Assembly: GCF_035084215.1 (NCBI RefSeq)
Contig: NC_090332.1
Coordinates: 34,906,001 to 34,970,000 of the forward strand
Source of the DNA: Heptranchias perlo
Lineage: Eukaryota
DNA length: 64,000 nt
Direction of reading: 5' to 3'
The translations under genes and the position numbers were made by a program. Below, piece after piece: positions 1-64,000 of the stretch. The number at the start of each line of letters is the position of its first letter. Within the stretch, counting starts at the first letter, position 1. The notes beneath the pieces are model-generated. The model saw only the letters and a list, made by a program, of their open reading frames with translations. It made no database searches and had not been told where the DNA came from.

Positions 1-490
1 TTAAGCCTTGAAGTGATGAAGGCATGGACTAGGGTAAAGGGGAAGAGGTATGCAGTGGAGGCAGGCAATGTTATGGATGTGGAAGAAAATACTCTTGGTT
101 ATAGGGTAGATATGGGAGAGAAAGCTGAACAGTATAAGAAGATTCTGCATCTTTTGACTCAGCCTGAGACGGCAGCTGAGGAATTGAAGATGCTAGCAGG
201 AGCCAAAAAGGATAGCTTTTGTTTTGCCAAAATTAAGCAGTAGAAAATTTTGTCTCATCCAGATTTTGATCCCTGATGGGAAGTGCAAGAGATAGAAACA
301 ATGGAGGAAGCTTACATGTGACAGTTGAGCTCATGCTTCCTAATGATATCGCTAAGGTGTAGCATGGAGATGAGGGGGGGTGACTAGGGATAGACCCAAA
401 GGTAGCCTTGCGGGCAGAGTAGGCGAAGGCTTTGAAGTTAATGTAGTGTCTGCCTTGTCGCAGACATGAGCGGAACCAGGAGAGAGCAGT
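1..490 (-). mobile_element. Decayed L2-like LINE fragment
   Basis: Purine-rich plus strand resembling the antisense of L2 RT coding sequence (e.g. ggaaccaggagagagcagtgccaagg); no intact ORF; boundaries approximate. Confidence 0.35.
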
Positions 491-1049
491 GCCAAGGAGG
501 TGGATTGCAGAAGAGGATGGATTTACAGAACTTTCTGTTTTTATTTCAGATTTCCAGCCTTTGTGATGTTTCAACTAATATCTTCCATTTTTCTCCCAAT
601 CCCTGGTCTACTACACTTAATATATATTTATATATAAATCATTCTACGATTTAATACACAGCATTTGGAGGTGTTTTGGATATAACAAGGCAATCAAATA
701 TCTACACCTTGTCCCAATAATAAGAAAAAAAAAGAAAACTAAAGAAAGGCAAATAAAAAAGAATTTAAGTAGGAAAACGAAAGGGTTGGAGAAATAGGAA
801 ATTAACTGCTGAAATCAAAATAGTCAAATATTAGAACACATTAGATTAAGGGCAGCTTCTTGTAATTGTTAAAAAGGGTTATTCCAAGCTCTCTGATTTC
901 ATCAACCTACTAGTTTTGCTACTTTACGTGACAATTCACAGCAATCCAGTTAAAAGCAGGAGGAAACTCAATACATTGAAAGAAGAATCCAACCCCATCA
1001 ATTCCATTCAAGAAAGTCACAACTCTTCACGTTTTGGTCTGGGGAGCAA

Positions 1050-1290
1050 TCGATGACATCGGCTTAATTAATCTTGTCTCATTTTCGTGCTGATGAAACG
1101 AGCTGAAGGTGATTGATTATCTGTTTGTGTGAATGTTCATCAATCCGTGAATTTTTACATACCTCACCGTACTATGCGACCTCTGCCAGCCCCTTTCTGC
1201 CCAAGGTTGCGCTCAACATGGTTCGCTGTAGACAAAGCTTATTGTGGAAATCGGCTTAGACTGTCTCTATAGCAACTGCAAATCATAATA
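1050..1290 (+). promoter_or_regulatory. Candidate photoreceptor promoter of the RD3 gene (CRX/OTX-type, NRL half-site and X-box motifs)
   Basis: GGCTTA (reverse complement TAAGCC) at 1061-1066 and 1253-1258, TAATCT at 1069-1074, TGCTGA at 1088-1093, X-box-like GTCTCTATAGCAAC at 1263-1276; locally CpG-richer; upstream of a consensus donor at 1535. Confidence 0.45.
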
Positions 1291-1534
1291 GGAGTGTGAG
1301 GGCTTCACCAGTGAATCATCTTCGTGATGGTAAAACGGAGGCAACAGGTCCTGAGCAAGAGCCCCGCTTAGCGCACTCTCCAGCCACGATCACACTGACC
1401 ACCAGGACTCAACCAGCCGTCCAAAAAAAAGGTGACTGTACGGGATCAGATTCACTTAACAGGCGTTTCAGCACACTTTTCAGGTGTGAAGGGCTCCATC
1501 TGCGCTAAATAAGGAGACTCGGCTCTTAACACGA
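1290..1534 (+). other. RD3: Putative non-coding first exon of RD3 (start uncertain)
   Basis: Consensus donor GA|GTAAGT at 1535-1540. The RD3 ATG lies 22 nt after an acceptor (tttcag ending at 4116), so an upstream non-coding exon is expected; mammalian RD3 has a non-coding exon 1. Confidence 0.45.
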
Positions 1535-4138
1535 GTAAGTGATGCACTTTCACTATCTGTAATATGAATGCTTGTGAATTCACCAGCTGTTTGCAGCAAT
1601 CTTTTCCTAACAGAGGAGCAGTCGATCAATCATCTTGTAAACTGCTTTGATTTATTTTGTGTTTGGTTCCATTTGAGGTTTATCTCCGGAGGGAGAGAGA
1701 AAAAAAGTAAAATAACCCACATTAAACAGTGATTATTATAAAGCAATATCTATTATCGACAATGGTGTAATCTATTTTCCTGTCTAATAATAGCTGTGCA
1801 TGCGCACACCCATATATTCTTAGCAGTGAGTAAAAGCTAATTAGCTGATTTAGTATTGTCGGACATTAGGAGAGTAGGTTATTTTAATTTCAATCTTTTA
1901 TTAATTGAAATAGGCAGAGGTATATTCTACTTTTATTTATTAAATCTTGAATAATTATTAGTACTATGGGATAAAACTGTGCCAAATACACACACGACCC
2001 CAAACTCAACGCACTAAGCAGTATTTTCACAATACATTATCCACCCACAGCTAATGAAAGAATCAATCTGCTGGAAAGGTCGTTGGGCATAGTTTTAAAA
2101 AAAACACTTGTCAAAAATTGTGTTGGAATATTACACACAAGAATGTGTAACACTCACTAACTTGACCACACATACTCCTGTCAAATAACTTTATTTGTCT
2201 TGAGATTAACAGAAAATAAGATTTGAAGAAGTGATCATTGACCAGATGCCATTACAATTTGCAACCTAATTTCAGTCAGACAAATCTTTTCTTGAAAAAG
2301 CAACTGCAATTTATAAAATGCAGGAGAAAAATCCCTCCACACCTGCCTGTTCTCCCCCAACTTCTCAAAAAGATACTCAATGTCGAAGAATTCTGCCAAG
2401 TTCCTTCATAAGGCAGAAGCCTTCACTTCCCCTGCCATTATCCCAACTCCTAAAAGCTGAAAGCATTCACAGAAATGAACTCAGAACTCTATGTGCTCAA
2501 CCCGTGTTTACTTCACACAAGATATTATCCATATTCTCCAAAAATCTCAATCACCCTATCTACAACTACTTCTTAACACCATGTCCATCTTTTGTACCAG
2601 CTACTTTACTTGCTTGTACTCCTAATCTACTACCCAATGAGGTGCTCCCTCAGTGAGTTGATGGTGAGAGGTGGGTGACAGGGATGGTGCCTCCAGATGA
2701 TTCAGCTTCTGACAGCCTATCTCTTGCAGTGGCAAACGGTTCAGGGCCCAAGCCTGAAGCTCCCCAGTGTGGAGGCATGGAGGGGGCCTAGAGGAAGAAG
2801 GCTCAGTGTCACTCTCTGGAGAAACATCGATATCTGCACCCACTCCTTGCAGCCCACTGGTGCGACCACAGGCTTAGAGGTGCTACTAGTCAGTGTCAGT
2901 ACAGACCAAATAGTCCTCATCAGGTCTTGGAGACTCTGTGGAAGTGTGGCATTCAGACTAAACCTAAAGCCATCTGTTGAAGCAGTAGTATCTGCAATAC
3001 CGGAAGCCATCAATGTCTTTGATGCTGCAGACATTCCCCCGGCTGTTATAGTCTCCAGCATGTTGCTCCAGTTGTGGAAATATGTTTGTGTGGATGTTTA
3101 TTAACTGGATTCTCACTTTAATGGTCCCATGGTTGTGGAGTCCAGGGATATTCACTGTATAGATTTACAGATGAAGAACAAACATATGGAAGAGGTATTA
3201 ATTGACTGCTGGTACCATCCTGCTGCATGAGTCACTGCTTTTTCGAAAAGGAGTGGAGAAAACTGGATGAGCAAGAATGAAATTAATTTTGAAAATTAAT
3301 CTTCATATAAATTGTGATTTTATTTATTTAGCTTACCTTTTGTTTGACGATAAACTCCTATTTTTCTCCCAATTTCTCTGGTTTGACCGTATCAATGGGT
3401 ATGTTCTTTTTCACGTATAATTATGCATAGTTTATAAATATGAGCTAAGAAAATCATTCCATTGGCCAAACTAATTGATAGGGAGGCAAATTGCAAACTG
3501 ATTAGTATCTTTTTAAGACTTCACGAGTTTCTGATGAGATGCCTTTGAAATACAGTAAATCCATTAGCCAGGTTCTATTAATATTAGTCAATAGAATTTA
3601 ACTTCTGAAATGAATGAAGATTTGATATCTACAGTGGGATTTAAATAATATCAGAGAATAACTGTTTATTCTGTTCATCATTCGTGTTTTTTTACTCAAT
3701 TAGATTTTACCCTTCTGCATTCACACGGATGTCTAAAATAAATAAGAAGCATAATGTAAATGGTAAAATAAGTTGTTTTGCTGTTTCGATGTACCATATT
3801 TACACTTCAAACACAAAAGTAAAGATTTCTGTTATCTCACTGATAGCTAATCTCATTAAAACTGCTGCAGCTAGAAGAATTGTCAAGCAGTCTTTTAAAA
3901 CTGGGTTTGCTTGGCTTAAGAGGTGGTGTGCATTCAGATTAAAGAGTACCTTTTTTAGTACTTCAACTAGTGGTTCAAAATCCATCAAGAACAGTCACTG
4001 AACATTTGTTTATCGTAGCTGTCCTCAGTGGCTGAGCTGGGAAAGTTAAAGAATTCTAATATGGCTTTTTAGAGAGAATTATTTAGATCACTAAATCTTC
4101 CTTACTGTATTTTCAGAGAACAGCATCACGAGTGAACA

Positions 4139-4434
4139 ATGTCAATAGCTTCCTGGTTTAAATGGAGCGAGCCTTATCACGGGTACTCCCAGAGAAGCCC
4201 CACAGATATGGTAACAGAGACCCTCATGATGGAACTCAGCTGGCAGATGAAACAAGCTGAGAAGATGCAGAGGGAGCGAGAGAATGAGTACAGGAGGATA
4301 AAAACAGGCGTGGACTACAGCTGGCTGGTCAGTCATCCCAAACACGGTTATGAGGTGTCCCCAGGGGAGAGGCTAGAACTTGAGGAAGCATGTTCCAAAA
4401 TCCATCCTTCTTACTGTGGACCTGTGGTACTTAG
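4139..4434 (+). CDS. RD3: RD3 (retinal degeneration 3 / retinal guanylyl cyclase regulator) family, first coding exon
   Basis: MSIASWFKWSEP...RSPTDMVTETLMMEL...KTGVDYSWL...LEEACSKIHPSYCGPVVLR matches RD3 motifs (ETLMMEL, TGVDYSWL, KIHPSYCGP); acceptor ending at 4116, donor AG|GTAATG at 4435 (phase 2). Ortholog versus close paralog not resolved. Confidence 0.93.
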
Positions 4435-4994
4435 GTAATGTCTCTGCAATCTGATATTAATTTGTATACAATTGGACTGGAGCCTTCTAACTATCAACCT
4501 CAAATTTGCACAAACTAAACTGATCGAGGGATCTTATGGAAGGGCTAAAAATAGGATCATTGGGGCTCCCTGGAAAGAATATACTGTCCGTCACTCAATT
4601 TTTCTGTGCATGTAGCTGCATTTGATGCTAACTGACACATAGGAAGCATGGTGCACTTGTAATGTTTTGTAGCTTGGAGCTCCAGCAACATCTTTCTGTT
4701 CAATACTGTGCTGCAATTATTTTTATTGTGATATTTTATGGATTCCCTCTCCTACCTTTGATAAGTTTCAAGGACCCTTGTGGTGGTGAGTTTTGCTAGT
4801 CCCCAAGCTTGCACATGCAAGCTGTGAGTATAGTGCCAAGCAGTCATAATGAATCATAACAGCTCAGATGAGAAGCTGCTGTCTCCAGTCAATTTTAGCA
4901 GTATGCAGCAATGGTATAAAGAGACAGCAGCTGATCCTGTATGTGCTTGTAGTTTGAACTACTACAGTGCAACTTGATGGACTAAAACAGACCA

Positions 4995-5652
4995 TATGGG
5001 GGCAATATTAATCCTACTCGCCTGGCAGTTAAAATCGCCCAGGTTACTTACCTGCCATAAAGCTGCCAGGATTCTACCGTCCGGGATTTTAAGCTGCTCT
5101 ACTGAGCAGGTGGCAAGGACACCCGCCATAGCCAGTAGGGCCCTTTGCATATGCATGTTGGGTCTCAATGACATCATCAGAATCAGACTGCAATTTTAAC
5201 TCTGGTCTGAGTGAGGAAGCCACTGCAGCTTCCCTGCCAGGTAAAAGACAGTCAGGACCTTCCGAGAAAAAGAGGCCAACAAACAAAAGGCAGGAGTGCT
5301 CATCCAGGCCCCAAAAGGAAAGCTGAGGCCTCCGCTGCCCTGGACGTCTCCCTCCCCCCTCCCCCCTCCCCGCCCCCCCACTTGAATGTGAGACCACTGC
5401 GAGATGCCTCTAGAATCCAATCCTGCCACCTATCCAAATGCTACCAAAAGCGGGTAGCATTTGGGCTGCACGATTTCCCACCGCTTCTCACTGATTTCCC
5501 ACATGTTCCGGATAGGAAGTCAGCCCGCACGATTTAAACATGGCCTAGGAGTTAAAATGGCCTGAGCTTCATTTTTGGAACAGTGGTTGGGTTTCCAACT
5601 CACCTTGCTACCCACCCACCCAAAACTTGCCCAGAGTTAAAATTGGGGCCTA
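4995..5652. mobile_element. Probable non-autonomous DNA transposon (Harbinger-type MITE)
   Basis: GC-richer block starting GGGGCAATATT and ending AAATTGGGGCC, similar in style to other GGCC/GGGC-terminated elements in the window; no coding capacity. Confidence 0.35.
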
Positions 5653-7110
5653 CATCTTACTGTAAGATGATCAATTCAGTCACAGATCAGTCACCGCTTG
5701 TCATCCCAATCTATTTTAGTGCTGTTTCCTCTTTATTGTCCTTTTTCTCATTTTCCCATTCTTTTGGGAAGTTGAAATAAAATACTAGTCAATGTTTTAT
5801 TTCAACTTAACTAATTATCACTGTTCCACCAGATGTTCACTGTCATCTGGTGTAATTGCTGGAAGCTGTCCACCAAGAATTCTGCCAATGTGCTCCACAG
5901 AGTATCTATTATGTACTATATCACGTCTCCATGGGCCTCTTCACTCCTTGCCCTCCTTTCCCCCCCCCCAGGGCTGCTTGTGCTTGCCATCATGGGGCCT
6001 TAGACTGCCTTCCTCATCTCCACCTCCGTGCTTGGGCCTTGGACCTCTGGCCATCCATCTATCTTTTTGGCAATACTTGCCCACCCTTGGGCTATTATCC
6101 TTGTATCCAGCTGCCCATTCCGTCTTCCTGCCCTGTCGACTGCTGCCCCTAACCCGCTATTTGCATCCTCCAGTCCACATGTTCCTTCTTCACCGGTTTT
6201 ATGACACTAAGCTGGAAAATGTGAATTTGTTTTTTAAAGCACTTATACTGCTATAGTTTATTTTATAATGCTATAAAAAAACAAATATTTGGTTTCCCAG
6301 CTTGGTGATGGGAAACTGGCTTTGACATCAGTTTGATGTAGGGGTAGTGGGAGGAGGATGGGGGCTGGGGGCTGGGAAATAGAAGGGAATGGGATCTGAG
6401 AATGGGTTGAGGGAATGGATTCTGAAGAAGGAGGGTAAGGGAATGGGGAAGCAGGGAGGGGAGAGGTTGGGGAAAAGAGACGAGGTGATGGGTGGAAGAG
6501 AGGATGCTGGCAAACCAGCAGTTTGTTTCTTAAAGTGCTTATAATAGTAGAGCCTTTTTACAACATAATAATCAATTTAAACACACACTTCTGGTTTCCG
6601 AGCTTAGTGTCAGGCATGAGGGCTGGACCACTACTTTGCATTGCTTTTGGCTGCTGCCCTATGGCCCTGTGACCCATCACGCCAAAGCCAGTCTGCACCC
6701 CGGCTGGATTCCTCTCCCATCTGTTACCTGACACCCACCTACAGCCTGGCCACATCCTTCCCCCAACCGGCATCTACACCTCCCATCAACAAATCGGAAA
6801 ACAAGAGAGAGAAAAAAGATGGCACAGAGACAAGCAGAAATGAAAAGCAACAAGAAAAAAACAGAAGAGAAAAGAGAGGGAGAGAACCAGCAACATGACG
6901 ATGAGTTCACCCAGCTCAAATTATTCACCAAAGTGTCCAATACTTCCTGTCACCTCCACTTCTTCTGGACCCTACCCTCCAACTTAATGTGAGCAATGCC
7001 AAGGGAAATCCACTAGTAATGTATTAAAAATTTTGTGTATAGTGGGTGCCATCATTCATTTTCTGTAACAATTTTGTTCAACACTTCCTGTAATGCTCTT
7101 GTGTCCCTTA

Positions 7111-7894
7111 GGCCTCGATGTTGACCCCCCCCCCAAGACGTGTTGGAGAGGGGTTAAAAATTTTAAAATGGGGAATGCGTCCCCAACCCGCGACGTACGC
7201 GCCTGCCTCCAATTTCAGGGCACTGAGATGGTCATGAAAGTGTCCTGCCGAAGAGAGGCAAGACACTTCATTAGCATATCTAAATCAGGTTCTCACTGTG
7301 CAATTGGGAGCCTGATTTAAATTTAACAGTTGCCGTGTGGGTTTCCCAGGGCTCAGAAAACCCGGCAGTAAAAGGGAGGTAGGAGCTGCCGGTTCAAGAA
7401 GGTAAGTGTCCTTTACAGCGCTCCTTGTGGGTTAGGAGGAGCAGGAGTGCTCTCCCCGGCCCCTCAAGAAAGCCGTCGTCCTCCCCTCTGCTACTATCAC
7501 GGCTGAACCTCCCGCCCCACCTCAAGGGCCAATCTCTGGCCTTCCCTTCCTCCCATTTGTCTCTCTCTCCACCGCCCCCCCAACCACTAATCGTCGGCCT
7601 TCCCCCTTCCGATTGCCTCTCTCTTCCCCCCCCCCCCATCCCAATCTCCGACCTCCCCCACTTCACGATTGCCGAGGACCATCCCCAAGGATCCCCGGCT
7701 GCAGCTTCCTGTCGCTGATTTTCCCACCCCACAGCTGACCAGCCTGTCAATTTGGCTGGCTGCCAGGCCGGAAACAGAATTAAAAAATTATAATGAGGTC
7801 CAGCCGTTAAATTTGTCGGGACCTCCGCATCCCCAGCCTTGATGTCCACTCCAGCAGTTTTCACCCTCCCCTGGTCCCTGTAAACATTAGGGCC
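7111..7894. mobile_element. Harbinger/PIF-type MITE
   Basis: Imperfect TIRs GGCCTCGATGTT (7111) and AACATTAGGGCC (7894); 3-nt flanks TTA / TCA. The internal segment 7340-7470 recurs at about 51405-51560. Confidence 0.65.
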
Positions 7895-8728
7895 TCAGCG
7901 TTAGGTAAGCTTAAAGTTTCAGCAAAGTCTCAGCAAAGTTTCTTATAGCAATGCCGAGCCAGACTTTAAAAAGTATTGAATTCTAATTGTTTTATTTCAG
8001 AAAGCAGTGCCAATAAATCTCATTCTAAAGAGAGACAAATAATTACATTTGGAATTTCTAAACTAAAAAGAAAACGTTTCGGTTTTTCGAATGTATTTGA
8101 GAATTCCAAAGTAAAACGAGGTATATTATGAATCCCTTACTGCCAAATTACTCCTCAGAACAGGTAGAATTATCTGAAATATAGTACTGAGTGTGGCGAT
8201 GCAATCATGCAGCATAGCTTTCCATATTGCTGACAAAACACATTCCTTATCATGAACAGTATCCCCCTCTTCGAAGAACCAGAACATTTAAATGACTAAC
8301 ACAAAAAGTAACAAATGTAAAAGCTTTAATTTACTACATGTTTGGTGCAAAGAGCTTACCTGATGGCCACATTATCAGAACTGTTAAATCACACTTTCAA
8401 AAGAAGACAAAAGATTGATAGTTTTGGAACAATTCTGTTGCATCTTATTATACATTCTACCATGCTTCATTGTGTATGCGTCAGGGTGAAACGGAATGTA
8501 CGTTCCCATAGGAGCTACAGCACTGACAATAGATTAATTGTTCTGGCTATAAATATAGACACTTCTCTTCAACATCTCTATCTTTGGAACCAGAAGCAAT
8601 TGTTTTACCAAAGGATTTATGACTAAGTGTATACTTTTAAAAAATACTGGCAGATCTTTTATGGTGCTACTCACATAGGATACACTGTTTCAAAAGGACA
8701 GGAGCATTAAACCATATAAATCATAGTA

Positions 8729-10094
8729 GCCTAGAAATTCAATGGCACTGCTCCCATTCTTCAAACATCCAATTTGGCAGGCGGGGCACACGCACTCATT
8801 ATGTGCCTGAAATGCACTGACCGTCATATTAGATCAGGCTGCTCTGTAGCCATCCGGGATTCACGCCGGAAGTATGTTAAATGCTGATTAAAATGTTTAA
8901 CATTTAGGGTCCTACACTACCCTTTTGTGATATTGGGCTGCCCCAGCACCTGACTTGCCACATGTTAAATTCGCCCAGCAACTTGTGGAACTAACAGGCA
9001 GCAAGGACCCTGCAGCAGCGCTAATTAAAGGGCTCATCCACTACTTACAGGTTAGTTGCTGGTTTGTCATTTGAGGCTGCTGGATAACTTCTGGATGTTT
9101 TTTGGCCTGTTTTCTGACTGTGAAAACTTAATTCTGACTGCTGAGAGGAAGATTTTGTTGGCGCTGCACTGTTTTTGGCTGCCTTCTAAACGGTTTTACT
9201 GCAATCATAGATGATCTGGTGGGGCTGGAGGAATAAGCGGAGCATCAAGGAAGACAGGAGAGAGCAGGAGCAGCTGGGAGAAGAGGGAGGAGGAATGTAC
9301 CATGCAGGAGGCCATATCCACAGTGGGTCTTCAGGGAGCACTTCTCCTACCTCAACTTCCCAGAGGAGCAATGTCTCAGACACCTTTGCTTCACAATGGA
9401 GGCTATCATTGAGCTATTTCACCTGCTGCAGCCACAATTTGAGTCTCGAACCAGAACATGGACAGCACTGCCTGTGGCTGTCAAGGTCACCGCGGCCCTT
9501 AACTTTTATGCAGCAGATTCCTTCCAGGCTGCAACAGGTGACATCAGCGGCATCTCACAGTTTGCAGTCCACCGCAGCATCAGGAAGGTCACCGGAGCCC
9601 TCTCCACCAGGAGGAAGTAGATGCTGATATGCTCCACTCCCGATCGCATCGGAATATCTGGGGTTAGGGTGGGATCACTTAATTTAAATGGGAGCAGCAG
9701 GTGCCTGCTCCAATATGGGTGCATCCTGGGCACCCACCAGAGAAGGGTCGCGGGAAATGAGGCACGGTTGGGAGTGTGGCTGGGGTGCCCTCCCTGGAAG
9801 ACAGTTGGATCGGCCCCCTTGATAGGAGGGCTAATCTAAGCAGGCAACTGAAGTATTTCTAGAGTATTCCAGGCCAAAACATCAGCCTAGATACCACATT
9901 GGGCCCACTTCCGCTCATTGGCAGGCCTGTATGCCTGATTCATCCTGGTGTCCAGGTTGCTGGGTGGCAGGAAAGCTCGGGCTGAGGGAGTTTTTGGCAT
10001 GGGAATTCTCTCCCCTTGGCCCAACCCCCTTTGAGGTAATGGCCCATGTTTGGGCGGTTCCACATGCCCAGATTCTGTCGGAAATTTGCAGCCC
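8729..10094 (+). mobile_element. Decayed PIF/Harbinger transposon with a transposase (HARBI1-like) fragment
   Basis: 9396-9620 encodes ...TALPVAVKVTAALNFYAADSFQAATGDISGISQFAVHRSIRKVTGAL, typical of the N-terminal HTH region of Harbinger DDE transposases. TIR-like ends gcctagaaattc / gaaatttgcagccc; outer boundaries approximate. Confidence 0.7.
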
Positions 10095-10384
10095 GAGCTG
10101 GGACCCAATGTATCTAGGTCCTACCCAATTTCCTTGGCCTTGTGGAAATGTGAGCCATTGTTCCCCATCATACTTTGCTGATAATACCCTAATCATTATA
10201 AAATAGTGATCCTCTGACTCAGTTGATCATTGCCATGGAATATCTCATTAAATGTAATGGAAGTAAATGCCAGTTCAGTTGTTACCAAATGTCACAAGGG
10301 GTAATAAAATAGTGACAACAGGAAGTGCATGTAATCATAAGAATATTAACATATTGCTCGAAGTTCTCCCGTGGCATTGCTTAT

Positions 10385-10620
10385 AGTAAGTTGGAGAATA
10401 TGATCTCTATTTTAGCCATCTCTGTTGTCTTCGTGTTGCTGTTTCTCTCTTCCGAGACATTTGACTGTCTCCCTTGTGGCTCGGCGACAAGAACTGGATG
10501 TGCTCAAGGTGTGGTCTGAACAGAGCACTGTACAGTTTGCTCATGACTTCCTCTGACTTAAATGTAACTGTTTTGGCTATGTAGTTCAACACTCTACTGG
10601 CTTTGTTGTTTGTGCTTTGC
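10385..10620 (-). mobile_element. CR1 LINE RT fragment
   Basis: Minus-strand translation ...KSEEVMSKLYSALFRPHLEH resembles the CR1 ORF2 motif LYxxLVRPHLEY. Confidence 0.6.
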
Positions 10621-10844
10621 CTTAAATGTCAACGATCGTTGATTTGACCACATACTTATTTTATCCAACTCACACTGTAACATCTGAGCTGCTTCCTCCA
10701 ATTCCATTGCTGTACCCAGGTAAAGGAACAGAGCACAAAATTGCTTTTTACTCTTTCTTGATATTTAGTTTGCAATAACCCTAGCTGTAGTTACTTCACA
10801 CAGCAGTTCTGTTCATTTTCCTTTTCTTTTTCTCAATATTGTTC

Positions 10845-11150
10845 TTTCCTCTCCTCATGAAGTGTCTTAATTCTGTATTGGGCTAGGGCTTCACAGATGC
10901 TGGGCACCCTCTGGTACCTTGTCCAAGCGGCTATTATTCTTCTGTGAATCTAGATGGTGAATGCTGGCAGGCTATCTGGCTGCAAGAAGCATCACCTCCA
11001 GGGGAGAGGGCACCACAGCCGAGCACTCTAGCATTCTCACCCGCTAGCCATACAAGTTCATTTTCACAAGGATCACTGAATAGTGATCAGGAGTGAGAAC
11101 CTTGGCTGATTTTCTCCTATCTAACGCAAGGTGCCAAAACTGATTATAAC
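10845..11150 (-). repeat. Old dispersed SINE-like repeat (related copies near 18640-18900, 26490-26720, 55650-55740, 59040-59350)
   Basis: Shared motifs such as tagtgatcaggag...ggctgatttt and ccaagcggc(c/t)att recur, in either orientation, at these positions. Confidence 0.5.
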
Positions 11151-11370
11151 CCAATAATTAGTGTGGCCTTGGTTTAACATGTACACTACTAACACATAAA
11201 GGTAAATTCAGCACTGCCAGTGGGGAACTGCAGGCAAAAATAGGAGTGCTGACTCTCCGATCTGCACTACCGTTGAGCCTGGTTCCTGCTGAAAGTGTGG
11301 GATCATCTAAGTTACCCGAAGTTAAGTAACAGGTTTATACATTTTAATTAAGATTCCATTTAATATGCAG

Positions 11371-11668
11371 GTTTCGACAGGTGGTTGTTGAATATGAACC
11401 AGAGGTGCAGGAAGTGTCGCAGTTATTCCGATCTGTTCTTCAAGATGCTATAGAGAGAATGAAGGAAGATCAAGATACAAAGAAGCTGACCAGGCAGTGG
11501 AACAAGAAACGGACGATGAGTCTGTCCATGATGATATTTAAATCACGAGTAAGGATCTATCCCTTCAGCAGTAATATCAAGACAGTCTCAGAGGATGTGG
11601 AACAAGGCTTCATGTCAGCCAGACGAGTATGGAGCATGCCAGAGTTCAAAACTGCTAAAGAGTTATGA
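11371..11668 (+). CDS. RD3: RD3 family, last coding exon
   Basis: Acceptor atatgcag ending at 11370, phase-compatible with the first coding exon; (R)FRQVVVEYEPEVQEVSQLFRSVLQ...KLTRQW...IYPFSSNIKTVSEDVE...VWSMPEFKTAKEL*. Spliced CDS 296+298=594 nt, 197 aa. Confidence 0.93.
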
Positions 11669-11876
11669 TGGAACGCACAATTCATGATTTTCTAATAGAA
11701 ATGATTGTATGGAGGTGATTAGAGGCAATCATATTTAATCATTGAATTTTAGATTGATCTTTACCTTTCAGGAATGTGACTGTTGTGAATGTGCATGGCC
11801 TGCCTACCAATACTATCAACATTTGAACTTGTGAACTCACAGAGGAGAATTTGAGTGGCCTATTCTTGACAGTGTG

Positions 11877-11991
11877 GGTGAAATTGGTTTGCAGCAAAAG
11901 GGCGAAAAGGACGATAGCGAATTGGCATCCCATTTTACACTGCGATCGATTTTCTTTACCACTGAATACAAAATGCACTTCCATTGCACCC
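11877..11991. mobile_element. Small MITE in the RD3 3' region (related copy at about 58879-58990)
   Basis: Imperfect TIRs GGGTGAAATTGG / CCATTGCACCC; internal cgatagc(g/a)aat(t/c)gg shared with the 58.9-kb copy, which has TIRs gaggttagttttaactt / aagttaaaatgacctc. Confidence 0.45.
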
Positions 11992-12628
11992 AACTGTGGA
12001 TAATTATGATTTATTAGAGTATGGTTTTGGTATATTATGGGAGATTTGTTTTGAGGACTATAAAAAAATCCATTAGCACTTTAAGTGTTCTTGCAACAGT
12101 CTTTTTCACAGGATGAATCTCTATACTGCATTGTCAATAATGCAATGTGCTGTTCATTATTATAAATACTTTTAAAATGAGTTCTGTGATGCTTCACACA
12201 ATATAGGCTATTAAGTGATTAGCAGTTAGGAATCAGTTTTATTTTCACTGCAGTCACATATCATGCTGTAATATTCAAGAGTCAGCAGCGACGTGAACTC
12301 TAGAAGATACCCCCACTCTCCTTCCAAATAATTTAAGGAATTGAAAGAGCAGTAAAGTCAGCATCTCTGCTAGTGTTAGAGTGTCCATTAGTGTTGCTCA
12401 CTTAGTAGAACTTTTAAAGTCAATCTAAATTAACTCTTCATTTGTCAAACATTTTCTTGAAATTTAATCACTAGAAGTAAACCTTTCAAACAGTATAAAA
12501 TATATTTTGGTATAGGTGAGGCATTCGGAGTAGGAAAGGGATACTGGTTCAACAGATGGCAGACTGAATGGTAATGGTATAGATGACAGGTTTGACATAC
12601 ACAAGAGATTTTATCATAACGATGTAAA

Positions 12629-12632
12629 TATT

Positions 12633-12663
<31 letters not shown>
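12629..12663. repeat. (TA)n microsatellite
   Basis: Visible TA run; a second run lies at about 13167-13186. Confidence 0.9.
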
Positions 12664-15600
12664 CATGACCGGCACAATGGTGCAGCATGCAGCCATTCCA
12701 ATATGAATGGATGTGGGTTCATGTTTTCAATTCTTCCCAATCTCAGATGCACTGTAGGGGGTCAGGTACCAAGTTTGTGCCAGACTCCCCCCAAAGGGAA
12801 GGAGAAAAACTTTGCAGCAAAGCCAGCCTGGATCACTCTCATGCATCTTGTGGCCAGTTGTTGAAAGGCTTTGAAGGGGAAGTGGTACAACAGATCACAA
12901 AGGATCAGATACAGCAAGAAAGAAATTACAAGGGATTACAGGTATAGGGCTAAACATGATACAAGTTGCCAATCACTTTGTTTTGTGAGCTGACTATATA
13001 ATATAGAACTATAACTATCAGATCTCTTGTGACATTGCTCATAGTGAGTTGGAGAATATGATGTTTTATAACAGTAGGATTGTTATCAACAAAGTGTAAT
13101 GCCAAAAGTTGTTAAAGTGTCACACTTACAAGAAGTGTACTGTAGGCAAGAATTTTGAGATTATTTATATATATATATATATATATAAATAATGTGTGTG
13201 TAAAGTTTCTAAAAACATATTGAGGGAAAGATTAAGAATTTCATTAAGATCTAATGGGGAAAAAGCCTGAATTTCTATAGTTTGATTTTTTTTTAAACTA
13301 AAAGCATACTTCCCAGCTTTTTTGGCATTTTAGCTTCTTTGTTTTCACTGGTTCTAAGCCAAGTCAGTAGAGGTGGCATTTTAAAATTAGTGTTGCACTG
13401 CTTTTCAGGAGATGAAAAACTATTGGGACTCTTGCCCTGGAGAAGTGTACTTCTTGAGTCAGCGTGAACTTTACATTAAGAATGGAAAAGTTCATGACAT
13501 AACCCAGCTTTCTCTCCTGGTCTGATGAGGCAGTTGAGACCAAAATGGGGATAAGTTAGGATTTAAACTCACCTACATAAGTTTTTTTTGTCATTGGTTG
13601 TTGCTAAGGATTTTCTCATTTTCTTATTCTGGCATTTCCCTGTGCCATATATCACTTCTTCCCAATCGGTTAGCCATGCAATCAACTCTCACGTCTCTGT
13701 TAATACCATTCTACAAATGGGCCTCAGGATGTAGGAGGGTAGCCCAATGTAGTTGTCCTTCAAAATGTTTTCCCCTCCCTTAGGGAGAAATTTGGCCTCT
13801 ACTCAGTGCCTAACAACACAGCCAAGGAATTGTAGACATTAACCCACATCCTACCATTCATGACATTCCACCCATCCATCTTTATAATAATGTACCTTGC
13901 ACCTGTTGTGTATATCAAGTTTGTTAACCATGGTCTTGACTGTCAACTATCAGTTTCCTTTCTAGTCAATGGTTACGTGTTATCTTTGGTGTCTTTCTCC
14001 ATTTTAATTGATTATTTTCTATTTTCATTATTCACAAATCATATTATGCAAAAGCTTTCTCACCAATCATATTCCACCAAAAGAATTCTACACAAATCAC
14101 ATTCCAAAAGATACAGCCACTGTGATAGTTGCTCACACACCCCTATATTCCCTTAAAATAAAATTTATCAGATAACACACATAAAAACACACAAAAAATT
14201 TGTTAACTTACCCATGTTCTTAGCTTCGCTAATCTTTTGCCTGCCTCCTTAGCAGAGGAAGTCCTAGAAACTATTGCACAGTCACCCCACCCCAAGTATG
14301 CACAGGGGGTCCATCTGCTGGAGATTTTTTTGTCTGCCTAACACCCTGATGCAGGTCAATAATTCCCAGGAATATCCCCAGAAACTATCATGAGCTACTC
14401 CCTCCCAATCTTTTATGTGCTTTTTGCATGGTCAGCTGCCCCCTGCAATCACCGTGTACTAATGCAAAAGTTGCAGGAGATAGGGAGGAAAATCATGTTG
14501 CAGAAACAAACATGAGAGGTAAAAGAGATGAAGAAGAGAATAAGGGAAAGTAAAAAGGTATGAGATTAGGTGTGTGGGAAGAGAAAGACAGCTACAAAAA
14601 CTGATCTGTATATGCTCAAGAGTCCATATTCAATGAACAAACTCCTGACTTCATTTTTTCAGCAGCTCAATGGACTCAAAGAATGGAGAAGCGAGAGAGG
14701 CTGTTGTCTGGTCATGGAGATTGCGAGAGCTGTCTTGAAGCCGAAAGGATCAGGATTTGTTCAATACAAGAGGTTAGACATTGCATACGTTCATGAGGAT
14801 TTTTATTTACTGGAATATTTTATGAGCACCCATTTCAGGAATGGGATTTGGAAGCGAGGGATAAATACAATACTGCATCCTCCAATTCACTAACATCAAA
14901 GGAGGTCCACTAACATAAAAGGGAATTTTGGCAAACTGCAATACATCAGTTAATGCTGGTAAACTGTACTTAACAACTTTGAAGTTGGTGGATAAATAGG
15001 AATGCCAATTATTCAAGCACACATTCTGAGAAAAACAGGATATAACACACAAGAAATTTTCTTTCATATTGTGCCTAGGTTCTATGAAATTCTTGGCCTG
15101 TGATTGCTTGTTGAACAGCAGACTTTGCAATATCCTTATATTGGAGACAATGCAACCCCCCTGTAATTTTTGTTAGCTCAGCCATTAGAAATTTCCTTTA
15201 TGTTCTCAAGAAGTTCATGTTTACTTCACAAAAACAGGATCAGTTTATATTTGCCTGAAACGGGTAGCTATATTCCAGTCTAAAAAAGTCATGAAGCTAA
15301 GCAATATCTAACCTCTTGTATTGAACAAGATGTATTATTACCTGAAGTTTTAGAATTGTGTGTAATGTAGGCTGAAAAGGTTGCCAAAAAGATATATAGA
15401 ACACTATGGTCATTCTCCACTTTCAGCAGCATTCCATAAAGTTTTATTGCAAACATACAGTTCAATGTCTGAAACAGACCAACATCATACATTAATAGTC
15501 ATTCTTTCACAACTACACAGATGACTCATTCACTTCCCAAACATAATTGATTCTTTATAAAAGGGGCTGTTATCATGTCTGAGGAGGAGGTGGGGAAAAA

Positions 15601-15724
15601 TAACAGGATGTAGACCAATTGTAGCTTAGAAATCAATCCAATATTCAAGCATAATGAAGCCAACAAATGAAGAAGCCTGCATGGCTTCCTGAACAGAGTG
15701 AAGCTAACAAAGTAGCTCAGCAGC

Positions 15725-15932
15725 ACAGATGGTTGAGGGATAAATGTTAGCCAAGGCACCAGGGAACTCACCTGCACTTCTTTGAATAGTGCAGACCTCC
15801 AAAAGTACAGCACTCCCTCAGTATTGCACTGAAATGTCAGGCGAGATTATATGCTGAAGTCTCTGGAGTAGGACTTGCACCCACGGCCTTCTGACTCAGA
15901 GGTGAGAGTACTACCATTGAGTCAAGGCTGAC
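15725..15932 (-). mobile_element. tRNA-derived SINE, Deu-domain type (internally deleted)
   Basis: Minus strand: A-box-like TGACTCAATGG, B-box-like GTGCAAGTCC, then tactgagggagtgctg and ttccctggtgccttggctaacatttatccctcaacc; same family as 45062-45423. Confidence 0.7.
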
Positions 15933-18900
15933 AACCATAATGTATTTGATATTATACAAATTTGCTTCAATCAGCTACACAAGGACATTTTGTTTTTAAA
16001 TTCAAATTCATTGGGCAATAAGCCATGTAGGCTGACTTTCTTGTCTACCCTTTTCTACGCAGCTATGGATATTACCAGTCAGGTCTCCTCGTGAAAATAA
16101 ACTCACAAAAGACATCCTGTCCAGATAAAATAAGCTTACCTCTCACACTTCCTGTAGTTTATGATGTCATCCAAATTCCTTGTTTGAATTACACCATGTG
16201 CTCTATTGCTATTGTCCCACTGATTGGTAAACTGTCAGTACACATTACATTATCCAGCTGAGATAGATTATTTTACTATTTACTTAAAAATGCTGCATAT
16301 ATGATCCAAGTAACATTGCAAGAGTCATATTCCAGTCTGAGCTCCTTCTGTTACTTCGATGTGACACAACCTACTGAAATTGGGTCAAATGGGAAAAGCT
16401 GAAAATGTATCTATGTGATGCTCATTGTATTGGAAAATCCAAAGTGAAGTACCCAGGCACATTGTGCAGGACACCACTCAGTTTGAAAAGAGCAAATGAG
16501 AAAGTAATTTCAATCAGAAAGTAGTGATCAAGTGCTACCAACTTGGATTTCAAAAGCCTAAATATTGCAAGAGGAGGAAAAGTCTGAGGGGGGTAATGAG
16601 TTTCAGTTTTAAAGCACTGGGAAAGAATTAGAATGAAAGATTGTGCAGTGAGTATTTAACACAGAGGGAATGTAGGGAGTAAGAATTACATAAGATTGTG
16701 TAAGTGGAGCTTGGAAGAAGAAAAGTTCAGCAGAGCACTGTCCACGGCTGTATTAACAAAATAAAGAAAGTCAAGGTTGAAGGCTAGAGCAGGAATTGCT
16801 GATCGGATGACAAGCTCTCTCTTGTATCCTGTACAGGACTGCAAGAGTAGTGGAAGAAGAGCCATTTACAATGTTGAGGTATTGTATAAACTAAGCACAG
16901 AGGGAAAGTTACTTTTACTGTCAGGGTTTAAAAGGTCAACATATTCAAACTTTGTAGATTCACATTAAAGCCTGGAAATTCTTTAGGGAGAGGACGAGAA
17001 AGAACAAGATCTTGACTTGAAACAATTAGTACACAAGAGTTCTGTGAAATTATCAACAATATGAACAAATTTCTGGTCTGAATTGTCTACACCTTCCATT
17101 TGAAAGTTTTTTTTATTAAAAACTTGTTACTACATGTTATAGCTATTGGGATACTTATTGTGCTTAAAATATTTGCAAGGTTTTCAATGTGTCACAAAAA
17201 GAATTACACAACATTCTCCTAAAGTAATTAAAAATGAATTCCATTTTCTTTTAAGACCATACAAAGGCAGTGCAGCAAGAGCCCTGGTGCAGAGTACTGC
17301 AGGAGCCAGTGTTTCACACTTCACTTTAGCTTCTTCAGCTGGTTGTCTTCACTGTTAAATAGCACTGTTAGGCTGAATGGCACCACTATGAAAATAAATG
17401 TGTGTTATTTTCAAAACAAACACATAACAGACATAATGCAGCTGTGCATAAATTACATTTTCACCATTATGTGGGCAATTACATTATGCAAAAGTAAAAA
17501 TTCACACCTCTATTTGCATAGCAGCCTACTGCCTCTATCCTCCCCCCAGAAAAAATAATCATCTTCAGGTAAGCTTCACTTCTTTTCTGTATCCTTTACA
17601 ACTGACAGAAAAAAAACTGTACTCCAAATTGGTTTCCTTCACTGAATTTGTACAATACATATTGATCTCCAATGTAACAGAAAAGCCCAGTTTTCTCTTC
17701 ATTTTGAGGATGAGGACAGGGCCAAGACTTTCTGCACAAATGTAGCTTTTATACAAAAGTTATAATTTCCAAGAAATGAGACATCTCTGAGGACAACATC
17801 AGGCCTTTTAGAAAAATAGCACTTCAAGGCATATTTGTGCTTTTGTTTTAAAATATCTTTAAAAGAATTAAACAAATGGATTTTTCAAACATAGTGACTG
17901 CCAAGCAGAAATATTTCCATTGAAGTACTTGCTTCAACTGCAAAACTAAACAAATAATAGGCCACATTTACAGAATAAATGAAGTGTTCAATCATACATT
18001 TATAATGAGGGAAAATTGGCACTGGTGTCACAGACGCTGAGGGACAGATCTTCAGTATAAGCACAAATGTACTCTTTGAGGCCGAGGTGAATTATCATTA
18101 TTGTGATAAAAAAAACTGGGACTTAAAGGATATATTGTCCAGTTACCCTGTAAAATTCATTTAAGTTCCTTGTAATGATTTTGTGTCAATGGTGAGAGAA
18201 CCTACTGTCAGAATTAACTTTCCCTTGCTCCCAGACAGCACAACTTAAAACTCCCGTCGTATCCAGAATGGATTTCAGCAACACAGAGGAATGCTGTCGA
18301 AAACAGTAATTCTCAATAACACAGATCACATTTAAAAAATGCTCAAATCTCAATCTACAAAAAACAGAAAGAACATTTCCCCGTTTCTCTGTTTTATGGA
18401 CCGTGTATTAGTGCGCCGTAATGAAAATTAGATTCTAACAATTTAAAAAAAAAGTGTGGTGACATTTTGTCTCGATACCAAATGCAACATTACTTGCTGG
18501 GTGTCTCCACAACACAGGGTCTGATAGTGATCAAACTACTGAAATGTAGGATTTTTTTTGCTTAAAGTAACTACAGTTTCTCCTGGCCTAGGAACACACT
18601 GATGAGTAATCTACACTTTCTTATATAAAGTGGAGTTTTTTAATGCCAATCTTCTCCTTTCCTGACTCCTACTGGTGTATGGCTATACAGGCACCAATTC
18701 CCATCAGACACTTCACCTAAGTGATTATTCTTGATGTGCAAGCCTAGACAATCAATGTTGGCAGGTAATTTGCCCATGGATGGCACAACAGTTGAGCCCA
18801 ATTTGATCTCACCCAACATTCACATGCCAGTGAAAGTCACTAGATGGTTTAGTCGGGAGTGGGAACACCGGCTGATTATCCCCTCCACCAGCAGTTTCAC

Positions 18901-20049
18901 AACTGTGATCCACTTTGTGGGATTGAAAGCGGTCATACAGTCTGTCCAGATGCCTCTCCTTTATTCCAAAATTATCCTGACTGGAATGATTAAACTACTG
19001 GAGATCCTGAAAGGACAGTATATCAACGACATTGCATTCAGCTGTAGCTTTTGTCTCATGTTCCCGTTGGTGATAGCAGAGGGAGAGTTACTAAGTTTCG
19101 TACACAGTATCACTTCTGTTTGCAGAATTAAACAGGTTTGCATTTCTTTGGTCAGTGGCTTCTTGAGACCAGCCAATGTACCATTTACCATATTACATTA
19201 TGATATCTCTAACAGTTGTACATTTCTTTACTATTTCTACTGCTAAATAGAAAGAAGGCACTTTAATGTTCCTGTGGCAGTTTTAGGACATCAGCTTCCT
19301 GGCTCCACTTTCCTTGTTTACTTTTCTTGCCAGATGTGGAGCCAGCAAATCCACAAGACCAAAAAAGGTAGGTCTCAGCAGACACCAGAACAAGGTAAGT
19401 TGGCCTGTTTATATTTCCAGGTGCAGTCAACAGCATAACTCTGCATGCTATCCAGAGAGAGCAGCAAGAGAGATAGAGGGAGAAAGTAGATTGGGGAAAG
19501 ACAGAGAGGGAGAGGGGAAAGAGTTGGGAGCAATACTTTTGGGGAAGATGAAGGGAGAAGCTGGGAGTGGTATATTGGGATGAGGATGGAAGGATAGTGC
19601 CAGCATTAACAGAGGGAGTGGGGAAGAAACATATCACCCAGAACTGGGGGTAAAACACATCAGCTTGAACTCTTTGGGGGGGGAGGGGGGAAAGAGGGCA
19701 AAACAACAGCTTGAACAGAAGAGTGTAAGAGTAGCAACTTAATTAGGCTGCAGAGGAATAAGAGTACAGATTGAACTACCGAGGGAAAAGAGTGCCAGTA
19801 AGAACTGGGAGGGTTGGAGAAGACAGTGTCTCTGTGAAAGGGTGGTGAGTGGATGGAATGCAGTGTTTCTGTGAACTGGTTCTGGAAGGGTTAAGACCAC
19901 CCTTGTGAACTGGGTTGCATGTGGGAAGTAACTTAAAAATTTACTTTGTGCTGCCATAGCATAATTGGTTAATTATTCCCCTCCCCCCTTTAACTTAAAG
20001 TAAGGAATCTTACAACACCAGGTTACAGTCCAACAGTTTTATTTTAAAA

Positions 20050-20086
20050 TCACAAGCTTTCGGAGATTATCTCCTTCGTCAGGTGA
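20050..20086 (-). ncRNA. Minimal type I hammerhead ribozyme motif (inverted copy)
   Basis: Exact reverse complement of 20105-20141. Confidence 0.8.
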
Positions 20087-20104
20087 GTGAGTGAAAGGTT
20101 TCAC

Positions 20105-20141
20105 TCACCTGACGAAGGAGATAATCTCCGAAAGCTTGTGA
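20105..20141 (+). ncRNA. Minimal type I hammerhead ribozyme motif
   Basis: tcac-CTGACGA-a-GGAGA taa TCTCC-GAAA-GCTT-gtga: intact core boxes, stem I tcac/gtga, 5-bp stem II, palindromic AAGCTT in place of stem III. Confidence 0.8.
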
Positions 20142-20414
20142 TTTTAAAATAAAACTGTTGGACTATAACCTGGTGTTGTAAGATTCCTTACATTTGTCCA
20201 CCCCAGTCCATCACCGGCATCTCCACATCTTAACTTAAAGTGCAATGGGAGGTCTTCCTGTATTTGGGCACTTCAGTGCCTTCTGCTTTCAAATATCATT
20301 TAAGTTTGTTTTTTTTAAGGCTTGGATGTTTTAAATAAAGCTAGATAATTACTATATATTAAATTTGCTATATACTTCACACATTCCTTATTTAGGCATT
20401 ACCACAATGACACA

Positions 20415-23324
20415 TCAAAAGCAAAATACTGCAGACACTAGAAATCTGAAATAAGAACAGAAAATGCTGGAAATACTCAGCAAGTCAGGCAGCATCTGTG
20501 GAGAAAGAAACAGAGTTATCGTTGCAGGTAAATGACCTTTCGTCAGAATTGGGAGAAGTTGAAGATTAAACCATTTTTAAGCAAGTACAGAACCAGGGAA
20601 AGGGGGAGTGGGAGGAAAGAACAAAAGGGAAGGTCTCTGATAGGGTGGAGAGCAGGAGTGGTTAAATGTCAAAAGAGATGATGGTGCAAGGCAAGGAGGG
20701 TGGTAATGGGACAAATAAAGAAACAAAAGATGGGTCTAGAGGAGCTGTAAATGGCAACAGCAGAACCTGCTGTCTTAAAAAAAAAATGGGAGCAGTGGCA
20801 ATGATCTGAAGTTACTGAAATCAATGTTGAGTCCAGAAGGTTGGAAAGTGCCTAATCAAAAGATGAAGCGCTGTTCCTCGAGCTTACGTGGAGCTTCATT
20901 GGAACAATGTAGGAGGCCGGGGACAGAGAGGTCCAAGTGGAAGTAGGTCAGAGAATTAAAATGGCAAGTGACTGGCAGGTCAGGGTTGCGCTTGCATGCT
21001 GAGTGGAGGTGTTCAGCAAAGCAATCACCCAATCTGTGTTTGGTCTCTCCAATGTAGAGGAGACCATATTGTGAGCAGCAAATACAGTATACTAAATTGA
21101 AAGAAGTACAAGTCAATTACTGTCTCACCTGGAAGGAGTGTTTGAGGCCCTGAATGGTGGGGAGGTGAAAGGGCAGGTGTTGCATCTCCTGCGCTCGCAT
21201 GGGGAGGAGTGAGGGGAAGACCGGTCCCTTCGGCATGCAGAAAGGGGAGGGGAAAATGTGTTTGGTGGTGGGATCACGCGGGAGATGGCGGAAATGGTGG
21301 AGGATGATTCGTTGAACGTGGAGGCTGGTGGGGTGGAAGGTGAGGACAAGGGGGACCCTATCATGGTTCTGGGAGGTAGGGGAAGGGGGGAGGTCAGAAG
21401 TGCGGGAAATGGAACGGTCACGGTTGAGGGCCCTGTCAACTACAGTGGAAGGGAATCTCGGTTGAGGAAAAAGGAAGACATATTGGAAGCAATGGTATGG
21501 AAGGTGGCATTGTCAGAACAGATGCAACGGAAGCGGAGAAACTGGGAGAAGGGAATAAAGTCCTTTCAGGAAGTGGGAGGAAGTGTAATCAAGGTAGCTG
21601 TGGGAGTCGGTGGGCTTATAATAGATATTGGTTGATAGTCTATTCCCAGAAATGGAGAAGTCGAGGAAGGGAAGAGTCAGAGATGGACCATGTAAAAGCG
21701 AGGGAAGGGTGGAAATTGGAAGCATTGATGAACTTTTCCAGTTTGGGGCAAGAGCAGGAAACGGTACCGATACATTCATCAATGTGCCGGAAAAATGTGA
21801 GGGAGGGGACCTGAGTAGGACTGGAACAAAGAACGTTCCACGAATCCCACAAGACTGGCATAGCTAGAACCCATAAGGGTTCCCATAGTGATACCTTTTA
21901 TTTGAAGGAAGTGAGTGGAGTCGAAGGAGAAATTGTTTAACGTAAGAACAAGATCAGCCAGCCGGAAGAGGGTGGTGGTGGATGGGGACTGGTTGGGCCT
22001 CCGTTCAAGGAACAAGCGGAGGGCCCGCAGGCTGTCCTGGTGGGGGATGGAGGTGTAGAGGGACTGGACGTCCATGGTAAAAAGGAGACTGTTACGGCTG
22101 GGGAACTGGAAACTGTTAAAGTGGCGGAGGGCATCGGAAGAGTTGCTGATGTAGGTCGGAAGAGACTGGACAAGGGGAGAAAAAAAATAAGTTCTGTGGG
22201 GCAACAGGCTGAAATGATGGGTCTACCAGGGCAGTCCTGTTTGTGGATCTTGGGAAGTAGAAGCGGGCTGTGCGGGGTTGGGGGACTATGAGGTTGGAGG
22301 CGGGCAGATCTCCAGAGGAGATGAGGTCAGTGACAGTCTAGGAAACCACGGCTTGATGTTCGGTGGTAGGCTCATGGTCCAGGGGGAGGTAGCAGGAGTT
22401 ATTGGAGAGTTGGCGTTCGGCCTCTGCAAGGTAGAGGTCTGTTTGCCACACAACAGCGCCGCCCCTGTCAGCAGGTTTAATGACAATGTCAGGGTTGGAC
22501 CTGAGGGTACGGAGTGCTGCAAAATCAGAGGTAGGTAGGTTAGAGTGAGTGAGGGGAGTAGAGAAATTAAGATGGCTAATGTCACGCCAGCAGTTCCCAA
22601 CGAAAAGATCAAGAGAGGGTAAGAGGCCAGAGGGAGGGGTCCACGAGGAATGAGAATTCTGAAGGTGGAAGAAAGGGTCCGCTGTGTGGGGGGAAGATTC
22701 CTGACCAAAGATGTGGATGCGGAACGGAAGGCGACAGAAGAAGAGCTCAGCATCGTGTCTAGCTGAAATTCAGTGAGGTGGGGGCGTAAGGGGATGAAGC
22801 TGAGGTCTTTGCTGAGGACTGATCGTTCGGGGTCAGAGGGGATAGTAGAAACACGACAAAAGGTGAGATTGGAGGAAGGGATGGGGTCGGAGGAAAGCGA
22901 TGGGGAAGAAGGATCGAAGATTTGTTGAAGCTTGTGTTCCTTGACACCTAAAAGAAGAAAAAAAGTTTTTTGTTAAAGCACCTGATGAGTCGAAGGATGA
23001 AATGGAACTGTGGAACAGGACAACTCTGAAGTAGAATGAGTCGGTACCGCTGGAGAGGTCGAGAGCGTGGATGTGGCGGCGCATGGCATTGAGCGTGAAT
23101 CTCAAGAAGCGACAAGAGCAGTGGTTCGAGGAACACTGAATATCATGGAGATATCTGTAATCACGGGTGGATCCGAAACACGAAGAGTGGAATTTAAGTT
23201 GGAATCCATATGGAATAAGTCGGAGCCGGAGGCAGTTGCTGAGGAAAGAGATGTGGCTGTGAAAGCGAGTTTTAGTAGAAACCTGATCAAACATGAGAAG
23301 GGAAACAGAATGCAATGAAGGTGA
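20415..23324 (-). mobile_element. Penelope-like element (RT + GIY-YIG), family B, frameshifted
   Basis: Fragments LFTMDVQSLYTSIPHQ, QIKGITMGTLMG, FFRHIDECIG, IYYKPTDSH and the GIY-YIG region NLVYCICCSQYGLLYIGETKHRLGDCFAEHL; TSD ACAATGACACA at 20404-20414 and 23325-23335. Degenerate hammerhead (GAAA changed to GCAA) at 20514-20550. Confidence 0.9.
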
Positions 23325-25126
23325 ACAATGACACAGTCACTTCTGCAGCTACATATTTCTAACACGAGATAGTTTCATAAGCTACAGATCCCATACCTAT
23401 TCCTACATCATTGCTAATGAATTTTAGAAAATTAACTTTCCCCTGGCTTTGTGAGCAACACCACAGGAGATCCACTGGTTTGCTTCATCTCATTAATCTA
23501 TGGCACCTGCATAGAGTAGACCAGCTGTGTTATACTCAGAGTGTTACCTTCTGCTGGTGTAAAAACCAAAAGTCAATAATGACTCATAACTACTTTTATT
23601 TTTATATATATTGTATTCATATCAGAGTAAATTATTTTTGGCTTCAAATGCTGTAAGTGCAGTAATCTTCAGAATGCTGGAAGATGTACCAAAAAGGTGT
23701 CAAAGATTAAAATTTCCTAGGGAACATGCCTGTAGCTCCATCTAGAAAATGCATTTTGCACCACAAGATCTGACCTTTTCCTTGAAAAATTTCCAAATCC
23801 GCCACTACAATAATTTCACTTTTGTATACTTTTAATTTTTGTCCGTCTATAATAGCTGCATCTTACGTCCAGATAAGCTATGGGATTCAGCTTTCACAGA
23901 AAAACAATCTGAATATTGCAGAATGTCATCCTAAAACACTTAAATATTGTGAAATCGGATGTAAAAAATTATTATTCACCATGAAACAGTGGCTTTAGTC
24001 AGAGGCCTTTATTCAAGGCTGATTTTCAGTTTTACGATTGAGTTATCAGCTTTTTTGAAGCTGTTTTGTCAGCTTTTCAAATTTGTGGAGGTTGCCATGT
24101 ATGGGTCTGCATCACTCAGTTACATGCTATTTTCATAACATACAATCCACATCATGTGTGAAATAACTAGGCTTGATCCATTTAATGGATGAAAAAAGTA
24201 AAAGTACAGATTTCAAAGTATAATCAAGCATAATTCTGATGAGCAGGTATGTAAAAGCAGGAGAGATGCACTTGTCTGAAGGATGAATTTAGTGTATTTC
24301 TTGCACTGATTTATACAGTATTGTTTTCTTATATGTGATCTGCCATATTGGTTAGTACAGATGATTTCCCTCTTCCCATTCTTCTTTCAGCACACAGTAT
24401 TCAAATGATCAAAAATCAAATGCACTTATTTCAGTTGGATGCCTGCTTTTTTCCAAAAGATTTTAACATGCATATTGAATATTGCAGGTTTACGTCCTGT
24501 TGGAAAATACTTTTTGTTTGTAAATAGGATGAGGTTAATGCATTTACTTTCATAATCTTTGCAACTTTTGTGCTGACTATTCTCAACGTATATCACTATT
24601 CACAAATTATAAAGGATTTCCCAGAGACATTTGAATCCAGTAAGTTTAACTCTACATACAAATAGCATATTTGAAAATGAAGCAATATCCTATGCCTCTA
24701 TTATTGACATTTTATTGATTAAAATTAATGTGCCTTGCATTTTCTCAGAAACTTGGAATGTATAAATGTTTGTAAACATTGCCTGAACAAGAAATTCTGT
24801 CCAACCAGGCAATTTTCTGAGCTATTAAACAATTTGAGCTTTCTTATTATGAATTCTTTTTCCAAAGGGCTGCTTTGGTAAAACATTGAGAAATATCCTG
24901 AAAGATGCCAGTCTTGTTTCTGTTATTTAATGTTAAGTTTCTCAAAATCATACTGTCAGATTTCAACACAACCTTTATGCCTGTAACAGAAAAGTTTCCT
25001 CCATCCATCTTTGAAGGGTTTTCCCTGAGCTGTCCAACTGAACACAGGGGTCTCCAGTGACAAAGTTCATGCTGTTAACAGGCCCTGTATTTCAAGGTAT
25101 AGAAATCCCACTGATGCGTCTCTTCT

Positions 25127-25177
25127 TTACAATGCGGAGTTCAGGAACTGAAGGAGTTCTGCTCGATTTCGGTCTCT
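25127..25177 (-). CDS. Ser/Arg/Lys-rich protein, last coding exon (RDRNRAELLQFLNSAL*)
   Basis: Acceptor ttcaatcccacag, 51 nt, phase 0, TAA at 25129-25127. Confidence 0.85.
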   Translation of the reverse strand, partial: RDRNRAELLQFLNSAL

Positions 25178-25502
25178 CTGTGGGATTGAAAAAGAGTTTA
25201 TGTGCCTCAATAGATTGAATACATCTATCATAACACAAAAGGGATGATTTTCATACTTCATTTAAGTGGTTGGAGAATGTTGTGCAGTGAGATTCTGATG
25301 CACTCTCTTGGGGTGCAGGTTCCCAGTCAGAAAGTAAAGTTGAAAAATTATCCCTAGAGTGCAATCCTTGGAAAGCTGCAGTACCATTCCTACTCTACAT
25401 CTAAAAATAAAACATTTACCTAATTTTTAAAAACTCAAATGCTAGAAATGCAGAAAAAAACCTACAAGACGTTAGAAATGAACAGCAAGTTGATCAGCAT
25501 TT

Positions 25503-25830
25503 AGAATCATAGAACGGTTACAGTACAGAAGGTGGCCATTCGGCCCATCGAGTCTGTGCTGGCTCTCTGCAAGAGCAATCCAGCTAGTCCCACTCCCCCG
25601 CCCTTTCCCCTTAGTCCTGCAAATGTTTTCCTTTCAAGTACTTATCCAATTCCCTTTTGAAAGCCACAATTGAATCAGCTACCACCACCATTGCAGGCAG
25701 TGCATTCCAGATCTTAATCACTCGCTGTGTAAAAAAGTTTTTCCTCATGACACCTTTGGTTCTTTTGCCAATCATCTTAAATCTATGTCCTCTGGTCTTG
25801 ATCCTTCTGCCAATGGGAACAGTTTCTCTC
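25503..25830 (-). mobile_element. CR1 LINE 3' fragment
   Basis: KTRGHRFKMIGKRTKGVMRKNFFTQRVIKIWNALP is the CR1 ORF2 C-terminal motif; 3' tail ...ccgttctatgattcta. Confidence 0.85.
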
Positions 25831-27037
25831 TTTGAAAGAGAAAGCTTTGAATGCGACACATCCGAAATGTTATCCTTCCTTTCTCTTTTAGATGCTGACC
25901 AACCTTGCTGTGCATTTTCTATTTTTAGTTGACATTTTTCACAGAGATGCAATTTGCCCATGGTACATTCTACATATTTTCAATGATTAAAGAGATTCAG
26001 TTTCCCTTCATGCTGTTCCCAGTTTTTAAGATAAAATGATTAGAAATTCTTTTAGGGCCATTTATTATTGTCGACATGTTCACAAAGACCTCTTTGAAGT
26101 TTTAATGCTCGATAGAGATAAAAGTTCTTTTAAAATACTGTTGCTTTATCTTCTTGCTTTGGGAGATAAAGCAAAATATACTGTGAAAAAGACGATTAAA
26201 CAGCCATTAATGTAGGCTACATGTGACAAATGTTAGACAAAACTTCAGTGATTAAAACTGACTGTTTAACAATCCAAGTCTTTTTCTGATATTTCAAAGG
26301 TTGATGGCAGCTCCATCCACAAATAATTAGGCAGTTGACCACTAACTTCAAGGGATTTTTAAAATTCTTTTCAAAAATACTGTAATATTCCATGTCATAA
26401 ACTGGGAGGCAGGGGGCAGGGGAATGAAGAGGAAAGTTGGGAAACCTAATAGGTATGTTGCAAGTTGTCAACTTTAACATGGGCTAAGAAGGGGGATAAA
26501 ATCAGCCAGAGCTCCCTCTCGATCACTGCTGGAAAATGTAGTTGTGAGGCCATCAGATGACAACAGGATTGAACTCAGCTATGGTGCCCTCTTTGATGGA
26601 ATAGTCCTCTGACACTATATTGGTTTACACATAAAGGATGCCACTTGAGTGAGGTACCCAAGGGCTACAGGCATTTATAGAAACTAATCCCAGCAAAAGC
26701 CTCACCTTCAGAAGTGCTGAAAAGATTTAAATGACAAAATGGTGAAATGGAAGGTTATAGCAATGTTAGAAAGCCAACAGTTCAAAACCTTAAGTTGGGA
26801 GCTAGTAAAAATTTTGGAAAATGGGTCCAATTGTGCAATTTCTAAACCTGTGTCAGATGTACGATTCGGCACCTGAACTGTTAAACCTCCTCAGGGCTGA
26901 AGTGTAAATCATGATTTCTCAGAAAGCAAGTCATTTTTATTTTACATTATTTTTAAACTTTATACATGACAGAAAATGGGCAGCACAGTGTCTCCTTTAA
27001 GTTAATCCACTCCTAAAAGAAAAACAAGTTAACGTAC

Positions 27038-27130
27038 CTCTTTATCATCTCTGGTCTTTTTAACTTTCATTTTTATTTTCTTTCCTGTCATCACGCTGTA
27101 TTTATCACTTTTGTCCCTGTCTTTCAGAAA
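27038..27130 (-). CDS. Ser/Arg/Lys-rich protein, coding exon 5 (FLKDRDKSDKYSVMTGKKIKMKVKKTRDDKE)
   Basis: cattacag acceptor, GAG|GTACGT donor, 93 nt, phase 0/0. Confidence 0.85.
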
Positions 27131-27848
27131 CTGTAATGAGAACATTTTTTGTAAACACAAATCCACAGACTCTAAAAAATCAATGCATTGATCACCACCT
27201 TGTGTTCATAGGTGGAACTGCAAACTGTTGGAATTCTTCCTTCTAAATGAGACCCTGAATAAACTAGACAGAGATTTAAACATTTGTTTTTTTTCTAGCT
27301 GAAAGGAAAAGTATTGAAACACTTTCTAAAGGGCATGCAGTGGTGAGAAAATCTTTAGTTCTGTGATAATAGTGAAGCATTTGTCACAGCCCACAATGTC
27401 ATATGACTTGGTTATGAAGTGAAGAATGAAACTAATCAGTCAGTCACCTACTAAAATGAGAGCCTAAGTTAGCTGATCTCCTTGAGCCATGTACATAGCT
27501 TTTTCTGATTCTCACTATTTCTCTGTTTTGAGCTACTAATCTCGCTCATGGACCTTCTGCTAGTTTTGCCTCCAGAGAAGGAAGTATATGAGCAAACAAC
27601 TTGCCTGTAACAGTAAAAAAAAAGTTGATGCCCCGATAGCTCTGTTTCCTTTGCCCTTAAAGATCAACAAGATAACCCCATGAAGCCAATCCTTAGGGCA
27701 CCACCCTTCTTTCTGTTACAAGAAAAGTATATGCTGACATACTCTTAGCAGATCAGGAACTCTTCTACAAAAGACGAGCAAAGTGGCTTCATCTCTGGCA
27801 GATCGAATACCGATGCTCAACATACTTGTAGACCAGATGATTAAGATG

Positions 27849-28215
27849 AAGGGGTGATCTAATTGAGGTGTTTAAGATCATTATAGGATTTGATAGGGTA
27901 GATAGCGAGAAACTATTTCCTCTGGTGGGAGAGTCCAGACCAAGGGGGCATAACCTGAAAATTAGAGCTAGGCTGTTCAGGAGCGATGTCAGAAAGCACT
28001 TCTTCACACAAAGGGTAGTGGAAATCTAGAACTCTCTCCCCCAGACAGCTGTTGAGGCCAGGTCAATTGAAAATTTCAAAACTGATATTGATAGATTTTT
28101 GTCAGGCAAGGATATTAGGGGTTATTGAAACAAGATGGGTAAATACAGATCAGCCACGATCTAACTGAATGGCGGAACAGGCTCAAGGGGCTGAATGGCA
28201 TACTCCTGTTCCTCT
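27849..28215 (+). mobile_element. CR1 LINE 3' fragment
   Basis: aggggtgatctaattgaggtgtttaag (RGDLIEVFK), TRGHNLK, FFTQRVVEI, and 3' UTR ggctgaatggcatactcctgttcct. Confidence 0.85.
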
Positions 28216-28229
28216 GTAGACAAGAATAT

Positions 28230-29225
28230 CATTGTCTGCTATATGTGTCCTATGTTGATCTTAAAGTTAGCATTTGATTCTGTGTATAGGCCTGCCCTTT
28301 GGCAAATATTCTCCATCCTTGGGGACCCTGACAAAATTGTACGATTGGTCTCTGCCTTACTCTCAGACACTAGCAGCTTGGTAAGGACTGCAGGGGACAA
28401 GCGCCTGCCATTTCCAATCAATTCAGGTGTCTCATTGGTCCAGATTCCTTTGATAGAGTCATGGATTGAATTCTAGAATGGTGCATCATTGCTCGATGAA
28501 TTGAGCCTCGATTGGCAGCAATTCCTCACGGACTTAGCTTTCGCAGATGATGTTGCCATATTGGTAGAAATGATTACCGTTCTTGTCTCGACCCTCAAAA
28601 TCTTTGTGGAGAATGCCTGCCCCATAGGCTTGCAAGTCAACTGGAAGAAAACAAAAGTCCAGTCACTCAGCAACCTTCTCCTGCGTCCGCCTAATCAACA
28701 GATCACAGGTGAGACTGTGAAATTCATGGAGCAGTTTATATATCTGGGATCACTGATCCACAAATCAGATTGAAACCTTTCAGAATTAGGATGCAGAATT
28801 TTACTGATGCACTAGATGATGGACCTAAATAAGAACATATTTGGGTGTAATGAGGCAGTATTGTCTTCGCCACATCTGCCGTATTCGGTGGTGTGACCGC
28901 ATTAGCATTACTCAGATCAGAAAGATGACCGCCAACCTCCCCCAAGTGTCACAATTGCCAAAAGGCACTTATTGCTGTTTGGGCATGTGGCCAGGCTCAA
29001 CTGGTCATACAATACCATCAAGGCACTCAGAGCTTGTCCTCTGAAGACCTGAAAACGCCACCATGGAAGGCCAAGAAGTATCAAGCTCTCGACCGTTACA
29101 GCTGACCTCAGGACCCAGAATATAGGGATCTTCTCCACCATGAGGAGAGCTGAAGACCGTGAGAGATGGAGACGTACGATACACCAAAAAATACTATGCA
29201 GGAGCATGCTACAATGACGGTGAGA
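28230..29225 (+). mobile_element. Decayed RTE-clade LINE RT fragment
   Basis: AFDSV, LTDLAFADDVAIL, GLQVNWKKTKVQ, FIYLGSLI and CLRHICRIRWCDRI motifs, interrupted by frameshifts. Confidence 0.75.
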
Positions 29226-29467
29226 GAAGTTTAGTTACATTATAGGAGATATAATGTAGCTGAACCTATCTCAACTATCAAGAGGTGTACATGCTGCAGA
29301 GTGAGGTGGCCTGGGTCTGATTTTCTTCTCTCTTATGGTGACATGCTTGACTACTGTGAGCTGCAACAGCCAAGAACTTGGCGAAGGGCACACCTAATTT
29401 TGTTGGAGCAAAATGATTTGTAAGCATGGCCTCATGAGCAACTCCACGTGACAAGTCGATCCGCATC

Positions 29468-32400
29468 TTTTTTTTTATTCGTTCACGGGATGTTGGCGTC
29501 GCTGGCGAGGCCAGCATTTATTGCCCATCCCTAATTGCCCTCGAGAAGGTGGTGGTGAGCCGCCTTCTTGAACCGCTGCAGTCCGTGTGGTGACGGTTCT
29601 CCCACAGTGCTGTTAGGAAGGGAGTTCCAGGATTTTGACCCAGCGACAATGAAGGAACGGCGATATATTTCCAAGTCGGGATGGTGTGTGACTTGGAGGG
29701 CAACGTGCAGGTGGTGTTGTTCCCATGTGCCTGCTGCTCTTGTCCTTCTAGGTGGTAGAGGTCGCGGGTTTGGGAGGTGCTGTCGAAGAAGCCTTGGCGA
29801 GTTGCTGCAGTGCATCCTGTGGATGGTACACACTGCAGCCACAGTGCACCGGTGGTGAAGGGAGTGAATGTTTAGGGTGGTGGATGGGGTGCCAATCAAG
29901 CGGGCTGCTTTATCTTGGATAGTGTCGAGCTTCTTGAATGTTGTTGGAGCTGCACTCATCCAAGCAAGTGGAGAGTATTCCATCACACTCCTGACTTGTG
30001 CCTTGTAGATGGTGGAAAGGCTTTGGGGAGTCAGGAGATGAGTCACTTGCCGCAGAATACCCAGCCTCTGACCTGCTCTCGTAGCCACAGTACTTATATG
30101 GCTGGTCCAGTTAAGTTTCTGGTCAATGGTGACCCCCAGGATGTTGATGGTGGGGGATTCGGGGATGGTAATGCCGTTGAATGTCAGGGGGAGGTGGTTA
30201 GACTCTCTCTTGTTGGAGATGGTCATTGCCTGGCACTTATCTGGCGCGAATGTTACTTGCCACTTATGAGCCCAAGCCTGGATGTTGTCCAGGTCTTGCT
30301 GCAGGCGGGCTCGGACTGCTTCATTATTTGAGGGGTTGCGAATGGAACTGAACACTGTGCAGTCATCAGCGAACATCCCCATTTCTGACCTTATGATGGA
30401 GGGAAGGTCATTGATGAAGCAGCTGAAGATGGTTGGGCATAGGACACTACCCTGAGGAACTCCTGCAGCAATGTCCTGGGGCTGAGATGATTGGCCTCCA
30501 ACAACCACTAACATCTTCCTTTGTGCTAGGTATGACTCCAGCCACTGGAGAGTTTTCCCCCTGATTCCCATTGACTTCAATTTTACTAGGGCTCCTTGAT
30601 GCCACACTCGGTCAAATGCTGCCTTGATGTCAAGGGCAGTCACTCTCACCTCACCTCTGGAATTCAGCTCTTTTGTCCATGTTTGGACCAACGCTGTAAT
30701 GAGGTCTGGAGCCGAGTGGTCCTGGCGGAACCCAAACTGAACATCGGTGAGCAGGTTATTGGTGAGTAAGTGCCGCTTGATAGCACTGTCGCTGACACCT
30801 TCCATCACTTTGCTGATGATTGAGAGTAGACTGATGGGGCGGTAATTGGCCGGATTGGATTTGTCCTGCTTTTTGTGGACAGGACATACCTGGGCAATTT
30901 TCCACATTGTCGGGTGGATGCCAGTGTTGTAGCTGTACTGGAACAGCTTGGCTAGAGGCGCAGCTAGTTCTGGAGCACAAGTCTTCAGCACTACAGCTGG
31001 GACATAGCCTTTGCTGTATCCAGTGCACTCAGCCGTTTCTTGATATCACGTGGAGTGAATCGAATTGGCCGAAGACTGGCTTCTGTGATGGTGGGGATAT
31101 CGGGAGGAGGCCGAGATGGATCATCCACTCGGCACTTCTGGCTGAAGATGGTTGCAAACGCTTCAGCCTTGACTTTTGCACTCACGTGCTGGACTCCGCC
31201 ATCATTGAGGATGGGGATGTTTGCAGAGCCTCCTCCTCCCGTTAGTTGTTTAATTGTCCACCACCATTCACGACTGGATGTGGCAGGACTGCAGAGCTTT
31301 GATCTGATCCGTTGGTTGTGGAATCGCTTAGCTCTATCTATAGCATGTTGCTTCCGCTGTTTAGCATGCATGTAGTCCTGAGCTGTAGCTTCACCAGGTT
31401 TGCACCTCATTTTTAGGTACGCCTGGTGCTGCTCCTGGCATGTTCTTCTACACTCCTCATTGAACCAGGGTTGATCCCCTGGCTTGTTGGTAATGGCAGA
31501 GTGAGGAATATGCCGGGCCATGAGGTTACAGATTGTGGTGGAATACAATTCTGCTGCTGCTGATGGCCCACAGCGCCTCATGGATGCCCAGTTTTGAGCT
31601 GCTAGATCTGTTCTGAATCTATCCCATTTAGCACGGTGGTGGTGCCACACAACACGTTGGATGGTGTCCTCAGTGCGAAGACGGGACTTCATCTCCACGA
31701 GGATTGTGAGGTGGTCACTCCTACCAATACTGTCATGGACAGATGCATTTGCGACAGGTAGATTGGTGAGGACGAGGTCAAGTAAGTTTTTCCCTCGTGT
31801 TGGTTCGCTCACCACCTGCCGCAGGCCCAGTCTGGCAGCTATGTCCTTCAGGACTCGGCCAGCTCGGTCAGTAGTGGTGCTACCGAGCCACTCTTGGTGA
31901 TGGACATTGAAGTCCCCCACCCAGAGTACATTTTGTGCCCTTGCTACCCTCAGTGCTTCCTCCAAGTGGTGCTCAACATGGAGGAGGACTGATTCATCAG
32001 CTGAGGGAGGACGGTAGGTGGTAAGCAGCAGGAGGTTTCCTTGCCCATGTTTGACCTGATGCCATGAGATTTCATGGGGTCCAGAGTCAATGTTGAGGAC
32101 TCCCAGGGCCACTCCCTCCTGACTGTATATCACTGTACCGCCACCTCTGGTGGGTCTGTCCTGCCGGTGGGACAGGACATACCCAGGGATGGTGATGGAA
32201 GAGTCTGGGATGTTGGCTGAAAGGTATGATTCTGTGAGTATGGCTTTGTCAGGCTGTTGCTTGACTATTCTGTGGGACAGCTCTCCCAATTTTGGCACAA
32301 GTCCCCAGATGTTAGTAAGGAGGACCTTGCACGGTCGACTGGGCTTGGTGTTTTGCCGTAGTCGTGTCCGATGCCGGGTGGTCCGTCCGGTTTTATTCTT

Positions 32401-32754
32401 ATTATGACTTTTCGTAGCGAGGTTTTACAACTGAGTGGCTTGCTAGGCCATTTCAGAGGGCAATTAAGAATCAACCACATTGCTGTGGGTCTGGAGTCAC
32501 ATATAGGCCAGACCGGGTAAGGATGGCAGGTTTCCTTTCCTAAAGGACATTAGTGAACCAGATGGGTTTTTACGACAATCCGGTAGTTTCATGGCCATCA
32601 TTACTGATACTAGTATTTTAATTCCAGACTTTATTTAATTAATTGAATTTAAATTCGCCAGCTGCCGTGGCAGGATTTGAACTCATGACTCTGGATTTTA
32701 GTCCAGGCCTCTGGATTACTAGTCCAGTAACATAACCACTATGCTACCGTACCC
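29468..32754 (-). mobile_element. Near full-length single-ORF LINE (APE endonuclease + RT) with tRNA-derived 5' head and poly(A) tail
   Basis: APE motifs (LTES, GDFNVHH, LDLVL, SDH) in 30991-32424 and RT motifs (NYRPISLLS, QFGFR, LDIKAAFDRV, GVPQGSVL, FADD) in 29531-30991, separated by one 13-nt deletion; A9 tail at 29468-29476; no TSD seen. Confidence 0.93.
32660..32754 (-). promoter_or_regulatory. tRNA-Thr(AGU)-like head with internal Pol III promoter boxes
   Basis: A box TAGCATAGTGG (32746-32736), anticodon arm CTGGA-CTAGTAA-TCCAG, B box GAGTTCAAATCC (32684-32673). Confidence 0.8.
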
Positions 32755-33099
32755 TGTAAATAACCAAAACCAATCCCAAACCAAAAATATATTTATATAT
32801 AAATAAGAGAGATAAAGAGCAAAGATATTTTCATTTGTGATTCTCTTCTCCCTAACCCTACATGTATTTTTTCTTTCTCTCCATTCTATATGCATGTGTT
32901 TATTTTTTTTCCCCTCTGTCACTCTGTGTATCTGTGGTTTTATGTCTGTCATTGTGGCTGAAAGTCCTTCTCCATCTATTATTTTCTCTACCGTGCCATG
33001 TATGACTATGCTTCACACTCATCCCATGGTCCTGTGTCTGAACAATTCTCTCTCACTCTATGTCTGAAGTGTGTGTGTGTGTATAAACACTTTCTCACA

Positions 33100-33542
33100 G
33101 TTGTGACGAAAGACTGGAGATACTGGAACAATATTTGCTGCAACAGAGAATATTGAGAGGAGGTTTAATAGAAGTTTCTAAAAATTATGAAAGGGTGAAT
33201 AGGGAAAGACTATTTTCTCTGATGGGGAGTCAGTGCTGAAGGGTCATTAATTTAAAACAGTCACTAAGAGAGGGTGAGGAGAGAGGTTAGAAGAAATTCG
33301 TGTACACAGAAATTTATTTACAGAGTTGTTGGAGCATGGAATGCTTTGCGCTAGGGAACAGTTGAGACAGATACTATTGCATCTTTGAAGGGAAAAATTG
33401 GATAAATATTCAGAGCAGAGGACGATACAGGGCTATTAGAGTAGGATAGTGGGATTAGTTTTGGATTTCTATAGCAAAAAGCCAGCACAAGCACAATGGG
33501 TGTAACAGCCTCTCTCTGTGCTGTAAACTTCTATGGTTCTAC
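33100..33542 (+). mobile_element. Decayed CR1 LINE 3' fragment
   Basis: gagaggaggtttaatagaagtttctaaaaattatgaaagg...agagttgttggagcatggaatgctttg (RVVGAWNAL)...aacttctatggttcta tail. Confidence 0.7.
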
Positions 33543-34678
33543 GTGTCTGAAGTGCTATCTCTCTCTTCCCCTGTGGTATGAAATTTTGTGTCTGTCCAAA
33601 CTTCTCTCTTTCTCTGAACTCTCCTCTGTCTGTTCAAAGTACTGTCGTAAGCCCTCCTGATCTCCCTGGTAATTTGGGCTCATCTTGCGATTGCACACGG
33701 TACATTAGTAAATATGGTCACTCTTTACATGTCTCTGGTGTCTTTGTGTTGCTGTGTTTCTCTCTTCCACCCCCCCCCCCCACACCCCTCCTCTGCTTCT
33801 GTCACTCTTTTTCATATTCTTGCAAGTGGGAGGTGGTCGGTAATATGGTATGGTGAGATGGGGAAGGAACTACCAACTGCTGCAGGCTGCAAGCCCATGA
33901 ATATCTTCCAGTGCTACCAAAGTGCAGGACTGCCCCATTCTCTATCCCCAGTACTGCTGAATACCAGGGGATGAATTTCTGCAGGGTTTCTTCTGCTCAC
34001 CTACTGTAGCTTCAACAGAAAAGCTATGGAAATACTGGAAAAATGGAGTAAACCTCTTTTATAAATTCCTATGTTGACATTTATAGGTTTACATAGGCAA
34101 AACCTATCACAGTGTAATTACACAAATCTGGCCAGTGTGTGTGAACAGTTTTTCAGCATTTCCAGAGAGTCACTCTCCGGAAACTTTCAGAGACTCTGTC
34201 CACCATCTTGTTTACTTGAGGCTTTTTACTTCTACATTTTTAAGACTTTAATCCTCTCCCTCCCCCCCGAAACAGTGTATTGCCACCTTTCAGCCTCCTG
34301 CCTCCCCTAAAGTTAATAAAATCAGGTTCTTGACTGGTCTTAGTGACCTCCTCTTCACCCACTCCTGGGGTTCCAACCTAGTGTTTGTTAATTTAATTTT
34401 AATTTCAATATTTATTTTGAACTTTCATAAAATGTAAGATAAAATAACACACCGTTTGTCAAATTTGGTGCAACTTGATAATTCCCTTCCTTCCCCAGCT
34501 GCTGCTGCAGTCCCGGCCCCTAATGTAGCCCCTGGCCATTAACTCTAGCCATCACAGCCCCAATTCCAAATTGGATGGTGTGCATCCACGTCGACTCTGC
34601 TGACCTCAGCCACACTGGCAGGATTGTATAATTACAGTTTGATGACTTATTAAAGACACAGCTTCCAATATAAATGTG

Positions 34679-37093
34679 TAGAACAGCAGACAGAGGGATC
34701 CGCGGTACAGCAACCGAAGAGGAAAGAGTCAAACTGGACTCCTCCGGAGGGTCGCTGCCCTCAGCTGGACATGTATGCTCAAGCTGTCAGGAAATGCGTC
34801 AATGCCAGATTCATCAGGCGCACTCAGAAGACAGTCCAGAATGTCACCCGAGTACAACGCAACGCCATCAACGCTCTCAAGACCAACCGCAACATCGTCA
34901 TCAAACTAGCGGACAAAGGAGGAGCCATAGTCATACAGAACAGAACGGACTATTGCAAAGAAGCATACCGACAACTGGACAACCAGGAACACTACAGACG
35001 GTTACCCGCAGATCCGACCAAAGAACACACCCACCAGCTCAACAAACTGATCAAGACCTTCGATCCAGACCTTCAAAGCATCCTACACACTCTCATCCCA
35101 CGTACTCCCCGCGTGGGAGACTTCTACTGCCTCCCAAAGATACACAAAGCCAACACACCCGGACGTCCTAGCGTATCAGGCAACGGAACCCTGTGTGAGA
35201 ACCTCTCTGGATACATCGAGGGCATCCTGAAACCCATCGTACAGGGAACCCCCAGCTTCTGTCGCGACACTACAGACTTCCTACAAAAACTCAGTACCCA
35301 CGGACCAGTTGAACCAGGAACACTTCTCACCACGATGGACGACTCGGCACTCTACACCAGTATCCCCCACGATGACGGCATCGCTGCGACAGCATCAATA
35401 CTCAACACCAACAACAGCCAATCTCCGGACGCCATCCTACAACTCATCCGCTTCATCCTGGATCACAATGTCTTCACCTTCGATAACCAGTTCTTTACCC
35501 AAACACACGGAACAGCCATGGGGACCAAATTTGCACCCCAATACGCCAACAATTTCATGCACAAGTTCGAGCAGGACTTCTTCACTGCACAAGACCTCCA
35601 ACCAACACTATACACCAGATACATCGACGACATTTTCTTTCTATGGACCCACGGCAAGGAATCACTAAAGAGACTACACGATAACATCAACAAGTTCCAT
35701 CCCACCATCAAGCTCACCATGGACTACTCCTCAGAATCAGTTTCTTTCTTGGACACACGAATCTCCATCAAAGACGGGCACCTCAGCACCTCACTCGACC
35801 GCAAGCCCACAGACAACCTCACGATGCTCCACTTTTCCAGCTTCCACCCTAACCACGTCAAAGAGGCCATCCCCTATGGACAGGCCCTGCGAATACACAG
35901 GGTCTGCTCAGACAAGGAGGAACGCGATGGACACCTACAGACGCTGAAAGATGCCCTAGTAAGAACGGGATATGACGCTCGACTCATCGATCGACAGTTC
36001 CGACGGGCCACAGCAAAAAAATCGCATAGACCTCCTCAGGAGACCAACACGGGACGCAACCAACAGAGTACCCTTTGTCGTCCAGTACTTCCCCGGAGCG
36101 GAGAAACTACGCCATGTTCTCCGCAGCCTTCAACATGTCATCAATGACGACGAACACCTCGCTATGGCCATCCCCACACCTCCACTACTCGCCTTTAAAC
36201 AGCCACCCAACCTCAAACAGACCATCGTTCGCAGCAAATTACCTAGCTTTCAAGAGAACAGCGTCCACGACACCACACAACCCTGCCACGGTAACCTCTG
36301 CGAGACATGCCAGATCATCGACACAGATACCACCATCACACGAGAGGACACCACCCACCAGGTGCATGGTTCATACTCCTGTGACTTGGCCAACGTTGTT
36401 TACCTCATACGTTGCAGGAAAGGATGCCCCGGAGCATGGTACATTGGCGAGACCATGCAGACGCTGCGACAACGGATGAACGGACACCGCGCAACAATCG
36501 CCAGACAGGAGGGTTCCCTCCCAGTCGGGGAACACTTCAGCAGTCATGGACATTCATCCACCGACCTTCGGGTAAGCGTACTCCAAGGCGGCCTTCGAGA
36601 CACACGACAACGCAAAATCGTCGAGCAGAAATTGATAGCCAAGTTCCGCACCCATGAGGACGGCCTCAACCGGGATCTTGGGTTCATGTCACGCTACACG
36701 TTACCCCACCAGCGAACAAATGTTATCTGTTTTTAATATAACGGGTCAGTTGCTGTCTTTTCTATGTTTCTACCTCTCTATCTCTGTTTTTTTTTGTTTG
36801 TTGTTTTTTTTTGGTGATTTGTATATTCTGAGACCTTGCAGGTAACACCTGTCTGTCTGCACACTGATTGCCTTGGCAACGGGCAGTTGAAAAAACTGTC
36901 TGTAATCACCAAGCATTGTTCTGTGAATTATAAATGCGATTTCATTTCGAGGATTTCATTTCCACATCGTTCACCTGAGGAAGGAGGAAGCCTCCGAAAG
37001 CTTGTGAATTTAAAATAAAATTGCTGGACTATAACTTGGTGTTGTAAAATTGTTTACAATTGTCAACCCCAGTCCATCGCCGGCATCTCCACA
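34679..37093 (+). mobile_element. Penelope-like element (RT + GIY-YIG), family A, 5'-truncated and young
   Basis: ADKGGAIV, FYCLPKIHK, QTHGTAMGTKFAP, RYIDDIF, FLDT, then GIY-YIG NVVYLIRC...WYIGET; a single frameshift at an A7 run (36015-36021); TSD CAATATAAATGTG at 34666-34678 and 37092-37104. Confidence 0.95.
36970..37008 (+). ncRNA. Minimal type I hammerhead ribozyme motif in the PLE 3' terminal region
   Basis: ttcac-CTGAGGA-a-GGAGG aag CCTCC-GAAA-GCTT-gtgaa. Confidence 0.8.
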
Positions 37094-37387
37094 ATATAAA
37101 TGTGGACATAGAAATTTGTAATAGAAATATAAAGATAAGGACAGAATGTATGAGTTTAAAATGGGGACTGCATGTCCTGGTCCAATTAACCCCTAGCCTC
37201 TTAAGATTACATTTCTTTTTGAATCTTCATGTACAATGCCTCAGAAGTTAGATTAGTATATTAAAAATAAAGTTAATTTGTTTACAGTTTTCACAGAATA
37301 AGGGCTAGAAAAGGCATGGAATTCGATCACCAAAGGACCAGCAAAAATCTCAGAATGTCAATTAATACAAATTGAGTTTAACTTTAA

Positions 37388-38104
37388 GGCCCAGAAATTG
37401 CTTAGAATGGTGTAGTGGTGAAATCGAGGAGCAAGTTCCGGCCTTCGCACGTGCGCAAACGCGGAAATCTGAAACTTGCTCCTCCTGTTTCGCCGGCGGT
37501 ATGACAGCTTCAAATTAAAGGCAGCTTCAAATTGCCGGCTGGAATCAGTGGAAACAAGGGACCAGCGCCAACTTGTTCATCTTCCCAGCTGGAAAGTAAC
37601 TAATATCGCCACAAAACAGGTACACTTAAAAATACCAGGTCTCAACTAGGTTTTAATTCTTAATGACTGCCAAACAACTAAAAATTAACTTTTAAAAATG
37701 TGCAGCCTCTTTACTCCTTATTTTAATAGTTTGTCATTAAAAATTTATTTAAAAAAAGATTTTTAAAAACTTTTTCCTTGTCTTTATTTAATTCAATTAT
37801 TTCTTACCATCTTTTTTTTCCACTGTCTATAACTTTTTACAATGATTTTAGCGTTGTACCTTTCACTTTCTGGATTTAACATTGAAGCTTGCAGAAACCA
37901 TTCGCAGCTTGTCAAAAATGCTGCAATCTGATTGGTCGAGGGGAGAGAACGATCCTCTCGCTTCTCCCATGGGTCCCAGCTTCACTGGAGCTCTTCTCCG
38001 CTTCCTATTGGAGGAAGTGCACCCAGTAAAGATCGCAGTGGGTTAGTATAAATCTATGGAGCAGTGAGCACGGTTGGTTCGCCACTTCGAGCAATTTCTA
38101 GTAC
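37388..38104. mobile_element. Harbinger-type MITE
   Basis: TIRs ggcccAGAAATTGCT / AGCAATTTCTagtac; TAA on the left flank. Confidence 0.6.
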
Positions 38105-38382
38105 ATTCAGTCACTTTAAATCAGAGGCTCAGATGTTATGCCCTACATAGCACAAACACCTCCATTGTTACAAAACAATGTGTCCTCTGACACACCATGA
38201 GTAACACCATGGGAGAACTGGTAGTATATTTTAAAAATGTGTCCCTGTGTTAGATGCAATGTGGTTAGTGAGTGGAAATTAATTAAGATTTTGCTAATAT
38301 TACTAGCATTCCCCTTAAAAAATGGTTACCTGTTCAAGTTTCATTCAAGATTTTTAAACTTATCAATTGGATATTGAGTTAC

Positions 38383-38457
38383 CTTGGAAATCTGAACAGG
38401 CCCTGAACTTTCTCTCTTTTTCTTCTTTTGCTTTTTCTTTTTCTCCTTTTTGCCTCT
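38383..38457 (-). CDS. Ser/Arg/Lys-rich protein, coding exon 4 (RGKKEKKKKQKKKKRESSGPVQISK)
   Basis: ctttcttttag acceptor, AAG|GTAACT donor, 75 nt, phase 0/0. Confidence 0.85.
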
Positions 38458-38647
38458 CTAAAAGAAAGCAGATTGTATAAAGGTGCTCAGTAATACTGGC
38501 AGACATGTTTTCCTCTGATTGAATAGCAAACGTCATCAGTTACTACATTTCAAAATATTTTATTTTGCATATACTTTTCCTGTAAAGATATCAAAATGAA
38601 AAGAAACTTCAATATAAATATCCAAGGTAGGCAGGAGAAATTCTTAC

Positions 38648-38703
38648 CTTTTTGTGTTGTTTTTCTTTCTTCCTTTTCTTTATTTTTGACCGTTTCTGGG
38701 AGT
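38648..38703 (-). CDS. Ser/Arg/Lys-rich protein, coding exon 3 ((D)SQKRSKIKKRKKEKQHKK)
   Basis: attttcacag acceptor, AAG|GTAAGA donor, 56 nt, phase 1/0. Confidence 0.85.
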
Positions 38704-40398
38704 CTGTGAAAATAGTAACAGGAACAGCTTCAAACATGAAGCGCCCAATAGGTTTCCTTCAATATTTAAACATGCCATATTCTAAAACAAAATGGTATCA
38801 AATAACATCTGTTCTCTATTTGTTGCAAAACAGGATTTATTCTCAACTTCCAATTGATTTCCCATATTTCTTTATTTTTCTCCCCAATACTGAAACCATT
38901 TTTTTTAATAAAACTTGTCCGTAACATACCCCTCAATGTTTCTGAAGAAAACATTATTGAGATGAATATTGGCAGAGATAATTAAATGCTCCACAGAACA
39001 TTTTGGTTTCTGATCAAATGCTCCACAAACATTTTTGGTTCTGTGCTGCTGGGGCCATGGTGGAAAGCAAACAGACAGGTGCAAGTGTAGATCGATGTTG
39101 TGAAGTTTTGCTCAATCATATTTAGAGATTCGTGGTTAACTTTTGCAGAACTTTCTCTCAGAATATTAAATATGAGTAGAGAGTCCATGATGTAACAGAG
39201 TGTGCATGTTCTGTGAAAGAAATAGGTTTCATGGGCTCTTCTTTTTCCATTTTTTTTTATGATAGAGGGAATCTACTGCAGTGGTTCTCAAAACATTTCT
39301 TTAGGCTTGGTTCAATACTTAAAACTTTTTTGCGATAGTCTCCAAAGTAATTTCATAGTTGCTTGCTTCCTTCTCTAAAAGGATATGGATACAGGTCTGC
39401 AAAAAAAGTCTTCCCCTCTTCACTTTCATTTCTTTATCTTCCTCTTCATTTTTCTCTCTTGCTCTTCATGCTCCTTTACTTCAGTCACTTTTTCACTTCC
39501 CTTTTTCTCTTCCATTTACACTTCTTCTGTTTGGCTCTGCAACACTTCTTGTCCATACTGCCTGCAGTATTTACTGTCTTATTAACAGACAACAGGGATG
39601 AAACGTGAGGGGTGAGGAGGAGGGATGGGAGTGGGCCATTGAGTTGCAGGAGTGAGATGATATGGACTGGAGCTAATTGGCAGGAATCATTGCAGTTGTT
39701 ACTCTGGTACTAGTGTAATTCAGACATGTTAAAAATAATACATATCAATTTGATCTTTTCCCAGCCTCTCTCTGCACTCCACCTGAGTGTGTCCATGGTT
39801 TGAGAATTATTGGTCAATAAACAGTAATTTGAACTGCCATCCAGTGGCAGTAATTAAGCACTCCAACAGATTCTAGATATATTGTATCACATAGGAAAAG
39901 GATCTCCACACTGCTTTGATGGAAAAAGGGAGTACACATACTAGCCAAAAATAAAATATCATCTGTATCACCATAATTCAATCCTGATCAGGTCTCTGTT
40001 TTTAACATTACATTAGCGTGGGGAGTACGTTTGAACAAATAGTTCAGAACAAAACATTAAATGCAAGATGCTGCAGCTTCAGAAATACCTTGGAAGTGCA
40101 ATAGAGGTGGAAAACTTTTAATCTACAATCTGAAGTTCTAAGTGCAAAAAACAAGGCTACTTTAATGTTTACCTTCTCCCTTCCCATGAAAAAAGTGATG
40201 AATAAATCATTTTGTTCAGCGATGAAGGGCTTTTACTCTAATGTGTTAAAAGCAGGGCTATCCTTTCCCCTCTTCAAGGATAAAACAGCTTTTGTAAATC
40301 AACAAACGAGTAACTTGCAGTCAACTTGATGTGTTTAAGAACTTCACCCTCAAAATTCAGGGTAAATTTCAGCTGCTCACAGCACTTTGTGCACTCAC

Positions 40399-40533
40399 CT
40401 CTACTACTTGATCTGCTTCTACTTCTTGAGGATGACGATGACGACAAACTCGAAGACAATGAACTTGATGATGATGTTGAGGTCACGGAAGAGGACCTAC
40501 TTCTGCTTCGTTTCCTTTTTCTTTTTTCTTTTC
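40399..40533 (-). CDS. Ser/Arg/Lys-rich protein, coding exon 2 (KEKRKRKRSRSRSSSVTSTSSSSSLSSSLSSSSSSRSRSRSSSR)
   Basis: ttcttttataaag acceptor, GAG|GTGAGT donor, 135 nt, phase 1/1; RS dipeptides and poly-Ser. Confidence 0.85.
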
Positions 40534-42638
40534 CTTTATAAAAGAACATTTGCATATTTGGAATAGTGGATAACAGTTTATGAACAAAATTCATCAGCTT
40601 TCTTATACATATTGTCATAAAGCCGAAAGTTAGAAACTGAATTACCAAAGATATGAAGTTTTCCTTCAGTGCTGCTACAAGTTTTATTTTAAAACTTTCA
40701 GAAATTCTTGACTGGATACTGAAGCCAACTGTGTAACTACCTACCCCCAACAACACCTGACAACCCGAGACCAGTTAGCTCAGGATGTGCCTGACGTGTA
40801 TGGCACAATATCACACTATTCAGAGTGACAGCTTCCCACTAAGCCACTGGATGAACAATTTAAGTTGATTAAAGTAAAGATTTTGTATAGTCATTAATGC
40901 TGAAATATCCTGATAGTGTGAAACTTTACAGATTTATGGAAAATAGTGTGGTAGGAATTGCAGGGCTGTATACAGTATGTGTGTTTTTCAAGAAAGTATG
41001 TTTATAAAAAAAAGTTTTAATTTATATTTTTAATTATTTTTTCTTCTTTCAAGTTCGCACTTTGGTATTCTATTCCCTGCTGTCTATGTCCAGCCGGTTG
41101 TTAGCCTCCAATGCACCACAGCCCATTCTTGGATGTCGCACATGCGGGCAGCCCTCCCCGCAGAAGAGCTGAATGTGTTTCCTACCTGGGACGCATTCTC
41201 TGTCACTCCTTCACTGTCCTGTTATTTGGTCAGTCTACCCCCAACTGCACCACTGTATAACGTGGAATGGACTTAGATCCTACCATAAATCAATTTTCCA
41301 GCTAACCTTGAATCTGCTTCTGTTTTGGCATGTTCTGCGCCCAAGCTGTTCCCACTCCACTCTAAAATCCAAATGACTAACTATGCATTGTTTTGTACAC
41401 ATTATATGACCTTCATTATAAGTAGAGGGGACTCTCTCCTCCACCATCACTGTCATCTCTCAGTCATTGTCCAATTATTGGTCATTCATTCACACTTCAC
41501 CTAAACGTTCTGCTGGTCTCAACTCCATGTGTGTAACTCCACAGGAGGTTGACTGGTATATTAAAAGTTTACCACTTTACATGCACTTCCTATTTGTCAC
41601 ACTTTATTTGTAAGGTTTTTATCATGCCAGACAGTCACACCAGGGTGTAATGCCTAGAACTGTTTTTAAACTAAGAATTATTTTTAAATTGTAAGGCTTC
41701 TATACTTACAATACTTACCACGTCTCCTAATGTTAGGTGGCACTGCTGCTCCTCCAAAATTTGTCTCCCACCTACATTACTCCAAGTAGCACCGCAAGTA
41801 AGCTTTAGACAGTTTTTTCTTTTGTTCCAGCAGGTAAATTTATATTAAGTTTATTTAAATTTATAGTTTATATTTATACTTTCTTTTAATATGATGGGGA
41901 AACTGAAGGAAAAAGTAGATAACTCTTTCAGAGAGCTAGCAAAGGAACAATAGGCTGAACAGCCTTCTTCTATGCTGTAAAACTTTATTATACTAAATTT
42001 ATTTTAACTTCACTTACTGTGATTTACTTATTTTGTGTCAGCTGCCTCCACAGGCCTGCCTGTCCGCACTGCTGTGAAGCCTCATGACTCCAGCTACCTG
42101 ACCTCCCTCTTGCCCCACTATCTGATTTGATACTAATTTGGATGCTCACACTCCCCGTTCTCAACAGCCCCAGTCCTGCTACATGCTGTTATGTCTAGTC
42201 CTCCCTCTCCATCCCACACCTACCTGACTTTCATCCTCATTGGTGCTCCAAGCAGCAACTCCACCTCTGGCCATTTTCTTGTCAGACCTTGCAGCCTTCC
42301 TTCACATGCCTAGCGCTGGAAAAATTAGCAATTTTTTTTTTTAAAAGCACTTATAGTGCTATATTCTGCCACCATAAAATGCAACCTGCAGCCCTCAGTA
42401 ACTCCCTTCCCCTAACACATGAAAGAAAAGAGAAAAAAGCAGCATAGAGAAACAAGAAAGAAGTGAAATTGGGAGATGAAAAGAGATGAGAGAGAGACAA
42501 TGGAGGCAGAAGAGGAGACAGACAGAAAGTAAACACCAACATGAACAGAACAGATAGAAAAGACTTGCATTTATATAGCGCCTTTCACAACCTCAGGATG
42601 TCCCAAGCTGCTTTCCAGCCAATTAAGTAATTTTGAAG

Positions 42639-45047
42639 CAAAAGCAAAAGCAAAATACTGCAGATGCTGGAAATCTGAAATAAAAACAGAAAATGCTGGA
42701 AAAGCTCAGCAAGTGAGGCAGCATCTGTGGAGAAAGAAACAGAGTTAACGTTTCAGGTCGAAGACCTTTCGTCAGAACTGGAAGATGTTAAAGAGTTAAA
42801 GTTTTTAAGTAAGTACAGAGCCTGGGAATGGGGGGGGGGGAAAGAGAGGGGAGGGGAGGAAAGAACAAAAGGGAAGGTCTGCGATAGGGTAGAGGGCAAG
42901 AGTAATTAAATGACAAAAGGGATGATGGTGCATGGCAAGGAGGTTGGTAATGGGACAAGTTAAGAAACAAAAGATCAGTCTAGAGGAGCTGTAAATGGCA
43001 ACAGAAAACCAATACCAGCAGCTGCAGTGCAACAAATAAAAAGGAAAGAAAAACAAAAAAAAATGGGAGCAGTAGTTATGATCTGAAGTTATTGAAATCA
43101 ATAATGTTGAGTCCGGTAGGTTGTAAAGTGCCTAAACGAAAGATGAGGTGCTATTCTTCGAGCTTCCGTTGGGCTTCATTGGAATGGTGTAAGAGGCCAA
43201 GGACTAACGGGGACCTTGTCATGGTTCTGGGAGAGAGGGGAAGGGGTGAGGGCAGAAGTGTAGGAAATAGGACGGACACGGTCGAGGGCCCTGTCAACTA
43301 CAGTAGAGGGGAATCCTCGGTTGAGGAAAAAGGAAGACATATCGGAAGCACTGGTGTGGAAGGTGGTATCGTTAGAACAGATGCGATGGAGAAACTGGGA
43401 GAAGGGAATAGAGTCCTTACAGGAAGCAGGATGGGAGGAAGTGTAATCAAGGTAGCTGTGGGAGTTGGTGGGCTTATAATAGATATTGGTTGACAGGCTA
43501 TCCCCAGAAATGGAGAGAGAGAAGTCGAGGAAGGGAAGGGAAGAGTCGGAGATGAACCATGTGAAGGCGAGGGAAGGGTGGAAATTGGAAGCAAAGTTGA
43601 TAAAATTTTCCAGTTCAGGGCAAGGGCAGGAAGTGGCACTGATATAGTCATCAATACATCAGAAAAAGAGGTGAGGGAGGGGACCAGAGTAGGACTGGAA
43701 CAAGGAATGTTCCACGTATCCCACAAAAAGGCAGGCATAGCTGGGACCCAAATGGGTTCCCATAGCGACACCTTTTATTTGCAGGAAGTGACTGGATTCA
43801 AAGGAGAAGTTGTTCAATGTAAGAACTAATTCAGCCAAGTGGAGGAGGGTGGTGGTGGATGAGGACTGGTTGGGCCTCCATCCAAGGAAGAAGCGGAGGG
43901 CCCGCAGGCTGTCCTGGTGGGGGATGAAGGTGTAGAGGGACTGGACGTCCATGGTGAAAAGGAGACGATTAGGGCTGGGGAACTGGATACCGTTAAAGTG
44001 GCAGAGGGTGTCAGAAGAGTCACGGACGTAGGTTGGAAGAGACTGGACAAGGGGAGAAAAAATGAGTTGAGAAAGAAGGGAATAAGTTCTGTGGGGCAAG
44101 AACAGGCTGAAACGATGGGCCTCCCAGGGCAATCCTGTTTGTGGATCTTGGGAAGAAGGTAGAAGTGGGCTACACAGGGTTGGGGGACTATGAGGTTGGA
44201 GGCCGTTGGTGGAGGGAAGATCTCCGGAGGAGATGAGATCAGTAGTGGTCTGGGAAACTATGGCTTGGTGTTCGGCAGTGGGTCATGGTCCAGGGGGAGG
44301 TAGGAGGAAGTGTCGGAGAAATGGCGTTCAGCCTCTGCAAGGTAGAGGTCTGTTCGCCAAACAACAGTGCCGCCCTTGTCAGCAGGTTTAATGACAATGT
44401 CAGGGTTGGACCTGAGAGAACAGGGTGCTGCAAGTTCAGAGGGAGGTAAGTTAGAGTGAGTGAGGGGAGTAGAGAAATTAAGATGGCTGGTGTCACGCCG
44501 GCAGTTCCCAATGAAAAGATCAAGAGAGGGTAAGAGGCCAGAGGGAGGGGTCCAGGTGGAACTAGAATTCCGAACGTAGGAGAAAGGTCCGCAGCGTGGG
44601 GGGTGGGGAAGACTCCTGGCCAAAGAAGTGGGTGCAGAGGTGGACGCGACGGAAGAAGAGCTCAGCATCACATCCAGCTCGAAATTCACTGAGGTGGGGG
44701 CGTAAGGGGCTGAAGCCGAGGCCTTTGCTGAGGACAGATTGTTCAGGGTCAGGGAGGGGAAGGTCAGAGGGGTTAGTGAAAACACAAAGGGTGAGATTGA
44801 TGGGAGGGGTGGGGTCAGAGGAAAGTGAAGGAGAAGAAGGATGAGGAGAGGCATTGGTATCTAAGCGTTGTTGAAGCTTGTGGTCCTTAACACCTGAAAG
44901 GAAGAAGAAAAGTGCTGGATGAGGCGAAGGATGAAATGGAACTGCGGAACAGGACAACTCTGAAATAGAGTGAGTCGGTACTGCTGGAGAGAGAGGTCGA
45001 GAGCGGGCATGTAGCGACGCATGGCAGAGCGTGGATCTCAGGAAGAG
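42639..45047 (-). mobile_element. Penelope-like element, family B, inserted into a SINE
   Basis: IKPADKGGTVVW, LFTMDVQSLYTFIPHQ, QIKGVAMGTHLGPSYA; colinear with 20415-23324 but with an internal deletion near 43205; TSD AAGTA(A/T)TTTTGAAG at 42625-42638 and 45048-45061. Confidence 0.9.
42743..42779 (-). ncRNA. Minimal type I hammerhead ribozyme motif in the family-B PLE tail
   Basis: Minus strand: agtt-CTGACGA-a-AGGTC ttc GACCT-GAAA-CGTT-aact, with palindromic AACGTT at stem III. Confidence 0.8.
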
Positions 45048-45061
45048 AAGTATTTTTGAAG

Positions 45062-45423
45062 TGTAGTCACTATTGTAATATAGGAAACGTGGCAGCCAAT
45101 TCGTGCACAAACAAGCAATGTGATAATGACCAGATAAATAATTTTAAAAAAAAGTGACGTTGGTCGAGGGATAAATATTGTCCAGGACACCAGGGAGAAC
45201 TTCCCTGCTCTTCTTCAAAATCATGCCATGGAATCTTTTACATCCATCTGAGTAGGTGGACAGGTTAATGTCTGATCCAAAGGACGGCACCTCCGACAGA
45301 GCAGCATTCCCTTAGTACTGCAATGGAGTGTCAGTCTAGGTGTGCGCAAGTCTCTGGAGTGGGATTTGAATCCACAGCCTTCGGAGTCAGAGGCAAGAGT
45401 GCTACTGCTGAGGCACAGCTGAC
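45062..45423 (-). mobile_element. tRNA-derived SINE (Deu-domain type), 5' portion; the 3' portion lies at about 42560-42638
   Basis: Head gtcagctgtgcctcagcagtagcactcttgcctctgactccgaaggctgtGGATTCAAATCC; central gttctccctggtgtcctggacaatatttatccctcgacc; tail ...aaaggcgctatataaatgcaagtct beyond the PLE. Confidence 0.8.
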
Positions 45424-48400
45424 ATATAGGCAAGAGAGAGAGAGAGAGACAGTATCCTCCAATAAGGAACACCACAGGAGATCCACAAGTAATATAATCT
45501 GGTGTGCACTTCCTGTTTGTCAGACACTTAATTCTTGCCACGATTATGTCATGCTTGGATAGGTATTATTGGGCGTGATGCTTTTAAACCGCAAGGTTTA
45601 TATATGTTTCTATACTTACCACTACTTATCCTTTAGTTCTCTGAATTCCAGGTTCTCCCCCAAATGCCATTTCCCAGGTCTGGTGCTCTAGTAGCGTTGC
45701 AAGGAAGTTTGACTTTTATTGAAGTTTTTGCTATTTATTTTTTCCTCAGGTCATGAGGCAAGTTTTATTTCAACTTTTTAAATTTATTTTTCCTTCCCCC
45801 CGTGCCCACTTTTGTGAGGAATTTGTTTTTACATCAAATATTTATTTGTTGTTTCAGGTCTTCTGTCACCTACCACCCAAAAGCTCTTTTCCCACCTGCT
45901 TCCTGCCGCTCCCAGGTTGGGACTGGAACCCGCTGTCTCCTATTTAATGGCCCTAATATGCCAGTTCTTGCCAGTGCCGTGCACACCTGCCAATCTGCTG
46001 CCTATTCTTCATTGGTTTTGGTACTCAGCTGCTATGTCCACCACTGTGCTTACACACCAACCAAAGGCTCTGCTCACTGATCTTTGCTGATTTTGACAAT
46101 GCAGAAAGCAAGATGGTCAGAAAGTTGGCCTGTTGTTGGCAGGTAAGCAGGTTAGCAGCCATGACAGCTGAGTACTGAAATTGGCCAAGATCAGTGAGCA
46201 TCCCACTCCTCCCTGGCCACTGGACCTCTCATTTGATGCAGCCTCTCTGTGCTGGATTACCAGCAATGAGCTGATAAACAGCATGAAGTCTTTACAAGCA
46301 CATAGCGGTTACACTATGAAAGCACAATATATGACTCTTATGTGCCTTAATATAAAAAGCCTGTGCTCATAAGCAGGCTTTTTTTTTTTAAAAACATAAC
46401 TTTAAACCAGGGAAGATTGTGCAACAAAACCTGTTGGTTTAGAGTGACCATACGCTTAAAAAGTTCTTACACTATAAAAATATACAGCTTTAACTTTTAA
46501 GCATATTAACAACCTAACAGCCTGCATTTACTTCAGTGCTCTTAAACAAGCTTTTAGCTTCCATGTCACTGTCAGTAGCGCAATATAATGTGCCAAAGGC
46601 ACGGCCGGGAAAGGGGGTGGTGGAGGGGAAGTGAAAGAGAGACCAGGCATATGTGATCCCGGGGAAGGGCTAAACAGCTTAACTTGACTGAGTAATGCCC
46701 ACACAAGTCGATCTCTTATGGCATTGCACATGGGGAATCAAGACCATGTGTAATCATCAGGTGAGAGAGAGCGGGGGATAATTGAACTAAAGATGCAGAC
46801 GTAACTCAGTCCCCATTTTAGACTCATACATTGTCTTTATTTTTTAAATAATACTTTGACTTTGTGTTATTATTTATAGATAAATAAGATGCAAAACTGA
46901 TGTTCTACAGCAAAGGTAGAAGAGTGTAATTGACAGCGTATCAAGTTTACATGTAAAAAAAACCCACAACATTATATATCAGCGCAACTCAGTAAGGGGA
47001 AAGGTGGTTTTTGATGTGGTTTCACTTGTGGATTGCTGTGGTCTGTGGGGCTTTATAATTTACTTGGTGTGAATATGGTACCTAATGAAGTGGTATGCTT
47101 TGCTGAAATTTAATTGCTATATAATGTAACGTGAGGGGGAAAATGTAATGTATTGGTGAGGGGATTTGATTGGCAGAATTTCCTGTCGCAGGAATTATAA
47201 GTAGAACTTGTTATGTCAGAACTTTGAAAATTAACAGTTTTTTTAAAACAAAAGTTAAATAGTGTTGCTTACTTCTTTGTGCTTAGGTAGTTGTTCAGGT
47301 ACAAGAACACAGGCCTGATCTAGCAATAATGAGCAGAGCTTAGCGGCTGTTTAATTTTGAAAATGGCAGGGTTTTAAAATTTAAAAAAAATATTAGGCTA
47401 CCCATTGTTCTTCAAGTCGTTAAGGTTAATGAAGATGGGCGGCAGGGTGCATTATAGGAGGAATTGAGGAGATATTAGTTGCATCACAATATTGAAAATG
47501 GTAGTGCATTTTCAAAAAAGCCTAGTCAGTCAGTCCTCTGTGGTGTTACACACTAAGTTCCAGAATATTCAGTTTCTGATGTCTATGTTGCTGTTTCCCT
47601 CAGTATCTCTTCTCCCTTTAACTCTTTTTGCTTCTCTCTTTGTATTTTTCTTCTTTCCTTCCATTTGGGAACTAGTGGGTGCTTTGGCATGGTGTGGTGA
47701 GGAAAATGGAGCCACCAACAACTGCATTTGTGGGGAAAATAAGGCCCTCAGCAGCACCCTCCCCATCGTTTCCCCCACTCCCATCACATCCCCTACCCCT
47801 TCACCTTCATACTACCCATTCCCCTTCCTACCACATGTCCACACCAATCACTATCCCTACCTCCTTCCATTTGAATCCACTCAACTTTTGTATCCTTTCT
47901 TTCCGCCTTGATCCAGTGTCACTCACTTCACACTTAACCATCGATCCATGGGAACATAGGAATAGAACATTCAGTCCCTCGAGCCTGTTCCGCCATTCAA
48001 TGAGATTGTGGCTGATCTGTGACCTAACTCCACCCACACACAATTTTACACCCACCACGCGCCCCCCCCGGCCACAATGGGTGGCAAGAGGCCAGAGGTC
48101 CCGTTACCCTCATCCAGATTCCCTCTTCACTTCCCCTTCCTACCCTCACTTCCTTATGTTTCCAGGCTTTGCTTTCTAAATTCAAATTGTTTCTTGAAAA
48201 AGAAATCAAATTAGAATAAGGCAAGAAACGTCTGTCTGCCTTTTAATTTATTTGTGCCTTCCTACCTAAATCTTTCTCTCCCGATCTCTCTCAGGTGTAT
48301 ATGATTAGCACTGATCTTTTCTAACTGTTATGGGAAATAATTGGTTGGCTTCAAAATGTAACTGGTGACTGCTTTTGAATATTGAAGGAATATTAAATAG

Positions 48401-49622
48401 AAAAAACTCTCTCTCACTCAGACTCCAATGTCTCCCTTAGTTTAATACACCTTTTAAAGTTTATAGTACACAAAAGATACAACAGATGTGTAATCAGTAG
48501 TGTCATTTTTTTTCTCTCACTACCACTTTAAAAAAATATAAATTTTCCCTCAATAAAGTTTATGAAAATTTGCCCTTTTTTCAAAATTATTTGACCAAAG
48601 ACTACAGGATAAAAAGTACTAGGAAGTAAAGAAAATATGCTACCAGTACAGCTGACTGAACAGTACCAATATTTCTGGGAAATTAGGTACACAGCATACG
48701 ATCAGACTGCGCAATCTAAATTCAGCTCAGAATCACAGGTCTGGACAACAATATCATGTCCAAGCTCAGGCTTTTGAGAGAGGCTGTGGCCTTCAAGTAA
48801 AAATTTTAATGCAGGCATTAAAAGACAATTCAATGGATAACTTTAGTCATGTTATTGCAAAATATATATTTGTGAACCCTCTTGGAAATTAGAAATTTCA
48901 ATTACGAGGAAAAAATGTTAGTTGAACAGAATTTCAGAAAGCATTTTGAGCAATTAATGGGAATCAGGTGGCCAGATTGCACAATCTCAGGGTGATAAAA
49001 TAACAGCTACCATGTGTCAGAAAGTGTGAAAAGGTCCATAATAACAGCACCTGTAGAAGTAAGAGGTACTCAAGAGTTCTTGATGAAATGCACGGCCTAT
49101 GTACCAAATTTAGATATATATATATATTATATATATGAGATTTTAAACAGTTTACTTCTTTCCTATAAGTGGCTCTTCAGTTTGAATATGTAGGTTATAA
49201 TTGTGCCACAATTTTGAAAATGCTAGAGCTTTTTAAAAAAAATAGAAACAATAACTGTATAGGGTGCAGTGGTGCAGCTAGGTTCGGACGACGGGGGCAG
49301 GAGCTAGTGATTTGGCTAACTTAGCAGGAAGGGGACTGAGCTGGGATCTGGGGATGTACCTACTTTGTAGGCCAACCCAGGAACTGCACAGATTTGCAGG
49401 CTGAAGCTGAAGGCTGAAGATGGGCAACAGAGGCTCCTGGGAGCAATATGGAGGTGATCCTCCAAAGCCGTGCTGGCCAACCTCAAAATGATTTCGGGGG
49501 GGGGGGGGGTCATGTCCCTCTACTGGCTATGCCGGTGGTCTCTCATAGGTTCTAGCAATTCTACCATGTAATCATTATTCTAGACTAGTTGCAGACAGCA
49601 GAGTTAATAGAACAACCAGTAC

Positions 49623-49704
49623 CTCTACCTCTTTTTTTCTGCTCCTCTGAAGATGTGCTTGGGTTCTGGCTTTTTTTTCTGTGACTGTCCATCCGACCCT
49701 CCAT
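49623..49704 (-). CDS. Ser/Arg/Lys-rich protein, first coding exon (MEGRMDSHRKKSQNPSTSSEEQKKRGR)
   Basis: Acceptor ttttctttag with the exon starting at 49710, ATG at 49704 in context atcATGG, phase-1 donor after 49623 (or after 49629). Spliced CDS 492 nt = 163 aa, open through all six exons. Confidence 0.75.
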
Positions 49705-50249
49705 GATAAACTAAAGAAAATACATACTTTATTAAACAAAATTCTTCTAATACAGATCACAAATAATTGCAATTTGAGAACATAAAGCACTAGTACAATT
49801 ACATTCCACAATGTACAGCAGTAGCTTTGGTTCACTAAGCAGCTCCCTGAACAGATTTCAATTATTAAACAGCCTTTGGAAATAGTAGACTGAATGGATC
49901 ACCTCTGCAGGGCGAAGAATTTTTGACGGGTGGAGGTTAGTGTAGGCATACGTGTATTTTTGAGAGTATGATTATGATTACTTCCTCCATTCTCACTACA
50001 CTGGAAATAAACATTTGCTTTTACATCATGCTTTCAATACACTTCAAGAATGGATGTCTTTGAAGGGCAGCGATTGCCCCTTCTGTTGCACACAGCAGGA
50101 TCCCACAGTGACTGGTTAATTTGGGCAGGGGGCTGAGTAAAGGAGTTCGGAGAACCCTCTGCTCTTCTGAAGGTCTCATAGGATTTCAAGCGCACCTTGA
50201 TCACCAGCCCAGGTGGACACAACTCAATCCGAAGGACAACACCCCAGAG

Positions 50250-62904: not shown

Positions 62905-63662
62905 TCTCCTTTTTGTTGTGATGTGGGTGAGCTGACAAAGCGGCATTTATTTTCCATCCATAGTTGAGAAGGTGGTAGTGGGCATCCTTGAACTGCTGCA
63001 GTTCTTGTGTTGATGGTGCTCTCATAATGGCGTTGGGTAGAAAATTGCAGGATTGTGATCCATCGATGATGAGAGTATATGACGATTGGGAGTATATGTC
63101 CAAGGTAGTGTGATGTGTGACTTGGAGGGGAATTTGAAGGTCTTGGTGTTTCCGTGACGTTCTTCTCAGTAGTAAGGATATGGATCTGGAGGATGCTGTC
63201 AAATTAAGCTTGGTGAGTTGCTGCAGTGCATCCTGTAGACAGCATATACTGCTACTACAATGCAGAGAACCGATCAATTGGACCGCTTTGTCCTGGATGG
63301 TATTGAGCTTCTTGACTGTCGTTACAATAGCACTCGTTCAGCTGAGTGGTGAGCATTCCATCATACTCCTGATTTGGGCTTTGTAGATGGTAGAAAGGCT
63401 TCGAGGGGTCAGCAGGTGAATCAGAATACTCTGCCTCTGCCTTGCTCTGGTAGCCATGGTGTTGATAAAGTTGATCCATTCAAGTTTCTGATCAATGGTG
63501 ACCCACCCAAGATGTTGACTGAGGACTCAGTGCTGGTGGTTAGGTTTTTTCATTTTGGAGATGGCCATTGCCTGGCACTTATGAAGTACAAATATCAGCC
63601 CAAGCTTGGATGTTGTCCAGGTCCTGCTGTATGGGCTGCTTCTTAACAGAGGAGCTGTGAAT
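62905..63662 (-). mobile_element. Third, heavily decayed 3' fragment of the APE-RT LINE family
   Basis: gagaaggtggtagtggg...cttgaactgctgcag, gtgtgacttggaggg and ggagatggccattgcctggcactta match 29540-30300. Confidence 0.85.
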
Positions 63663-64000
63663 ACTGGAATTAACAGCTTTATTTTTATACTATACTGTCA
63701 TATTATTAGTGATTCACTTGAAGTCAAAGCCTAGAAATTACTGTTGGCAATGTTAGTGGATGAATGAATGACCTGTTTGTATAACATTCCTTTCTCCGCT
63801 ATTTTAACTGAGGTGTTTACCTGTTTAAAATAAATGGGTAATACCTGCATTAAAACAGTGGACAGAGGAATATCGTACTATCACCAACAGTTCATTTCTA
63901 GGCTGCAAAAAGCATAGGTGTATAGATTACCAAAATGTAAATGATTCACCGTTACAGTTTTTGGGCCGACTTAGTGGGACATTAAGTAGTATACATACCA

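What the first reader, a model, noticed from the sequence alone, without database searches (positions are those of the whole stretch)
29468..32754. Candidate RNA polymerase III-driven protein-coding LINE: tRNA head plus 3.3 kb with no TTTT on the sense strand
Seen: the element begins with a tRNA-Thr(AGU)-like head (A box 32746-32736, B box 32684-32673), followed by about 240 nt of UTR and directly the APE-RT frame, with no ORF1. Reading the plus strand line by line I found no AAAA between 29468 and 32754 (no sense TTTT) and only about 7 AAA, while plus-strand TTTT occurs more than a dozen times. The diverged copy at 56940-58510 also has no sense TTTT, whereas the neighbouring PLE ORF does (e.g. 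35633, 35833). Established: vertebrate Pol III terminates at runs of 4 or more T; LINEs are normally Pol II transcripts and tRNA heads normally define non-autonomous SINEs. Inference: this family may be an autonomous retrotransposon transcribed by Pol III from a captured tRNA promoter, with its coding sequence purged of terminators.
Basis: partly seen in the sequence, partly recalled or inferred. Interest (0 to 1): 0.9.

Follow-up and report, generated by a model that had tools for sequence, protein, structure and literature searches.

The report
tRNA-headed, AUG-less protein-coding shark LINE
This is a frameshifted copy of an abundant 3.3-kb jumping gene that begins with a tRNA-type promoter, lacks the T-runs that stop RNA polymerase III and has no normal start codon for its enzyme, so it is likely made by the polymerase normally kept for short non-coding RNAs and would need an unusual way to start translation.

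Summary
Observation confirmed: no sense TTTT over 3.3 kb, the window's longest such gap. It is a family, about 6% of a 200-kb genome sample. Of 29 copies picked on the endonuclease alone, 24 start at the tRNA-like +1, 5 are truncated and none starts otherwise. The A and B boxes are intact but the cloverleaf is broken; the head is closer to tRNA-Gln than to Thr. TTTT absence alone is weak (codon shuffle P~0.09). TTT depletion is strong (observed/expected 0.42-0.45, against 0.98±0.10 in 63 related LINE ORFs, none of them TTTT-free). New here: no ORF1 and no in-frame AUG before the endonuclease. 76 of 91 copies have an in-frame stop just upstream, yet the frame below it is under purifying selection and keeps its phase up to a fixed GCT. 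That GCT could pair with a hairpin loop as in dicistrovirus IRESs, but there is no covariation. SINEs arose from this LINE by internal deletion. Best reading: a Pol III-made, likely uncapped RNA with AUG-independent initiation (0.55). No transcript data. This scan noted the family before in other genomes; my word search of its notes found none on an AUG-less start.

The parts
29468..32754 (-). Whole element: single-ORF APE-RT LINE copy with tRNA-like head and A9 tail; 92-97% identical to the other full-length copies held
32661..32754 (-). tRNA-derived head starting GGGTACGG at +1; acceptor stem 3-4 of 7 pairs and T stem 3 of 5, against 7 of 7 and 5 of 5 in a real tRNA-Gln gene
32736..32746 (-). 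Pol III type-2 A box (TAGCATAGTGG)
   Evidence: consensus from established knowledge
32691..32727 (-). Duplicated anticodon arm (32727-32711 and 32706-32691); some older copies have a single arm
32673..32684 (-). Pol III B box (GAGTTCAAATCC; the same GAGTTCAAATC lies in the genome's tRNA-Gln genes)
32419..32660 (-). Structured 5' leader, kept in the derived SINEs; 9 ATGs lie upstream of the frame (7.5 expected), none reaching the ORF in frame. One helix (32562-32553 with 32500-32490) has a compensatory U-A to A-U change between subfamilies
32436..32450 (-). Hairpin with a 7-nt loop CUAGCAA; the loop's AGC is complementary to the in-frame GCT at 32418-32416 (candidate codon-anticodon mimic, no covariation). 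An in-frame ATG-GCC-TAG overlaps it
32425..32427 (-). In-frame TAA two codons upstream of GCT, present in 76 of 91 copies scored
32326..32418 (-). Basic K/R/T-rich leader peptide beginning A-T-K; recurrent length variants all keep the frame
30991..32325 (-). APE endonuclease and linker. The first in-frame ATG (31692) is residue 245, after the catalytic GDFN (170) and SDH (236) motifs
29531..31045 (-). RT and C-terminal part; split from the endonuclease frame in this copy by a 13-nt deletion near 31002. Other natural copies are open over 951-973 codons
29468..29530 (-). 3' UTR with AATAAA (29522-29517) and A9 tail; the first flanking TTTT lies 54 nt downstream at 29413
56932..58512 (-). Older 5'-truncated copy (73% identical), 0 sense TTTT in 1,581 nt
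62943..63629 (-). Very old 3' fragment (66% identical), 1 sense TTTT in 687 nt

Best explanation
This is a single-ORF endonuclease/reverse-transcriptase LINE family that starts at a tRNA-derived A/B-box head and is likely transcribed from it by RNA polymerase III as a 3.3-kb, probably uncapped RNA, which would be translated from a non-AUG start set by its 5' leader. Shown: fixed +1 start, intact boxes on a broken cloverleaf, T-run depletion, no ORF1, no usable AUG, a protein-constrained frame from the GCT codon on, and SINEs made by internal deletion. Inferred: TFIIIC/Pol III transcription running through the short A tail to a flanking T-run, as for Alu; cap-independent loading of ribosomes. 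Weakest step: that the hairpin loop AGC pairs with GCT as a codon-anticodon mimic so that the next codon is decoded first, as in dicistrovirus IGR IRESs (about 0.3 on its own). The protein would then insert its own RNA by target-primed reverse transcription and also move the derived SINEs.
For: Start: 24 of 29 copies selected on the endonuclease reach +1 with unrelated flanks, 5 are truncated or inverted, none has another 5' sequence. Contigs of organisms A and B end at 32754 with unrelated loose ends (38 and 72 contigs). Promoter, not tRNA fold: acceptor stem 3-4 of 7 in the 11 of 30 copies with exact boxes. Terminators: 30 full-length copies average 0.13 T4 against 19 A4, 11 C4 and 6 G4. TTT observed/expected is 0.42-0.45 against 0.98±0.10 (minimum 0.68) in 63 related ORFs, 1.0 in CR1 and 1.25 in Penelope; 0 of 63 lack T4. 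The window copy has no TCTTT or TATTT either, the shortest terminators in PMC8466645 (abstract). The older subfamily has no T4 among column majorities. No AUG: first M at residue 245; an in-frame TAA in 76 of 91 copies. Leader lengths keep frame in 72 of 81 copies (classes 79/82/94/97 nt); in the older subfamily GCT to AAT is mostly 18 or 21 nt (read). Among TAA-bearing copies, shared variants between GCT and the first M are 17 synonymous to 13 nonsynonymous against 92 to 210 for private ones (P=0.007, CpG and TpA hot spots removed; the other two frames P=1). Of 35 full-length relatives, the 6 with no AUG near the endonuclease all have an upstream ORF of 170-393 aa, so 'no ORF1 and no AUG' is peculiar to this family and fits an uncapped RNA.
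Against: No transcript evidence of polymerase, 5' chemistry or translation. TTTT absence is not significant against codon shuffles (P 0.07-0.09) or a dinucleotide model (0.12), since the strand is T-poor (19.5%) and TT-poor. The two-ORF CR1 also lacks T5 in ORF2 (0 vs 2.5, P 0.02-0.03), so some U-run avoidance is general. The subfamilies differ by only a few percent, so they are not independent trials. One T4-making change is shared by 3 of 76 copies. PMC10886601 (passages) attributes the 100-700 bp size of SINEs to weak Pol III processivity. The leader alone shows no significant codon bias once TpA hot spots are removed (3:2 vs 10:28, P=0.15). In the older set the whole GCT-to-endonuclease distance is in frame in only 10 of 20 worn copies. 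6 of 91 copies have an open AUG frame through the hairpin. The proposed pseudoknot is 3-4 bp, shorter than the 4-5 needed in IAPV (PMC4132737, passages); no amplified compensated variant was found (6 and 23 double mutants against 7,449 junctions); Rfam gave no IRES match.
Confidence: 0.55

Rival explanations
1. Pol II LINE with a captured SINE front end: the head and leader act as, or sit in, a Pol II internal promoter; the RNA is capped and the ORF is made by AUG-independent re-initiation after a short upstream ORF (ATG-GCC-TAG in the hairpin, or the 77-codon +1-frame ORF), as for L1 or SART1 ORF2. T-run loss reflects avoidance of U-rich processing signals.
For: LINE promoters are thought to be Pol II and are often replaced; ORF2 initiation is unconventional and depends on upstream translation (PMC2881922, passages). 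Short upstream ORFs exist. CR1 avoids T5 too. An AATAAA lies 45 nt before the tail.
Against: It does not explain intact A/B boxes on a broken cloverleaf, the start at tRNA +1, or a TTT deficit beyond all 63 relatives. ATGs are not avoided in the leader (9 vs 7.5), though PMC3894237 (passages) expects selection against them under cap scanning. The hairpin ATG is GTG in 15 of 23 older copies with a base there, and the +1-frame ATG is often ACG. Substitutions show no constraint on the +1 frame.
Confidence: 0.25
2. Pol III makes the RNA, but it is capped or otherwise handed to scanning ribosomes, or the masters use the hairpin AUG with stop read-through; no RNA structure positions the ribosome.
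For: 6 of 91 copies have an open AUG frame, MAEQATQLYN.... Capping of Pol III pre-tRNAs is reported in yeast (PMC13451320, search listing only). The pseudoknot lacks covariation.
Against: The youngest and commonest form has TAA, usually with TAG as well, in frame; synonymous alleles that are absent or rare in TAC copies spread among TAA copies, so TAA masters were translated. The open-AUG copies can be explained by the TpA hot spot.
Confidence: 0.12
3. The element is co-transcribed from host Pol II units and cut at the tRNA-like +1 by RNase P or a ribozyme, as R2 is cut from pre-rRNA; the head is a processing signal, not a promoter.
For: It would give a precise, uncapped 5' end and need cap-independent translation. 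[quoted passage not shown]
Against: Acceptor and T stems, which RNase P reads (established knowledge), are broken while the boxes are intact. No ribozyme family matched. T-run depletion is left unexplained.
Confidence: 0.08

Closest known systems
tRNA-derived SINEs (SINE2), including HE1/HER1 and SacSINE1 or CmiSINEs with L2-2_CM in cartilaginous fishes (PMC3747384 passages; PMC5499810 part 2 of 6 and passages)
   Same: tRNA-derived head with A and B boxes, conserved body, LINE-type tail; the 370-520 nt derivatives found here have exactly this layout.
   Different: Here the head and body are also the 5' end of the protein-coding LINE itself. Whether the derived SINE is one of the named families could not be checked: Repbase and Dfam are not searchable here and the paper's supplement was unavailable.
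Bipartite non-autonomous LINEs and SINEs with LINE-derived bodies (RTE, Ingi, Vingi, R2; PMC5786205, passages and section 23)
   Same: Short elements made of a LINE's 5' and 3' ends by internal deletion.
   Different: In that model the LINE is Pol II and the tRNA head is added afterwards; here the deletion products inherit the head from the LINE, at several distinct junctions.
R2 retrotransposons
   Same: Single ORF; made by a polymerase other than Pol II; suspected IRES translation (PMC2881922, passages).
   Different: R2 has no promoter of its own, a restriction-like endonuclease and a fixed rDNA target; this element has an internal tRNA-type head, an APE domain and scattered sites.
Dicistrovirus IGR IRES (CrPV, IAPV; PMC4132737, passages)
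   Same: Works-like candidate only: a hairpin loop that could pair with an in-frame triplet just before a non-AUG first codon. PMC3894237 (passages) raises such IRESs in non-LTR elements as a hypothetical.
   Different: No Rfam match, only 3-4 pairs, no covariation, PKII/PKIII not established.
CR1-group single-ORF LINEs (labelled CR1-Zenon-like in the whale shark preprint 10.1101/443036, passages)
   Same: APE-RT protein, abundant in sharks; fragments lie in Heptranchias and Rhincodon gene models at 73-83% identity.
   Different: Clade not assigned: the protein falls apart from this genome's two-ORF CR1, with unnamed 37-40% relatives (quick tree). No B box was found near the ORF start of the 73 metagenome relatives scored.
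TRIMp3 (Cassandra, Helenus, Ajax; PMC10886601, passages)
   Same: Retrotransposons other than SINEs that carry a Pol III promoter.
   Different: Those are short, non-coding LTR elements.

Membership tests
Autonomous APE-type LINE | APE endonuclease and RT in one open frame | tested here: met
   Pfam hits; open 951-973 aa frames in 3 of 30 full-length copies; the window copy is frameshifted
Autonomous APE-type LINE | Interspersed copies with a fixed 3' end and 5' truncation | tested here: met
Autonomous APE-type LINE | Target-site duplications | tested here: inconclusive
   6 bp or longer in 4 of 34 copies against 8 of 1,122 mismatched pairs; mostly absent or very short
Autonomous APE-type LINE | Pol II transcription | not testable with these tools
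   no raw RNA reads available
Canonical two-ORF CR1 (HER1-like) | ORF1 upstream of ORF2 | tested here: not met
   only about 330 nt lie between +1 and the frame; separate from this genome's CR1 in the tree
CR1-Zenon clade | RT phylogeny with named reference elements | not testable with these tools
   no named references were returned
tRNA-derived SINE (SINE2) | tRNA-derived head with A and B boxes | tested here: met
tRNA-derived SINE (SINE2) | Short and non-coding | tested here: not met
   3.3 kb with a constrained ORF; met only by the derivatives, 10 of 29 head-selected hits
Pol III type-2 transcription unit | No internal T4+ terminator | tested here: met
   TTTT alone P 0.07-0.09 against codon shuffles
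Pol III type-2 transcription unit | TFIIIC/Pol III occupancy, 5' triphosphate RNA | not testable with these tools
   needs experiment
Dicistrovirus IGR IRES | Non-AUG start directly after a tRNA-mimic pseudoknot (PKI) | tested here: inconclusive
   no AUG, and frame constraint reaches the GCT; AGC:GCU pairing possible in most copies; no compensated subfamily
Dicistrovirus IGR IRES | Match to the family covariance model | tested here: not met
   no IRES hit at E<=10 on the window's 5' end or at E<=5 on four loci
Dicistrovirus IGR IRES | Factor-independent ribosome binding | not testable with these tools
   needs toeprinting or reconstituted translation
SacSINE1 / Deu-SINE | Deu domain and L2-2_CM tail | not testable with these tools
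   supplement unavailable

The most novel reading that the evidence does not exclude
An autonomous retrotransposon that runs wholly outside the Pol II/cap pathway: Pol III makes a 3.3-kb uncapped mRNA from a captured tRNA promoter, the coding strand is purged of terminators, and a cellular, virus-like tRNA-mimic IRES starts translation without AUG or initiator tRNA; its SINEs are its own deletion products.
Probability: 0.25. Interest if true: 0.97.

Novelty: new variant of a known kind. Interest (0 to 1): 0.8.

Why it matters
The usual split is that LINEs are Pol II and coding, SINEs Pol III and non-coding (stated in PMC10886601 and PMC5786205). A family filling several percent of a vertebrate genome that looks Pol III-driven and coding would break it, give a natural 3-kb Pol III mRNA, and show a direct route to SINE birth by deletion. 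The missing AUG makes it cheaply testable: the 330-nt leader can go on a reporter. If it works like an IGR IRES, it would be a chromosomal example of a mechanism described in viruses, and a compact Pol III expression cassette.

Tried and rejected
One-off SINE-LINE chimera: rejected. Hidden ORF1 or longer 5' end: rejected, flanks are unrelated. tRNA-Thr origin: not favoured over Gln. A conserved near-cognate start codon: ACG after GCT varies (AAG, AAA, ACA) and TTG is followed by TAA. The +1-frame overlapping ORF as the real protein: no codon bias. Free variation of the second loop base as structural evidence: dropped, it is a TpA mutation hot spot; for the same reason the leader result (10:3, P=0.0025) was redone and lost significance. 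Compensatory change in the proposed pseudoknot: 4 of 6 and 10 of 23 double mutants are complementary, as expected from transitions and marginals (about 8 of 23). Terminal terminator as in B2-type SINEs: T4 or longer before the A tail in 9 of 88 scored 3' ends (11 of 99 not scored), most have one T; not decisive. Expression: no RNA holder listed; only contigs laid. Viral contigs: nothing. Relaxed ARAGORN on metagenome relatives gave noise; Rfam on 15 of the 80 found no tRNA. A search for older subfamilies with worn copies returned the young family or weak hits. Careful tree not finished; quick tree used. PDB: only L1 ORF2p and R2. Literature: 10 full-text searches, judged from listings plus the passages cited, showed no paper describing a tRNA-headed coding LINE or an IGR-type IRES in a LINE; the library lacks most subscription journals and Repbase Reports, so a consensus may already be filed under a CR1-type name.
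Full report
Observation. The stated T-run gap, boxes and domains are in the sequence. The element runs 32754 to 29468 on the minus strand. This copy is broken by a 13-nt deletion near 31002. The host is inferred to be a cartilaginous fish from 73-83% protein hits in Heptranchias perlo and Rhincodon typus gene models.

It is a family with a fixed head. A head-plus-ORF query returned 40 scored copies of 2,834 candidates. To avoid circularity I searched with the endonuclease region alone (29 non-self loci held of 40 scored): 24 reach the head at positions 2-16, 5 are truncated or inverted, and flanks are unrelated. Family sequence makes up 13.1 kb of 200 kb in 20 arbitrarily placed stretches, and 7,449 places match an exact leader-ORF junction pattern. 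An older subfamily, found by its junction pattern, also joins head or leader to the ORF. Contigs from four coded organisms cover all 30 bins; loose ends pile at 32754 in two of them, and a leader-to-tail joint occurs in all four.

The head keeps promoter boxes but not the tRNA fold: ARAGORN calls nothing, Rfam aligns only model positions 8-63, and the acceptor stem pairs at 3-4 of 7 positions in the 11 of 30 copies with exact boxes. Of the two genomic tRNAs compared it is closer to Gln than Thr in single-arm form and near a tie in the window copy.

T-runs. Thirty full-length copies average 0.13 T4 (4 copies have one each) against 19 A4. In three intact natural ORFs, T4 is 0 against about 2.1 expected under codon-preserving shuffles (P 0.07-0.09) and TTT is 5-6 against 12-13 (P 0.003-0.005); Phe is 2% and mostly TTC. 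Controls: CR1 ORF2 from this genome has 7 T4 and TTT as expected, but no T5 (P 0.02-0.03); the Penelope ORF, with even less T, has T4 and no TTT deficit. Among 80 metagenome relatives, the 63 with frames of 500 aa or more give TTT observed/expected 0.98±0.10, minimum 0.68, and none lacks T4; the family is at 0.42-0.45. Two shorter relative frames (372 and 401 aa) do lack T4. So the avoidance is real and specific at the TTT level, while TTTT alone would not prove it.

No start codon. In the window copy and in two of the three intact copies the first in-frame ATG is residue 245, after the endonuclease's catalytic motifs; in the third it is a substitution at residue 174. Upstream, the frame is closed by TAA in 76 of 91 copies and usually by TAG as well; 6 of 91 have an open AUG frame. 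The frame is nevertheless protein-constrained. Leader lengths fall in classes of 79, 82, 94 and 97 nt, and 72 of 81 keep frame. Young-versus-old differences in the endonuclease are 10 synonymous to 5 nonsynonymous. Among TAA-bearing copies, with CpG and TpA hot spots removed, shared variants from GCT to the first M are 17:13 against 92:210 private (P=0.007), the other frames show nothing, and the leader alone is not significant (P=0.15). The A-rich stretch right after GCT is mostly 18 or 21 nt to the next anchor in old and young copies, though only 10 of 20 worn old copies are in frame over the whole leader. Of 35 full-length relatives, 6 lack an AUG near the endonuclease and all 6 have an upstream ORF1-sized frame; this family has neither.

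Leader structure. The leader folds modestly (z -1.9). One helix has a compensatory change between subfamilies (100 U-A, 23 A-U of 127), a single evolutionary event. A hairpin with loop CNAGCAA lies about 17 nt upstream of the in-frame GCT; the spacer changes sequence among three subfamilies but not length, and loose-end consensus in other organisms keeps GCTA at a similar place (low agreement). AGC:GCU resembles the codon-anticodon mimic of dicistrovirus IGR IRESs (PMC4132737, passages). Against it: 3-4 pairs only, no Rfam match, no compensated subfamily, and the old set was selected on this motif. I rate it about 0.3.

SINEs. Of 29 head-selected hits, 10 are short elements joining leader to tail at several junctions, 4 have larger internal deletions and 15 continue into the ORF. 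Older ones keep varying bits of the ORF's start and end, which points to deletion from a headed LINE rather than capture of a finished SINE; how the LINE first got its head is not shown.

Mechanism. Most likely Pol III starts at +1, reads a terminator-free 3.3 kb, and stops at a flanking T-run (54 nt downstream here). The RNA would be uncapped, which fits the unavoided upstream ATGs (9 against 7.5) and the absent AUG. I put Pol III at about 0.65, AUG-independent initiation at about 0.8, and the joint reading at 0.55. The main rival is a Pol II RNA with re-initiation after a short upstream ORF (0.25).

What is known. Ten literature searches showed no description of a tRNA-headed coding LINE; Repbase, Dfam and one relevant supplement could not be seen, so the family probably has a name as a repeat. 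Papers were seen as follows: passages (PMC4824008, PMC11481361, PMC10886601, PMC4132737, PMC2881922, PMC3747384, 10.1101/443036); passages plus a section or part (PMC5786205, PMC3894237, PMC5499810); abstract (PMC8466645); listing only (PMC13451320). Polymerase III terminator and promoter rules and RNase P recognition are from general knowledge. This scan's notes report the same kind of element in other genomes; they are not independent support. A word search of the notes for a non-AUG or IRES reading found none, and only the first lines of the notes were visible.

Verdict. Real, family-wide and unusual; a new variant of LINE on what is shown, categorically new if Pol III transcription and structure-driven initiation are confirmed. 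Interest 0.8.

Noticed in passing
young copies of the family (L031-L068 and window): T in TpA mutates at 5.5% per site against about 1.2% for T in other contexts and 7.3% for CpG; highest in CTA, to C and G alike. An unexplained TpA mutation hot spot in this genome or in this element's copying.
   Followed up: partly
L154, L160, L162 (CR1 ORF2): The two-ORF CR1 has no T5 run in ORF2 against about 2.5 expected.
   Followed up: no
P0001: A Heptranchias perlo 'aldo-keto reductase 1B1-like' gene model contains about 215 residues of this LINE's protein: annotation artefact or exonisation.
   Followed up: no
G000:C38:2.56-4.08 Mb (L189): Many tRNA-Gln(TTG) genes, several spaced about 3.1 kb apart: a tandem array.
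   Followed up: no
L052, L066, L053 and others: Copies often lack target-site duplications, and some appear to join the target through short microhomology at the 5' end, inside other repeats.
   Followed up: partly
window 34654-36736 (+); 43176-44860 and 22286-23336 (-): A near-complete Penelope-like element split by one frameshift, and worn Penelope-like fragments; Penelope identity is from recalled motifs plus an RT hit.
   Followed up: partly
P0004, P0041, P0045, P0057: Distant relatives carry 2A-like N-terminal motifs (..NPGP); this family does not (motif as in PMC3894237).
   Followed up: no
P0009, P0011, P0015, P0016, P0037: Several close protein relatives are also Phe-poor (2.3-3.0%), and P0009 has a similar basic leader; their DNA could not be fetched to look for a tRNA head or T-run loss.
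   Followed up: no
window 60259-60774 (+) and 40274-40774 (-): Open frames that may be host exons (one charged, one Ser/Arg-rich).
   Followed up: no

What the first reader, a model, noticed from the sequence alone, without database searches (positions are those of the whole stretch)
32265..32660. The LINE endonuclease has no AUG start: structured leader and an overlapping uORF suggest non-canonical translation
Seen: the APE frame opens right after an in-frame TAA (32427-32425) and reads NLATKSHNKNKTGRTTRHRTRLRQNTKPSRPCKVLLTNIWGLVPKL...; the first in-frame ATG is at 31692, after the APE SDH motif. Just upstream are hairpins CTGA-AA-TGGC-ctagcaa-GCCA-C-TCAG (32456-32431) and GGTCTGG...CCAGACC (32514-32488). 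An ATG-initiated 71-codon uORF (32480-32265) overlaps the APE frame, which lies in its -1 frame. Inference: the endonuclease would need IRES-like or non-AUG initiation, or a -1 frameshift from the uORF, which fits an uncapped Pol III transcript.
Basis: partly seen in the sequence, partly recalled or inferred. Interest (0 to 1): 0.7.

Follow-up and report, generated by a model that had tools for sequence, protein, structure and literature searches.

The report
Shark LINE gene without start codon
Thousands of copies of a shark jumping gene (a LINE) share an endonuclease/reverse-transcriptase gene that has no AUG start codon yet evolves like a working gene, so ribosomes likely enter it by a non-standard, possibly IRES-like route that is still untested.

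Summary
The coordinates check out. The window holds a broken copy of a 3.3-kb, tRNA-headed, single-ORF LINE with thousands of copies in a shark genome. The missing AUG is a family trait: 28 of 30 close copies lack one, and 98 of 100 listed youngest copies carry the TAA. The ORF is still under purifying selection between TAA-bearing age classes (dN/dS 0.22, 17 changes), so the endonuclease is likely made without an AUG.

The proposed -1 frameshift is disfavoured. The uORF's AUG looks like a decayed ACG in older copies, linker changes are silent in the APE frame (12 of 21) but not the uORF frame (1 of 18), and there is no canonical slippery site. The hairpins are no more stable than shuffles and show no covariation.

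My best reading (about 0.4) is IRES-type entry at or beside a GCU 12 nt after a hairpin with an anticodon-like loop. Rivals are L1-like reinitiation after an overlooked in-frame 31-codon uORF, and protein supplied by rare AUG-open copies. Pol III transcription is suggested, not shown.

The parts
29465..32754 (-). Whole element: tRNA-headed single-ORF LINE, 3.29 kb, ending in a short A tail
   Evidence: 19 of 20 fetched copies span about 3.1-3.3 kb at 93-97% identity
32673..32754 (-). tRNA-like head with A box (32746-32736) and B box (32684-32673); box identity judged from recalled consensus
   Evidence: Rfam tRNA 22.3 bits, E 0.053, below the gathering score of 29; copies share this 5' end
32497..32592 (-).
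   Evidence: ATG in 17 of 21 old, 10 of 11 and 15 of 15 younger copies; stop in 21, 11 and 15
32488..32514 (-). Hairpin H2; the uORF stop lies in its loop
   Evidence: Predicted; one pair broken in the old subfamily
32265..32480 (-).
   Evidence: Start site ATG in only 7 of 20 old copies; 1 of 18 changes synonymous in this frame
32431..32456 (-). Hairpin H4 with 7-nt loop CUAGCAA; contains AUG-GCC-UAG in the APE frame (32451-32443)
   Evidence: 8,348 genomic matches; stems unchanged between old and young consensus; z -1.33
32425..32427 (-). In-frame TAA, nearly fixed in the youngest subfamily; TAC or TAT in older ones
   Evidence: 59 of 2,710 youngest-class copies differ
32413..32418 (-). GCU-ACG: candidate ribosome entry point, 12 nt after H4 (inferred)
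   Evidence: GCT in 16 of 20 old and 10 of 10 young copies; spacer 12 nt in 17 of 20 and 10 of 10
32314..32418 (-). Basic Lys/Arg-rich N-terminal extension read in the APE frame
   Evidence: Length changes mostly in threes; synonymous bias; similar extension in relative P0015
30991..32313 (-). APE endonuclease (from the NIWG strand) and linker; first ATG at 31692
   Evidence: PF03372, PF14529; motifs aligned with 13 relatives
29531..31045 (-). Reverse transcriptase and C-terminal part; out of frame with APE in this copy
   Evidence: PF00078; 13-nt gap; continuous 973-codon frame in L047

Best explanation
This is a family-wide AUG-less endonuclease/reverse-transcriptase gene in a tRNA-headed shark LINE, likely transcribed by RNA polymerase III and likely translated by IRES-type ribosome entry at or beside the GCU at 32418. 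Shown: the element structure, copy number, absence of an in-frame AUG, purifying selection on the ORF, and a synonymous bias in the APE frame along the linker. Inferred: Pol III makes an uncapped full-length RNA; the ~170-nt leader body binds ribosomes; hairpin H4, whose loop resembles an alanine anticodon loop, pairs with the GCU and sets the frame; elongation begins without Met, giving a basic N-terminal tail before the first APE strand.
For: No in-frame AUG in 28 of 30 copies. TAA in all but 59 of 2,710 youngest-class copies. Consensus of 11 older versus 15 younger TAA copies: 10 synonymous, 7 replacement, dN/dS 0.22; p 0.002 against site counts, p 0.03 against private changes. From GCT onward, old versus youngest: 12 of 21 changes silent in the APE frame, 1 of 18 in the uORF frame, and the first two codons after GCT are among the silent ones. 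No near-cognate start is conserved there: the codon after GCT is ACG, ACA or AAA by subfamily. GCT sits 12 nt from H4 in 17 of 20 old and 10 of 10 young copies although the spacer differs at 4 of 12 positions. No T4 run in the window copy or 17 of 20 others. Dicistrovirus IGR IRESs commonly start at GCU (PMC10516663).
Against: No IRES activity was measured. The loop-GCU pairing is only 3-4 bp; a 4-bp match arises by chance in 13.5% of shuffles; there are no two-sided changes in any helix and two pairs break in the old subfamily. No Rfam IRES match at E<=10. Folding energy is at chance level. Only two codons of silent change lie upstream of the A-rich stretch. T4 absence has P 0.005-0.12 depending on the null, and an RTE-like control is also T4-poor. 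486 of 8,348 copies do have an open AUG. The selection test rests on 17 changes. In mid-age versus old copies the APE-frame bias is weaker, 6 of 17.
Confidence: 0.4

Rival explanations
1. L1-like AUG-independent reinitiation: ribosomes translate the in-frame 31-codon uORF (or the AUG-GCC-UAG mini-ORF), stay on the RNA and restart at a non-AUG codon near the GCU.
For: The uORF's AUG, Kozak context, length and stop are conserved in old and young subfamilies. L1 ORF2 is translated AUG-independently, perhaps by reinitiation (PMC11485995).
Against: It needs scanning from a 5' end that would be uncapped if Pol III makes the RNA. The restart lies about 80 nt and two or three stops downstream. Only 2 of 5 uORF changes are silent.
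Confidence: 0.2
2. Canonical start at the AUG inside hairpin H4 (32451), either in rare AUG-open copies that supply protein in trans or by read-through of the single UAG in TAC/TAT lineages; TAA copies would be passengers.
For: Good context AUG. 486 open copies. TAC occurs on fully young haplotypes. Older subfamilies have only one stop between this AUG and APE. 62 of 63 full-length distant relatives are annotated with Met, although gene callers write Met for any start.
Against: Open copies are scattered over the trees and are 16 of 2,710 in the youngest class (my count). The loop T is a general CTAG hot spot, 13% versus about 1.5%. TAC restores a perfect palindrome, a recalled recurrent-mutation mechanism. 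TAA copies carry each new trunk change. The codon is GTG in 9 of 22 old copies.
Confidence: 0.17
3. One reading: initiation at the AUG at 32480 and a -1 frameshift into APE, most plausibly at the conserved A-AUA-AAA (32397-32391).
For: Offset kept in 27 of 30 copies. The uORF frame is open in old and young consensus. It explains indifference to the TAA. The A-rich stretch is conserved.
Against: Start site in 20 old copies: ATG 7, ACG 6, ACA 2, ATA 2, other 3, the pattern of a decaying CpG. Seven AUGs lie upstream. None of three candidate heptamers fits X XXY YYZ. 1 of 18 changes silent in this frame. No strong stimulator in the fold.
Confidence: 0.1
4. A spliced or read-through Pol II transcript joins an upstream AUG to the APE frame.
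For: A donor-like GT lies at 32500 and one downstream AG would keep frame in young copies (read).
Against: That phase is not kept in old copies and there is no pyrimidine tract. Copies are mostly unspliced and full length.
Confidence: 0.07

Closest known systems
Single-ORF APE-RT non-LTR retrotransposons of the CR1/L2 group, including 2A-bearing ones (PMC3894237); clade label recalled, not tested
   Same: One APE-RT ORF, no ORF1. Closest full-length database relatives 39-40% identical; 23 of the top 150 carry a 2A motif.
   Different: No 2A motif recognised in this leader by eye, no AUG, and a tRNA-type head.
R2 elements (PMC3414825, passages)
   Same: A conserved stop codon in the 5' structured RNA, with IRES-type initiation proposed; internally deleted derivatives.
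   Different: R2 is processed from the rRNA co-transcript by a ribozyme. No such fold was recognised here by eye; the only Rfam R2 hit is on the wrong strand at E 1.4.
Mammalian L1 ORF2 (PMC11485995, one passage)
   Same: AUG-independent translation of an APE-RT ORF downstream of another ORF.
   Different: L1 has a real ORF1 and, from recall, a natural ORF2 AUG. Here the AUG is naturally absent and the upstream ORF is 31 codons.
Dicistrovirus IGR (type 6) IRES (PMC10516663, passages)
   Same: Non-AUG start, often GCU, just after an anticodon-like hairpin; similar size.
   Different: Only 3-4 bp of possible pairing, no PKII/PKIII identified, no Rfam match.
SacSINE1 / DeuSINEs (PMC5499810, PMC7245038)
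   Same: tRNA head plus conserved body in sharks; short derivatives join body to a LINE tail.
   Different: The body here is not the Deu domain (best blastn E 1.6 to a Deu-bearing locus).
RTE-1_DAn and relatives (one sentence in PMC5786205)
   Same: A LINE that contains a tRNA-like sequence.
   Different: RTE clade; the passage says nothing on promoter or translation.

Membership tests
APE-type non-LTR retrotransposon (LINE) | APE and RT domains in one ORF | tested here: met
   Pfam PF03372, PF14529, PF00078; 973-codon frame in L047
APE-type non-LTR retrotransposon (LINE) | Interspersed copies with A-rich 3' end and 5' truncations | tested here: met
CR1/L2 clade assignment | RT phylogeny against named reference elements | not testable with these tools
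Pol III (type 2 promoter) transcript | A and B boxes in a tRNA-like head at the 5' end | tested here: met
   Rfam score below gathering, ARAGORN finds no tRNA
Pol III (type 2 promoter) transcript | No internal T4+ terminator | tested here: inconclusive
   0 in 3.29 kb; P 0.005-0.12; RTE-like control also poor
Pol III (type 2 promoter) transcript | Pol III occupancy, 5'-triphosphate RNA | not testable with these tools
   Only contigs available
Type 6 (IGR) IRES | Non-AUG first codon directly after the 3' domain | tested here: inconclusive
   GCU in frame and conserved; true start unknown
Type 6 (IGR) IRES | PKI pseudoknot mimicking anticodon-codon pairing | tested here: inconclusive
   3-4 bp, chance 0.135, no covariation
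Type 6 (IGR) IRES | Match to curated IRES models (PKII/PKIII, L1.1) | tested here: not met
   No IRES family at E<=10
Type 6 (IGR) IRES | Factor-independent ribosome binding | not testable with these tools
   Needs toeprinting
Programmed -1 frameshift | X XXY YYZ heptamer in the 0 frame | tested here: not met
   0 of 3 candidates
Programmed -1 frameshift | Conserved start of the 0-frame ORF | tested here: not met
   ATG in 7 of 20 old copies
DeuSINE | Deu domain in the body | tested here: not met

The most novel reading that the evidence does not exclude
A vertebrate retrotransposon that is transcribed by Pol III and carries a factor-independent, dicistrovirus-like IRES: an alanine anticodon-loop mimic pairs with a GCU and starts a 970-residue endonuclease/RT without Met-tRNA. 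Its SINE-like deletion derivatives would keep the same body as a ribosome-binding module.
Probability: 0.15. Interest if true: 0.92.

Novelty: new variant of a known kind. Interest (0 to 1): 0.6.

Why it matters
How LINEs start translating their endonuclease/RT is an open question, and a 2013 commentary (PMC3894237) notes that IGR-type IRESs in such elements would force a rethink of what ORF2 is. This family offers a natural AUG-less case with a 350-nt leader that can be tested directly in reporters. If it is also Pol III-driven, it is a protein-coding Pol III unit in a vertebrate genome and a model for how SINE bodies can arise from LINE 5' ends.

Tried and rejected
Deu-domain identity: I first assumed it from recall, then rejected it; notebook entry 1 is corrected by entry 2.

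Distant relatives with DNA context: none from a metagenome protein scan or a viral pattern scan. The 12 metagenome pattern hits were unrelated. Two old LINE fragments in the window retrieved only young-family copies. The PDB sequence search gave no endonuclease hit.

RNA runs (four, RNA status guessed, contigs only): pieces across the leader are present, but these runs cannot show starts, strand or level. No splice-like joint into the APE frame appeared among the 15 of 62 joints shown, which proves nothing.

Considered by eye and rejected: 2A peptide, HDV or hammerhead ribozyme, calicivirus-type TURBS, T4 gene 60-type bypass (take-off and landing codons do not match in young copies), and an RT-only protein from the first AUG (APE motifs are intact and APE codons change mostly silently). 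The bacterial promoter scan is irrelevant here.

Rows dropped: duplicates L021, L027, L101, L109, L149, and copies covering under 1,400 nt or 1,300 nt. Consensus differences with support under 0.6 or 0.65 were skipped.

Full report
OBSERVATION. Every coordinate in the finding is correct. The minus-strand frame 32424-30991 opens after TAA 32427-32425 and matches the APE families PF03372 and PF14529. Its first ATG (31692) lies after the SDH motif, so a protein starting there would lack the whole endonuclease. The two hairpins and the 71-codon uORF are present. Folding energy is not above chance: z -1.86 over 261 nt, with 8 of 200 shuffles as good, and 0.16 to -1.34 in five pieces.

WHAT THE ELEMENT IS. 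It spans 32754-29465: tRNA-like head, about 170 nt of conserved body, a basic linker, one APE-RT ORF, 3' tail and A run. This copy has a 13-nt gap relative to L047 between APE and RT. The 3.25-Gb genome gave 2,826 candidates for the 5' part; the best 40 were 92-100% identical. The copies share one 5' end, 19 of 20 fetched copies are near full length, and L047 has a 973-codon stop-to-stop frame. Patterns count 4,597 copies with hairpin end plus linker and 8,348 with the hairpin. Fragments 80-95% identical sit in proteins annotated from Heptranchias, Heterodontus and Pristiophorus. DNA contigs of four further coded organisms cover body and APE but fit the linker poorly. The host is therefore a shark. 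Sixty loci match a pattern joining the hairpin end to the 3' tail, as in SINE-like internal deletions; a few of the 30 inspected lack the body. The body is not the Deu domain: the Deu alignment in the supplement of PMC7245038 looks unrelated, and a Deu-bearing locus gives best E 1.6 against the leader.

THE MISSING AUG IS A FAMILY TRAIT. Of the 30 closest loci (the window copy among them), 28 have no in-frame ATG before the NIWG strand and 27 keep the uORF offset; the common linker indels are 15 and 3 nt. An older subfamily (20 copies, about 80% to the young one) also has none downstream of the hairpin. Age classes form a ladder: old copies read TAG...TAT, middle ones mostly TAC, the youngest TAA. 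In the youngest class (2,710 copies) 98 of 100 listed have TAA (my count) and 59 in all differ.

THE ORF IS STILL CONSTRAINED. The consensus of 11 older TAA copies differs from that of 15 younger TAA copies by 10 synonymous and 7 replacement changes, dN/dS 0.22. This gives p 0.002 against site counts and p 0.03 against private changes (98 and 217; dN/dS 0.69). Catalytic motifs align with 13 relatives. The inference is that RNAs with two in-frame stops and no AUG made their own protein. It rests on 17 changes.

AUG-OPEN COPIES, THE MAIN OBJECTION. An AUG in good context sits inside hairpin H4 (32451), followed by GCC and the TAG of the loop. In 486 of 8,348 copies both stops are absent. I looked for a source lineage and found none: such copies are scattered and are 16 of 2,710 in the youngest class (my count). 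The loop T varies because T in CTAG is a hot spot throughout the element, 13% versus about 1.5% for other T. TAC does appear on fully young haplotypes, and 57 of the 59 non-TAA alleles are TAC. TAC makes a perfect palindrome, which from recall is a recurrent mutation class, but a minor TAC lineage with UAG read-through is not excluded.

WHERE THE RIBOSOME ENTERS. From the GCT at 32418 to the uORF stop, old and youngest consensus differ by 12 silent and 9 replacement changes in the APE frame, and 1 and 17 in the uORF frame. Old versus middle copies give 6 and 11 against 1 and 15 (codon alignments optimised per frame). GCT is present in 16 of 20 old and 10 of 10 young copies, 12 nt from the hairpin in 17 and 10. 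Its distance to the NIWG asparagine is a multiple of three in 14 and 10, with lengths of 105-123 nt. The next codon is ACG, ACA or AAA, so no near-cognate start is conserved. Relative P0015 (40% identical) has Met followed by a similar Arg-rich stretch before the first strand. The linker thus reads as a real N-terminal extension whose Met is gone. Evidence upstream of the A-rich stretch is only two silent codons.

The uORF start in 20 old copies is ATG 7, ACG 6, ACA 2, ATA 2, other 3, as expected from a decaying CpG. Seven AUGs precede it and no canonical slippery heptamer exists. A shift at the conserved A-AUA-AAA cannot be excluded by frame data alone. I give it 0.1.

STRUCTURE AND POL III. 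H4's loop, CUAGCAA, fits the recalled tRNA anticodon-loop pattern with an alanine anticodon and can pair with the GCU(A) 12 nt downstream. That echoes the PKI of dicistrovirus IGR IRESs, which commonly start at GCU (PMC10516663, passages). The support is thin: 3-4 bp, chance 0.135, no two-sided change in any of seven helices, two pairs broken in the old subfamily, and no Rfam IRES match. Only 2 of 11 old/young differences fall in the 63 stem positions of 126, mildly in favour of structure. The sense strand has no T4 run in this copy or 17 of 20 others; P ranges 0.005-0.12 by null, and an RTE-like control is also T4-poor while a Penelope-like one is not. Pol III transcription is plausible, not shown.

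MECHANISM AND ODDS. IRES-type entry at or beside the GCU on an uncapped Pol III RNA, 0.4 (a factor-independent tRNA mimic, 0.15, is included in that). L1-like reinitiation after the conserved in-frame 31-codon uORF, 0.2. Canonical AUG in rare copies or by read-through, 0.17. Frameshift, 0.1. Splicing, 0.07.

WHAT IS KNOWN. AUG-independent translation is reported for L1 ORF2 (PMC11485995, one passage). IRES-type initiation linked to a conserved stop is suggested for R2 (PMC3414825, passages). PMC3894237 (parts 1-2 of 3) lists ORF2 initiation as open and raises IGR IRESs only as a possibility. [quoted passage not shown] PMC5499810 (part 2 of 6 and passages; supplement unavailable), PMC4824008 (passages; one supplement file not searchable) and PMC7245038 (passages and supplement passages) cover SacSINE1 or Deu SINEs, and what I read does not describe this element. 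Eight searches listed no title or abstract start describing it. Three earlier scan notes report a tRNA-headed LINE in other genomes; they are unchecked leads, and what was shown of them does not address the start codon.

VERDICT. Observation confirmed, interpretation partly supported. New variant of a known kind; interest 0.6.

Noticed in passing
whole element, copies L022-L150: T in TpA varies among copies far more than A in TpA (5.4% vs 2.0%; T of CTAG 13%). The strand asymmetry hints at a change made at the RNA or reverse-transcription stage; unexplained.
   Followed up: partly
window 32592-32497 (-): Conserved 31-codon uORF in the APE frame with good Kozak context; could be a vestigial ORF1 or a regulatory peptide.
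   Followed up: partly
L196: Apparent chimera: SacSINE1-like head and Deu domain joined to this family's hairpin H4 and 3' tail.
   Followed up: no
L183-L212 and 30 more loci: Internal deletions join the end of hairpin H4 to the 3' tail through many different junctions; one junction recurs in about a dozen loci.
   Followed up: partly
window 34654-36736 (+): RT ORF (PF00078) followed by a frame that looks like a GIY-YIG nuclease by eye: Penelope-like element, frameshifted.
   Followed up: no
window 56932-58512 and 62943-63629 (-): Old, decayed 3' fragments of the same LINE family, 73% and 66% identical.
   Followed up: partly
window 45160-45376 and 15730-15884 (-): SacSINE1/Deu-like copies.
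   Followed up: no
window 28195-29044 (+): Decayed RT fragments that look RTE-like by eye.
   Followed up: no
window 32725-32690 (-): The tRNA head carries an internal duplication of its anticodon-arm region; other organisms' contigs show the body with a plain head.
   Followed up: no
P0002, P0003, P0006, P0009, P0010: Pieces of this LINE are built into annotated host proteins (three named from sharks), probably gene-prediction artefacts.
   Followed up: no
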